Assembly: GCA_049999805.1 (NCBI GenBank)
Contig: JBNGIO010006191.1
Location: 234,578 to 298,577 of the forward strand
DNA: 64,000 nt
Reading direction: 5' to 3'
From: Folioceros fuciformis
Taxonomy: Eukaryota
Made by a program: the position numbers and the translations under genes. Of the stretch, positions 1-64,000 are shown one piece after another; position 1 is the first letter of the stretch, and every line of letters starts with the position of its first letter. The notes beneath the pieces were generated by a model. The model was not told the origin of the DNA and ran no database searches. It saw only the letters and a program-made list of their open reading frames with translations.

Positions 1-374
1 CTACTCCCGACTCCCAACCCCCGACTCCCGTGCCTTCTGCTTCTGGAATCTGGGCCGACACCTCTCTCCAAGTTTAGCTTTCATTCTTAACGTCGAGAGT
101 TAATATTTTGTTAGCTCGTAGTTGACGAAAAGTTAATGACTAGTCTTATGAAAAGGTATCACAAACGTTTTTTTCTCGGGGTCGCATGATGCCCATTCAT
201 TGAAGTGCCTACGATGACCATGGCTACTCCTCATGTCGCATCCGCATGTACCTAGTTGATTTGCGGGCAAACCAGTGGAGCATGATGAATCAATCGGGAG
301 AAGGATAAGGAGCAAGAGTCAGGATGCATCTCTGAAGAATGCCAGAATGTGGGAAAAGGCTTTGAGGGGCATGA

Positions 375-1838
375 TCATGACAGGGGAGGGGTGGAGGAGG
401 AGATGAGCTCTTGATACCCGTAGCGAGTTGGTTGTCGAAACATGTCAGGGGAAGGGGATTGCCTCCCTCTCCTTGTGTGGTGCCTGTTGTATGCGCCCCA
501 GGCAACAAATCCCAACAAGGACAGCAACGCCAGGCACATGGAGCCGAACACGCCCACGATCAGCCTGCCGTGCTTCGTGCCACTGCTTTGTGTGCCTGCC
601 TCTGCATCTACGTCTTGATTTATTATGGATGATTCTTTGGCTCTCTTTTCCTGGCTGGCGTCCCCGGGTACCAGCACTCCAGGATGCTCCTGACCGGGGT
701 CAGGCCAGCTCTGGACGTCTTCGTTCTTGTTAGGGCTGGAATTGTCTTTGTCCTGCTGCGAGGCAGGGGGTGATGGGTGTTTGTAGGTAGGCTTGTCTTG
801 GTGGAAGGGCGTGATTCTGGCTGGATCATGCTCGTCCAGATCCTCGTCCGGTTCTTCCATGCCTTGGTGCTGGTCCGTCGCGTCCCGGCTGCTCTTATCG
901 TGGCCATCGAAGTCGCAGAGCTTGAAGGGATAGCCGTCCTCTCCTCTCCCGCTCCCGAAGCACCACGAGTGGATGAGATGCTTCAGGGGGTTGTCCCCTG
1001 CCGAGGAGCTGAAGCCCACGAACATGTTGTGGTTCACCAGGCTCCGTAGATCCAAATCCAAGGAAATCAGAGGCACTGCTGGTCGGGGGCTCCTATCCTT
1101 CCCCAGCCGCACCTCCAGCAGCTTCCGGAACGCATCGTAGTCGATCCAGGCCACCAGCCTTCGACCGCTCGCGAGCCTGACGCCCGCATCGGAAGCATTT
1201 GCCGTGGCCACAGACACCAGGCTCTCGATGTCCACGCCCACGTGGTTGTCGTTGGGGTCCATGAACTCGGGATTCCAAAAGCAATCCAATTCCACGGCGA
1301 AAACCTGCGGAACCGATCTCCGATGCACCCACCCCGCTGCCGCTTCCTGCATCTCGTCCAGAGATATCATCCCCAGAGAGCCCCAGTCCAGAGACACGTT
1401 GTCCGGAACCAGGACGAAGGCGAACCCATCTCCGGGTGCACCCACGCTCTCCCTCTCCCTCTCCCGCCCCCTCCTCAGCCGTTCCCGCACCATGGAGAAG
1501 GAGAAGGCGGTGGAAAAAGAGGCGAAGGTGGTGCCGTACTCCTCCTCCGTCTGCAGCGGCACCGGCTTCTTCCACAGGAAACGGCCCACCGTCCGCTTCT
1601 GAGATCCGGAAAGCTGCACAGCTATGGAGGAATTGGGACTGCTGTGATCGGGAACCATCTGCGCATCTCCCAGGCTAATGAAGTCGTCCTCACCACCATC
1701 GCCTCGGAATGACCCAACAGAGAAGGCGAACTGGGCAGCAGCAGGCGCATCGGACGCCGCTGCCAGCCTGAGGAGTATGATTAGAAGCCAAGGAGGGAAA
1801 TGTGACCGCCATCTCCGGCAAGCTTCACAGGAACCCAT
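375..1838 (-). CDS. L-type (legume) lectin receptor-like protein, single TM, no kinase domain
   Basis: First in-frame ATG at 1838 gives a signal-like PWLLIILLRLAAAS. Legume-lectin motifs follow (ASFSTAFSF, PGDGFAFVLVP, FAVELD, DPNDNHVGVDI, VAWIDYD, MFVGFSSS, HLIHSWCF), then an acidic stalk, TM LIVGVFGSMCLALLSLLGFVAWGAY and a short tail. Intronless. Confidence 0.85.
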   Translation of the reverse strand: MGSCEACRRWRSHFPPWLLIILLRLAAASDAPAAAQFAFSVGSFRGDGGEDDFISLGDAQMVPDHSSPNSSIAVQLSGSQKRTVGRFLWKKPVPLQTEEEYGTTFASFSTAFSFSMVRERLRRGRERERESVGAPGDGFAFVLVPDNVSLDWGSLGMISLDEMQEAAAGWVHRRSVPQVFAVELDCFWNPEFMDPNDNHVGVDIESLVSVATANASDAGVRLASGRRLVAWIDYDAFRKLLEVRLGKDRSPRPAVPLISLDLDLRSLVNHNMFVGFSSSAGDNPLKHLIHSWCFGSGRGEDGYPFKLCDFDGHDKSSRDATDQHQGMEEPDEDLDEHDPARITPFHQDKPTYKHPSPPASQQDKDNSSPNKNEDVQSWPDPGQEHPGVLVPGDASQEKRAKESSIINQDVDAEAGTQSSGTKHGRLIVGVFGSMCLALLSLLGFVAWGAYNRHHTRRGRQSPSPDMFRQPTRYGYQELISSSTPPLS

Positions 1839-2253
1839 CACGGAAGCAGCAGGAGAGGGAAGGGAGAGCCAGCAGTAAGGGATGGAGCTGGTGCTGGTAA
1901 GAGAGGGTCTCAGCGTGGCCAGAGTGGCGCGCGCAATACGCAGAGAATCCACCTGGCGTACCCGCAAAGCGCAACGAAACGGGCGCTGAAACCCGTGATG
2001 GGTCCCAGAGGCAGGATATGCCACCGTGGGTAGCTGTCGCTCTGCTCGTCCCCTCTCCGTCCCCCGACTCTCTGCCGCAATCTTTCACTTACACTATTTC
2101 CAGGTCCACACGTGCTACAGTTGCTGTGGTGGGGATCTTTCTTCTCATTATTGCCGGGTTTTCTGCTTTTCAAGGTGTCTGAGGTCGCTCTCTGGTAGCT
2201 AGAGGCGCTGCAGTTTTTGGAGGAATCTAAGGGAGGGGCAAGAGGGGCCCGTC

Positions 2254-4850
2254 ATGGTGACTTTCATGCTGGACACCGCACATCCCATATGGCCCTTGAG
2301 CGAAGAGGACACCATGAATTTTGGGTCGGGATGGTGGTGGGCTTACCTGGCCATTTCGGCAGGCCTCGTGATGTTTGCGGGGATTATGTCTGGGCTTACT
2401 CTGGGGCTCATGTCGCTCTCGCTCATGGATCTGGATGTCCTTCAGCAGAGTGGGACAGAGAAGGAAAGGAAGCAGGCAGGTGGGTGTCGAGGCGGCCGGA
2501 AGAGTGTGAATTGCCAGGCTGCAGAATTGCACAGTTGGAGCGATTGTTGGGCGTGGGCCTCTCTGTGCTGTGGTTAACCACACTTTTGTGTTCCTTCAGC
2601 TGTAATTAAACCGCTTGTGTCGAAGCAGCACCAATTGCTGGTTACGTTACTCCTCTGCAATGCTGGTGCAATGGAGGTATGAATGCGTCGTGCTCTACAG
2701 TTTGAGCTTTAGCTTGCTATTGGCTGGCTGGGCGGGGTCCTCACTTTCTGTCTTTCTCCTCTGCAGGCTCTTCCTATTTTTCTCGACAAAATGTTCCATC
2801 CAGTTTTGGCAGTGGTGCTGTCAGTCACGTTTGTGCTCTTCTTTGGAGAGGTGACTTTTCTGTCCATTTCTTGTCGGCGGCACAAGCATGATACTGAAAG
2901 TGATTTTTGTTTTGCTTATCTTGGTTCTGCATTCTCCCTTGCCTGCAGATCATCCCTCAAGCAGTATGTACACGTTTTGGGCTCTCAGTGGGTGCAAACA
3001 TGGCGTGGCTTGTGCAAGTCCTCATGGTCGTCTGTTTCGTAGTCGCTTATCCGATTGGGAAGGTAGTGTGCACTAACAGTTGGTAGTTAGTTTCTGAGAT
3101 TTCGACTGAAAGCTCTACGCCTGTAGAGACGAGATGTGTGAAGAACTTGATGGTGCTGCACAGGTTTTGGATGCTCTTCTGGGGCATCATGAAGTTTTAT
3201 TTAGACGAGCGCAGCTGAAGGCTTTGGTATCGATTCACGGGGAAGAAGTAAGTTCCATGTATGAAGTTCTCCTGGATTCTTGCGTACATTCTGCTTAGCT
3301 AGGTTGGGTCTTTTCAAATGGATAGCGTCGGAATCCCTTAGGTGTAAACTTTCTTCTTTCGCTTGTCGTTAAACCATGTGTGGTTGAACAGGCAGGGAAA
3401 GGTGGGGAGCTCTCCCGTGATGAAACTATGATTATAAGGGGAGCGCTGGATCTCAGTCAGAAGACTGCTGAACAGGCGATGACGCCAATAGAGTCGACAT
3501 TCTCCTTGGATGTAAATACTAAATTAGATTGGTGAGCTCCTACACATCCATGCATCGTTTGGCGACCTGTGGAATTCCCCTTTTCTTAGAGTGCAACTCC
3601 TGCGTTTGGTCAGGGAAGCAATAGGCAAAATCATCACTCGGGGTCACAGCCGTATTCCAGTCTACAAAGGAAATATGCAGAATATTATTGGCATCTTACT
3701 GGTAAGCTGATGTTCCCCACTTGCAGATTGTGAGGAGTTTGTTTCGCATGAGGACTACGAATTGACGAGAGGAATCATTCTGCTTGTGATGCTATTAGGT
3801 GAAAAGCCTCCTGACTGTTCGAGCCGAGCAAGAAACTCGAGTCAGTGCCGTCGCCATTAGGAGAATACCACGGTATGCCGGTGCCTCAGCCTGTTTTCGG
3901 TCATCTGTTCACCACTCTTCCGATCTGTTTTTCACCCTTCCTCTGCATGTGCTGTGTTTACCAGCGTACCGGCCGACATGCCTTTGTACGACATTCTGAA
4001 CGAGTTCCAGAAGGGCAGTAGTCATATGGCAGCTGTCGTCAAAGCCACAACCAGTGACTCTAAGAGAAATATTAGCCAACGGCATGCTAGTGAGACAGAG
4101 GCATCCAAACCCGCTCAAACGTTAGTCACATTTGATCTTGAGAAAGGAGAGAACTACAATTGTACAGCTGAAGAAGACGAAACTCCAAGTACGGGGCAAA
4201 CAGGGTTTGTGAACGGCAGTCCGACTGAAAGTTCTGGCCTTGTTCCTGAGGACGTGGATGAGATCGAGGTGATCGGCATTATCACTCTAGAAGACGTCAT
4301 CGAGGAGCTTCTGCAGGTATGTTTTTGCAGTAGGTTGTCCTGTTGATCGCTGCTTGCAGAGATCACATCTAACGCTCTCCCTGCAGGAAGAAATTGTGGA
4401 TGAGACTGATGAGTATGTGGATGTCCACAAAAGGTATTCTACCAAATCCTAGAAGTGATGCAAATCATGCCTGGCCTTAACCTCTACTGTGGACGTCTCA
4501 TGTCGTTGCTCATTTTTTTCTCTTCTTCATCTGGTTTCGTAGAATTCGGGTTGCGGCTGCAGCAGCACACTTAGCTAGGAAACCCTCGGTCCGGCGGGGA
4601 AGCTCTTATCGTTCTTCTGTGAGTTGGCATCCGCTCATCTTCTTCGTTACCTTACAAAGCTCTGTTGAAAGCCTCGCCTAACGCTTCTCCTTGTCTCACC
4701 ATGATGCTAACAAGACTTGGGCTTGTGTAGGCTGGGAAACCTGAGAAAGCTGCTGCAGGTGATGATACCTCGTCTAGGGGTAAAGGGGTAACGTTTAGCA
4801 TGAAACGAGAACATAGCTTGTCAGAACCCTTGCTGGGATGTCCGGGCTGA
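2254..4850 (+). CDS. DUF21 + CBS domain (CNNM/CBSDUF-type Mg2+ transporter family) protein, multi-exon
   Basis: Exon peptides [113 protein letters not shown] introns; stop TGA at 4848-4850. Confidence 0.92.
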
Positions 4851-5525
4851 GTCTCTTCTCTTATTATGTGTACATATGGAGTACGTCTCTGCTTTGAGGC
4901 CTAAAACCTGAATACAGCTTGAAAGCGAAAGGCTCGAAGCCCCTCACTAGGGATTTCTGGGATTTTGATGGGTCCAATGTAATAAGTTAACACAATACAA
5001 TAAAATTATTAATTTATAGTATCAAAGCATGAGATTATGAAAACATTGAGCTTGGTCTTAGCTTAGAGTTCAATTTAGCTTAGAGCTTAAAAATGGACAC
5101 GCAAGCATATAACATAGCTTGAACCAAGCTCAAGCAGCTACAACAATGCAATCAAAAGAAGACAACGATTAAAAACAATCAAGCACTGACGAAGAGTTTA
5201 GAATTCGAAAAGCGTAGTTTGGCGTAACCGATTCCGGTGACTGATTTTGGCGAACTTTCCGGTGCCCTAGTGACCCGAGGAAGGGATGACTAATTATCAC
5301 CCTGTCAAAGAAACTCAGAAAGATCACCTATCACAACTAGTTGGTTGAGCGTCAAGACGCTAAGGAACCATGTGGCCTTGACAGCAATTGAGGTGTGTTT
5401 CAATCACCATTCGACGTCTGAAGGGTGAGATGACACCGGTGACAGCTTTGCTTCAGCGCGGCGTTTACGCTTGCAAGCAGGAGGGACGATGATGGCCGCT
5501 GGTTCAGAACTGAAAAGTATGGTCC

Positions 5526-6428
5526 TCAATAAAGTCCAAATTCACCAAACCTAAAGTCTATGAAGGACAATTCTGACCACAGCGAGCGGACAGGGTGCGA
5601 GAGTTTGTCCGAGCAACCTCGACAGCGCATCTCCATGGCGACCATGTGGTGCTGGTATACAATCCGGAAGCAGTAGCTGAGTATGTCATGCACCTTGCTG
5701 TAGTCGACAAAACCCGTCCCAATGCCTGTTATAAAGCTCCTCAGTAGCCGGGAGGGCTCGTCTCCAAGATGGCAGACATCAGTAGCGCGCCGAAGAAGGT
5801 GTTTCCAGCCAGAATGCCACCGCTCTGGCTGCTCGAGGTCACCAGACGCGATGAGATGGTTGAGAAAAACGTAGAACATGAGGCAGGTATGGGCGAGATT
5901 GAAGGAGCAGCTGTAGCGAACGTATTCGCTTCCACATTCCAGATCTTGCAGACCATTACGTGTGTGCGCTAGGAGCAACACAGCCTCCACGTTGTTCACG
6001 TTGAAGAGCGCCTTCACAACCACATCTCTGTATATGTCTGAACAGCGGTACCAGTAACACGGCCGTTTAGGGCGCCAGAAGTCGAGGGATTGGTACCCGG
6101 GCCACAGGATATCGGGATCGAAAGAGTCTCTGAGACATCCGTCGTCGTACAACGTTGTCCGCTTCAGTATACTGTCCAGGTCGTATTTTCTCCTTTCAGT
6201 GACCGCGAAGTCGGAGACGGTGGACTCGAATCGGTTAGTGAAGTGACGGAATTTCTTCGCCTGTCGCTTCCACTCTTCCTCCGTGTCGCAGTGCTTGAGC
6301 TGCAGGCCTGGTGCTGAAAGGCCGCGGACGTAGGCAACCTCAACGCAATCCCCAGGCAATCCCACGGAATGTTGTGCGATTGATGACACCTCGCCATGGT
6401 GGATTCCTAACACCTTGAGTCGTATCAA
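5526..6428 (-). CDS. Orphan 300-codon ORF in AT-rich island, no recognisable family
   Basis: Long stop-free frame, GC-richer than its flanks, with globular-looking composition. No ATG near the 5' end (track start is TTG), so probably an internal exon or a pseudogene. Confidence 0.4.
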   Translation of the reverse strand: MIRLKVLGIHHGEVSSIAQHSVGLPGDCVEVAYVRGLSAPGLQLKHCDTEEEWKRQAKKFRHFTNRFESTVSDFAVTERRKYDLDSILKRTTLYDDGCLRDSFDPDILWPGYQSLDFWRPKRPCYWYRCSDIYRDVVVKALFNVNNVEAVLLLAHTRNGLQDLECGSEYVRYSCSFNLAHTCLMFYVFLNHLIASGDLEQPERWHSGWKHLLRRATDVCHLGDEPSRLLRSFITGIGTGFVDYSKVHDILSYCFRIVYQHHMVAMEMRCRGCSDKLSHPVRSLWSELSFIDFRFGEFGLY

Positions 6429-7310
6429 AGCAAAGTTATAGTAACGCCCGCTTCAAGACGTGCTTGTTCCACACGCTTCAACGCATGCATCTTCCACACG
6501 CTTCAACACATGCGTGTTCCACAAGAGAGTATGAAGATTCAGCAACGCAGCTCTAATAACTTCTACGTTCTTTACTCTTCACTTCCACCTAATTTCACTC
6601 ACTAACCGTAACTTTTTCGCTTTTACCTTCCACCTATTTTCACTTGCAGTAACCTTCCCCTCCCCCTCGGGTGCCGTGTCAAAGTGCGTACCTCATTTTT
6701 TCGCCTTTGGCCCTAATGGTGTTGTTCCTCCAATTTTTCCATCTTTTTTTCAATCATAAAAAGTATGCATTATTACTTTTTGAAGCAACACTTCAATAAT
6801 TCGCTCCTCATTCACGTGAGAACCAAGGAAAAACTTATGGATAAATCATGATAGACACACTAGGGGCTAACCTTGAAGCTTAATGATTACCAATAGCACC
6901 TAAAATATCATGAAGTCTAATAACTACCAATAACACCTATAACATTATGGTTTCGAAAGAAAAAAAAGATCAACTGGGGTTGCTCACGCCACCTCTCCTA
7001 CCAACGTTGTCATTTTATATATGGCATTAGCCAACGCTCATGTTGTCGTTCTGGATATGGCATTAGTTGACGCTCACTATAGAACAATAGAAACCCTTAG
7101 TCGAAAAAACGCTACAATATATGAAAGAGAAAGATAAAGCCCATTTTTCCTATTGTGAACCGTCTTGGCGCAAGACTTCAAAAACTTGGAAATGCCTTGC
7201 ACATGGCGCCGTGGGTCTTAATGGCAAGGGGGATAAAGTTGTGTCTAGCCTATAAAAGGGGTGTACTTGTGAACCTTGGCCGATGCGCTCCCCTCCCCTC
7301 TGCTGCACAA

Positions 7311-7765
7311 GTTGAGAATACCCTGCTTGCATACCGCGATCCGTGTGGGATCAATTACAAGCACATTAGCAATAAAAACTTGTTTATCTCCCTACATGAA
7401 GAAAAGGTCGGTCCAAAGAGAAATGCCATTAAGTAGAGTGTATGGGCGCTCCTAAGTAAAGTGTTCACCGCCCAACCTGGAGAGTTGAGGATAACATGCT
7501 CGAGAGTTGAGGATACCATGTTTGCAGACCGCGATCCGTGTGGGAGCTCCTAAGTAAAGTGTTCACCGCCCGACCTGGAGAGTTGAGGATAACATGCTCG
7601 AGAGTTGAGGATACCATGTTTGCAGACCGCGATCCGTGTGGGATCAGTTACAATCACATCAGCAATAAAAACTTGTTGATCTCCCTGCATGAAGAAAAGG
7701 TTAGACCAAAGAGAAACGCCATTAAGTAGAGTGTACGGGCGCTCCTACGTAAAGTGTACGGGTGC
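7311..7765. repeat. Nested direct duplications (about 99-bp tandem pair plus about 150-bp dispersed pair)
   Basis: gctcctaagtaaagtgttcaccgccc...gcgatccgtgtggga occurs at ~7447-7545 and ~7546-7643. The gcaataaaaacttg...gccattaagtagagtgta block occurs at ~7311-7460 and ~7604-7760. Confidence 0.85.
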
Positions 7766-9920
7766 GCTCTTGAGGAAAGTGAGACGCTTATTTCAATTTT
7801 CTCAATAAGGTAGCCAAGGATTATCAATCTAACATATAGGATAACATTGAACTTCCAAGCTATGGTGGGGAGAGAGATCCTAAGATATTCAATACATAAA
7901 TAGATCGAATGGAGACGTATTTGGACACTTGGGATATATGGTGCACATAGAATACAATGTGCATCAATGCAATTGAAAGGAAGAGCTTTTCACAATATGG
8001 AGATATCGAGAAAGCACGATTGATCACTCTGAATGGGAACAAGTCACGTCGTGGAGAGAGTCCAAAATATACTAGCTAGAGAAGTGTCACTAGTTAGAGA
8101 AGTGCCACTGTCTTCCAAATTACGCAAAGCAAGCACGAAGTGAGTTGTCTACCTTGAAACATACTAGGTCCATGAAAAAATATAACAAAAAGTTTTGGGA
8201 GATTTTCATGAGATACCATTGCTCACCAAGGATGAGAAGGTCAAGAGATACATAAAAGGGTGGAAAAGAGAAGGTCAAGCAAATCTATCATATTCACGCC
8301 CACAATCCCTAGATAATGCAACGAGTCTAGCATTTTTGTCTTAGTGCACATATAACAAAAAAAAAAATTGCACTCAAAGCCATCTCACGAAATGAAATGC
8401 ATTTTCGGAAGAAGAGTGAAAAGAAGCAAGACAGTGCACCATTGTCAAGTCTTGGTACAAACCTTTCAACTTTGTCAAATTTCTTCCGAGATTTGTTACC
8501 CCCTGTAGATTTTTTTCATCTCATCATTAACAAGAAAATGCAATAATATGTGCAACGCATGGCCAACATGGCACATGATCTTGAAAGCAACCAACAATTC
8601 ATGAAATAAGATATAAGGTTGGCTTGCATTCGTGAAGATGTGAAGATTGATGGCGACTAATATCATCATTTTTGTTTGTGTGTTTTCTTTTCTTCGTTTT
8701 TTTACTTACACCGAGAATGCTATCAAGACGTTCAACAACTCATGAGTCTTTGCACTATTTATATATATATATATAACTCATCAAAAATTTATTTACATTG
8801 ACAAAGAATGCATTTAGGAAGTACATTTTAGAACTATTATATTCACTTAAGCCAAGAACAATTATCACTACTCTCTTTTAATGTATAATCGAATTCCCTT
8901 TTCTAGTACATTACTTTGTACTAAAGTTTTAACCTCAATTGTGCAATGCATATGGTAATTAAGTTCTTATTATTAGTATATATAGTAGGGTTCAATTCTA
9001 AAATTATCAGCATGTAGATATTTTAAGTTTATGGTTTAGGAGTACATATTTTTATTTTAAGGATTTAGGGTTTAGATAAGGAAAAAACAATTATCAATAG
9101 ATCATGTTGTGTATTAGCTACTAGGTCTAATCAGTTCTTCACCCTTTTTTTTTTTGCAAAACTTGTTCTTCTTGCTCCACTTTCAAGGATATAGAAGAAC
9201 TCCGAGCTTCTATTATTTTATGACTCCCATCATTCATTCTTCTTCCTAGCGCTTTCTTCTTGCTTTAGTTTCAAGAGAAAAGAAGCTCCGAGCTTGAATT
9301 ATTCTACAACTCCTATTATCTATGCGTCCTATTTTCTTTGCGACTCGTTGTTCATGCATCCTATTTTCTTTGCAACCCGTTGTTCATGCAGGAAGAAAAA
9401 CAAGAAGTTCTAAGCTTAAACTATTTGATGACTCCTCTATCCAACATTGTTTGTCACGCGCATATATTGTTGTGGTCTTTGTTTTTTTTTTTCGTTTTTG
9501 CTATTCTTTTTGAAGTAAGTTTTAAGCTGTACTATAAGTGTGAGCTGGATCGTTGTTATTGTAGTGCTAGATGTATTGGTTTGGTATTGCTACTCATTTA
9601 CTTCCTTAACCATTGCTTAGATTATTTTCTAACTCCTATCCAAGATTGTTTGTTAATGGAATATATTGATATGCTTTCTTCTCTTCTCCCTTTTTCGTCT
9701 TTACCATATTTTTTATCATTTTACGTAAGAGCATAGGTTTGAGATGTATAGTTGTTATTGTAGTATTCTATGTATTGGTGTGCTATTGTTACTTATTTAC
9801 TAGCATGTCCCTTATTATATTCTTGTTACTTATCATCATCCTTCTCAAGATGTTAAATACAGATAAGGTGTGTAATAAGATATGGATTTTTGTGTAGGGT
9901 TAGACTTGCGAGATCACAAA

Positions 9921-10898
9921 ATGGCAAAGTGGAAGCACCTAATGAAAAGTATTGTACCGCATGGTAGGGTTAGCTTGAAACAATTATTAGCTTGTTGTTT
10001 TGCACCAAAAACAATTGTAGATTTTATGAAGAAGTTCAGTGAAGGAACTTGTTATTACTATTTAGAGATAGGAGATGGCGCAACCGCTTTGGTGTATAAG
10101 GCAACATATTTAAAGACGGATGAAACCGTAGCTATCAAAGTAGTATATTTGGATGAAGACACAGTCAACCAAGAAAAAGTTTGCAATAAAACAAAAATAA
10201 TGCAGCTCGTGCATCACCCAAATGTCTTAGGTTGTTATGCTTCCTTTGAAGTTGACAGAACAATTTGGTTCATTTTGCCTTTTATGGCAGCTGGATCTTG
10301 TAGCCTCATTTTGAAAGCACAAGGCTATAAAGGCTTTTCTGAACCAATCATCGCAACTATATTAAAAGATGTGTTGCAAGCACTAGAATACCTTCACTCA
10401 CAAGGCATTATACATCGAGATGTGAAATCAGGTAACATCTTGTTAAGTGGTAGAGGTGATGTGAAGCTTGCAGACTTTGGATCATCAGCAATCGTAACTC
10501 CTGGTGCAGTAGGCTTCTCAGAGTTTATTGGCTCTGTATGTTGGATGGCTCCTCAAATCATCCTACAACCTATTATACCTGCCTACGACTTCAAAGCTGA
10601 TTTATGGTCGTTTGGCATTACAGCCATAAGATTAGCACAAGGGAAGGTTCCTAGGGCAAACTTAGAACCAATGGATATTTTTCAAGGAACGATCATTAAC
10701 TCTCCTCCTCATCTAGAGAAATCCAACTTCTCTTTGGAGTTCCAAGACATGATTAAACGGTGTCTAGTAAAAGAGCCTAAGGAAAGGTGCACAACAAGCT
10801 CTTTGCTACGACACTCATTCTTTAAGAAAGCACAATCCCGTGATTATTTGGCCTTATACCTCTTTAAAAACCTTCCTCCTCTTAAGCAAAGGTTCTAA
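9921..10898 (+). CDS. Intronless divergent STE20/MAP4K (OSR1/SPAK/BLUS1-like) Ser/Thr kinase, kinase domain only
   Basis: IGDGATALVYKA, VAIK, HRDVKSGNILL, VKLADFG, GSVCWMAPQ, YDFKADLWSFGITA, LLRHSFFK. Frame is open from ATG 9882; ATG 9921 is the more likely start because tgtgtag near 9897 looks like a splice acceptor. Confidence 0.85.
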   Translation: MAKWKHLMKSIVPHGRVSLKQLLACCFAPKTIVDFMKKFSEGTCYYYLEIGDGATALVYKATYLKTDETVAIKVVYLDEDTVNQEKVCNKTKIMQLVHHPNVLGCYASFEVDRTIWFILPFMAAGSCSLILKAQGYKGFSEPIIATILKDVLQALEYLHSQGIIHRDVKSGNILLSGRGDVKLADFGSSAIVTPGAVGFSEFIGSVCWMAPQIILQPIIPAYDFKADLWSFGITAIRLAQGKVPRANLEPMDIFQGTIINSPPHLEKSNFSLEFQDMIKRCLVKEPKERCTTSSLLRHSFFKKAQSRDYLALYLFKNLPPLKQRF

Positions 10899-12619
10899 AG
10901 CTTAGACATGCCCAAAGCAACATAGTAAGAAAAGCTAGAAAATTTAGCTTGGGGATATAGTGGTAGGCAAAATTATGACAGCCTATGCAGGTGTTAGGTC
11001 ACCACAAAATTTTGTATTAAATTAAATTAAATTAAGTTAAATTAATATAAACTAAATTAAGTTAAAGTAAGTTTATAAAAGTAAAAAGGAGACTATATTA
11101 TATAAAAAAGGATACAAATAACTTGGTAAAGGACACTTAAATTGAGGGACTAGCCGTAGAACTATACCAAACACAACTTGCCGGCCAAGTTTGCAAATCA
11201 GGTTTCGATGGACTATCCTATCTTGTTCTATCCTCTTCTATGATATTCTATTCTGTCGTATGTACACCCACATTGTTACTTATCACTTATGTATGTTTTT
11301 GTTACTTATCACTTATGCATGTTTTTGTTACTTATCACTTATGTATGTCGCCGGCATAAACATATGTTGCATGGTTTGTTCTTTATACTAACGTAATATT
11401 GATGGATGCTTGGGAGGAGTCATACCATTCGAGGAACACTCCCCCACAAACACTCCCACACACCTAACACCTACAACCAAGCTTTTGCTCGTCTTCTCCT
11501 TGAATTGTTAACTTCTGCTTGCTCTCTACTTTTGTATTTCATAACAAAGCTTTCATCTACCTACTTTGTAGCTAAATATCTTTTGTCCTTTATTTTACTA
11601 TTTTTTTCTCTTATAATCTAATATCTTACTCCCTTTTTCAATTTTACTTTCTATTCTATTCATGACATTATCATTATGGAGAACAACCCGTCTCATCGAA
11701 TGTACGCAAGATAAAATTATAACATAACTGGTACTACAATTAGTTAATTGTTCAGACATTCAAGGGCATTAATGTCTTTCACTCTTGCACATGTAAAGAA
11801 CCTTGTTTTATGGAGAATTAAAAGGAAATATTGCATATAATGGTATATAATGGTAGGATTTAAGACAATATTATTACAAATTCATGGGCACTATTTTGTG
11901 CCACTTTCCAAAATGATGCAAACTTGTGGCTGTGTAATCAAGAGTACCCTAAATTTTATAAAACATAACCTTTCTCTAAACACATAATACACTAAAATTA
12001 TCGGAAATTAAAAGCTCCAAATGTATTCATCCTTGCTAATTCTCAACATTCACCTCATATGAAGTGCTTGCAAATAGCAACATGGACATCAAAGGAACCA
12101 TTATTTTCTATTCTTGAAAAAGAGATGGAAAGTGCCATCTACTCCAAAAATTGGAGGAACAATAAGAATAGGCCAAAGGCTAAAAGGGTACTAGCCCCTT
12201 TGAACATCATTCTAAAACAAAAACCTACGGCTCATAAAATATCATGATGTGGAATAACAAAAGACTTACGTACCACCGGTGCCAAAGAAGTCGCTTGACT
12301 TGTACTTGTTACTAGTTTCAAAACCATGTTGGCCAATGCTCTTTGCAAACTCATTGTCGAAAGATGTGGAACACAGAATTTCGGGCCAATTTTGGTACAA
12401 TTTGTACAAATGCGGCTAGTATAGGGAAGGTTGGTTCCTTCCTAGTTGGTTTTGGTTCTATTTTCTATTTTTATTTTTTTCAGCGGCTATATATGTGAGT
12501 GTGGTGTTCACGCATGGTAAGGAGAAGAATCTGTCCGAGGGATAGGAGTCTTATGGATTTGTCAGGGGGACGGGAGTGGTTTGGTACTGAACCAGCAGGT
12601 TTGGTAAGAGGTCCGGGCA

Positions 12620-14350
12620 AGAACCTGCTAAACCGGGCTTATGCAAGAATCCTAAGTCCCATATTGCATGTCGACACTCTAAGTCCCCAAGTGGCATGCG
12701 GGAACTCCAAGTTCCTAGGTTGCATGCAACCACTCTAGGTTCCCAAGTGGCATGCGAGAGCTCCAAGTCACTAGGCTTGCAAGCACTCCAAGTTCCATGC
12801 GACATGCGGCCACTCTAAGTTTTCAGGTGAGCAAATCGACAGGCAGCAAGGATCTGTGAGTTGTAGGAGACAGGGAGCTTGGACAGTGGAGAGGCAACGA
12901 GCTTGGACAGTGGAGAGGCAGTGAGGCTGCCAAGGGGGAGAGGAAACGCGGCGGCTACTCCTCCTTCTGTTTTTTTCCTTTCCGTGATCAAGGAGCGATT
13001 TAGGGGCAAGATCCTAGGGATCTGTGAGATGGAGGAGGCCTAGGTTGCATGTGAGACTGGCTGAAGGAGCGTGGAGGAGGGCTGAAGCAGTGTGGAGGAG
13101 GGCTGAAGCAGCGTGGAGGAGGGCTGTGAGCAAAGAGGGTGAAGAGCCGCCTGCCAAGACTCCACCTTTCTTTCTAATGTGCTGATCAAGGGGAGCGGGT
13201 TTCAGTGGGGGTTTTTGCGCCCCCCTGATCTGCTGAGTTTAGTGTGGAGGGCAGCGTGTGGAGCCAGCCACCCTCCCTCTAGAGGGCTGCCCACAAGAGC
13301 TGATGGATTAGGTTGTGAGGAAGGGGAATGGGTTTTTTCCTTTCTTTCACTCACAGGCAAGGAGCAGGGAGTGAAAATCAATCTCCAATCTCAATCTCCA
13401 CGGGCTGTGGCTGAGTGTAAAGGAGGATAATTGCAGCCAGCAAAAGATCAGAAGGTTCCCTCCTAAGAACACAGCTAGTGGAGGCCTGTTAGGAGTGGGG
13501 TTAGACCCCACTGTTTAGACTTAGTTTATGTTGGCTTGTAGTGGTTGGCCCTAAATGGTAGGCCCATTAAGGCTTCTGACACCGAGTCACTTTTTAGGCA
13601 GACCTAGGTCAATGAGCCAAGAGGTTCATTAATTTACCTGTTTTTTATAGTATTGACCTAAGGAGAGAGAGAGCGTGAAGAGGGAGGGAATTTACCTGTT
13701 TTTTATAGTATTGACCTAAGGAGAGAGAGAACGTGAAGAGGGAGGGGATCTCCTATAAGGCTAGGAGAGTTCCTTGAACTCATTTAATCACTTGCCGCCC
13801 TTTAGTCTTCAGCTCTTACTTCTTGAGCTCCAAATGTGTCTTGTTTCAACTGATTGATGTGGCTGAGACCTCGTCTCCCTTTTCGGTCACGGTTGTAAAT
13901 GTGGATGAGGTTGGGGTTTGCTGGTTGATGGTGCAAGTGTCCATGGTTGTTGTCCCTACTGTTCCCGCATGCTAGCCTTGCTAGTGTGTTGCCGGCCAAG
14001 GAGACTTGGTGTCTAGTATGAGGTAGGTGTAGGTTCCATCAATTTGTGTGGTATCTCTCCCCTGAACTTGTTTTGTCACTTGCCGCCCTTTAGTCTTCAG
14101 CTCTTGCTTCTTGAGCTCTAGATGTGTCTTGTTTCAGCTGATTGATGTGGTTGAGACCTCGTCTCCCTTTCCAGTCAGATGTTGCTAAGTTGCAGCTGTA
14201 GATGTGGATGAGGTTGGGGTTTGTTGGTTGATGGTGTAAGTGTCCATGGTTGCTATCCCTACTGTTCCTGCATGCTAGTCTTGCTAGTGTGTTGCCGGCC
14301 AAGGAGACTTGGTGTCTGGTAGGAGATAAGGGCAGATTCCATCAATTTGT
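12620..14350. repeat. Cluster of tandem repeats and duplications, probable TE interior
   Basis: ~39-bp units at 12620-12815; 22-bp gaggagggctgaagcagcgtg units at 13060-13130; ~58-bp duplication at 13631-13747; ~290-bp duplication at 13785-14065 / 14075-14350, which produces the twin MAGNTLARLAC ORFs. Confidence 0.75.
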
Positions 14351-15075
14351 GGGGTAGCGTAGGAGAGTTCTGACCCGTAGGGAAGAACAAGTAGAGGAGT
14401 AGAGGTGAAGGTCATTGTAGTGTTTAAAGTTGCAAGGCACCGAGAGTGCTCTAGGCCTGGCAAGGAGCCTGAGGCAGCGTTTCCTCAAATCTGCCCTAAT
14501 TGGTGTATGTGTTTCTAACGTGGTGTTGGCAAGATCTGATGGGGGAGGGTTGCAACCTGGTTGTAGCTTCCTCTTGTAGGTTCTGACTTGTGGTCCCCAG
14601 TACTTGGAGTGAGGAGGCTGTAGGGAGTACCAGCTATAGCAGCTGAGAGTGTGAAGATTTGTCCATAGGTCGGCAGTGGCGACTTGAACTGTTGGCAGGG
14701 TAAGAGTGACAATCCTGACCTGTTTGCAGTTGGTAGGTCTGTCGGAAGGTGAGTAGTACCTCTGACCGGAGATAGCAAGGTCTGAGTAATTTGGATGGAA
14801 GAGGGATGTGAGACGTGAGAAGTGTGAAGTGGGAGGTTGTGTAGTCAGGTCAGGGGTGACAGACCTGATCTGTCTACAGCTATACGAGTTCTGACGAGGG
14901 GTCGCAAGGTCAGGAGTAGTGGGTTAGCAGTTGGATGTAAGAGTTGTGAAGTTGTGGAGTTAGGAGAAGTCATCTCATACACTACAGATTGGGAACACCA
15001 GCCACTCTTTAGTGAGATTGAAACCCATTCTATACTAACGACAGTGGGATAAGTGTTGCCACTATAGGATGAAGC

Positions 15076-15690
15076 TCAGGGAGCCCCAGTCCTCGAGATC
15101 CAGCCTCCACAAAAGAAGACCACCATAAAGGAAAGAGGAAGAAGACTTTCTATAACTCCGGTAAACCTTTGCGCACTATTTAATGAACCTTGAAAAGTCC
15201 TTGCCAATGGCCCTATGAGTCTCAATAGCAAGGGGATGAAAATATGCTCGTTTTGTAGGGGAGAATACTTTTGGACTTTGATGCTTGCACAACCCTCTAC
15301 TGTCCATTCAGGGGGGTTGATGACAACATGCTCGCAAATCAAATCCCTAGCGGGATTCGTAACAACCACATCAATGACACACACCTGTTCCCCCTAGTGA
15401 AAAAAAGTCAACTCTAAGTAAAACTCCGTTGTCTAAAGAATATGGATGCTCCCTATAGAGAAGAAACCTACGTTCCTTAGCCATGGAGAACATACATCCC
15501 GATCTGCATCATGAGTGGCAATGCAGTGGCCATTAACAGGATAATGTGTCAGATGGGACCTTGTGTCGACAATGGCAACCCCACAACTACATGTAGAGAG
15601 CAAGAGCCGAGGGGTAGGCCAAACCAAAGCAAAATTTAATCACGGTAGCAAAAATTGCTGATGCAATTCAAAATGCGTGGATGCAAGGTC
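15076..15690 (-). mobile_element. Decayed non-LTR retrotransposon C-terminus, restriction-like endonuclease (RLE; CRE/R2-type)
   Basis: Fragments CSCG..VDTRSHLTH..GHCIATHDADRDV (zinc knuckle plus RHD-like motif), VIDVVVTNP, KVQKY and HIFIPL appear in the order typical of RLE domains. Broken across frames. Confidence 0.6.
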
Positions 15691-15704
15691 GAATCAAATA
15701 AAGT

Positions 15705-15812
15705 ATACGAGCACTCCTCAGTAAAGTGTGCAAGCACTCCTCAGTAAAGTGTGCAAGCACTCCTCAATGAAGTGTGCAAGCACTCCTCGGTAAAGTGTAC
15801 GAGCGCGCTCCT
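15705..15812. repeat. 23-bp tandem repeat, about 4 copies
   Basis: Unit gcactcctcagtaaagtgtgcaa with starts at 15711, 15734, 15757 and 15780. Confidence 0.9.
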
Positions 15813-16041
15813 CGAATGGCACGTTTCCTGAAGGGGATGTTTCCTTTTATCGATTATGTTTGTCATTCAACAAGAGAGAATAGTATAGGGGAAAACAGAA
15901 CTCCTCCAGTCAAACTACCCTCGACGCTACCGTATTTTGTGATAAATGGCATCTCGAGCCACTCACGGTTTTCTACAAAATGAAATCTGCCGATTCCCTT
16001 CCAGCCTCTTTCCAAGCAAGGGCTTTCATACTTCTTCAGAC

Positions 16042-18719
16042 CTACTTTTGGTAGAGGAAAACAAGCCCGAAAATGAAAAAGGCCACCATCTGCATCAGAA
16101 TGACTCACAATTTTAAACCCCGCACACGCAACTTTTTCACTGGACAACCAGGATGCGTACCGAGTTGATCGCCACGTACCATGGAGAAGGACGCGCCGTA
16201 GTATGGAAAAGCTGCTGGAATAAACCTCTCGTACTCATTGTGCCTGAAGGGTCTTACAGGAATCTGCACCAACCCATTAAATTAACCATGTCCTTCGCCG
16301 CGCATGCAAATATGCAAATCCTGTACCTGTTTGCTCAACGTCAATGAGGTATACCCAAGCCTCCAATATTCAACTTTGAACTGAAAGACTCCATACACAT
16401 CTGGGACTTGAAACTTGGTATGATAGTGACCCTGCCAAGATATACAGTCAGGAGATAGGGCTTAACCCTAAACACGAAATTTCCACACATCTTAATTGAA
16501 CAAGCGCACCTTCCCATCGTGCGACAGAGTCTTCCTGATGTAAGGAGACATCATGTAAAATTGTACTTGCACATCACCTGCCTGATATGGGTGCCAGTGC
16601 TTGCCTGTCCACTCATAAATGTCCACAGAAAACTCCTGTCGGATAAACATTGTCCATAAACATTAGGACTCAAGCAAGCATCCAATCAGTTGCGACACTG
16701 GAGGAAAACACAAGCAGTCATGTACCAGATTGTCCGTGATTCTGTACATTGGCGGTTCCCCCTCCTCGTCAACTTTTTTGTGCCGGAGATTCAGAGCCTG
16801 CACCAGCACCCACACATCTTATGCTCCTGATAGACTGCATTCAAATTACTTGTACAAAATGTTGCATCACAAAAACCCACGACACTCTCTGGAACTCACA
16901 AAACAAAGAGGTCTAACTCACCTTGAGATGACCCCGCTCATGAAAAACCCACTTGGTCAGCTCGGTCGCAAATTTCTCGTTTCCAGATTTTGGATACCTG
17001 GCATGAAGTGAACAGCACATCAAAATGATCCAATATCTATTGCTTAACATGATGTGCAGCAGAAAAATAGAGAATGGATCATTCACAAAGGATGAAGCAC
17101 CTGACCCACTCTGCATTCATAGCCTGTAAGATACCTGAGAGAAAGATCAACTGACCTTTCTGAATCTGTAGCTACACGAACCTCAGACTTGAAGAATCTG
17201 CAGCATTCCCATGTTTGAAAGTGAATTTGCATATGACAACCTTCACAATATCCTGAAGACAAACTTTCTAGATGAAAGTAAAAAGAAGGATATCACATAC
17301 TCATCGCTGAACAGATCCAATGATCCTGATACCAAAATTCGAGCATTGTTCCTTGCCTGATACATCTCAAAAGTGGGTACACCACAAGGCCTGAAACAAC
17401 ATTGACTGCTCTCATCACAAAGGTCCAAATTTCTGTAAACACAGCTTTACCTGCACCACTGACACTAAACCAATGGAGGTCCCGCTGAGGACTGGGGGTT
17501 CTTTCAGTGGAACAAAAAGCTTTCCAGAAAAGGCTGATGGAGATGCAGATAAAACCTTCACCACCTGCAAAACCGAAGTCAGCAAGGTATCCGACTCTTA
17601 CCGTCTGGCTATGCAAATGAAACATAGGAATCCAAGCCACATCCACCCAGATCCAGAAACGTCCCTTACCAGCTCACTAGTATTCACAGAATGCCCAATC
17701 CCCCGAAACAGAATTGGTTCCTGTAAGGTGACGCATCAGACGGCAGAATCTGGCCATAAACTGAAATGCTAAGACAGTAGTGTATCCGTTCGAAATTCCA
17801 CCTTTATGCTATCCTCGCCCAGAATCACTGGGGAGTCAATCAGCTTGTCGCCCACAATCAAAGAACGATCCCCATGTGCTGTCTTCGCAAAGCTGATATG
17901 GTCAATAACCACGGACTCTACATCCTGCATACGATGTTTTCCAGAGCACAGACCATATCCTCAACAGCAGCAGGAGCTGAGCCAACACGCCTACGTACCT
18001 ACGCCAAATTTAGCCTAGTCCGCACAATTGCTCGAACATCCAGATAACCAAACATATGACTGCGAAAGCACACGTGTCACAACCTCATCAAAATCCACAC
18101 CACATTCTGTGGCAATGTCTCGGATGACATCGGAAGTCGATACATCAGCTGCCAAAACAAGATCATGCCCGGAGTCCACGAAATCCAGAACTGCAGCAGC
18201 ATCCACAGAGCCGCCAAAACCTGATTTTCAGATGATAACAACACTAAATCAGATACAGCCACAGTGAACCCCGTCTAAGACTTCCACAGTAGCAACCTGT
18301 AACAATTCCCAAACGTTCGAAGGCCACGAAGTGCAGACTCACGCTCGACAGACGGGGCGAACAGGATCAGGGCATCGTAGAGATATTGGCCATATCTCTG
18401 GAGTGCGAGCTTGGGGTCCTCAGCCAGCTTGAAATCCAGCTCATAGCCGCGATCTGGCATTCCACAAAGTATAGGCAGTAGGGTAAAGAACTGACAGCCA
18501 CAACACCGAATTGCTTCCTGCGAACTTCATTTGCTCACCCGTAAGCGACTGGAAGTAGACAGAATGTGACGAGCGGCGGCTGAGATTATCTAACAGCACT
18601 AGCACCTTCTGGTCGGAAGGGAATTCCTCCGAAAACGCTCCGCACTGTGACGAGAGCAGGGTGACGAGGAAGCAAGCCCACAGGCAGGTCGCCCACACCG
18701 TCCGCGGGCCGCGCTCCAT
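16042..18719 (-). CDS. OST48: Oligosaccharyltransferase 48-kDa subunit (OST48/WBP1/DGL1), multi-exon
   Basis: Signal peptide [10 protein letters not shown]..., then [93 protein letters not shown]. Last exon [15 protein letters not shown]. Confidence 0.95.
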
Positions 18720-18847
18720 TGCTCTCACCTTCGGCACGAGGGCACCCGGTCGCACAAGCACTACCTAAACGGAGTTGGCATCAAAACGCGGGTAAAATAT
18801 AACAAGTTCCTTTGCATCATTAGGCAATCTTTTGAACTGTGCTTTCC

Positions 18848-19555
18848 ATGGGCTTCCAGTGGATGTCCGATCGCGGTGGCTGGGGCAACCAGGAGCCGGC
18901 CTCGGGCTCGGACTCGGCCTCGCCTCCTGATGCTGTCAAAGTTTTGAAGCCCAGTCAAACTGACGTTGGTGAGGAGGGTAAGGAGATCGCCCAGCATGTA
19001 ACGCAGCAGGAGCTGCCCAGGGCTACAGTGGTTCGATATCCGAAGCCGGTTCCCAAGCTGCAGCAGAAGCTGGAGATCGGCAGCGAAGATGGCAAGGGGT
19101 CGTCGTCCAACAACATGTGGCAGGTTCGCCCCTCGCTTTCCTTGCTGCGGAAATCGCTTTCTTGTTCATTTTCCTCCTAGCTGCTGCGTGGAGTCATATT
19201 GCGAAACACGCGCCACTGTATTGAAACAGCTGATAGGCTCTGTTGCTGTTTAGCTGTATTACTCCAATTTCGTGCAATTTCGTCTGGCCTCTACGGGGAG
19301 TGTGGCATCACTGCGATCCTGCTTTTAGGGTTGAAGGGTCCCGTATTGCTCATGGGTCGATTTCAGCCGACACAACGCTGTGCTCACGTCGCCAATGTTG
19401 TCTTTCCTCGTTGGTTGCTAACCTCCAGGCTGTTGTGCTTTCTTGTTGGCTTTTTGCAGGTGTATGCAATGGCAGGGTTTATGGTAGGTCGCTGGATTTG
19501 GGCCCGGGTGAAAGAGAGAAGGGCACGAAGGTTTAATCGGGAAGATGATGACTGA
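18848..19555 (+). CDS. Small two-exon protein with C-terminal hydrophobic/basic tail (putative tail-anchored membrane protein)
   Basis: ATG 18848; intron ~19124-19459 (gttcgc...tttttgcag) joins ...NNMWQ to VYAMAGFMVGRWIWARVKERRARRFNREDDD*. Confidence 0.7.
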
Positions 19556-19587
19556 TTGCTGGTTGCAATGGATATGACTCTGACTTT

Positions 19588-20300
19588 AGAGCGGCTTCCA
19601 CCACATGGGATTCAAATGCACCTTTGCTCAAAAAGTAGAGCAGCTTCTACCACATCGAATTCAAACGCACATGTGATGAGAAAGTAGAGCGACTTCTAGC
19701 CTATGGAATTCAAAAGCACCTTTGTCACCTTTTGTCAAAGCAGTGATAAACAATCAAATCACGTTGCCTAGAAAACCATTCCTCAGCACGTTGCCTAGAA
19801 AACCATTCCTCAGCAATCTCCTGATTGACTTCTAGCGTATGAACTGTTCCACAGCAATCTCTGATTGNNNNNNNNNNTATTGACTTCTAGCATATGGAAT
19901 TCAAAAGCATCTTTGTAACCTTTTGTCAAAATAAACAATCACATACGGAATTCAAAAGCACCTTTGTAACCTTTTGTCAAAGCAGTGATAAACAATCAAC
20001 CACATTGCCTAGAGAAAACTTTCCATAGCAATCTCTAAGCAACTTCTAGCGTATGAAATTCAAAAGCACCTTTATCACTTTTTGTCAAAGCAGTGATAAA
20101 CAATCAACCATGTTGCCTAGAGAAACCGTTCCATAGTAATCTCTAAGCCAAAGCATACTCCAATCTCACACCAGTCGACTATATACATCGCCAAAGATCA
20201 CCATGCTCCAAGCTAGAGCATAGAGCATAGAGCATACTTCGATCTCACAACAACAAACCATATGCGCGCCACATAAGATCACATGTTCCAAGCCAGAATA
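19588..20300. repeat. Dispersed minisatellite-containing repeat, copy 1 (contains N gap)
   Basis: ~49-bp units (agaaagtagagcggcttctaccacatggaattcaaatgcacctttg) and longer ~97-bp units. The distal block gccaaagcatactccaatctcacac...atgttccaagcca is shared with 31975-32641. Confidence 0.85.
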
Positions 20301-20653
20301 TAGTCCAAACTCACGTCAGCAAACCAGTGTTACTTACATCTGGGTGGTTAGGATGGGAGGAGGCCGGCAATGACTGGTGGGTAGCAGACGCAAATGCAGG
20401 AGGCGATGTACCGTAGGTCTGGTGGCCTCTCTACCCGTATGGGGTTTCTGCTACCCGTGACCCTGTCTGTGGTGTACAAGCATACATGGGCACACTGAAT
20501 TGTGAGGCATACGCCCACCTGCAACTTTTCTGGTGGAGACCTTGCGTGCAAGAGTAGGCAGTGGTGGACGAGTCAGAGTCTTGGCAAGGACGATGTCTGT
20601 TCTGTTAAAGGAGGCAGATGCATCACTTCTTTGTGAGAAGCCCTTTTTAAGGC

Positions 20654-20779
20654 ATGTCAGACTCTGTAGAAAAGAAAAGACGGAGATACGGACTCATAAA
20701 GAAAAAGCCTGCATATGTCTGACTCTGTAGAAAAGAAAAGACGGAGATACGGACTCATAAAGAAAAAGCCTGCATATGT
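20654..20779. repeat. 61-bp near-perfect tandem duplication downstream of SWEET
   Basis: atgtc(a/t)gactctgtagaaaagaaaagacggagatacggactcataaagaaaaagcctgcat at 20654 and 20715. Confidence 0.9.
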
Positions 20780-20947
20780 TATCAGTTCTTTAAACAGGAA
20801 TGTCCGTGTACTCGTCCACATGACACGGCCCTCTTGCGGCCATGCAAAATGGCGTTGTGTCGGCAAGCCTGGAGATGGATGGCACAGCCAACTGCTAGAC
20901 TGTCTTGTAGTACAGTCACCTGAGGCTAGGTAGCTTAAAATTTAGGT

Positions 20948-22388
20948 CTAAACATGGTCGGGTCCGGGGCCTGGCGCTGCCTGAGATGCCAAGCCGTGGC
21001 GGGGGCTCAGCGGAATGGACACGAAGGTGACGCCCGACTGTTGCTTCGAAGTCTGCATGTGGGCTTGTTTGTTGCTGGCGCTCTTTTCCATCTGGATATA
21101 CGAGCCGTTGGATTTGGACGTGTCTAAAGAATCGCTCGTCACACCGTCGCCTTCGATGGTCAAGGGGACTGCTCTTCGGTAAAAGACGTAAAGACAAAGC
21201 TGCACCACGCCGGAGAGGCAGCCCAGTCCATTGGGGATCTGGGACCAGAAAAAACCAAACCCGAACGAGAATTTCAGTTCAAAAACACTGACCAGTTAAG
21301 TCATCAAGCAATGCATGCAACTGTGAGCATTGCACCAGTAAAACGAAAGGAGCAGTAGCGATGGTTTAGCTTACCGCAATGTAGATGTCCTTGGCGACCA
21401 CGGCGTAGCCACTCCACACGGTGCCGTTGATGAAGACGAAGAGGGACAGGAAAAACGGCATGAATTCTACGCTCCTTGTCCTTATCACCATCCTCTGCGA
21501 TCATGAATGAGCATGGTCCTTCCCGTCAGTCGTGACAGCAGGTTGGAAGTTGAAGCGCGATGGCACGGGCAGACAGCACGTACCATGACTCCCAGCGGCG
21601 CAGCATACATGCTGATGGCGAACACGACGCACAATAAACCGATCACGAGTTTTCTGCTGGAGTAGGGGATCGCGAACACTGTAACCAGGCAAAGAATGGT
21701 GTAGAAGACGACGGTTGCCAGCAGCATTTGGAGAACCTTCACCTGCAACCAGGCACGATGAGTGAAGGAATCCAGGAGTCGAGTCGAGTAGACGGTGGAA
21801 CGAATGCCGGTGAAGCACTTACCCGCTCGTTCCTAGCGCAGTAGGCGAGAAAAATGGAGAGGTAGACCAGTTCGAAGACGACGCCAGCGCCGTTGATGGT
21901 GATGATGAGCAGACCGTTGGGCTTGACGAGGGGAAGACCGTAGAGGATCCATAGCAGGCAATTGAGCAAGGTGCAGACGTAAGGAAGGCCTGAGAAATCT
22001 TGCGTCGTCTTGTTCTTAAAAATTCTCCAGAATGTCGGCCTTAAGAGTCGAAACGAAACAGAATGGATGATTCAGATGCGCCAATGCAGGGTGGACAGCT
22101 ACCAGAACACCTACTTTCCTTGTACTTGCGACAATGGCAGTGCGTGCGGAGCACAGGGAAGGAAATGAGGCCTAGCAGACCTGCTACCACTCCGAGTCCA
22201 ATTCAACATACTTACGCAGGTGACGTGAAGAGAGCGATGGCTGTCATATTTCCTGGATCAGACGATGCACCCGCTCTTGTAAGCATGCATGCAAAGGTTG
22301 TTGTCTTATTCATGCGAAATACTATACCATCAGCCGGAGGCGGCGTAGATTACTGACCAAGAATGCCGAGAAGAGTGAGGAAGTCCAT
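20948..22388 (-). CDS. SWEET: SWEET (MtN3/saliva) sugar transporter, 6 exons
   Basis: MDFLTLLGILG / GNMTAIALFTSPA / PTFWRIFKNKTTQDFSGLPYVCTLLNCLLWILYG...ITINGAG / SMYAAPLGVM / VIRTRSVEFMPFFLS / IPNGLG...QLCLY. Canonical 6-exon plant layout. Confidence 0.95.
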
Positions 22389-24142
22389 GACGTCGCCAGC
22401 AGCTGTGAACACGACGCCGGCAGTTCCAAGCTTGCCTCAAGGGACGGGGATGGGGATGAGATGACAGCAACAGCAGGCTGCTGGCTTGGCAGGCAAGCGA
22501 CCTGCTGATGAGCAGAGCAAGGCGGTGGTTGAAAGCAGTGTGCCGCCGGGAAGAGGTGCACTCGCGCAGAGCAGATTTGCGCACGCGTGCGTGCTTGTGC
22601 AGTTGCAGACTGTTAAGAGTTGGAGAATTGAGCAGGCAGTAGCAGGCAGGAGGGCGGGCGGGTCAGGGTCGTCCGGCCAAAAGTAACACCACACCAATTC
22701 CTCGTGTGCTGGTGCCTAGAGTAGCCACAATGTGTGCCTGTCAGTGCGGCTCAGGCTAGCCCTGAGCCTGAGCTAGAGCCAGAGCCAGAGCCAGAGCCTG
22801 AGCCCCTTGCCAGCAGCCACTGAGCTCGCTGCCCGCTGTGTTCCGCGTGCGGGATCAACAGACACCTGCTCCGGATCCTCTCAAGAGGGCAGATTCTGGA
22901 TGGAGATGGAACACTGATCTACTATGCTGCTCACAGGCAGCCAATGGGCCATGATGTTGTGACGCACCGGTCTCTTATAAGCAGGGCCAGGTTCTTGGTG
23001 CCTTTGCACTCACTCTACGGCTACCGCAGCTACAGAGCTATACTGACAACAGGTAGACGGACGGACGGACGGACGGACGGCCAGGGGGGGCAATGACGTT
23101 CGCGCTCTGTTATCAGCTGGCAATGAGAGGCATTGTCCGTCTTATCATCACGTGACACGAAGTTGGGCTGTGATCCCCCCCACACCTCCCGGTTACCACG
23201 GTCGGATAACGACACCCATCAGAAATGCTGAGTGTGTATGTACATACAGCGGTTTACACAGCGTGGTCTCAGCTCACGTCTCGTCTGTTCAACACAGAAA
23301 GAATAATCTCAACACAGAAAGCACACCTGCCAGCAGCAGCGGGGCGTGGCCAACAGCGCGAGCGTGAAAGCGGCCGGTCGGCAGGGTCGTGGAGTCCATG
23401 CACATGGACCCGCCTTCGCTGCGTCGCGGCATAGAATTCGTGTGACACCCTACCTACCGTCTTGGTACCCTTGTCCCCTCGCCCGGACCCAACCGACTTT
23501 AACCCTTGTCACCGACCAACATAGCCAGGGCGCCCAGGCAGGCATGGTTTCCCATTACGCACCCCGCCTTGTAGCAGCCCAAGGTATCTGCAATCCATGG
23601 CGCTACGTCTCTTCATGTGAGGCATCACCTTCGGGCGTGGATCCCAGATCACCCTACCTGCCCACCTCATCATTGCAAACAAGCTGCTTAACCCAACTTC
23701 CACTACAGGTAAGGAACAACCGAGGGACATCTTTACTTCCTCTCGAGCTACTGTACAAGTCGCAGCCAACCTAGTAGCTAGGAAAATGGAACTTGTAGAC
23801 CATAACAAGGAGGATGCCAAACACATGCGACACCCCCTCCAGGCCAAGAATTGGCGAAAATGCTAACCCGCCCACTACAATAACGAGGCCAGGGTCTGCC
23901 AAGCTCAAATTGCTGCAAAACACACACCAGTACAGCAACCAACATTTGCCACTGTCAAACACGGCGCACACCCACTGCAGCCAGCGCAAACCACTACACA
24001 TATCCAATGTTCCTCAAAAAGATTGTACGCATACTGCATTACGTTGGTGGTGCGCGACTTACACAGCTTGGGTTACACATGCCAACTTGCACCAACCACT
24101 GCGCCTGCGTCACTACTAGTCCTTCCTAACAAATTGCCTTCC

Positions 24143-27100
24143 TCAAGCCCCGTAATCCCCTCTTGCAAAATTTTCTTCAGGGTAGTACACTGCAACCACA
24201 GAGTTCCCTCCGAATTTGCGCCCGTTCAGCATGCTCCTTGCTTTTGCCGCTTCTACTATTTCAGTGTACTCAACAAACACCTGCGGGTTTGCACACAAAA
24301 TACTCACGAGTTAAAAGTTAGGAATATTGAAATGGAGCGTCTGTTGCACGTCGCACGGGTGCCAGCGTTTTGTGCAGTACCTTTCCAACTCCAGGGACAT
24401 CTTCACCCGTCCTGGGCCGAGGTATGACTAGGTTAACAATATTCCCTGGTGACACAACACCACCACGAGCACCATCCAACAAGTAGTTAGCTCAACACAG
24501 CAAACAGAATTGAAACGAAAACACACATAAACACCGATCGCTACCATATTTCCCACACTCTTCCTTCATGTCCTCCAAGATCTCCTCATACTCCTCATCT
24601 TCTCTCAACTCATCAGCAGTTACGACCTGGGCCAACACGAAAATCTCAGTACTTTTCTCCCATACACCGCCGTACTGGGAATGTGCTAAATTTCACAACA
24701 ACATTCTTCACCTGAGTTAAGCACACCACTTTCGTAGCATTTTCAGAAATAGGTGACAGACCATTGCCCATGCCTGCCACCATACCAGGCATTAAACCAG
24801 GCATCCCTGGCATAAGCCCAGGCAAGTTCCCTAGCGGGAGGGCATTTGCTCCACTAGCCTGTAACGCAAGCTTCTGCGGCACAGGATACGAAATAAGAAT
24901 AAAGCTGTACTCAGACCACTGGCTGGTGCTTGCACTAGCTGAATGCTGACCTGCAAGGCAATGCAAGCACCAGATTGATGATTACCTGCAAAGCAATTTG
25001 TTGCTGGGCTTGCGCCAACACGTTCGCTTGATCAGGCTTCGGCTGTCCACTGCTGACATCCAATCACTTTCAGAGCTCAGCCAGAACATAACATGCAAGG
25101 CATCATGACAACCGAAACCTGACACCTACAGCAACCTAGACAACTTATGGCCCCATTCGAAGACACCCATAATAATGCAAAAGACATGCATGACTACATG
25201 TGCAAGTGTTTGCTGTGACCAGTATACCCAAACCAAACAACGTTGCGCTCACGTCCTCCGGCACCTTCAAGAGCTACCGGCAGGTTCTCCAATAACTATG
25301 TTGACCTACTAAGACTGGACCCTGACTTGCATACACATGTGTGAGTTGACATATGCCAACCTCGCAGTGGCACGGCGGACTGTCAAAGTCTTGTCATCCA
25401 TTTTCATGCCATTAAGCGTTGCACAGGCTATGTCCACAACTGAAGGATCCTGCACATTAAGCATGCAAATCACAAGCAGACAGGGAGTAAGATCAAAGCA
25501 TAACCCCACCTGGCTGTCGCCCGACGCACGGTTAAGGTCTTATCACCCATTTTCAAACCATTAAGCGCAGCACAGGCAACATCTGTTACGGACGTCTCCT
25601 GCATGTTTTATCGCAGTTGGGACAGATCCCAAATATAGGTTAGTGCAGTTAAGTTAGAACACAGAGTATCCCTTCAGTCCTAGACACAGTTAACACAGCT
25701 GCTGCTGTGGGAAGCTCCTGTACTACATGGAAATCCAGCAGTCACAATAATGTGACAACGGCTGTTGCCAGCAACCTCAGCCGCCGTCAAGCACCTGATC
25801 AGCTCTTGTTGTATCTATTCATACGCACAAATCCCACATCACACAGGGAAAGCAAGTTGCTACAGTACCTGGTAGACACAAAATCCGTAACCCTTTGAAT
25901 TTCCAGTGTCCCGATCTTTGACAAGGTCGAAACCTCGCAACGGGCTGCAAACAAGAAGGTTATCTATAGTAAGCAACGCAAAAAGTACTTATCCCCTCGC
26001 CTTCTAAACCACTGAACTCAGCCAACGACCTTGTTCCAAAGTCAACTCACCCAAAAGATTCCAACAACTCCTTAATCTGAATCTCCGTTAAATAATATGG
26101 CAGCCCTCCCACAAATATTCGATCTGGGCCATCTGCTCCCCCCGCCGCGCTGCTACAAGAAGTGATAGAATACTTGGGAGCAGGTTAGTAGGCACATACA
26201 GTTCACTGCCGCCATCAGCAAATAACCAGACTACACCTTACTGGAATTCTAATTAAACATGAGAATTGAAATGTACTCACCCAGGTGTCAGGCCGACAGC
26301 AGCAAGATTCAGATGTGCACTGGGCTGACTGGGCCCAAGAGTAGCTGCCATCGATGGATTGTAGTCACTTGGCCTCCTTACCCTCACAGACACCCCCTGT
26401 CCAAAGGGCAAGAACATCTGAGGATGAGAAGGAGCAAGCATGCTGGAAACAATGCTGAAAAAGCCATCAGAGTAACCACCTCAAATATGATGCCATCCAG
26501 AGCCATTGCATTACTTGCTTCTTCTACAGTTCGCATCTCAACAAATGCAAACTTCTTTTCTTGATTGATATATACATTTACCACAGCATCCCCTAAGGCC
26601 AATGCAAGTAGTCAATTTAGGAGAAGAGTCAAGAGGGCAAGTCACACTGAAATACACGGGATCAAAACCACAAACGAGGCTCAACAATTTTGAAGATACC
26701 TGGTCCAGCAGTGTTCCCACCAACAGCCGCCATGACCTGACTGAAAAATGTTGCAATAGTCTGAACAGACAAAGAATCAGCTCGGAGTAGAAGTGACCAT
26801 CGTAACACAGAGTGGAAAAGCTGAAAAGCAATTATGCAAGCTGTAGGTTTTCCTGAAAACGCACCTGCTCGTTTGCCATCGGTGGCAAGCCACCCACATA
26901 AACTCTTCGCGCATGTCTTGTGGCCTACATGACACAGGGTACTCAGTCCGTGTCACATACTATCGATGCAGTTAAGCAGCTGGAGACAATCAAACGACAA
27001 GCCCACCTGCTGCGTCATTGCCTGCGCAGGCATCGCTGGCATTCCCCCAAACTGCAATGTGGTTTCCATCACAACTTTTAAAGCAGCACGGGAAACTCTT

Positions 27101-29153
27101 TTGAAAGCAGGATAAATATAAAACAGTGGCAGCTAATGCAGCTCACAGCAGCCTACGCAAGGGCGAGCGAATAATGCAGCCCCATGTGCAACAGAAACTT
27201 GAGATTCTAAACACTAATTAACTAAGTAGGAGGATACCTGAGTTCCACCGAAAGAAAACATTCCTGGAAACACTCCAGCCATCGGTTGAGACATCCCTGG
27301 TATCTGGCCTGCATTACGACAAGTCCCAATTTAACATACACTTAAGATCCGTTACCATAGATTCTCAGACGCAATACAAATCATTACCAAGAGGTGACAG
27401 GTTGCTGCCGGGATTCATAGCTGCAGTTTGAAGCATCCCTGCTTGCATATTTATCAATGAACCTCAGGAACTTAACTGTCAGCTGACATTCTATATGCAC
27501 AGCACTTTTTGTTCAAAAGCGCTATATAGCGGGTGAAGATAAATATCCACCAACTAATGTGTTTCAGTCCCTCGTTGTACATACAAGCCATTGGATGCAC
27601 GCTCGTGGTTGGGGACAGAAGGCCATTGGGCTCCTGATGCCTTCCGCCCACAAAGCATACAAAGACAACCACAAACGACAACAAACCAGAAAAAGACAAA
27701 CAAACAAGCAAACAGTCTCCTCAGTGCTAGTCCAAATCAAGGACGATAGACCAATCAAGCTAAATTGAACAACTTGAAGTGCTATCTACAATTATGAACA
27801 GGATTCCTCCACATATACTAAAAGCCTATCCACTCCAACACTGACCTTGATAGCCACCATGCATGTGGTAAACCCTAAAGACTAGCGAATTCTGTTCCAA
27901 CTAAAGACATAGGGATAAATTGAAGGAGGATATGATATAAAACGGACCTGGAATAGCAGCTCCTGGAACGACTGTTGCACCTGGTGGAGCCATATCAAAG
28001 CCACTAGTCCTCTTGCTGCAACAGATTGAGAACTTGAGTGAGAATTACAAGCAAAGTGGAAAATTCACCATGGCGACGTCCAGCCTACAACAGACAAGAC
28101 GTACCTTCTCCTATCCCGGGACGGTGACCTCGATCGCGAACGAGACCGGGAGAAGTCACGAGGAGACCGGGATCGGTGTCGGTGTCGCCTGTCTCTCTCT
28201 CGATCATATTCTCGGCTCCGCCTGTAGTACAAAGCGAACACTTCTCAAAACAGGATCCATAAAGAAAAACATCCAAGATGGCCAGGAAAAAGTTGAAAAA
28301 CTTCATGCACACAAAGGTTGTTACATAGAAAAATCAGCTGGTAGATCACCTTTCCCGATCATGACTTCTGTGTCTGTCCGTCCGATGATCCCTTTCAATT
28401 CTGTCACCCCTGTCTCCCCTATCCCGATCTCTGTCATCTCTGTGCCTACGATCCCGCTCTCTTTCCCGGTCCTTATCTCTGCTTTTCTCCCGCTCTCTGT
28501 CCGGCTCACGAGAGGATCGCTGATGATTAAATAAAAAGTCAGCAAAACAACAGCATGCGTCCAAACCAAATACTGTGATACTCACTGCTCCTTAACCGTT
28601 CTTCTTCAAAACTAAGCACAGAAAGGAACAACGGCAAACACAGAAAACCCAATCAGATTCTACCGAGGCGTTGCTTGAGTGCCATTCGCTCAAAATCAAT
28701 GCAAAACTTGAACAAGCAAAACACGGTTCAGCGGAGTGAATCGCAACAAGCAGCCCCACTCCGCACCAAGCGGATGCAAGACTAGAAAGCTAGGTCGCCA
28801 ACCAGCATTAGCGATGACGCCCTTGGCCTAGATCAACCCTAAAGTGCAAAACGACCTAGCAAGCAAGGGTTGTGGGAGATTTCGAGCAACCCGGATGCAC
28901 GACGGAAGCCCAGGCTGCAAATCGCAATGAGGTGCAAAGAGAAGGAGCGAGAAGCGGCAAGCAGCACAGACGGACATCAAACCGGCCACCCTAACACTGA
29001 AAATCTTGGCTATACCTCCCGCTCCCGACCTCCGTTCTCACGCTCCGCGTGCAGCTCGTAAGCCGGCATAGCCCCGTATTCTCCATGGCCGCCCCTAGGG
29101 CCGGGCGAGTTCCCGTCCTCATACTGGCCGCCTCCATCCTCGTGGCCAGCCAT
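24143..29153 (-). CDS. U2AF65: Splicing factor U2AF large subunit (RS domain, RRM1, RRM2, UHM), multi-exon
   Basis: RD/RS-rich N-terminus, TSGFDMAPP, ATRHARRVYVGGLPP, KKFAFVEMRTVEEASNAMALDGI, DRIFVGGLPYY, GYGFCVYQ, ATKVVCLTQ, YEEILEDMKEECGKYG, NGRKFGGNSVVAVYYPEENF...*. Confidence 0.96.
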
Positions 29154-29518
29154 CGCTAACAGCCTCGCCGTGGCTGCGTGTTTCGTCGGACTTAGCCAAG
29201 ATGTGTCGAGAGTGCTGCACAAGAGCAGGATAAACCCTCCCTCGAGGGACACCAAGGGCTCGTACAGAGAGTTTATACAACACAAGCCAAGCTTGGCTTG
29301 GTTTCCGGTTTGATTTATCATTCAGCAAAACTTTATTACCAACCTGGGTAGCCAGCTATCTAGGGCTTCGTCCCTAAAACTGGAACGTTCCCCTTTCCAG
29401 GGAAAGGATGGACTATCTAACCGAGAGAAGGAAAACGGGGGGAGATTAGGTACAATCTCAGCCGAGCTAGCTGCAGTGCAGAGTGCAGATGCGAAAAGGC
29501 ACCGACATCCCCTCAATG

Positions 29519-30876
29519 TTAATCCGCGTCTTCGCAGTCTTCAGTTTCAGGAACTGCTTGCAGAGGTCCATCTTCTGATTGATACGAAAAGGTGCTGTCG
29601 ATCATACGAACCTGAGGTTCCATGGTGTTGATCATGTTCCAGTCCTCGTCGGATAAGGACCAGTTGAGGACATCGAAGTTGGATGCAATTCGGTCGGGTC
29701 TGAGACTGCGAGGTAGCACACTGGTTCCTCGTTGTACCCCCCAACGCAAGATCACCTGCCCACAGGTAGAGGACAGACGTGTCAAAGAGTGGTGGGGAGC
29801 ATGAAGCAGCGTTTCTTCGGTTAAAGGCATGAGCAGTTTGCAAAGACGGGATCTCCTACCTGAGCAGGAGTCCTTTTTAAACGGTCTGCGACCTCAGCAA
29901 CAACGGAAGTCCGAAGCATGGGTGCATGTACAGAGCAGGATCGGGAGAAGGTGATGGCGTTAGAAGAGGAAGGCTCAGGCTCATCTTCTCCAGACATGTA
30001 GCCGGCGGTAGTCTCCAGATTGCTGCCAGGAATTCCAAGGGGAGTGTGAGCCGAAACATGGATGCCCTGTGACTGGCAGTAGTCGATCAATTCGTCCTGC
30101 CTCCAATACGGATGCAACTCAACCTGCCACGGTCAGGCAAAGACATCCCATGAGCAATAAGCTGACTCACAGCAGGCGAGGCGAGGCGAGGCGAGCCATT
30201 ACGACGGCAAGGGTGGTGATGATAACTCCAACACATGAATCGGACCATGTCATCCAGACGATGCAGGAAAAATTAAAATTAAAACGTTTGTTAGAAGAAT
30301 GCGCACCTGATTCACTGCCGGAACCACGTTTGCAACGCTAAGTATCTCTTCCACTTGAGAGATGGAGAAGTTGCTGAGTCCGATAGCCCTGGCCACCCCC
30401 TTCTCCACCAAACCCTCCATGGCAAGCCAAGTTTCCTCCAGCCGCCGAGACGGTTTGATCATCAACTCCCCTCCCGCCTTCCTGCTAGGAGGATCCGTGG
30501 CATCCCCTATGGACGGCAGGACCGGCCAGTGCAGCAGGTAGAGGTCCAAGTACTCGAGCCCTAGATTCTTGAGAGAAATCTTGACAGAGTCTTCGACTCT
30601 TTTAGGTGCATTGGTGGTGCACCAGAGCTTGGAGGTGACGAACACTTCCTCCCGCCGCAGCTTGGGCTTGGGGCCAGAGAAGGCATCACGAAGGGCCTGG
30701 CCGACCTCCACCTCGTTCCCATACAGATGCGCGCAATCCACATGCCGGTAGCCGACATCCAAGGCCGTGGCCACAGCAGCCCTGCAAGAGGCACCGTCAG
30801 CCTGCCAGGTCCCCAGTCCCACAGCTGGAATTAAGGCTCCCGTGTTGAGCACAAAGTAATCCTTGTCCCGATCCAT
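29519..30876 (-). CDS. Aldo-keto reductase (AKR4-like), 3 exons
   Basis: [83 protein letters not shown]. Catalytic D-Y-K-H tetrad present. Confidence 0.93.
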
Positions 30877-31595
30877 GGCCCTCCCTCCCGCAACGGCCCA
30901 CCCCAATCCAATGCGATAAATAAATAAAATGTGGCGCAGTTGCTGCTGCTCGCGACCGATGGCACCTTCCCGTTGTTGTTGCTGCAGCTGGTCCCCGCAT
31001 CCGCACGGGCTGCTCCTGCTCCTACTGCTGCTCGCTCACTCCGCGTCCGATGTAGGGTTAGCGATCACAGCACGCGTGTGTGTTGCTGCCTGCACCATTT
31101 TCCATTTTCCAAGATCTCGCCTCCCCCAACCTCCGCATACAGTGTGGGCAGGCAGGCACGGCTCCCACGCTGCTCCCGGCACACAGCGCCTGGTGAAAAG
31201 GGCAAGGCAAGGCCAGGCAAGGCAAGTCTTGGAAGCCGAAGTAGGCTTGTGTGGTTTTGCGGTAGGCAGGAGGGAAGCAAGGGCTGGTAACGATGCAATT
31301 GCGCCTATGTTACTCACTGCAGTTTGCAGCTGCCCCTGCCGCGGCCGCTGTGACTCCAGCTGCAGGCGACGGGAGAAGAAAGTGGGCCAGCAGCCGGGCT
31401 AAGCCGACATTTGCTGGGAACCTTCTCCGGCATGGCCGTTGATCATGGAAATTCGGGTGGCGCAGGGTCCCAGAGCTTCGCATCCGACAGCAACACGCGC
31501 ACACCACTGCGCTGCATTTGCGTTTAACCGCCGCCATCTGGACCCATCTGCTATTTTAGACCCCCCCTTCTCCCACCGATGGCTTGGGTTCCCCG

Positions 31596-31673
31596 CGGAT
31601 GGGATGGGATGGGATGGGATGGGATGGGATGGGATGGGATGGGATGGGATGGGATGGGATGGGATGGGATGGG
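31596..31673. repeat. (GGGAT)n microsatellite, about 15 units
   Basis: Direct reading of the sequence. Confidence 0.97.
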
Positions 31674-31974
31674 CCTGACTCGGTACCTACGTACAAAGCA
31701 TGCATGCCAAACGTACACATCGTCAGCCGTTGCTTCCAGCACATCAATTTTGCTCTAATGTGAGCTCTCCTGCACCGTTGTTTCCTTTGACACATACATA
31801 CGATGATTGCCAAACCTTGTTTATTTGTCATTTGTTAGTATTAGGAGTAGAGGTGGATCATTTTGCTGTAACCACACGGATGTGGTTGGGCAGTAGATTC
31901 CACAATTTGAAATGTGGGGTTGGGCAGTAGATTCCACAATTTGAAATGTGGCTTAGGGAATAGACGAGCCTTTG

Positions 31975-32641
31975 GTGAAGAAAGTAGAGCAGTTTCTTGA
32001 ACATGGAATTCAAAGCAACCTTCATTGAGAAAGTACAGCGGCTTCTAGCACATGAAATTCAAAGGCACTTTCATTCAAATGCACATTCATTCAGAAAGTA
32101 GAGTGGCTTCTAGCACATGGAATTCAAATGCACCTTCGTTGAGAAAGTAGAGCGGCTTCTNNNNNNNNNNTTGAGAAAGTAGAGCGGCTTCTACCACATG
32201 GAATTCAAATGCACCTTTGTTCAGAAAGTAGAGCAGCTTCCAGTACATGGAATTCGAATGCACCTTTGTTCAAAAAGTAGAGCAGCTTCTACCACATGGA
32301 ATTCAAAAGCACCTTTGTCACCTTTTGTCAAAACAGTGATAAACAATCAACCACGTTGCCTAGAGAAACCGTTCCACAACAATCTCTGATCGACTTCTAG
32401 CATATGGAATTCNNNNNNNNNNTGTCACCTTTTGTCAAAGCAGTGATAAACAATCAACCACGTTGCCTAGAGAAACCGTTCCATAGTAATCTCTAAGCCA
32501 AAGCATACTCCAATCTCACACCCGTCGACTATATGCATCGCCAAAGATCAGCATGCTCCAAGCTCTCTGGAGCATACTTCGATCTCACAACAACAAACCA
32601 TATGCGCGCCACATAAGATCATATGTTCCAAGCCAAAATAT
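31975..32641. repeat. Dispersed minisatellite-containing repeat, copy 2 (two N gaps)
   Basis: Same 49-bp unit (starts at 32174 and 32223) and same distal block as 19588-20300, in the same orientation. Confidence 0.85.
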
Positions 32642-32859
32642 TCTCTAGTCTTGATGCGGCTAACCCTATTGATGCAACCAACTATAAGCATCACAGAAGA
32701 TCCAAGGCAAACTGCGGCCAACCATGAAGATCATCAAGACTACACCAATGAACTTACTTTGCAAATAAAAAATTTATAGCTGTTTTGCATGCGTTACGCA
32801 AAGAACCCCATAATCGGACGGTCCATTTTAGCATGATCATCGCCCATGCACGTGATTGG

Positions 32860-33145
32860 GAAATGAGTATGGTAGAACTTTGAACAAACTTTGGAACCTT
32901 GTCCTCCTACCCTAGACGAAGACTAGTTACACGCAAGTGGTTTAATTGAATGTTGATTGTAATTTGTGGGCAATCTAATCTGCCAAGGGCACAGTTTCTT
33001 AGTTTAGATAGCTGGAGTTCTCTCTACTCTAGGCTTGTTTCAAGATTTTGCTGTCATTCCATAATTCAGCAAGTTGTCCGCTAATCTAGAGCATGAGGAT
33101 TGGCGCCTTACACAACGTATAGTCCGTTACCTGAAGGGTACGATG
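32860..33145 (+). mobile_element. Ty1/copia reverse-transcriptase remnant
   Basis: NKLWNLVLLP (copia N-TW-LV-LP motif) near 32883, and HEDWRLTQRIVRYLKGT (copia KRILRYLKGT motif) at ~33092-33142. Most of the RT is deleted. Confidence 0.55.
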
Positions 33146-36100
33146 GGAGCAGCAGGAGATTGCGAGACAGCACACTGCAGATCAACAGCTAACTGTTCAC
33201 GATCCCCGGGGCTACGCATGTATCGTGCCAGCTTACTCTTGCGTCCAGGAGTAATTGCCTTTCCTAGATCCACACGAAACAAACAGGTGTTACACGCTCC
33301 GGACTGAGGGAAAGTACAGGTTGCTGTGTACCAAAGCACGCATGAAACCTGCTATCCACCCCGGACTCGTTGCTTTAGAGTCGCTCCCAGGTTCGGTAAG
33401 AAGTTTCCAGCTGTTGTACGTATGCATACTCCCAATCAGGACAGCCTAGCCAGTCGCATTGCCACACTGGACTGTGCAGGACCACGCCAGCCCTGTCACG
33501 GTATCCCTCCAATCGTGTGCTGATTTTCTTTGATCCTGAAAGAAATGGGAGGAAAAGAGTTCCAGAGGCGGAACACGAGCAGCGGAATGGGCCGACGCTG
33601 ATCCCGTACACCATATCGATCTTGTATTCGAATAGCGGACTCTGGATCTGTCTGTCTTCAAGACAAGCATGCGCAGCCGAAATGGCAGATGAGAAGGCGA
33701 CCACATGCCGAGCGCCATCGATTTCATTCCAGCCACGGTAGAAGCTGCGCCGCGTGCTCATCTTCACGGCATGTGGAAGACTCTGGTCTGCACGATGCGC
33801 TCAGCATTTGGTAGCACAGAGCCTTCTTAATGTGTACAGGCCGTGAGGCAGAAATTGCTGTCTGGTGGCTTGTGTTTAGCAGACGGTGGAGATGCAATAC
33901 CAGAAGGTGGATTACGGGAGACAACCGGTGTCTTCCCACACCAGGGTCTCTCGTCGTGATACTCCTCCCTCGTACACCCGAGTGACCGGGAGCACCTCCC
34001 CGCATTCCTCCCGGCTCATGGGAGCACAAGCCAACAAAACCAGGAGAAGGCCGTCGCAACACAAACCCGGCATCTGACTGGATCAGGGCTGAATTTGGAA
34101 AAGCTGAAAATGCCCTCACAACGTACAGCGAATCCACAAGGAGAAATACCTGCTGATCTCTCAGTAGCAGGTGGGAGCCCTTGCTTGATGGGGGATTGAA
34201 TCAGGAACTTCTGCCCAGGATGGGCTAGAGGACCAGAGCACCTGAAGGACTGAAGGCGGCAAGACGAAAAATCCCAGGCCGGGCCCCGGCATTCATGGCC
34301 TCTTGCCAATTATTCCAGCCATCTGTCCACACAGCCACAACATTGTTCTTCACTCAGTTCTCACCACCTCGAGAGCGTCATTGCTGTTCGCTTCGGAGAC
34401 CGGAGGCGTTATTTCCATCCTCCCCTAAGCTTGTAAATTCCTTACAAAACATCGTAGCATATCCCAGACATGTCTTAATAAACCCGATACCCGAGATCCT
34501 CGTGGTTCACGCAATGGAAGCGTGAGCACTACTGGTGGAAGTGCTACCTACCCGGAGTGCAAACCTCCTCACTCTGACGCCGAATCTTACAACCGGGGAA
34601 ATGGGGAAATGGCCCTTCCTGCCCGCTCGGTGTACCTCGTGGCTAATACAGTCTATTTGGTGTCACAGTCTTCACCACATCACGAGCTCACCCACCCCCA
34701 TACGTATGTGTGCACATGTCGTAGACTCGTCGAAATAGTTCCTAACAATCCATACTATAGCTGGTCACCAGTTGCCAATTTCCAACATCCAGCACTCTGC
34801 AACCAGCTAGATGGACAAGATTGAGTCCCCGCAGACACACAAACGCATCTCGCGTCCAAACGGGTACCTACTGTGCAAGGACACATCAGATCATATGGAA
34901 CCGAACACCGAGATCACTCACACATCTGCAGACACAAACAATAGACCAGTAAGGTCGAGCACCATTCAAACAGAACCTTTGCAAAAAGCCAGGAACGACC
35001 TTTATTCCACAACTTCTCATGTGCCAAGTGACCAAGCCAAAAGTACCTCGCCAGAGGATCGTCTGAACCAAGCGGTCTACATAAAAGGAGCTGGCCATGG
35101 TCATTCGCTACCGCCAGGAAGCATGGATATAGCATGGATATACAAGCCAGAGCCCAGGATGTCACACGAAGCAGGTGATGAGCCTCATCCAGCCCTGGTC
35201 CGACATGGAGAACAACGCCAGCCAGATATTATGTACACGACAGGAATTGTTGTGACTCATCCTGTTGCAAGCCAGCGAGAACGCTGGTTGAGAAGCTGGC
35301 TGGCCATCACTGTCCCAGCATGCCAGCCCTTGCAAGATACCTCAGGAAGCGTGTGACAATCTGACGTCATGCCTGACGGTCGTTATGATTCAACAAACAT
35401 CAAACCATGATAGTTCCAGTCTCCAGCCCACCGGTGTCGATTCCAAAAGTACTCCACTGAGCAAACCACATCCGTAAGCCTTGCAACTGTCCCCCAGACA
35501 GCTAGGGTGGAAATGGCGACATCCTCCGCACCGTCCTCAAATCTAGAATGTGCCATCACAGCGTCGTTTCACACAAGCTAAACCTTGCCTGCACAAGTCC
35601 ACGACAACTTCAATGATACAATCCATTCGCGTTGCCGCGCCCCATACACACCTTTGTCCTTCCAAAGCAGCTCCCTCATTTGCAAGCCGACCATCTCCCT
35701 GCATCCCGTCCCCATACCCCTCCTCGCGAGGAGAAGCAACCGGACGTGAAAGGATATATGTAGTGCTGTATAAATAGGAGTGTAGCGTCCCTACATACTT
35801 AAACGAGGCACAGGTTTAGATGACATGCTTCGACGAAACCCAACCTTGGTGACCGGAAGAAGAGAGCTTTCCACACATGTAGGGAGGAAGACTGACTTCA
35901 TATTGTGGCAGGCGTCCGGAACGGGACTCCGGAGCGTAGGAGGCCTTGATCACTCGGACGCAGCGGGCGGCTTCATTAAACGCCCTGTTCAGCCAGTTGC
36001 GAGCACGGAGCTTGCTCTTCCGGAATCGAACCCTCCTATTCCTGCGCTCACGCGGGCCGCTTCTGCCCTCCCATCGCTCCGTTCTGGATGCGCTGCCTGC

Positions 36101-36502
36101 GCAATTGGGGATTGTGCTTCGGTCGCGGCAATGCCGCCTGGTCCCTGATATTTGCCCTATCCTTCGTTGCAACAAAATTTTGACCCCGACCCAGTTGCGA
36201 GACCAGGGGCACCAGTCCAGGAAGCTGATTAGGGAAAGGATGTTGTGAAGCTGGGAGGGAAGCTGGCAGAGCAGGAAAGCAGGGAGGGGAAGCAGGAAGC
36301 ATGCCGCTGCTTCTTGCAGATTGTCGATGCATCTTGGTGTAATGTAACTGGTTTCTTTCGAGCAGTTGCGGGCGCCGAGTGAGCGAGGCTATTTTTTTTG
36401 TTTGTTGTTGTTCGGCAACGGAACTGGTCTGGTGCTGTTATCAGGTCAGCAGGGCAGAGGTGGTGGTCGTGGAAGGTGTCTTTCCGGACACCACCCTCAT
36501 CC

Positions 36503-39500
36503 ATGGAGCTTCCCTGCGACCCCAGCGACTACTGCCTGGTGTGCAGAATTCTGCCCCCGGACAAGGAGGTTATTTTCTGTGACGGCTGTGATGGGCACTG
36601 GCACATGAAGTGCCTCCGGCAGCCGCTGCTGGAGGTGCCCGAGGGGGACTGGTTCTGTCCCGACTGCCTGCAGCTGCCGGAAGACCAAATTTCGAAGAGA
36701 AGGAGGCGGCTGGAGAGTATCGGGGAGGATGAGGAGGAGGTACTGGTCCGCAAGATCAAGCAAATTCAATCGCACCCTCATCTAAACGAGAAGGAGAAAG
36801 CCAAGATTCTCCAAGAACTCATGCAGGAGACACGGCAAGAGATAGAGGGTCCCGTGGACGATGAAGATGGTCCGGGTGCGGCTGGGAGGGGCCTTCACAG
36901 ACAGCATACCCGCAGCTTAGAGGAGAAAGCTTCGTCTTCTAGGCTTTCCCTCGCACGAAAGAGCGTTGTGGGCGAAGAGAAGGACACTGAAATTTTCACC
37001 ATCTTCAAGAGCTATCTTTCTTGCGAGATCTGCCATCGATTTCCGAATTTTATCGTCACAGTAAGCTTCTCCCACGTCTGTATGTGTTTCTGGTACCAAC
37101 TTCGCATGCCGCATGTCGACACATAGCACCATTCTCGTTTCTGCCTCCCGCTGCCTGTCACCCTCACACTGAGTGTAACCCGTTCCCCCTTTCTTGCAGA
37201 CACCTTGTGGTCACAACTTTTGTGGGGGATGTGTTAAGCATCTCAAAACATGCACGGCTTGTTACTCCCCGCTGCCCCTTGCGCGGAATCAAGGATGCAC
37301 AGAGCCCAACAGTTATCCCCGCACCAACTTTGTGCTGGAATGCGCGATAAGGCTGGCTAAATGTGGAGTCATAGCGGAGCCTAACCAACCTGGCGTGTCC
37401 AACGAGGAGAGGCCAGACAAGGCGTTTACCACATCTAATGCCAAGCTCCCGGGTCTTGCAAATGCGTGTAGTGGGCGCATCTATGCAACCGTTCCAGATC
37501 ACTATCTTGGGCCCATAACTGCTGAATACGATGTTAACAAACGAGGGGTCCGTGTAGGAGATACTTGGGAAAATCGTCTGGCCCTCCGTCAGTCTGGAGC
37601 TCATCGTCCTCATGTCACCGCATTTGCTGGAACGGTTGGAACAGGATGCCCCTCCATTGTGCTCTCTAAGGGTTATGACTTTGACATCGACCATGGGGAC
37701 TACTTCATTTGTACTGGATGGTTAGTAGTTACTTTCCAGCATATGCCTCGCTTCTCACATGTCTCTGTGGTTTTCCTAATGACCTCCAGCGGGGTACTAT
37801 TGCTCGGGCTCGCTTCCTGCATGCAACAAGCTTTCGAGCTTGGCATCTTAACGACTTGACTGCCTTTGCTGGCTCTGGTGCAGTGGTGGTTGTGATCTTA
37901 GTAACAACAAGCGAACTGGAAAGCTGGCGTTTGACCAAACCTTTAGCCGTGCTAATCAAGCAATGCGCGAGAGCTGTATACGGGGATACCCAGTCAGGGT
38001 TATCAGGTGTAGTATCGCTCCACCGATAGTGTTCCCTTTAGAGAGCCTCGCTCTCGAGAGGGACCATCACAGCCTGTAAATACTTTGTCTAAGTTCATGT
38101 TGTGAATGTTTGCAGTACCGTGCTGAGATGTGTTGTTGTGCCCTATCTCAGGTCATGCAAGATCCAGCAGTCGAAGTTCAAACCACACAGTGGTTTGCGA
38201 TATGATGGCATCTACCGTATTGAGATGTGTTGGCGGATCATGATAGATGAGGTTTGTTCTCAACTCGATCTCCGATGTTGGGATGTACCCCTTACACCAG
38301 CATGTTAGCAACCTAGACGACCTGTAGTCTTTTAACTTCCGCCACTGAACCACATGGACCAGCCGTCACTTCGGTCTTGATACTTGTTGGCAAGCTTTGT
38401 CTGCTACTAAGTCGTCGTAGTACGATCTCAACATCAAGCCTGGAATTCACGGGGCCTAATCACTCTAGGGTCATTGCACGCAGGGCATTCGGGTTTGCCG
38501 CTTTCTTTTCGTGCGGTGTGAGAATGAGCCACCTACATGGAGGAAGTAAGACATCTGTGCGCACTGCAAATTATTGTTTCCATCACAAGCTGGCAAGGGC
38601 GGATTTATCACGGTGATAGTCTCTGGTCGTGATTTCAGGACCAAGGAGGGTGACAAACCTCGGAAGCCTCCTGTAGTGGAGGAGCTGAAAGATGCCACTG
38701 ATGTGACAAAGCGGACAAGTCTTCCGCAATGGGATTTTCAGGTATACCATGAGCGTTACACGGTGCTTTGGGAATCTGGAAATGAAATAGACGATGACTT
38801 CTCGGAATTCAGCGTTTCCTTGGCAGTCAGTTAATGGATTTCACAGCAGTCGAGCATCCTGGCTTATGGTTGTTTCTTGTGTGTTTGATCAGGCTGGGGT
38901 TTGGGGCTGGCGTGGCAAGAATCCTTCGTTCAAGTCCAAGCCTGCTCCAGAGATCGAAAGATTTGTTATCGAGAAGGACATGACCGTGAAGCGAAAAATT
39001 GTTCGAGGTACGCGTCCCCTCGTCCTTGTTATGAAACATATTCTGTTGCCCGCCGTTCTGTTTTCTTGAAACTGCGTTGTCAGGTGGCTTTCCAGCGAAG
39101 AATGCCGTGTGGTTGAACTCATCGCCTGGGTAGATTTAGCTGATTCTGTCCTCTCATATGTGTTGCTTTTAGACCCATCCTTTAGTGGTGACCTCGTTGG
39201 TTGCAGATTTGCTATGCGGGATCTGCTCCGAAGACATGACCGATCCAATCTTGGCTCCGTGTGGTCATATGTATTGCAAGACATGTTTGGATGACCATTT
39301 TAATAAACTCCTGCCATTCCAAAATCCCAGTGGCTACAGCACGATGCATAGGCGAGAGCGAAAGCCTGTTCAAAGGTGTCCCAGATGCCCTGCCATTTTC
39401 GGCGACATGCACTTTGACGTAAGTGACGATAGGGTCGTCATGATTCCAGACTGGCTAGTGTTTTGAGGGATGGACGAGGGAGTTCTTGACTGCAAATCGT

Positions 39501-41075
39501 CGGATGTTGTAACAGGTGAATGTTCAACTAAGAAGCGTGATTGAAGCCATTGCTCTGGCCAGGGACGTGAAACCAATCTTGACTCCACCTTCCGGAGTCT
39601 CTTTGAGGTCAAGGGAGGTGAAAACGGAAGTGAAAGCGGAGGTAAAGGAGAGAGGTCACTCTTCTCAGGCTTCGGGCTCTTCTAGCCTGCCTCTTGGCAA
39701 GAGGAAGGGGTTGCTTGAAGACAGACAGCAGCGTGCTCGCATGACTTTGATGCAAGAATTTTCAGATCCTCCTCGCCTGACCAGAAAACAGAAACACACT
39801 CCGCGTAAGACAATGGGCTTGTCATCTTACAACAGAGGCGAGGCTCAAGTGGGCAAGCTGCAGACGGGACGATTTATTCAGGTTGATTCAGACTCCGAAC
39901 GTCCTATGGATACTCCTGCGAAAAGCCATAATGAGATATCAAGTCCCTCAGGTGGGCAGGATGAGGAGGCTCCATTGTCTCCAGATTCTGCAGCTCGAGG
40001 ACACAACAAGCGCAGAAAGAGTCGGGAAGGTTCTGCTGGTAGCGGTAGTAAAAGATCATGCGAACATGTCAGTACTTCGGAAGGAAGTGGTGCAGATGGA
40101 GCAGGGCCGCCCTGTGATGCACCTGGTGAAGCAATCACCTCTGCAGATTATAAGCGACGGAAGACAGAGGATGACAGTGCTTCCAGCATGCAAGCAAGTG
40201 GGGCCGAGTCTGTCGAGAAGCGTGATAGAACTACCATGGTGGAGAATGCTGCTGAAAAACTGGAGGACGGGGATGGCGATGAAAGGATTGAGAGCGTGGC
40301 TAGTGACATCGTCGTCGATGTTCGCTGCATGGACGTAGGTCAGGTCTCCATCCAGGATGATGGCTGCCATCAGGAAGAGGAGGAGTTAGACGTGCCTCGC
40401 AGGACTGTCAAAGTACATGATGCTTACGAACGAAGTGGCCATGGTCTCCCTACTAGCAATGAGCAGTCACCGGTGGAGTCCTTCCCAGCTGCCAATGCGG
40501 AAGACCAGGACAAAGATGCTGAGGGAAACACGGAATTGCAGACTCCGGTCCCTGATGTTTGCATAATTGATGTGGAAGTAGTCCAGGACCCCGTCGATAT
40601 CGATGGTGAAATCGTAGTAGAAGAGATTGCCGTTGCTGGTGGCCATCCCCACCGGCAAAGGGATGATACTCCGTCGGTAAATCCTCCGGCATCTGAGCAG
40701 CAGAGGGAGACGGATGGAGCAGCAAGTCCCAAGACAGCCTTGGATGCGTTTTGTGAGCAGATCCGGAGCCTAGCCAGCAGAGAGGTATTACATCTATTGA
40801 AAATACTGCGTCGAGACGCCCCCCTCTGTGTCAATAACCTGCCAGATGATTTACTAACTGCGCGTGCGCGTGATTTCTACAGGGTCCGAAGGAACAGAGC
40901 TGGGGACTTCTCACAAGGTGTATGCAAGAATTCAGACAGAGCTGGACACAAGGAACGATCGGAGCATTGTCTCAGACCGTTGCCCCGACTTTTGACAAGT
41001 AACCAAGGACCTCTGAGCAATTGGCACTCTCAACAACAGATGGTTACAAAACGCGAATCCAGACATGTTGCGTGA
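36503..41075 (+). CDS. VIM/ORTHRUS (UHRF1-like) PHD-RING-SRA-RING protein with long C-terminal extension, about 9 exons
   Basis: MELPCD start; PHD CLVC...CDGC..HWHMKCL...WFCPDC; RING1 CEIC...[57 protein letters not shown]; RING2 LCGIC...PCGHMYCKTC...CPRC; last exon 39516-41075. Confidence 0.88.
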
Positions 41076-41399
41076 TTTAGAAACTAGGTAGGGAGCAATT
41101 GGTATTGCTCTTACGGGACCTATAGGTGAGGTGATGGTGACAGCCATTTGGCTTGACAGTATCCCATTCCACCTGCCCTTTATCTAATTCCGTTTTTTTG
41201 TTTGATCTATGGTTCGCACTGTGAACGAGCGTGTCTCACTCTGGCGAGTTTCGTATAGTTCCTTGCGCTGATGTCAGCCATGCTTGAAGGTGGAACTCGC
41301 ATCCTCCGGCGGGTTGCAAATATTCCTTACGCTGCTGACATTAGCCTTGGAGGTGGAACTCGCATCCTAGGATCCTCTGGATCGGGCGAGCATCATGAT

Positions 41400-42796
41400 C
41401 TCCGAAGGCCTTTCTCCATGGCGGAGGCAAATGTTACTATGTCGGAGGTAGTTGAGGTTGAGCATCGAAGCGTACAAGAAGATTGATTATGTGCAGTCTG
41501 GAGCTATGGAGCTGGAGCCAGCGTGATGTTGGCTGCTGGGGTGGAGAACGCTACCAGGCACATGCGCTCGTTGGTGGAGCTCGCCACAGCCCTGTGCTCC
41601 ACGCTGGGATACTTCCCATTGCCAAACATCTGCATCGATCCCACAAGTCCATATAATTATCGTTCAATCAGCATTTGCACAGAGAACTAGATTCGTCTCT
41701 CAACTCGAGTCGTTCTGGCCAGATTACTCGCAGGACGGGTCCCACGTTGACGACAAGAGCTCCTGGGGAAGGGCTGGATTCGCACCCACTCTCCCTTGTG
41801 GCAGATCTGTAAACCAGACACTGTACCTGTCTGATGATGAAAGGACCGTGATGGTGCCAGCATCAGAATGTGGGCTCGCCCCCAGGCATGGCGGGTAGTA
41901 CTCGGTCCGACTGATTGACGAAATCTTTCCCCTTGAACTGCGGCCTGGGCCGAGGCCCAAATTCAGGGACAAAATCTGGTACAGGACTGGTGCTCGACCA
42001 CACCCTATGTTCCCAAATGGTATCCATGGATCTTTGCCCTGCAGCAGTCCCACGTCCTCCAGACTGGGTTCATTGGTTAGAAACCTGTGCATTCTTCACG
42101 AATCGGTCACTGGCACTGGGGTTTGGAGTTTTGGACCCGCGCCTGTACCTGTGATCCGCAGGTTGCGCTGGCCTTTGTGTGCCCGTCTGTTTTTTTTATC
42201 AAATGGAGCCAGGTGATGTGCCAGGATGTCGTTCCAGCCGTTTTGCAAAGCTCAACCGTACCCAACACATGGCCAGTCTCCGGGATTGGTTCCACACCTG
42301 TCTCTGAATAGGAACCTGAAATATCGGCAGGACGCATCTAAAGCGTCTGCGAGAACAGACTGAGCAACCACTTGATTCACCAGCTGCAGCAGTACCACCC
42401 AAACAACAGAAACCCATTTGGTCCTAAGCTTGGGCTTAACCACATCTAGACTTGCATTGTATACTGGCAGGACCCAGACGATCATGCCATGCATACTTGG
42501 TAGGCTGTCTTTGGCTACTCCGGACCGTTGGAAGTAGCCCCACTCTTGGCAGCATGCCTGAGCCACCTCCTCTCGCATCCTCGCCTTGCCTTGTCGTATC
42601 CACGAAGTTTACAGGACAAATCAATGCAGGCACAAGTTGAGTATACAGCGAGGCTTGCTCGGCTCCTGGTTCTGAATATTGCTGGAAGTTGCTTCGCCCC
42701 TGACTCCGCTATCTGCTGCACCGTCTGTGGCTCAGCCGCACCCAACACACCTTTGAAATCGTATGCCAGATCATCAACTCCGTCTGCTGGAGCCAT
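41400..42796 (-). pseudogene. 2-oxoglutarate/Fe(II) dioxygenase (DOXC class) pseudogene
   Basis: Motifs in correct order but split across frames: VQQIAESGAKQLP, CIDLS, ACCQEWGYFQ, YYPPCLGASPHSDAGTITVL, ICHKGEWVRIQP, LVVNVG, MFGNGKYPSVEHRAV...ERM. Frameshifts and an internal deletion; 3' end approximate. Confidence 0.8.
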
Positions 42797-43993
42797 GATG
42801 GGAGTTTCCTCAGAATCTGGTCCATGGCTCCAGCAGATGGCCAGCAGGCTGCAGATGTTTTAGGAGCCTGCCGGGCAATATTACTGCTCCTACAACATCG
42901 CTTGTTCAGAAGGGATCTAGATACTACGCACATTAACAGTTGTGGAGGTGGACTCTGAGTATGTCCCGGACTTGCCAGGACATGATCCCCGAGTCTTGTC
43001 CCATGAACGGTGCTTCCAACTGGCCCTGACTCCGTGTCCTGCTCCTGCTACAGACCGCGGCACATTATAGTAGGATGAGAGGCTAAATTGTGTTTAAGCA
43101 TGCTTGCACTTTGGGAGCCAGCGGCTGGACAGGACCTTTGCGGGTTTGCATGAGGATCTGGTAAATCTTAGAGAACGGATGGATAAGTGGGTTTAAACGC
43201 CATGCCATATGTGTGTAGTGCAGGATTGTATAGTGCACCGACGGGCTATGAAGTAAGTGGAGCAACTGTGGTACCGGTGTTCCCGTCATGGTGGGGCTGA
43301 AGGGAGAACCGGCCAGCGCCTGAACGCATCAAGCAGCAGATGATGGAGGCGAATTTGAATTAGGAAATGCCTGGGCCCATGTCTGAATGATGGTTATGTC
43401 TAGTGAGGCCGGGCATGCGGCCTCTGGCACTTGCATCTAAGGAGGTATTGATGAACCCGACAGCCTGCTAGAGAATGTTCTACAGGTGTGATGCTCCGGA
43501 ATGATCATCGATCAATTGTACCAGAACCTGCCTGGCCTGAGACCTGATAGCTGGCCGCTGCTAGGACATCATCATCATCATATTCCAGCACCGTTGCATT
43601 TTGTAGCCTGTTGGCAGCTAACGTGAATTTTGACTACTCCGAGGTGAGCCTCAAGCCATTTCATTGTTCTATCCGATGGTGAGCAGGTTGTCTGCCATTT
43701 GCATGCCTCCAGTTTTGTGTGAACAAACTGCGGAAACGATACCCTATTCATTGCAATCTCGATTGCCGTTTCCAACATCCGTAGACCGGCCAGATTTCTT
43801 CAAGGTTTTCAGTATCGTAAGGGATCCTGAACGCATGCGGAGACCAAACAATACAATAGGCAGGAGCTGCCCCATCGTTCCTCGTCTCCAACCTTGTTGC
43901 AAGCTTTAGACCAAAATGTTGTCCCTTTGTAGCCATGATGCATACCCCTAAAACCAATACCAGGAGGACCCTGGCATCAGTGCCAGCAGAAGG

Positions 43994-46667
43994 ATGAAGA
44001 AACATGGCGGCGTTGTGGTCGTATCGTGCTTGGATCGGTGCAAAGAGAGATGGTGCAGACGTCTTCTAGCACTCTGTGTCGCAGCAGAAACACGGAATGT
44101 TTCAACCACCCCTGTCGGTAACGGCCGACCTGCATGCTCTACAATCCTTCCAGCTGCTTTCTTGGTGTTGTAGAGCCCTCAGGTTGACGATGAACTCGCT
44201 TCGCAGTGGATCAATCGGCACGGAGAGGATTGCCGGAAACAGAGGGGCTCCATCACTTGAAGGAGGTAAGGCATACCAAAAAATTGGTACTGTGCCACTG
44301 CGTGGCTGACGCGCTGGTCAGAAAGCGGGTTTTGGCGGGCAGCTGATTCTTCCTTTTCATTCATGCAGACCAGCAGGGGCCGGGCCTCGTGGCCAGCATA
44401 TGTTGCTGGTACCTCTGCAGCAGCAGCTCATGTCGATTCTGACAGGTACATTGTCGTCAAATTCTCAGCTGCATCAGTGAATTGCCCCAAGTATCCAGAG
44501 TTTGAATGTCTTATTTTACAGGGTGGCAAGGTATGAAGGGGCTACGAAGGTCGAGAATTTCAGAGATCTATGTCGGCAAGGACAGCTTAGTGACGCCTGT
44601 CAAGCACTGGACCTCCTCTTGCAGCAGCGCACTCATGTTTCCACCGGCATGTTCTATGACGTTCTCAAGGGCTGCATTGCGCAGAAGGATTTGGATGTTG
44701 GGAGACGTGTCCATTCTCTTGCAGTTAGAGCTGGGTACGATTTAAATATGTTTGTTGCCACCAACCTCATCCGCATGTATGGGTCTCAGGGCAGTTTGCT
44801 GGAAGCACAGCAAGTCTTTAGCAGACTGCCTGCTCCAGACAGTTACGTTTGGGCTTCCATCATTTTAGCTCATGCTGAACATGGGCAGCCTAAGGAGGCT
44901 ATACAATTCTATCGCGACATGCAACAGTCGACCATAAAGCCCGACGACCACATCTTTGTTGCTGTTCTTAAAGCATGCGCTAGAGCTGAAGACTTGGGTT
45001 TCGGGAAGCAAGTGCATGCTGACGTGATGAAAAGTAATGGGGAACCTAATCTCTTTGTCGCTAACAGTCTCATAGACTTGTACTCGAAATGTGGAAGCCT
45101 GGAGGATGCTCGAAGAGTGTTTGACTTGTTGTGCAGACGAGATGTGGTGGTCTGGAATGCAATGATAGCAGGATATGCGCAGCAGGGACTTGGCAGGGAA
45201 GCTCTTAACCTTTACGCAAGGATGTGCAAGGAAGGTGTGGTTCTGGCCAACAGAGCTACTTATGTTTGCCTGCTTAAGGCTTGTGCAAGCCTAGGAGCTG
45301 TACAGGAGGGGAAGCAGGTACATGCTGAAATCCGAGGACGGGGAATGGAAACAGATTTGGTTGTTGGTACCAGCCTGGTGGACATGTACGCCAAATGTGG
45401 GCACTTGGAAGATGCTCGAAGAGTCTTTGACAAGATACCCACACGAGATGGGATAATACGTAACGCGATGCTTGCAGGATATGCTCACCATGGGCTTGGT
45501 CATGAAGCCCTTAGCCTATATGCAAGTGTGAGTAAGGATGCAATAAGTATAGAGGATACTGTGACTTTTGTCTGCCTGCTGAAGGCGTGTGCAAGCATTG
45601 GAGCTCTACAAGAAGGGATGGAGTTGCACAGACATGCACGGGAAGCAGGGCTTGAAGCAGATGTTGCTGTTGGCACCAGCCTGGTAGACTTGTATGCAAA
45701 ATGTGGCAACTTGGAGAATGCTCGAAGAGCGTTTGACAGGCTGGCCACAAGAGATGTAGCAGCGTGGACTGCTTTGTTGAATGGGTATGGCCTACATAAT
45801 GATTGTAGGACAGCCATACAGTGTTTTCATGAAATGCAGCAGCACGGAGTTCAGCCCAATGATGCGACTTTCATCTGCCTCCTAGTGGCATGTAGTCATG
45901 AAGGGCTGGTCAATGAGGGTAAAGAGTATTTCAAGCAGATGGTCGAAATCTATGGCATTGCACCCTCTGCTGATCATTATAATTGCATGGTTGATCTGCT
46001 GGGCCGGTCTGGCCACCTGTCGGAAGCAGAAGCTTTGCTGGAGAGCATGCCATTCAAAGACAACCCAGTTGGGTGGAAATCTCTGCTCAGTGCATGCAAA
46101 AGTCATGGTGATGTAGAGTGCGGAAGGCGATGTTTCCAGCATCTTGTCAACTGCGAACCTCAAGAGGGCTCTGGATATGTGCTTATGTCGGGTATCTATG
46201 CAGACGCCAACAGATGGGAGGACGTGGATATGACAGAAAGGTCCAGAAAATCTGCCGGTGCTTTTAAGAAGCCGGCCAGGACCTGGATTCAAATAAACAG
46301 CAATGTTCATGAGTTTGTTGTGGGTGAAGGTAGGGACGATATTTCTTCCAAGCTAAGGAGTTTGAACCTGCGACTGAAAGAGGAGGGCCATGTGGCTCAT
46401 ACAGTGTTAGTACTGAAGCCAATATCTGACAAGGAGAAAGAGGATGCATTGTGTGGCCACGCAGAGAAATTAGCACTAGCATATGGTCTCCTGAATACGC
46501 CAGAGGGTACACCCTTAGTGATCATGAAAAATCTCCGGATGTGTAATGACTGTCATAGCGGTACCAAGATCCTTTCCAAAATTGAGGGGCGGGAGATTGT
46601 TGTGAGAGATGCACACCGCGTGCACAGTTTCAGGGATGGTGTTTGCTCATGTCAGGATTCCCGTTGA
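43994..46667 (+). CDS. PLS-class PPR protein with E domains and DYW:KP-type deaminase-like domain (about 801 aa)
   Basis: Phase-consistent exons 43994-44117, 44207-44265, 44369-44445, 44522-46667. Repeated P-L-S motifs (LVDMYAKCG, DVVVWNAMI, TYVCLLKAC); C-terminus KKPARTWI...HAEK...CNDCH...CSCQDSR. Confidence 0.93.
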
Positions 46668-47959
46668 CAGTTTAAAGTACTGCAGACATGATCCGCACGT
46701 TGGAACGGTGGGCGTCCGCCTGATATGTCTGACATCGTGTTCCTATCTTTGACCACGTACTTGCGACTGTTGTGGTGAGTGTCGACACCTCCAGGTTGTG
46801 TTTACTGCGCAATTAGATGGCTGGCCTCAGGTACATAGCTGCGTATTTGTTGACTGCATCGGCACTGTCTTGGCCGTTGGAGAGGAATCACAGCGTTGGT
46901 GCCTGACACAATTGCTTGGTTGGATACAGTTCGAAAGTGAATACATGACCGACACTAGGTTTGAAGACGAGCCCATCGGTTGGGGAAGCCCCCATCAGAA
47001 GAATGGATGGTGTTCGGCTCCAAAACCTTCTCTTGGCTGGTCGACTTTTTATACTCGTGTGTGCCCATATCGAAAATATATGGTGTCACACCTCCAGAGG
47101 CCCCAGCCATTTTGGTGTCAAGGACTTCATGAGTGTGTCTTGCCACCAATGCTCCTATGCTGCGTAAGACGAGTGTGGTCTGAGAGGCAAAGTCATTGAC
47201 ACGTCTATGCAAAATGGACGACCTGGAGAATGGCGAAGGAATGATGATTGGGGTCTATATTTAAAGCCCACCCATTGCTAGAATTTACGCCTAGTGAACC
47301 TGAAGATGCAGCACAGAATATGAAAGGAGCCCTTCCTTTTGTAGGAACTCAAGGCCTTGAACTTTTGTTTTGACCATAGCAATGGTACTTCTAAGATTAG
47401 ATATGGATATACATAAATATATTTATATATTTGAACAAGATCTTGTCATTAGCAAAGTGTGTAACATAGTGTGTAATCTTAATATCGAGATATGACATGC
47501 TTATCATCTATATATGTGCAGTATGATCTTACATACATCATGTGTATCTTATGTGTGTTATGTCATTTAGATGATCTCACATGTTTGATCTTATGCAAGT
47601 TATAAATAATCACTTGTAATTGAAAGCGATAGAGTGGCGTGATGTGTGTTTAAAATCTGGTGCAAAGTCGAATTGCTGCATTACTTAGTTTAACACATAG
47701 TACAAACAAACTTGTACATCTAACTTATCAACCCAGAACATGCTGATCAAGAAGTAGATGCAGTGTCATTCCACAATCCAACCTTACATGCTATAAGGTA
47801 TCTTTATTTTTCATTTATTTGTTCTAGCCTTTTCGTAATATTACATTTAGACTATGCGTATTATATATTTGAGTTTATATGCATGTACTCACATTTGATG
47901 AAGTGATCAATGTTGGTATGGTGATCACAGAAGTCTTTGGGCATTAATCGTCTCTTGTA

Positions 47960-49920
47960 ATGGATCCAAGTTCATCCCAAAGTTTAGGGAATGTACAAGA
48001 TATTATGGATCAGACCACTTGGGAAGGGAGACATGCGTCATATATTGTACCTCCAAGATACTATTGTAATAACCATCAGTATGAAATTGCGAAGATGCGA
48101 GATAGAAACTTAGAAGAGGAGGATAACACAAATTCGATGTTCCAAGAAGACGAAGAGTGGAAGACATATTTGAACCTATCCCCTCCACTACTAAATGAAG
48201 AAGAGAATAACTCACAAATGAGTTCAATGCTATTGCCTCAATCCCCTTTTTCCTCCATCCTTGGTACTTTTGGGAAGACATGTACATGCACAATCTAAAG
48301 TCACTTCTTGCTTGTCATTATCTTGATGTCAATCTAACTATTGCTATTGATCTTTGTTTAGGACAAGCATATGATCGACTATATCACTGCAAGGAAGCAC
48401 ACTTAGAAGAATATAATTTAGAGTCCCCACTACCCAATGCTCACGAAACTTTTGAGGAGGGGGATCATGGTCAATTTGGAAATGCAATACTTGGAGATGC
48501 AGTCTACAATATAGCTATGTCATCAAGATGTCATGAAGAACTACTAACTTATGAGGATTGCAAAATGGATCTAGAGGAAATGTGCCCTATGAGTCCGCAA
48601 TCTTGTACAGGTATGTCATCAGGATGTAATGAAGAATTGCTAACTTATAAGGATTGCGGAGTAGATCTAGAGGAAATGTGCCCGGTGACTCCGCAAGCTT
48701 GTATGTCATTAGAATGTCATGAAGAATTGCTAACTTATAAGGATTGCAAAGTAGAGGTCGAGAAAATGTGCCCTATGAGTCTGCAAGCGGAACAAAGATG
48801 TATTGATGGTCTGGGAATGGGAGCTCCAAACATTGGAGAATCGCTACCAAGTACATCAAAAGGGACAAACTACAACAACAACAATGACCCTGAACTTTCT
48901 CCTCATAATGCATCACATGAAATGTCTCAAGACTTTATTATTGTTCAAATGCTATCTAAAATTATGAGCACTCTTGAAGCTTATGCCTTGCTTGGATATT
49001 CCATGAAAAATAATGAAGGAGATGCTTTAAAGCAAGGTCCAACAAAGGACGACCTTGAAAACATGGTAAATGTTGGGCAAGCAAGAGTTGGTCGGTCATC
49101 CCGATCCAAAACTCATTTTCATGGGGTAACACAACACAAAAAGACAAAAAATTATGATGGCCGAATTTGGATTAGCGACAAGCAAATGGCAACTGATCTG
49201 ATCGAAAAACATACGACTAATGCACACATGCAAGGTACCAATGCTGGTGTAGAGATGAATATGGTAGATCCCAAGGGAAAACATGTTGCTGAATTAGACG
49301 CTCAAACAAATGTGGATGACAAACCTATGAATGTTAAGTCACCCACTAGGAGCATCAAAAGAGAAAGAAAAGGCAAACAAATTTTTCTAGGAGGGTCCAG
49401 GAACAATCCAACGTGGGTTGCACAACAAGTGGATAGAATGAAGCTTAAAATGCACCTTTGTGGGCAGTCATCAAAATCTGCAATAGACTTCAATTTTCCA
49501 CCAGTAACATACCTGGATGATATGTGTCACCCAGATGTGCGAGCCATTACTAATTGGATGGACTATCGATCTTATCTATTGTCACAGGATACAGACATCT
49601 TTCTTAAAAACAAGAGAAAGGTAGAAGGACATATCGGTGTGTACACCAAAGTCAATGAAGCACAAACTTTCTATTATGCTTACTTTCCAATGGAGGATAA
49701 GAATGGGAAGAAAGAGCAAATTGGAAAGTTTAGAACAAGTTTCGAGGCAGCTGTAGCTTACGACTGTAACATCATAGATCGAGGATTTTTCATGGATAGG
49801 AGGGCTTTTTTAAGGCATTTGAACTTTCCACTCAGAAACTATCCAAGAGAGATAGAGAAATTCGTCACCCTAAAGCTAGAGGGAAAGTGTCCTCTACCCA
49901 CTTACGAGGTAGAGGATTAA
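47960..49920 (+). CDS. Highly divergent double-AP2 (ANT/WRI-like) protein, 2 exons, about 620 aa
   Basis: Exons 47960-48263 and 48362-49920 are joined by a phase-1 GT-AG intron containing a ctaac branch motif. R1: HFHGVTQH...RIW...RKGKQIFLGG...NFP; R2: HIGVY...IGKFRTSFEAAVAYD...LNFP. Confidence 0.72.
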
Positions 49921-50397
49921 TCTGTGTCTCTGATGTAATCTTGTGTATATATTACACAGACATAACTTTAGAGGATAGAAAGTTCTCATAACTAATACAC
50001 TAGACTTTTGGACATTAGCTCTTTATCTTTACTTGTCTTTAATTAGCAGCTTCATAATTTGTACTACTTGTATTTTGGTTCCAATGAAAGAGCCCTATAT
50101 TTTAACTTCAAAGATTGGAGGAACAACTCAAGCAGACCAAAGACCAAAAGCAAAAACATGGCTAAAAATATATATATATATCTAAGCGTCTTAAAAAAAT
50201 GGTCTAAGGGTCTCTTTCGGAGATTCTGTGTCAAATGATATTTACAGAATGCCCTAAGTTCGAGCTATGTTTAATTTTTTATGTGAGAAAACGATGGCGG
50301 GAACGTTACGAAGCAGACACTGAAGGAGAAGTTCGCAGACGTGCCAGTAGATTGTGTTGAACCCGCTGTCGTTGCAGTCCTCTCCCAAGACGTCAAG

Positions 50398-52618
50398 ATG
50401 CTGTGGGTGGATAAGTATCGTCCTATTAAGCTGGACAAGGTGCAGGTGCACGTTGATGAAGCGCAGCATCTGAAAAAATTGGTAAGCTGTGGAGCTTGGG
50501 AATTCTAACTGTCCAGCCCCGTCTTCGGGATTCTTCAGAAGAAGAAGAATCCTGCTGCGTTTCTGCAAGGGGAAGGGCAGGCGAAGCTCAACGATGTGGC
50601 GTAACTATTCAGCTTGGATTGCATTGCAGATTGCGGAAGGGGACTGTCCGCACCTACTGTTCTATGGGCCTTCAGGAGCTGGCAAGAAAACACTCATTAT
50701 GGCTTTGCTCAGGCAGATGTACGGCCCCAGTGCTGATAAGGTCTCGCGCGGCTCTTTCATGCATTGTCTTAGTCTGCAAGCACGTTGTTTTGGAGATCTA
50801 TGCATTGGCAGGTAGTACGTGAGCAGAAGTTTCACGGCTTGCGTCGGCGCGTGCAGGTGAAAGTGGAGAATAAAGGATGGAAAATTGAGGTACTGCAGTT
50901 TGGCCATAGCCTTACTGATGTGTTGTACATGTTCTTTTTCAATTTCGGGTGTGCCTTTGGCATGCTGTCTGATGAGTGCCTTTGGTTTGGTAAGGTTGGG
51001 GCGAGGAAAGTCGAAATTGAGTTGACAACTGTGTCCAGCAACTATCATGTAGAGCTGAATCCCAGCGATGCAGGCTTTCAAGATAGATATGTGGTTCAGG
51101 AGATTATCAAGGAGATGGCTAAAACCAAACCCATCGACAAAAGCTTCAAAGGTTATTGTGTTTGGTTTAGCTCTTTTCTGTACAGAACGTATGTATACTT
51201 CCATTTCTTGAATGTGCCGCAGTACTATTGCCATTCATGGTCACTTCGGGCATTTTGCTGAAACGTGACGTGTGAATGGCAGTCCTTGTCCTCAACGAGG
51301 TTGACAGACTTTCCAAGGAAGCTCAACACTCCCTTCGCCGGACAATGGAAAAGTATAGCTTCGCTTGCAGGTTGATTCTGTGCTGCAACAGCCCGTCCAA
51401 AGTCATTGAGGCTGTGAGGTCACGGTGCCTAAACATTCGCATCAGTGCACCCTCTGAGGCTGAGGTGAACCTTTTTCTTCTTACACAAAAGATGTATGAG
51501 TGTGTTATCACTTTATGATGAAAGGCCTCATTGTTAGCACCCTACGGCTTAAGAATTGTAGTCGCTGTAATTGTGATGGAATCTCTCAGTTACCACTCTT
51601 TGGTGCAGATTGTCAAGGTCCTGCAATTTGTAGCGAAGAAGGAGAATTTGATTCTTCCTGATGGTTTTGCTGCACGCATTGCTGCTGTTTCAAATAGAAA
51701 TCTTCGTCGGGCCATTCTTTCCCTTGAAGCTTCCAAAGTGCAGAGGTATGGATTTTATTTATCAAGATTCATCATCCAGTTAACTCCAGGCTCCGTCCTG
51801 TGGAGTGCTTCAAGTTGCTGTCCTATCAGTTTGGATTTACAGCCGTCTCTATGTCAGAACTTGAATTTGCCTCCCGTCGCTAAGGTTCTCAACCCATTTG
51901 CTTTAAAGATATCCGTTTACAGAAGATCAGGAGGTCCAAACAACGGACTGGGAGCTCTACGTGGCCCAGATTGCAAATGACATCATAACTGAGCAGAGCC
52001 CGAAAAGGTTTATGCTCCAGTGGTTTGTCATGTTTTTCGGTCTTCATGTGTGCATTTCTAGTTTCTCACTCTACATTTCACAGGTTGTTCACAGTGCGGG
52101 GAAAGCTCTACGACCTCCTCATCAACTGCATACCGCCTGAAGTTGTTCTCAAGGTGTGCTCAGCTTCAGTTCCCATTTCCTTCCTCCCAGTTCATGTTGG
52201 TAGCGTCTAAGATCAAGCATCACGCAGAGGCTGTTATTGGAGTTGATGAAGAAACTGGACTCTGAGCTCAAACATGAGGTCTGTCATTGGGCGGCTTACT
52301 ATGTAAGTACTTTGCATACGCGCAGCTTACGTAAGCCGTGCGGTCTGTTTAAGTTCGTTGACCAAAAGCTCATTTTCCTGACCTGTCTTGTGTTACCTAA
52401 CAGGAGCACCACATGCAGCTGGGCCAAAAGCCCATCTTCCACATCGAGGGTATGTCTGAAGTCTTTTGAAATTCTCTTGTTGTCATGATTTCTCAGTGCG
52501 GATCTGAGCCAGCCTGTGGCGACGCTTGGTGTTGAATGCTTGCGTCGGTGGTTGTGCAGCTTTTGTGGCCAAGTTCATGAGTATCTACAAGCGTTTCCTT
52601 ATTTCAACCCTCGGGTAG
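50398..52618 (+). CDS. RFC3: Replication factor C 38-kDa subunit (human RFC3 / yeast Rfc5 type), multi-exon
   Basis: MLWVDKYRP, PHLLFYGPSGAGKKT, NPSDAGFQDRYVVQEIIKEMA, VLNEVDRLSKEAQHSLRRTMEKY, AVRSRCL, RNLRRAIL, FHIEAFVAKFMSIYK. Confidence 0.95.
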
Positions 52619-53124
52619 ATTGTCGTGACAGAGTGTGCATCGCATGGATACCAGCTGGACGCAACCAATCAAGCACTTGTCATTACATGTGCTGTACAGA
52701 TCATCTCTTAGTACCCAACGTGAAGTTTCGATTGTTGCTAGAGTACCCTGTGGATCATGGCTCCCTTCCTCCGTTCTATTTTCTTAGTCGCAGCCGGTGA
52801 TTACGTAAGTAAGAAACATCCGTTAGTGTGCCATGTTAGGAGGGGGCAGGAGTTGGAGGTGTCGGCACCGTTTGTTCAGTCTCCTTCGCGCACGGTTCTC
52901 CTGAGCATAAGTTTGTTCGTCTGCAACTTTGGTGGCTGCTAGGTGTCGGCACTGTCATTGATCTGGTTGGCGCACGCGACTCCTGAGCAGTAGGTAAAGC
53001 TTTTACAGCCCTGTTGCTTCTTTGCCGCAACAGGGCTTGACCCACTGGACAGGAGACGGCGGTGGCATCGGGGATTGCGAAAGCAAGAATGTTTGCAGTG
53101 CTGCAACAGCAGTCAGTGGTCATG

Positions 53125-54378
53125 TCAGGGTTCCACCAGCCTCTGTGCCCACTCACCACCGAACGGCACTCGGATCCTTCCTCCCCACTCAACTTCAAAC
53201 AAAGTCTCAATAGTTCCACCGAACATCCACTGTAGCTCTTCCTTGCTGAACTGCTCCTCCGCAGCAGACAAAATGGCCCACGCCTTGCCATAGCCACACG
53301 CCGGTTCCACGAACGGGAAGTCGGTGCCCCACATTACCCTCTGCGCTCCGAAGACATCCAAAAGCTTCCGCAACAGCGGCCATGTGTCACGATACGGAAA
53401 CTCATCCCTGGAAACCCTAAAGAAGGCGCTTGCTTTGACGCAGATTTGCGGAAACCTAGCGAGGCCAAGGAGTCGGTTCCAGGCCTCCTCCTCCGCGGTG
53501 TCCGAGGGAGGCTTGCAGAAACCTAGATGATCCAGCAGCACAGGCGTGGCAGGGAACTGCGAACATAGCTCCTCAATCTCGTCCACATGCAGCATAAGCC
53601 CCTTGAAGCACATGAAGCCGACAGGGATTCCCAGCTCCCCCGCCTTAGCGAAGAGCGCCTTTCCCACGGCGTCGGTCATCTTACGGCCCTCCGGCCACAG
53701 GTAAGGATTGAACCTGACGGCCCGGAATCCGTCCTCCTCCACCAGCCGCTGCAGCTCCTCGACTCCGACCAACCCCCTCGTGGGATCCGCCAGGCAGCAG
53801 CCGACCAGCGTCTGTGGGTATCGCCGCAAGACGGCGGCCAAATAGGAGTGGTCGAAGCCGTGGTTGATCGGCTGCACCACCAACGCCCCATCCACCCCCG
53901 CGACCGCCATTGCCGCCAGCAGCACGTCCACTCCCGCCGCGATGGTCGGCTCCTGCCCCGGCGCGTAGGGGAAGCGCGCAGACTCTTCCGGGGGAGCCCA
54001 GACGTGCACATGCGCGTCGATTTTTCTGGCGTTCGGTAGAGCCGGAGGCCCTTTCATGGCTCCCTTCCCCCGCCCCCGCCTGAGAAAGAACAGTGCAGCA
54101 CCAGCGAACAGCGCCAGCAGCAGCCGCGCCGGCAGCGGGTCCTTGGTGAAGCGCAGCGGCTGTAGCTCCTTCCCGGACCGATTGGCGAATCCCGGTGGCT
54201 CTGCCTGCGACTCGGATCCGGCTCCTCCTTCCTGCTGCAATGCTGCAATCACATTTAGCCGCCTACAGGTCAGAATGCTACTCGTCCAGCGTCTCGCCTG
54301 GTGCTGTTCTCGGACTGAGAAGCACGACGGGAGGAACAACGACTGCCGCCTGATCGCGAAGTGCGTCACTAGTGCCAT
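53125..54378 (-). CDS. Amidohydrolase_2 family protein with transit-peptide-like N-terminus, intronless
   Basis: ATG 54378 MALVTHFAIRRQSLF; IDAHVHVW, ALVVQPINHGFDHSY, AVRFNPYLW, VLLDHLG, VKASAFFRVS, FGAQRVMWGTDFP. Confidence 0.88.
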   Translation of the reverse strand: MALVTHFAIRRQSLFLPSCFSVREQHQARRWTSSILTCRRLNVIAALQQEGGAGSESQAEPPGFANRSGKELQPLRFTKDPLPARLLLALFAGAALFFLRRGRGKGAMKGPPALPNARKIDAHVHVWAPPEESARFPYAPGQEPTIAAGVDVLLAAMAVAGVDGALVVQPINHGFDHSYLAAVLRRYPQTLVGCCLADPTRGLVGVEELQRLVEEDGFRAVRFNPYLWPEGRKMTDAVGKALFAKAGELGIPVGFMCFKGLMLHVDEIEELCSQFPATPVLLDHLGFCKPPSDTAEEEAWNRLLGLARFPQICVKASAFFRVSRDEFPYRDTWPLLRKLLDVFGAQRVMWGTDFPFVEPACGYGKAWAILSAAEEQFSKEELQWMFGGTIETLFEVEWGGRIRVPFGGEWAQRLVEP

Positions 54379-54949
54379 TTTCACCCCTCGGTCGTTTCCC
54401 TTCCACGAGTCCCACGTCTTGGAACTTGAATATGTACTGTATATAGCTATCAGGCTATTAACCTTACAAAATGAAGAGGACGGTGCATCAAGCAAGCAGT
54501 GGCACGAGGAAGAAGCACATCGAGTGCTTGGCCAGCTCTCGGATCGTGGGCCCCACTGCGTAGTGCTGTGTGCACATCGACATACCAGGCCTACATCTAT
54601 GTACAAACGTATATTCCAAGTTATGTTCCAACGCCTTTCAACAAGAGAGAACCGAAGACATCACATGGGAGGTGCTTTTTAAGTATTAGAGCTTTTTGAT
54701 CTAGTCACTTGGAGGTCACTTTGACTCTCTTTCGATCTAGGTTAGACTTAGCTAAGATGGATAAGTAAGTTTTTTTCAAAAGAAAGTCAGATTATGGCAA
54801 TAGATTGCTGCTATAAGAGTACACTAGAAGAGAGCATGAAGCTTGAGTTAGTTGACAAAATCAAGACCCTCTCTACATCGTGAGGAAGAAGAGTGATTAT
54901 TTGCCTCTTCCATAATTACTAGAAGATATAACGGAGAGGGAGAAGCCTA

Positions 54950-56130
54950 ACCTCTCCATGGGAATGAGCAAATCCACTGAATGTTTGTCTTGTGGCTTTA
55001 GAATACTGACAAGCCTCCCATTCATTTACTTAAACTTTCGTTTTGGGGAGTAACAAGTCACAGACCTTCAAGAGGTGAGTCCATATAATCCACAATACGG
55101 CGTTGGTGGACTCTAGTGCTTTCCCTCCATTGACCACTATTGTCAAATTAAGCCATAAACCATAGAGGTAGGAGCTCCACAACAAACCCCACCACTGATA
55201 TCTGAACAATGACTTGCATGATGCTTCATCCAAGCCAAATAAGGCTACTTGCTCCATGACCACAATATTAGTTGCTTGAAAGACACTTTGCAGCCATCTC
55301 CCAACCTCCACCCAAATCACTTGAGTGTAATTACTCCAAAAAAAAACAAATGTTGGCTCTTGTGGGGTGGGTTGTTTGGGCACATCCTACAAAATTCCAA
55401 CATAATCGGCAACTCAAGGAAGGCGATGGTCACCAAACATAATTTCTCCCCTAACATTAGGCCATTCCTCCCCACCACCAGGCCATCTCACGGATTAGCA
55501 TTCAACAAACATGCTCGGATGGAACACCATATCGTAATCTTGGTAATCTTGACCTTGGAGGGATTTGACAAACATGCTTGGAAGAAACACCATGTCGTAA
55601 TCTTGACCTTGGGGGAATTTCACAAACATGCTTGGAAGAAACACCATATCTTAATCCTAACCTTGGGGGATGCCAATGGTTAACAAGACGAGATTGATAG
55701 TAAAGAGTTGTCGATTGCTTAGTAGCCTTAGCCGTGGGGCCATTGACATTCAATTACTGTCTTTCTACGATCAGATCAACTAGTAATAGTTGTCTATAGT
55801 GTTGAACGTGGGGCACCCTTGATCTTTTTTGGGCCGCCTAGGTCATCCGAGGAAGTCAAGCATAAAGGTCAACTCCTAATTCTCCACTAACCAACACCAA
55901 CACCAAAGCAAGGCTTCGCTTGAGGGAGGTTGCAGATTGCATTGCTCCTCCTGAGTGGACCATCGCCTTGCTTGAGTTGTTGTTGTAAGTACCCAGAGGT
56001 CGAAGTGCTCCTCAACAGACCTCCTCATCCTCTCTACCAAATCCTTCCAAGGAGCTGGTCCATGAAACAACTCTATAAGACCTCAATACCCACTCTGTCC
56101 AACAACTCGAGAAGACCTCAATACCCATTG
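54950..56130 (-). mobile_element. Degenerate L1-type LINE 3' region with internal ~54-bp tandem repeats
   Basis: PWKDLVERMRR and CRMC...FFWSNYTQVIW...WWGLLWSSYLYGLW resemble the post-RT and zinc-finger region of plant LINEs. The aaacatgct...accttggggg unit occurs three times at 55500-55670. Confidence 0.55.
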
Positions 56131-57535
56131 TTCACCATGAGTTGAAACATAGTATTTACGGTCTAACTTTGCGAGGGTCATCTATGGGCCTAGGACTTGC
56201 ATAACTAGCTCAACAAGTTATACGAACCCTAGGCTCATATGCTCTTTTATACCTTGGTGATAATGGAAAACATGACATCTCGCACTGCGTCGTGCTTGGC
56301 AATCCGTTGAGCCCCACCCAAACAACGAACAAGATGAGTACCAAGAGTTGTCTAGAGGAGTGCCTCACAACCACAAGAGGAGAGAGAATAAGAATGTTTA
56401 AGATAGTAATCTAAGAATTTTTCTTCCTTCTTCAAACAGCTCTTGCTCTTGAACTTGTGAGCTGACTATGTATGTACATTACATAGCTTTTTCGATCTTC
56501 AACTAACCAATGAAATCTGATCTACAAAACTTGCTACTTGCAAGTAAGACACCTCGGGCTCGGAAGGTAGACCTCACCCTTTCCTAGGTGACCTCAGCCT
56601 TCCAAGACGACCAACAAGCACAATATCTATTCTAATATTAAATAGCTCCATATATGTACATGTGTCACCCACTGCCACGTGGCCCGACATCCGTGCCTGT
56701 CTGATAAGACATGGCATGGCATGCTATTTCTACGCCGTCTTATGCGGCCTACTGCGTCAGCTGCCATCAGTCCACAGCAGGGACAATGTCCCACCAAGTT
56801 CGGAGTATGTGGGTCTCGTAGGTGCGTAGCGGCGATGTAGAAGAAACGGATCCATGGAGCCGAGCCAGCAATCCGTGGCTCGTGAGGTGTCGCCTGGCCC
56901 GAGGTAAGGAGCACAGCAGCGAAATAGCTGTCGATCTCCATCCGAGGACATCCAATGGGTCAGCTTGACTCCGTACCATTTACCAGGCTGACGACGTTTA
57001 ATGAAGCTGTGGGGCCTTTATTACCGGGAGGGCAAGTCGGGTACGACGAGGCCTCGCTTCGTGTCCAGAGCATCTGGCTGAGAAAATTGATGGCAGGGGG
57101 GCTTCTGGAAAGCGAGAGAATTGGCAGCGCGGTCACGGGTGACGGGCGTCAGTCGTGACACTCTGTGGGAGACGACGATCATGATTAGTGGAGGCGTGAA
57201 AACGAACAGCACGGAAGGAGTGAAATGGTGACACTCGAGGGGCGGACGAGAGCAGAGGAGAGTGGGGAGCATGGCCTGGGACAGACGAGAGGAGAGAACG
57301 TGGGCGGGAGATGAAAACAAAGGGATATCCATTGAAAAATGTGCAACAGGGGAATGGAGAATTATGGCCATGTCAGAAGCCGCTTATCCAGAGAAGGCAG
57401 CGAAAGACGAACGACAGGAAGGAAGGAAGGAAGATGAGTTGGGCCAGTGACAAGGCAGCACAGTTGTATGTAGATATGAAGGAAGGTTACCACAGACTTC
57501 AGTGTCCTGACGGGGCCGCTACAGGACACACAGCT

Positions 57536-57921
57536 GCCTTGCCTTGTGTTGCTTTGCTTTGCCTTGCCTTGCCTTGCCTTGCCTTTCCTTTCCTTTCCTA
57601 GCCCTGTCCTGACCACATTCCGACTGTCTCGCGTGCTTGTTGCAGCCTGCCCGCAGCGTTCCCCGCCTTACTTTCCTCCAGCCGACAAGACGCGCTAGCC
57701 GGGCGACCCTGTCCGACCCCGACTCCCTCTCCCTTTTCCTCTCTGCACTCTCCCTCTCCCTCCCCCACTCCCTCTCCTCCCTGACTGGACGACCTGCCCT
57801 GCCGCCTCCAGCTGCGGCTCCTCGGCTCTTGCCTGGGTCTGGTTCGTCCGCAGCAGAAGGGAAAGCAGCCCCCTGCCCAGCCCAGCCCAGCCCAGCCCAG
57901 CCCAGCCCAGCCCAGCCCAGC
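57536..57921. repeat. Pentanucleotide microsatellites (CCTTG)n and (CCCAG)n upstream of remorin
   Basis: Direct reading at 57536-57600 and 57875-57921. Confidence 0.9.
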
Positions 57922-57999
57922 CCCTCGCTTCCCCTTGGAGGCCCTGCATTGGCATGGTGAAACGGCTGCTGCTCCCACTGCACCTCCTCAGAGTTTCCG

Positions 58000-58494
58000 A
58001 TGCCTGAGGCGGGTGCGGGACTGGACGCCCCGGAGGCGGACGCCGGGGCGGCGGGGGAGTTCGATTTTAGGACTGCAGCTCGCTTCGCAGGGGAAGGAAA
58101 TACGATCGGGAACGGGGAGTGGTCGCCCTTGCACTCAAGAGCTCTGCCGGGGGCCGCCGGGAATGGAGCTCCTGGAGGGGATGCCAGGCTCAAGGCGCTC
58201 AAGGAAACGCAGAAGCAGCAGCAACAGCAGCAGCAGATGTGGAAGTGGCCTGTGTATCCTGGCACACCCGCCAGGAATTTCACGGCGTCGCAGTCGCAGC
58301 CGACCGCGGCGATGGCGGAGAAGCGGGCCTTCGGGGTGGAGGCGCTTCCTGGGACAAATGTGCCGCAGAGGTTCGGTACTGCGAAATTCAATATTGCCAT
58401 CGCGGTTAAGCCGCCTCGCTCCAAGTGGGACGACGCGGAGAAGTGGCTGGTGAACACCGGAGCCGGGGATTCCCCTGCGCATCCTCATCCGCAA

Positions 58495-58532
<38 letters not shown>

Positions 58533-59730
58533 ACATCAGCAGCAGCTGCACCAGCAGCAGCACCTACCGCAGCAAAGCAAGCATCTGCGGGCAAGAGGAG
58601 GAGGCTCGTCCTCGATTGCGGAGAGCTCGGATGGCGAAACAGGATCCTCCCGCGCGATGGAGTTCGTGTTTCCCACGGCGGGTGCCCCCGCTGCGGGGGC
58701 TGGAGCTGGGGCTGGGGCTGGAGCTGGGGCTGTCCAGGCGGCCACCTCTCCACCTCCCAGGCACAAGCAGCTTCTGCAGCAGCCGCCCCGACGGAACGCG
58801 GGGACGGGGATGTCCGGGAGGTTCTTCTCCGTAGACGATATACCGAGGAGGAGTGCGCGGCCGGCCTCGGAGCAGGAGGCGGAGGCGGAGGCGGGAGGTA
58901 GCACGGTGTGTGATACTGCGGAGGACGGGATCGGTAGCTCGATGGGAAGCGAGGCGTTCAAGGACAAATTCGCGGACCCCGTGGTGGAGCAGCAGCAGCC
59001 GCAGTCACCACAGGCTCAGGAAGGCCAGACTGTGGTGTCGCACCGGGACATGGGAACGCAAATGACTCCCATTCCCAGCCAGCGGGCGTCCAGATGTGCC
59101 ACACCGGGGCGGGCCAACTCGCCGTCCCGGCACAACACGCCGTCCCGGAGGTCCGCGTCGCTGGGATCCATCTGCTTGGACCTGATCGAGTTGCAGAGCT
59201 GTCATCTGGCCAAGCTGGAGCTGCGGCAGCTCTCGGAGGGCGTGGAGGGACCGGGGGCCGCCATGCTCGTTAATGGTCAGGGCACAGAGCACGGCAGCAG
59301 CAACTGGAGCACCAAGGAGGAGGAGGAGGCGGAGAGCAGCAAGCGACTGCGCCAGATCGACCTGGCCGAGGTGCGCAAGAGCGTGATCGAGGCCCGCACT
59401 GCGGCGTGGCAGGAGGCCGAGCAGGCAAAGTACCTGGCCAGGTTCAAGCGGGAGGAGGTGAAAATTCAGGCGTGGGAGAATCACAAGCGGGCACAGGCGG
59501 AAGCCGAGATGAAGCGCATCGAGGTGAAGCTGGAGAAGATGCGGTCCCATGCCAACGAGAAGGCCATGAACAGGCTCGTGTCCGCCCACAGAAAAGCCGA
59601 AGACATGCGCGCCATGGCTCAGGCCAAGCGTAGCGAGGCTGCTGCCAGAACCGTTGCTGGAGCCCAGCAAATTCGACAGACGGGCCGCATCCCGCATCGC
59701 CCTTCCTGCTTCTCCTCCTGTGCGTCCTGA
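58000..59730 (+). CDS. Remorin (long N-terminus, group 6-like), intronless, with polyQ tracts
   Basis: SKWDDAEKWL, RDMGTQMTP, SPSRHNTP; Remorin_C AAWQEAEQAKYLARFKREEVKIQAWENH...KLEKMRS; Cys-containing tail PSCFSSCAS. Confidence 0.92.
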
Positions 59731-60243
59731 TCCTCTCCTGTGAAGTCTCCTTAACCCTTCGACCTCTTGTGAGTCCTGATACACTCTCCTCTGATGTTTT
59801 CTTAACCCTGCTGCCTACTTACTACCTGGGTTTTCTTTTCTGCTCAAGGATTGTTAGCAACTTTTCTGAAGTACATGAACCCTTCTGGTGCTGGCTGATT
59901 TTCCGCTCAAGGCTTTGCTGCTTTACTCATTTACTCGGCTTCAGTTGCTTGATGGCCGTAAATGCCCCAAGGAAAGCACGTCACAGAGCTGCGGACCTAT
60001 GCTTACCCAAAAGCTATTTTAGAAGCTCGTAGAGTTTACGAGCTTCTAACCTGTCCAAAGCGTGCTTGCACGCATTTGCCCTAATTACTGCGTAGGCTAC
60101 TTACAGCAGGGCATACTGGAGTTCCGCCTCCACTTCAAAACTGAGCTAGTCTTTTCGCGCCTTGTTGCACTGGATGACTTCGCTGCCTAGGATAGGAATC
60201 CTGACATACTACTTCCCTCCGCAGCTCTGGCCGGTACTTCTTG

Positions 60244-61580
60244 TCAAGAGACGACTTTTTGCAGAAACTTGTCTGAGGAGCTCTCATTCTGTTCTTCCAG
60301 ATCTTGAGCAGAAAGCAACTGCTTTACCTCTTCTTCTGTTACGGAGGCAGGGGGAGGCGGAGCAGGGCCTGACACAGTCTGCTGATACAGAACTCCTCCC
60401 AAAATACAGACCAAAAGAGAGAGAATGCCCAAGGGGGACGCATGCTTGTTCCACATGAGCACGTTGATGACGACCGTGAGCAGCTTGTTTACTACTCCAA
60501 CCACGGTGTAAGCAGTCGCTGAGATAGCCTTACGTGCCGAAAAGCCGAAGAAGGAGATACTCAGTCCAAAGACGCACGAGGCAAGCACAGGGAGAAGCAC
60601 TCCTGGTGACAGCCAGTTCGATTGCGACCACATGGTGAGTATCTCCCTTTCCTCTCCCATGACCAGTAGCGTGGGAGGGAAGAAAGCCTGCAGGCACATC
60701 ACATGATTCGTGGTCAGTCGCACATACGAGCGGTGAGGCGTCATGGCATTCGTGATGGTGACGAGAAGGGTGTCAAAAATAAAAAGAGGCATAGGTGTGT
60801 ACCAGAGCGATAAGATTATTGTACAAAACTAAGCCCCACGTTTTGAGGCCCACCGTCATTACCACATGCTTGATATACACCATCTGCAGAAATAGTTGGC
60901 AAGCTGTAACCGCGCAAGCGCTGAAAACGAGACTGGCATGTAGTAGGCGACAAACAAACACATCGGAGTAGAAGATACCTCGAATGTGATAGTGGCAAGG
61001 TAGGAGAAGGCCCAGAAGTAGGCAGTCACGGTGAACTGGGAGTCAGAGAGCACGTACGCAACTGCACCCGCCAGAATCACTAGCAAAGAGCCGAAGGTGC
61101 TCCGGGAGGGCCAAGGTCTGCCCATGAAGAAGGAGTCCGCTATGGCCACCATTAGAGGTGTTGAAGATCGAAACACGATAAACGTCTGTATTTGCAGAAC
61201 AAGAAGCGGTGTGGTGAGCGCATCACCCTGACAAAGACAACGAGAAAACCTAGCAATGCCTGACACTGTGCATCTCATTGACGTACCTCGACGTTGGCGT
61301 GCTTCAACAACTCTGTGTTGGTGAAGATGGCAATGTAGAAGACGGCGGCAGCAGGAAGAAACTTTTTGACCATCTCCCAGGTAATAGCATCGTGCTCCAC
61401 CACCTTGAACTTGCCCAGGATGAGCACCACCAGAGTGCAGGCAAGGTACTGCAGCGCCGTGAGCACGGCAGGGAAGGGGAACACAGTCACCGCATACTTG
61501 TTGATGATGGCTAGCATGCTGGAGCTGAAGGCATAGCCGAACACCACGGTTCCCACGGCTAGGAAATTCATTGTGCCCAT
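60244..61580 (-). CDS. Golgi GDP-sugar transporter (GONST3/GONST4-GFT1 like), 4 exons
   Basis: GYAFSSSMLAIINKYA, KFLPAAAVFYIAIFTN, HANVETFIVFRS, MVYIKH...WGLVLYNN, AISATAYTVVGVVNK, GGVLYQQ. Confidence 0.92.
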
Positions 61581-64000
61581 CTTGCTCGTAAGCTATGCAA
61601 TGCAGCAAGCTCCTCGAATCAAACCCGGTCTACCAAATTGAGGAGCACCGACGGGCTTCACACCACAGTCTCGAGCACGGCATCATCTTCAAGCTCTCCC
61701 CAGGATCAGCCGATCTTCCCCGCCGCCTCCACAAGTTCACGGAGGCCGCATTCAACCCCAGAGCTACACAATTCCCATCGAACGTCAGTGAGAAACCTAT
61801 TTCACGATTCTGAGGCGCTGTGCGCCGGTGCCCGCGCGTACCAGCGTTCCAAAAATGGTGTGGGACGTGCTTCGCGTGGGACAAGGAGGGCAGGGTTCGA
61901 AGCATTCGTCAGATGTCCGCCGTTTCTCATTGGTCCGAACGTTGACTCAACCTTCTTCGAAGGATGCTCATGTCTCCGCGGCCGTTTCACGACTCGAACA
62001 AATATCTTGTGCATGATAAAGTGGTATACTGTAATTTTTAGCATGATAAAGTGGTATACTGTATTTTTTTGCGTGATAAAGTTGCAACCATCTTTTCCGT
62101 CTTTTTTCAAGATATCATCACCAGCTACACACGCTGTCTACCGGTAAGACGCCAAGTGGTCCACAGGCAATACAGAAAAGAAAAGAAGCAAACCCGTGAC
62201 ACCACAAACCCGCCAAAAGCCGTCAATCGTGTAAGCAACTCTATAATATGTACAAAACAAAAGGCACCAAAACGACGCCAGCAAAGCCTACGGGAAGGTA
62301 CTAACTGGGGTGGTCCGCACCGCCAGTCCAAGCACGAGATGCCTTTGATCCTTGTTACAAGCGAACCACCCGGACAAATACTTGGCACCGTCTCTACCTC
62401 TGTAAGCTGAAGGCATAGACGGTTCAGGTGCCAGACGGGTCTTGACACGCTACTGAACTGGAACATCAGCCTCTTCATATCCTTGTCGGCACGAGCCTGC
62501 ACCAATAAACAGCTCCGGCACATGGGCCGTCTGATGCGCGCCAGCATATGGCCACCTGACGCGAAGGCACGATCTGCAGTAAGCCTGGTTGAAAGGACCT
62601 GACCCCCAACATACACTACGCGCAGCAACTCTGGGTAACAAGCCGTCAAACTCTGCAACACAAAGTTAAATGAGTGGAGCGCCTGCAAGCGTCCGGTTGT
62701 GGCTTGTCCCATTCAGTACCAGTCGTTGGCCAAATACCCGAAGGGAAGATACCCAGAGACCACTCTGAGAGCAAAGCTTAAACAAACCATAGCAAATGTC
62801 TAAAAAAATTAAGTGGCGACCAGCAACAGAACAGCAGGGTTAGCATGGACCGCACAACTCCGGAATGTAACAATTCCACGGCCAGGTGCATTGTCGCCAA
62901 TAACATAGCCTACGCCTGCGGGAAAGTTCCGCTATCTCACAATCCCGTTCACAGATAACCTCCGTCGAAGACACAGCCACTTCAGCCACTCAGGGGAGCA
63001 GAGACCTGAAACGGTGGGACTTGTGGCCCAAAACTGTCACAAACTTGTGCGTGGGCACACTCGTCCCAAAATTTGGACAACCCCCCAAACAAAACAATCT
63101 AAAACGAAAGGGTGTCAATCTGGACAGAAGAACAGGACCCCAAGTCATACAACGCCTTTTTAACCTCAAAAGCAACCTAATGGGCAATGCTGTGCCTTTC
63201 AAAAAAAAAACTTGAGAGCAACCTGATAGACAACAGTATGCCTTTCAGAAAATTTTGAGCGTCCACAATTACCATTGAAGGCAGGGATCAGCAGGAAGAA
63301 ACTGGAGGCCTTGATCTTGGCAGTGAACAGCCAGTCAACAGATCAGAGGGCCAGAGCAGAGGCTACTGGAAGGGAGAGGAGACGATTAGTTGGGAAGGGA
63401 GGAGAGAGCTTGAAAGACCAAAACAGAACTTCCGGTGTTAATCATAGACACACAGGTGTGAGGTTTGGTTAGCTCTTGAGTGACAACCAGCAATCAATAC
63501 ACATCACATGACGGACCGCAACACATCCATGTCATCAAGGCTCATTCTCAAGCGAACTTCAAACCTTAGGGTGTATGACAAGACTCACAATAACAGTAAG
63601 AGCAAGACCACCTATGCACAGTTCGACACGTACCAATGGAAAACCAGATATCCAATATGATAAGAGAAATCAGGATTACAAAGTGCGAAGATGCACGTAT
63701 CAACTTAGTACACAACCACGGACGAAAGAGACTCGTGCCGTACTGAACTGTGCAGTAGCTGTACTCCATCTACCACATGTCATTGGACCTGCAGGGAACT
63801 TCTTCAAGGCTCACTCTCATGACAGGCAGGAAGAATATACACGATGTGGCCAGAACGTAGGGTTACACATAAGTCTCCACAAGATTGCAACCAGTCTAAA
63901 GCCTAAGACAGACAGAATTTAGAGTTGCAAGGTGAGCTCCTCTTGTCCAAAGCCACTCTTTTGGCACACTTACACTCTCCAAAGGAAGGGAGCTATGGTT

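Follow-up and report, generated by a model that had tools for sequence, protein, structure and literature searches.

How many versions of a core splicing factor can a plant make from one gene? U2AF65, the large subunit of U2AF, recognises the polypyrimidine tract of almost all 3' splice sites, and mutually exclusive exons are considered rare in plants. The question is raised by a 64-kb stretch of DNA (hereafter, the window) from the hornwort Folioceros fuciformis, which carries a U2AF65 gene on its minus strand. An earlier note, made from the sequence alone, had proposed that two tandem homologous exons in this gene encode alternative versions of the same part of RNA recognition motif 2 (RRM2). 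On the evidence below, we consider it likely that the two exons, A and B, form a real, ancient, tandem-duplicated mutually exclusive pair, with B the default and A the minor exon in the hornwort.

Tandem RRM2 exons in a hornwort U2AF65 gene

Searching the window by tblastn with the Nothoceros (P0123) and Riccia (P0125) proteins as queries, we identified 14 colinear exon blocks, with identities of mostly 79-100% to Nothoceros P0123 (lower where an alignment block crosses an intron) and 53-100% to Riccia U2AF65. Open reading frames provide an RS-rich segment at 28591-28349 and a terminal segment that ends in ...ENFARGDYGA and a stop codon. The homologue P0123 matched human U2AF65 structures over RRM1-RRM2 (E 8e-54) and the UHM (E 3e-26), and a close homologue of the window gene matched the Pfam family RRM_1 (E 1.5e-35). 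The U2AF65 architecture – an RS domain, two RRMs and a UHM – is thus present, as judged from the close homologue and the tblastn matches in the window. No Rfam family was found in positions 20000-32000.

Table 1. Features of the U2AF65 locus, in window coordinates.
Feature	Position	Strand	Remarks
U2AF65 gene	24146..28591	minus	extends at least from the exon for the RS domain through the stop codon
Constitutive upstream exon (…PLRGFDLVKDRDTGNSKGYGFCVYQ)	25869..25944	minus	RRM2 up to RNP1; donor CAG/gtactg
Upstream intron, 270 nt	25599..25868	minus	retained with exon A and spacer in part of the transcripts
Exon A, 89 nt, ETSVTDVACAALNGLKMGDKTLTVRRATA	25510..25598	minus	canonical land-plant type; weak pyrimidine tract at acceptor
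Spacer intron A-B, 60 nt	25450..25509	minus	in-frame stop if retained
Exon B, 89 nt, DPSVVDIACATLNGMKMDDKTLTVRRATA	25361..25449	minus	bryophyte-specific type; default exon in the sequencing runs examined
Downstream intron, 311 nt	25050..25360	minus	joint 25049->25361; retained in X1 only
Constitutive downstream exon ((S)GQPKPDQANVLAQAQQQIALQ)	24986..25049	minus	NAGNAG alternative acceptor at 25052

Within this gene we confirmed the two 89-nt exons at the coordinates and with the splice sites, the 60-nt gap, the 7/29 residue differences and the lack of stops that the earlier note had described. The exons share the same phase and 22/29 residues, and are bounded by gcag/GAG...CAG/gtgggg (A) and gcag/GAT...GAG/gttggc (B). 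Of the neighbouring sites that it had placed at about 25868 (donor) and about 25049 (acceptor), the acceptor proved exact and the donor needed a slight correction, the upstream exon ending at 25869 and its intron starting at 25868. The two copies form a 105-nt direct repeat with 72% identity and a spacing of 149 nt. By tblastn, the A and B peptides match each other's exon (E about 2e-11), and nothing elsewhere in the 64-kb window gives a value better than E about 1.

Joining exons by coordinates, we found that A-only and B-only messages stay in frame into the downstream SGQPKPDQ..., whereas A+B, neither exon, and A+spacer+B each reach a stop codon within 5-13 codons. This bears out the claim that including both exons or neither shifts the frame: 89 not being divisible by 3, the frame survives only when one of the two, and not both, is included. 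Messages with both, with neither, or with A+spacer+B would be expected, because of their early stop codons, to undergo nonsense-mediated decay or to yield a truncated protein.

The A/B exon corresponds to about positions 48-69 of the RRM_1 profile in RRM2, a segment that aligns with human U2AF65. Placing secondary structure from this alignment and from the consulted portions of PMC4786784, we assign the exon pair to the last third of RRM2, where it is predicted to encode helix alpha-2, the beta-strand at the C-terminus and the first part of the C-terminal extension. According to those portions, the same region of human U2AF65 contacts nucleotides at the 5' side of the polypyrimidine tract, the K329 backbone binding the second nucleotide and G338/K340 the third. 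A Gly/Asp difference between A and B sits three residues ahead of the position that corresponds to human K329. Exons A and B would give two RRM2 variants, which may differ in RNA binding, including, as the earlier note had suggested, in polypyrimidine-tract preference.

Exon B is the default exon in hornwort transcripts

We looked for use of each exon in three RNA-like sequencing runs from this or close hornworts (X1, X2 and X6), taken as mRNA-bearing since spliced-junction contigs are present in them. The runs were analyzed as Logan contigs, from which rare variants are dropped. The joint between the upstream exon and its own upstream neighbour (25944->26051) is present in all three.

Both splice sites of B are used in 3/3 runs: the joint at its acceptor (25868/9->25448/9) has depths of 73, 366 and 37 in X1, X2 and X6, and the joint at its donor (25361->25049) has depths of 88, 452 and 34. 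The Nothoceros transcript P0123 is also B-only. B is the default exon in this hornwort.

The junction comparison that the earlier note had suggested gave a different picture for A, with its acceptor joint (25597/8->25868/9) in 1/3 runs (X6, depth 30.2) and its donor (25510) joined to neither 25049 nor 25449 in the contigs of any of the three runs. Because Logan contigs drop rare variants, the missing donor joint is weak evidence. In X6 a single unbranched contig (25601-25423, depth 37.4) covers A, the spacer and the start of B, and the downstream intron has no cover. Since the contig is unbranched and that intron uncovered, we interpret the A-acceptor transcripts of X6 as A+spacer+B messages with a stop codon.

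A second class of transcript retains the whole intron between the upstream exon and B. Contigs running into the upstream intron span 25423-25897 in X1 (depth 21.5) and X2 (63.7) and 25572-25897 in X6 (24.2), and retention of 25868-25450 amounts to roughly 15-60% of B-junction contig depth in these runs. The neighbouring intron 25945-26050 is uncovered in all three. The downstream intron is retained in X1 (contig 25022-25390, depth 12.7), and the NAGNAG acceptor is used in X6 (joint 25052->25361, depth 11.4). In protein searches, hornwort A joined to SGQPKPDQ occurred in 0 of the best 120 of 1112 matches of at least 71 residues and in 0 of 19 of the 23 matches of 22-70 residues. A is the minor exon in this hornwort and is probably regulated; we infer for it a productive A-only mRNA.

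The exon pair occurs in hornworts, liverworts and mosses

The earlier note had proposed a search of orthologous loci, and this search recovered B- and A-type exons in hornworts, liverworts and mosses. In the search for B-type exons, the 19 candidates included 11 proteins at E<=10. Exon B is matched at 29/29 residues in Nothoceros aenigmaticus, Marchantia polymorpha and Riccia fluitans, and at 28/29 in two Physcomitrium patens genes and Ceratodon. A-type exons are found in Riccia sorocarpa and Calypogeia fissa. The two Riccia proteins, B-type in R. fluitans and A-type in R. sorocarpa, are 94% identical overall, and their local differences cluster in the A/B exon.

In P. patens, both versions are annotated for a single gene. 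The P. patens proteins P0129 (UniProt, B) and P0143 (RefSeq isoform X3, A), which are database models, are both 545 aa long, come from the same gene and differ at 9 positions, all in residues 354-379, inside the A/B exon; P0145/P0146 repeat this pattern. Moss transcript contigs also include a B form (L001) and an A form (L007), the latter a full-length A-type transcript (P0139) 95% identical to the Ceratodon B-type protein.

Genomic contigs preserve the tandem arrangement. In a moss-like contig (L009), A is preceded by an intron of 280 nt, a 75-nt spacer separates it from B, and an intron of 341 nt comes after B. In another hornwort (Logan protein P0007), a single contig carries A and then B, with a spacer of 65 nt (counted by hand) between them. 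Three hornwort taxa have an open frame in exon A, and 28/29 residues persist even beside a spacer that differs in length and sequence. Hornwort A also retains 27-28/29 residues of liverwort A, together with an intact frame and intact splice sites. Hornworts and liverworts are estimated to have separated hundreds of millions of years ago. In six moss paralogues (L026, L029 and L032-35), A is kept and a decayed B relic lies about 55 nt downstream, with neither acceptor nor frame. Five candidates for double-exon proteins among the top-scoring matches (P0003-P0006 and P0008) were rejected as fused tandem gene models of angiosperms.

On comparison of these sequences, the A/B pair dates at least to the last ancestor that hornworts share with liverworts and mosses, both copies having stayed coding since then. 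Its retention in those two groups makes it likely that the pair is a very old either/or splicing switch.

Outside bryophytes, ferns, lycophytes and seed plants have the Thr5 and Leu15 of A, and the Met of B in ...LNGM... recurs in the alga Coleochaete scutata as well as in animal U2AF65. Separately, a representative search with Coleochaete P0055 as the query returned two likely algal sequences, P0172 and P0182.

Both exons are constrained in protein and in RNA

Comparing A with B, as the earlier note had suggested, we found few amino acid changes against saturated synonymous divergence in the window (pN 0.126, pS 0.81), and similar values in L009 (pN 0.17, pS 0.77). Between hornwort A and moss A, pN is 0.07-0.11 and pS 0.35-0.52, and cross-species pN of the exons is 0.02-0.11. 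Both exon copies are kept under purifying selection. The proposal of an old, selectively maintained switch between two RRM2 variants is well supported by bryophyte conservation, the P. patens isoforms and pN far below pS; its weaker side is the hornwort itself, where A was seen without a productive splice.

Synonymous sites in the exons are also unusually conserved. In the hornwort-moss comparison, exon B has a pS of 0.36 and exon A one of 0.35 vs 0.80-0.81 for constitutive sequence (12 exon blocks pooled), a reduction with p about 5e-5 (B) and 4e-5 (A). Relative to a close relative (organism C), the window has 1 difference in the 238 nt of A+spacer+B, compared with 12/193 nt in the flanking exons (p=8e-4) and 26/269 nt in the upstream intron (p=9e-7). 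The spacer alone shows 0/60 differences, again compared with 26/269 (p=0.007), and the stretches 25599-25640 and 25673-25717 of the upstream intron have zero listed differences from relatives. These patterns point to RNA-level constraint on A and B beyond coding, with synonymous sites strongly constrained.

Other explanations for the second exon

Poison exons and unproductive splicing are known in splicing-factor genes, and hornwort exon A could be mainly an element of this kind – an explanation that we consider unlikely but worth weighing, and one that can coexist with the exon pair. Weak use of the A acceptor, or retention of the whole intron, would produce stop-containing mRNA and so tune U2AF65 output, possibly by U2AF feedback. 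The only A-containing transcripts seen are those expected here, A+spacer+B in X6 and retention of 25868-25450 in X1, X2 and X6; both forms stop early and, as with poison exons, are abundant, and the neighbouring intron is uncovered in the same runs. The poor pyrimidine tract at the A acceptor (U fraction 0.18 vs 0.45 for B) and the unusually high conservation of exon, spacer and intron flanks also fit. However, hornwort A is unlike a poison exon in that it copies a whole coding exon under codon constraint and keeps an open frame in three hornwort taxa even beside a diverged spacer, and its counterpart is productive in mosses, where A-only mRNAs or isoforms exist. A purely regulatory A is disfavoured because such an element would not hold the codon-periodic constraint seen between hornwort and moss A.

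It is very unlikely that A or B is a dead duplicate, intact by chance beside a constitutive partner. B alone is fully spliced in the hornwort runs, and some moss paralogues lost B, as a pseudo-exon would predict; yet unused copies decay visibly, as the moss relics do, whereas in hornwort A the frame, the splice sites and nearly all residues of liverwort A are preserved, and close relatives differ at 1 of its 89 nt compared with about 9.7% of the adjacent intron. An assembly artefact, which the earlier note had named as a possible undoing of its proposal, or a private duplication or gene conversion of recent date is refuted, the duplication standing in a 25.9-kb contig colinear across 24905-25955 from a DNA-like run of a related, about 90% identical organism (X16), in RNA-like contigs spanning A-spacer-B from three other runs, in the same layout in L009 and P0007, and in the saturated synonymous divergence of A from B.

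How one exon may be chosen

By eye, we identified a candidate branch point in the spacer (cttAc, with its A at 25488), 22 nt from the A donor and 38 nt from the B acceptor; the corresponding candidate in L009 is ctcAc. Direct A-to-B splicing is probably sterically blocked – branch point and block both being read by eye – because the spacer is only 60 nt long (65 and 75 nt elsewhere) and the branch point lies about 22 nt from the A donor. Choice between the two may follow acceptor strength, the B acceptor being the more U-rich; B was seen spliced at both ends and A was not. Known steric-type exon pairs likewise combine a short distance from the first donor to the second branch point with equal exon length and phase, and differ in that the branch points here are sequence guesses in plant introns.

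Exon choice by competing RNA structures is a second known mode, described in the consulted portions of PMC6071210 and PMC7797038 for docking-site/selector-site clusters in insects and for human ATE1. Such clusters resemble the hornwort locus in that their alternative exons are homologous and lie beside conserved intron sequence. No docking/selector pairing was shared by the hornwort and L009, a weak test with two species for which DNA is available. Local folds across A-spacer-B are unexceptional (z -0.86 and +0.33). Duplex scores exceed those of shuffled sequences in the hornwort (z -3.9 and -3.3, from crude mononucleotide shuffles and with unrealistically long loops) and not in L009. The inverted repeats I1 and I4 are short, and the intronic arm of I4 carries 4 substitutions in close relatives.

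A more far-reaching proposal, prompted by the residues that A has in common with vascular plants and B with Coleochaete and animals, and which we regard as doubtful, is that the A/B pair predates the split between bryophytes and vascular plants, that vascular plants lost B, and that U2AF selects A or B for itself, resetting 3' splice-site choice genome-wide in bryophytes. Under such a scheme, U2AF activity would pick either the weak-pyrimidine A acceptor or the strong B acceptor, and the choice would alter the beta-strand and turn with which RRM2 reads the pyrimidine tract at its 5' end.

Relation to vertebrate U2AF1 and to published work

The closest known parallel is vertebrate U2AF1 (U2AF35), whose exons 3 and Ab give the isoforms U2AF35a/b according to the portions of PMC5224494 consulted, which agree with the earlier note that this gene has a duplicated exon pair. 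The two systems share tandem homologous exons within one subunit of U2AF, the same heterodimer in both cases, with either/or inclusion and two isoforms; stops in double-exon transcripts, which in U2AF1 are removed by nonsense-mediated decay; and a tie between exon choice and the organisation of branch point and pyrimidine tract. They differ in that the vertebrate pair lies in the zinc-finger/UHM region of the small subunit of an animal, whereas the hornwort pair lies in RRM2 of the large subunit of a plant; because subunit, domain and kingdom differ, the two pairs are independent in origin. The intervening intron of the bryophyte pair is also very short (60-75 nt). For U2AF1, the same portions of PMC5224494 give the stem-loop ESL, FUBP1/2 and SRSF3 as regulators.

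We found no description of the exon pair in the literature searched. Section 2.7 of PMC12027700 reports only the occurrence of alternative splicing in bryophyte U2AF65B genes, with a pointer to its Figure S7. In the consulted portions of PMC8635922, the terms 'mutually exclusive' and 'duplicated exon' are absent, and the methods state that the longest isoform per locus was used; the consulted portions of PMC13642808, on splicing in Riccia fluitans, do not mention U2AF. The suggestion that the pair is undescribed for a plant U2AF65 thus holds for the papers found and needs qualifying for databases, since both the A and B isoforms of P. patens are already in RefSeq and UniProt.

Significance for bryophyte splicing

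With a conserved either/or RRM2, each of the three bryophyte lineages would have two versions of a core 3' splice-site reader, a two-version U2AF65 switch that vascular plants seem to do without. Found in hornworts, liverworts and mosses and under strong synonymous constraint, the pair would rank among the oldest and best-behaved plant examples of mutually exclusive exons, and it parallels the independent pair in vertebrate U2AF1. Physcomitrium and Marchantia, in which exon-specific knock-outs are made routinely, allow a direct test of the switch.

Tandem homologous exons in a hornwort U2AF65 gene

By homology, we identify the gene surrounding exons A and B as the U2AF large subunit (U2AF65) gene. 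RS-rich 5' exons are present, and 14 colinear exon blocks are mostly 79–100% identical to the transcript-derived U2AF65 of Nothoceros aenigmaticus, with lower values where an alignment block crosses an intron. The Nothoceros homologue matches human U2AF65 RRM1–RRM2 and UHM structures, as well as Pfam RRM_1, and through it the alternative segment aligns to a stretch of human U2AF65. An excerpt of PMC4786784 describes the K329 backbone of the human protein as binding tract nucleotide 2 and G338 and K340 as binding nucleotide 3. Counted from the human alignment, the Gly/Asp difference between the exons (MGDK vs MDDK) lies three residues before the K329 equivalent.

The earlier note had proposed A and B as a candidate mutually exclusive pair. 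Reading and translating the strand reproduced its exon coordinates, 89-nt lengths, splice sites, 60-nt spacer and 7 of 29 residue differences exactly – the sole correction being the upstream exon end, which is at 25869 rather than 25868. Each exon is preceded by a gcag acceptor and followed by an AG|gt donor. The two form a 105-nt direct repeat of 72% identity (repeat finder), and tblastn with either peptide gave meaningful scores at these two places only in the 64-kb window. When exons were joined by coordinates in a script, the reading frame continued into SGQPKPDQANVLAQAQQQIALQ for A alone and for B alone, whereas A+B, neither exon and A+spacer+B each reached a stop within a few codons. Only one exon may thus be included, as had been claimed.

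Features of the U2AF65 locus and its surroundings
Feature	Coordinates	Strand	Description
Exon A	25598-25510	minus	89 nt; translation ETSVTDVACAALNGLKMGDKTLTVRRATA
Exon B	25449-25361	minus	89 nt; translation DPSVVDIACATLNGMKMDDKTLTVRRATA
Intron containing exon A	25868-25450	minus	
Next upstream intron	25945-26050	minus	
Branch-point-like A	25488	minus	best motif, cttAc
NAGNAG acceptor	25049-25055	minus	downstream exon
Small exon	27007-27054	minus	encodes QFGGMPAMPAQAMTQQ
Neighbour gene	29522-31035	minus	aldo/keto reductase family, Pfam E 1e-33
Neighbour gene	about 20951-22071	minus	MtN3/SWEET sugar-transporter domain, Pfam E 2e-17
Short repeated element, several copies	~31844-32346 and 19646-19938		translation ..KGDKGAFEFHVVEAALL..
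Simple repeat	about 31560-31700	minus	(PSHPI)n in two frames

The small exon is the counterpart of 15 residues (FGGLPGMPAQAMTQQ) that some Physcomitrium patens isoforms have and others lack (e.g., P0127 vs P0128), and it may be a conserved cassette exon. The short repeated element lies beside runs of N and is probably a small transposable element.

Splicing of the exon pair

Three sequencing runs of Folioceros fuciformis or close relatives (X1, X2 and X6) are not recorded as RNA runs; they contain mRNA, since spliced junction contigs with GT..AG ends were found. Mapping the junctions proposed in the earlier note located both ends of exon B in all three runs: the upstream donor joins the B acceptor at depths of 73, 366 and 37 in X1, X2 and X6, and the B donor joins 25049 at depths of 88, 452 and 34. 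The A acceptor is joined to the upstream donor in X6 (depth 30) and was not seen so joined in X1 or X2, and the A donor was not found joined to 25049 or 25449 in the Logan contigs of any of the three – weak negative evidence, because such contigs drop rare variants. A second X6 junction, from 25052 to 25361 (depth 11.4 vs 33.8), uses the NAGNAG acceptor and inserts an extra Ser (..ATASSGQPKP..); L005 and L006, transcript contigs of other plants, have this SS form too.

In X6, one unbranched contig (25601 to 25423, depth 37) spans A, the spacer and part of B, and the downstream intron is without cover. The X6 molecules therefore consist of the upstream exon, A+spacer+B and the downstream exon, with a stop codon in the spacer. 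The whole intron containing exon A is retained in a colinear contig in all three runs, in a portion of the transcripts; the next upstream intron has no cover in any of them. The former resembles a detained or regulated intron. The productive exon in these samples is B, and A was seen there only in non-productive forms. The abundance of stop-containing forms suggests, as a rival reading, that the locus may also tune U2AF65 output, which can coexist with the exon-pair reading.

Distribution and age of the pair

Protein and metagenome contig searches for orthologues found the pair or its types in hornworts, liverworts and mosses, indicating that the exon pair is bryophyte-wide. Searching a protein collection with the 40-residue window translation around B gave 11 hits among 19 candidates. 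B is identical to the window exon at 29/29 residues in N. aenigmaticus, Marchantia polymorpha and Riccia fluitans, and at 28/29 in two P. patens genes, Ceratodon purpureus and several moss-like fragments. Among the matches listed in the protein search around A, the canonical A type was found in Riccia sorocarpa, Calypogeia fissa and vascular plants generally. Overall identity between R. fluitans (B) and R. sorocarpa (A) is 94%, and the local differences cluster in the alternative exon.

Cluster look-ups led to P. patens isoforms P0129 (B) and P0143 (RefSeq isoform X3, A), products of the same gene with 545 residues each, which differ at exactly 9 positions, all in residues 354 to 379; P0145 and P0146 behave in the same way. 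The B-type Ceratodon protein and a full-length A-type transcript contig (L007, the same as P0139) share 95% identity. In another hornwort, a Logan fragment (P0007) keeps 28/29 A residues, followed by a diverged 65-nt spacer and then B out of frame, so the tandem arrangement is kept there.

The minimum age of the pair is that of the last ancestor shared by the three bryophyte lineages. A transcript of one alga, Coleochaete scutata (P0055), has a single intermediate exon, with Val5, Ile7 and Met15 like B and Ala11 and Gly18 like A; the Met15 equivalent is also usual in animal sequences. This hints that ancestral states survive in B and that the states A has in common with vascular plants are derived, in which case the duplication would precede the land-plant radiation – a hint drawn from a single alga and two or three positions.

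Genomic copies and loss of exon B

Metagenome contigs gave 41 loci. In L009, a moss-like genomic contig, the order is upstream exon, 280-nt intron, A, 75-nt spacer, B, 341-nt intron and downstream exon, a layout almost like that of the hornwort (270, 60 and 311 nt). Six moss-like paralogue loci (L026, L029 and L032-L035) have an intact A and, ~55 nt further, a decayed B remnant with neither acceptor nor open frame; we interpret these as natural examples of pair loss. Other moss-like paralogues and loci with a seed-plant-type exon have a single exon. A third P. patens-type U2AF65 paralogue (L011-L014, L022 and P0173) carries just one exon, mixed in character (DPSVMDIACAALNGLKMGDRTLTVRRASA); the flanks present in L011-L014 and L022 contain no second copy.

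These relics reveal the fate of an unused copy, which is decay, whereas hornwort exon A is intact, which fits poorly with a dead duplicate. An assembly artefact is ruled out by a 25.9-kb contig of run X16, from a related organism, that matches 24905-25955 colinearly with about 90% identity, and by X1, X2 and X6 contigs covering both exons.

Constraint on both exons

Divergence between the copies, a comparison that the earlier note had proposed, combines a non-synonymous value (pN) of 0.126 with a saturated synonymous value (pS) of 0.81 in the window; the L009 values are 0.17 and 0.77. Between hornwort and moss, pN is 0.023 for B and 0.07-0.11 for A. The corresponding pS is 0.36 for B (Fisher p about 5e-5) and 0.35 for A (p about 4e-5), against a pooled 0.80-0.81 for twelve constitutive exon blocks of hornwort and moss transcripts. 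Set against the close relative in X6, the window differs at 1 of 238 nt in A+spacer+B, compared with 12 of 193 in the flanking exons (p=8e-4) and 26 of 269 in the upstream intron (p=9e-7); in the spacer by itself, 0 of 60 nt differ (p=0.007). Low pN, low pS and the near-invariance of A+spacer+B point to protein-level constraint plus extra nucleotide-level constraint on both exons, a combination that is typical of regulated alternative exons.

Possible mechanism and relation to known systems

Splicing from A to B may be sterically hindered by the short spacer, whose length ranges from 60 to 75 nt across the three genomes seen. The candidate branch point lies 22-25 nt from the A donor, and L009 has ctcAc at a similar place. 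At positions -25..-4 the U fraction is 0.45 for the B acceptor and 0.18 for the A acceptor; the U-richer B acceptor fits B as the default. Folding, inverted-repeat and duplex analyses of the locus gave no support for competing RNA structures, and Rfam has no family there.

The closest known case, as excerpted from PMC5224494, is vertebrate U2AF1 exon 3/Ab, which works on the same principle in the partner subunit and is of independent origin. The suggestion that such a pair is undescribed for plant U2AF65 holds for the literature searched, in which we found no description, and the available parts of two bryophyte-including gene-family surveys (PMC12027700, section 2.7, and PMC8635922) make no mention of it; it does not extend to databases, where the P. 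patens A and B isoforms already exist as models. Productive splicing of exon A in the hornwort, like a functional difference between the isoforms, is putative; the pair itself has good support as an evolutionary feature of U2AF65.
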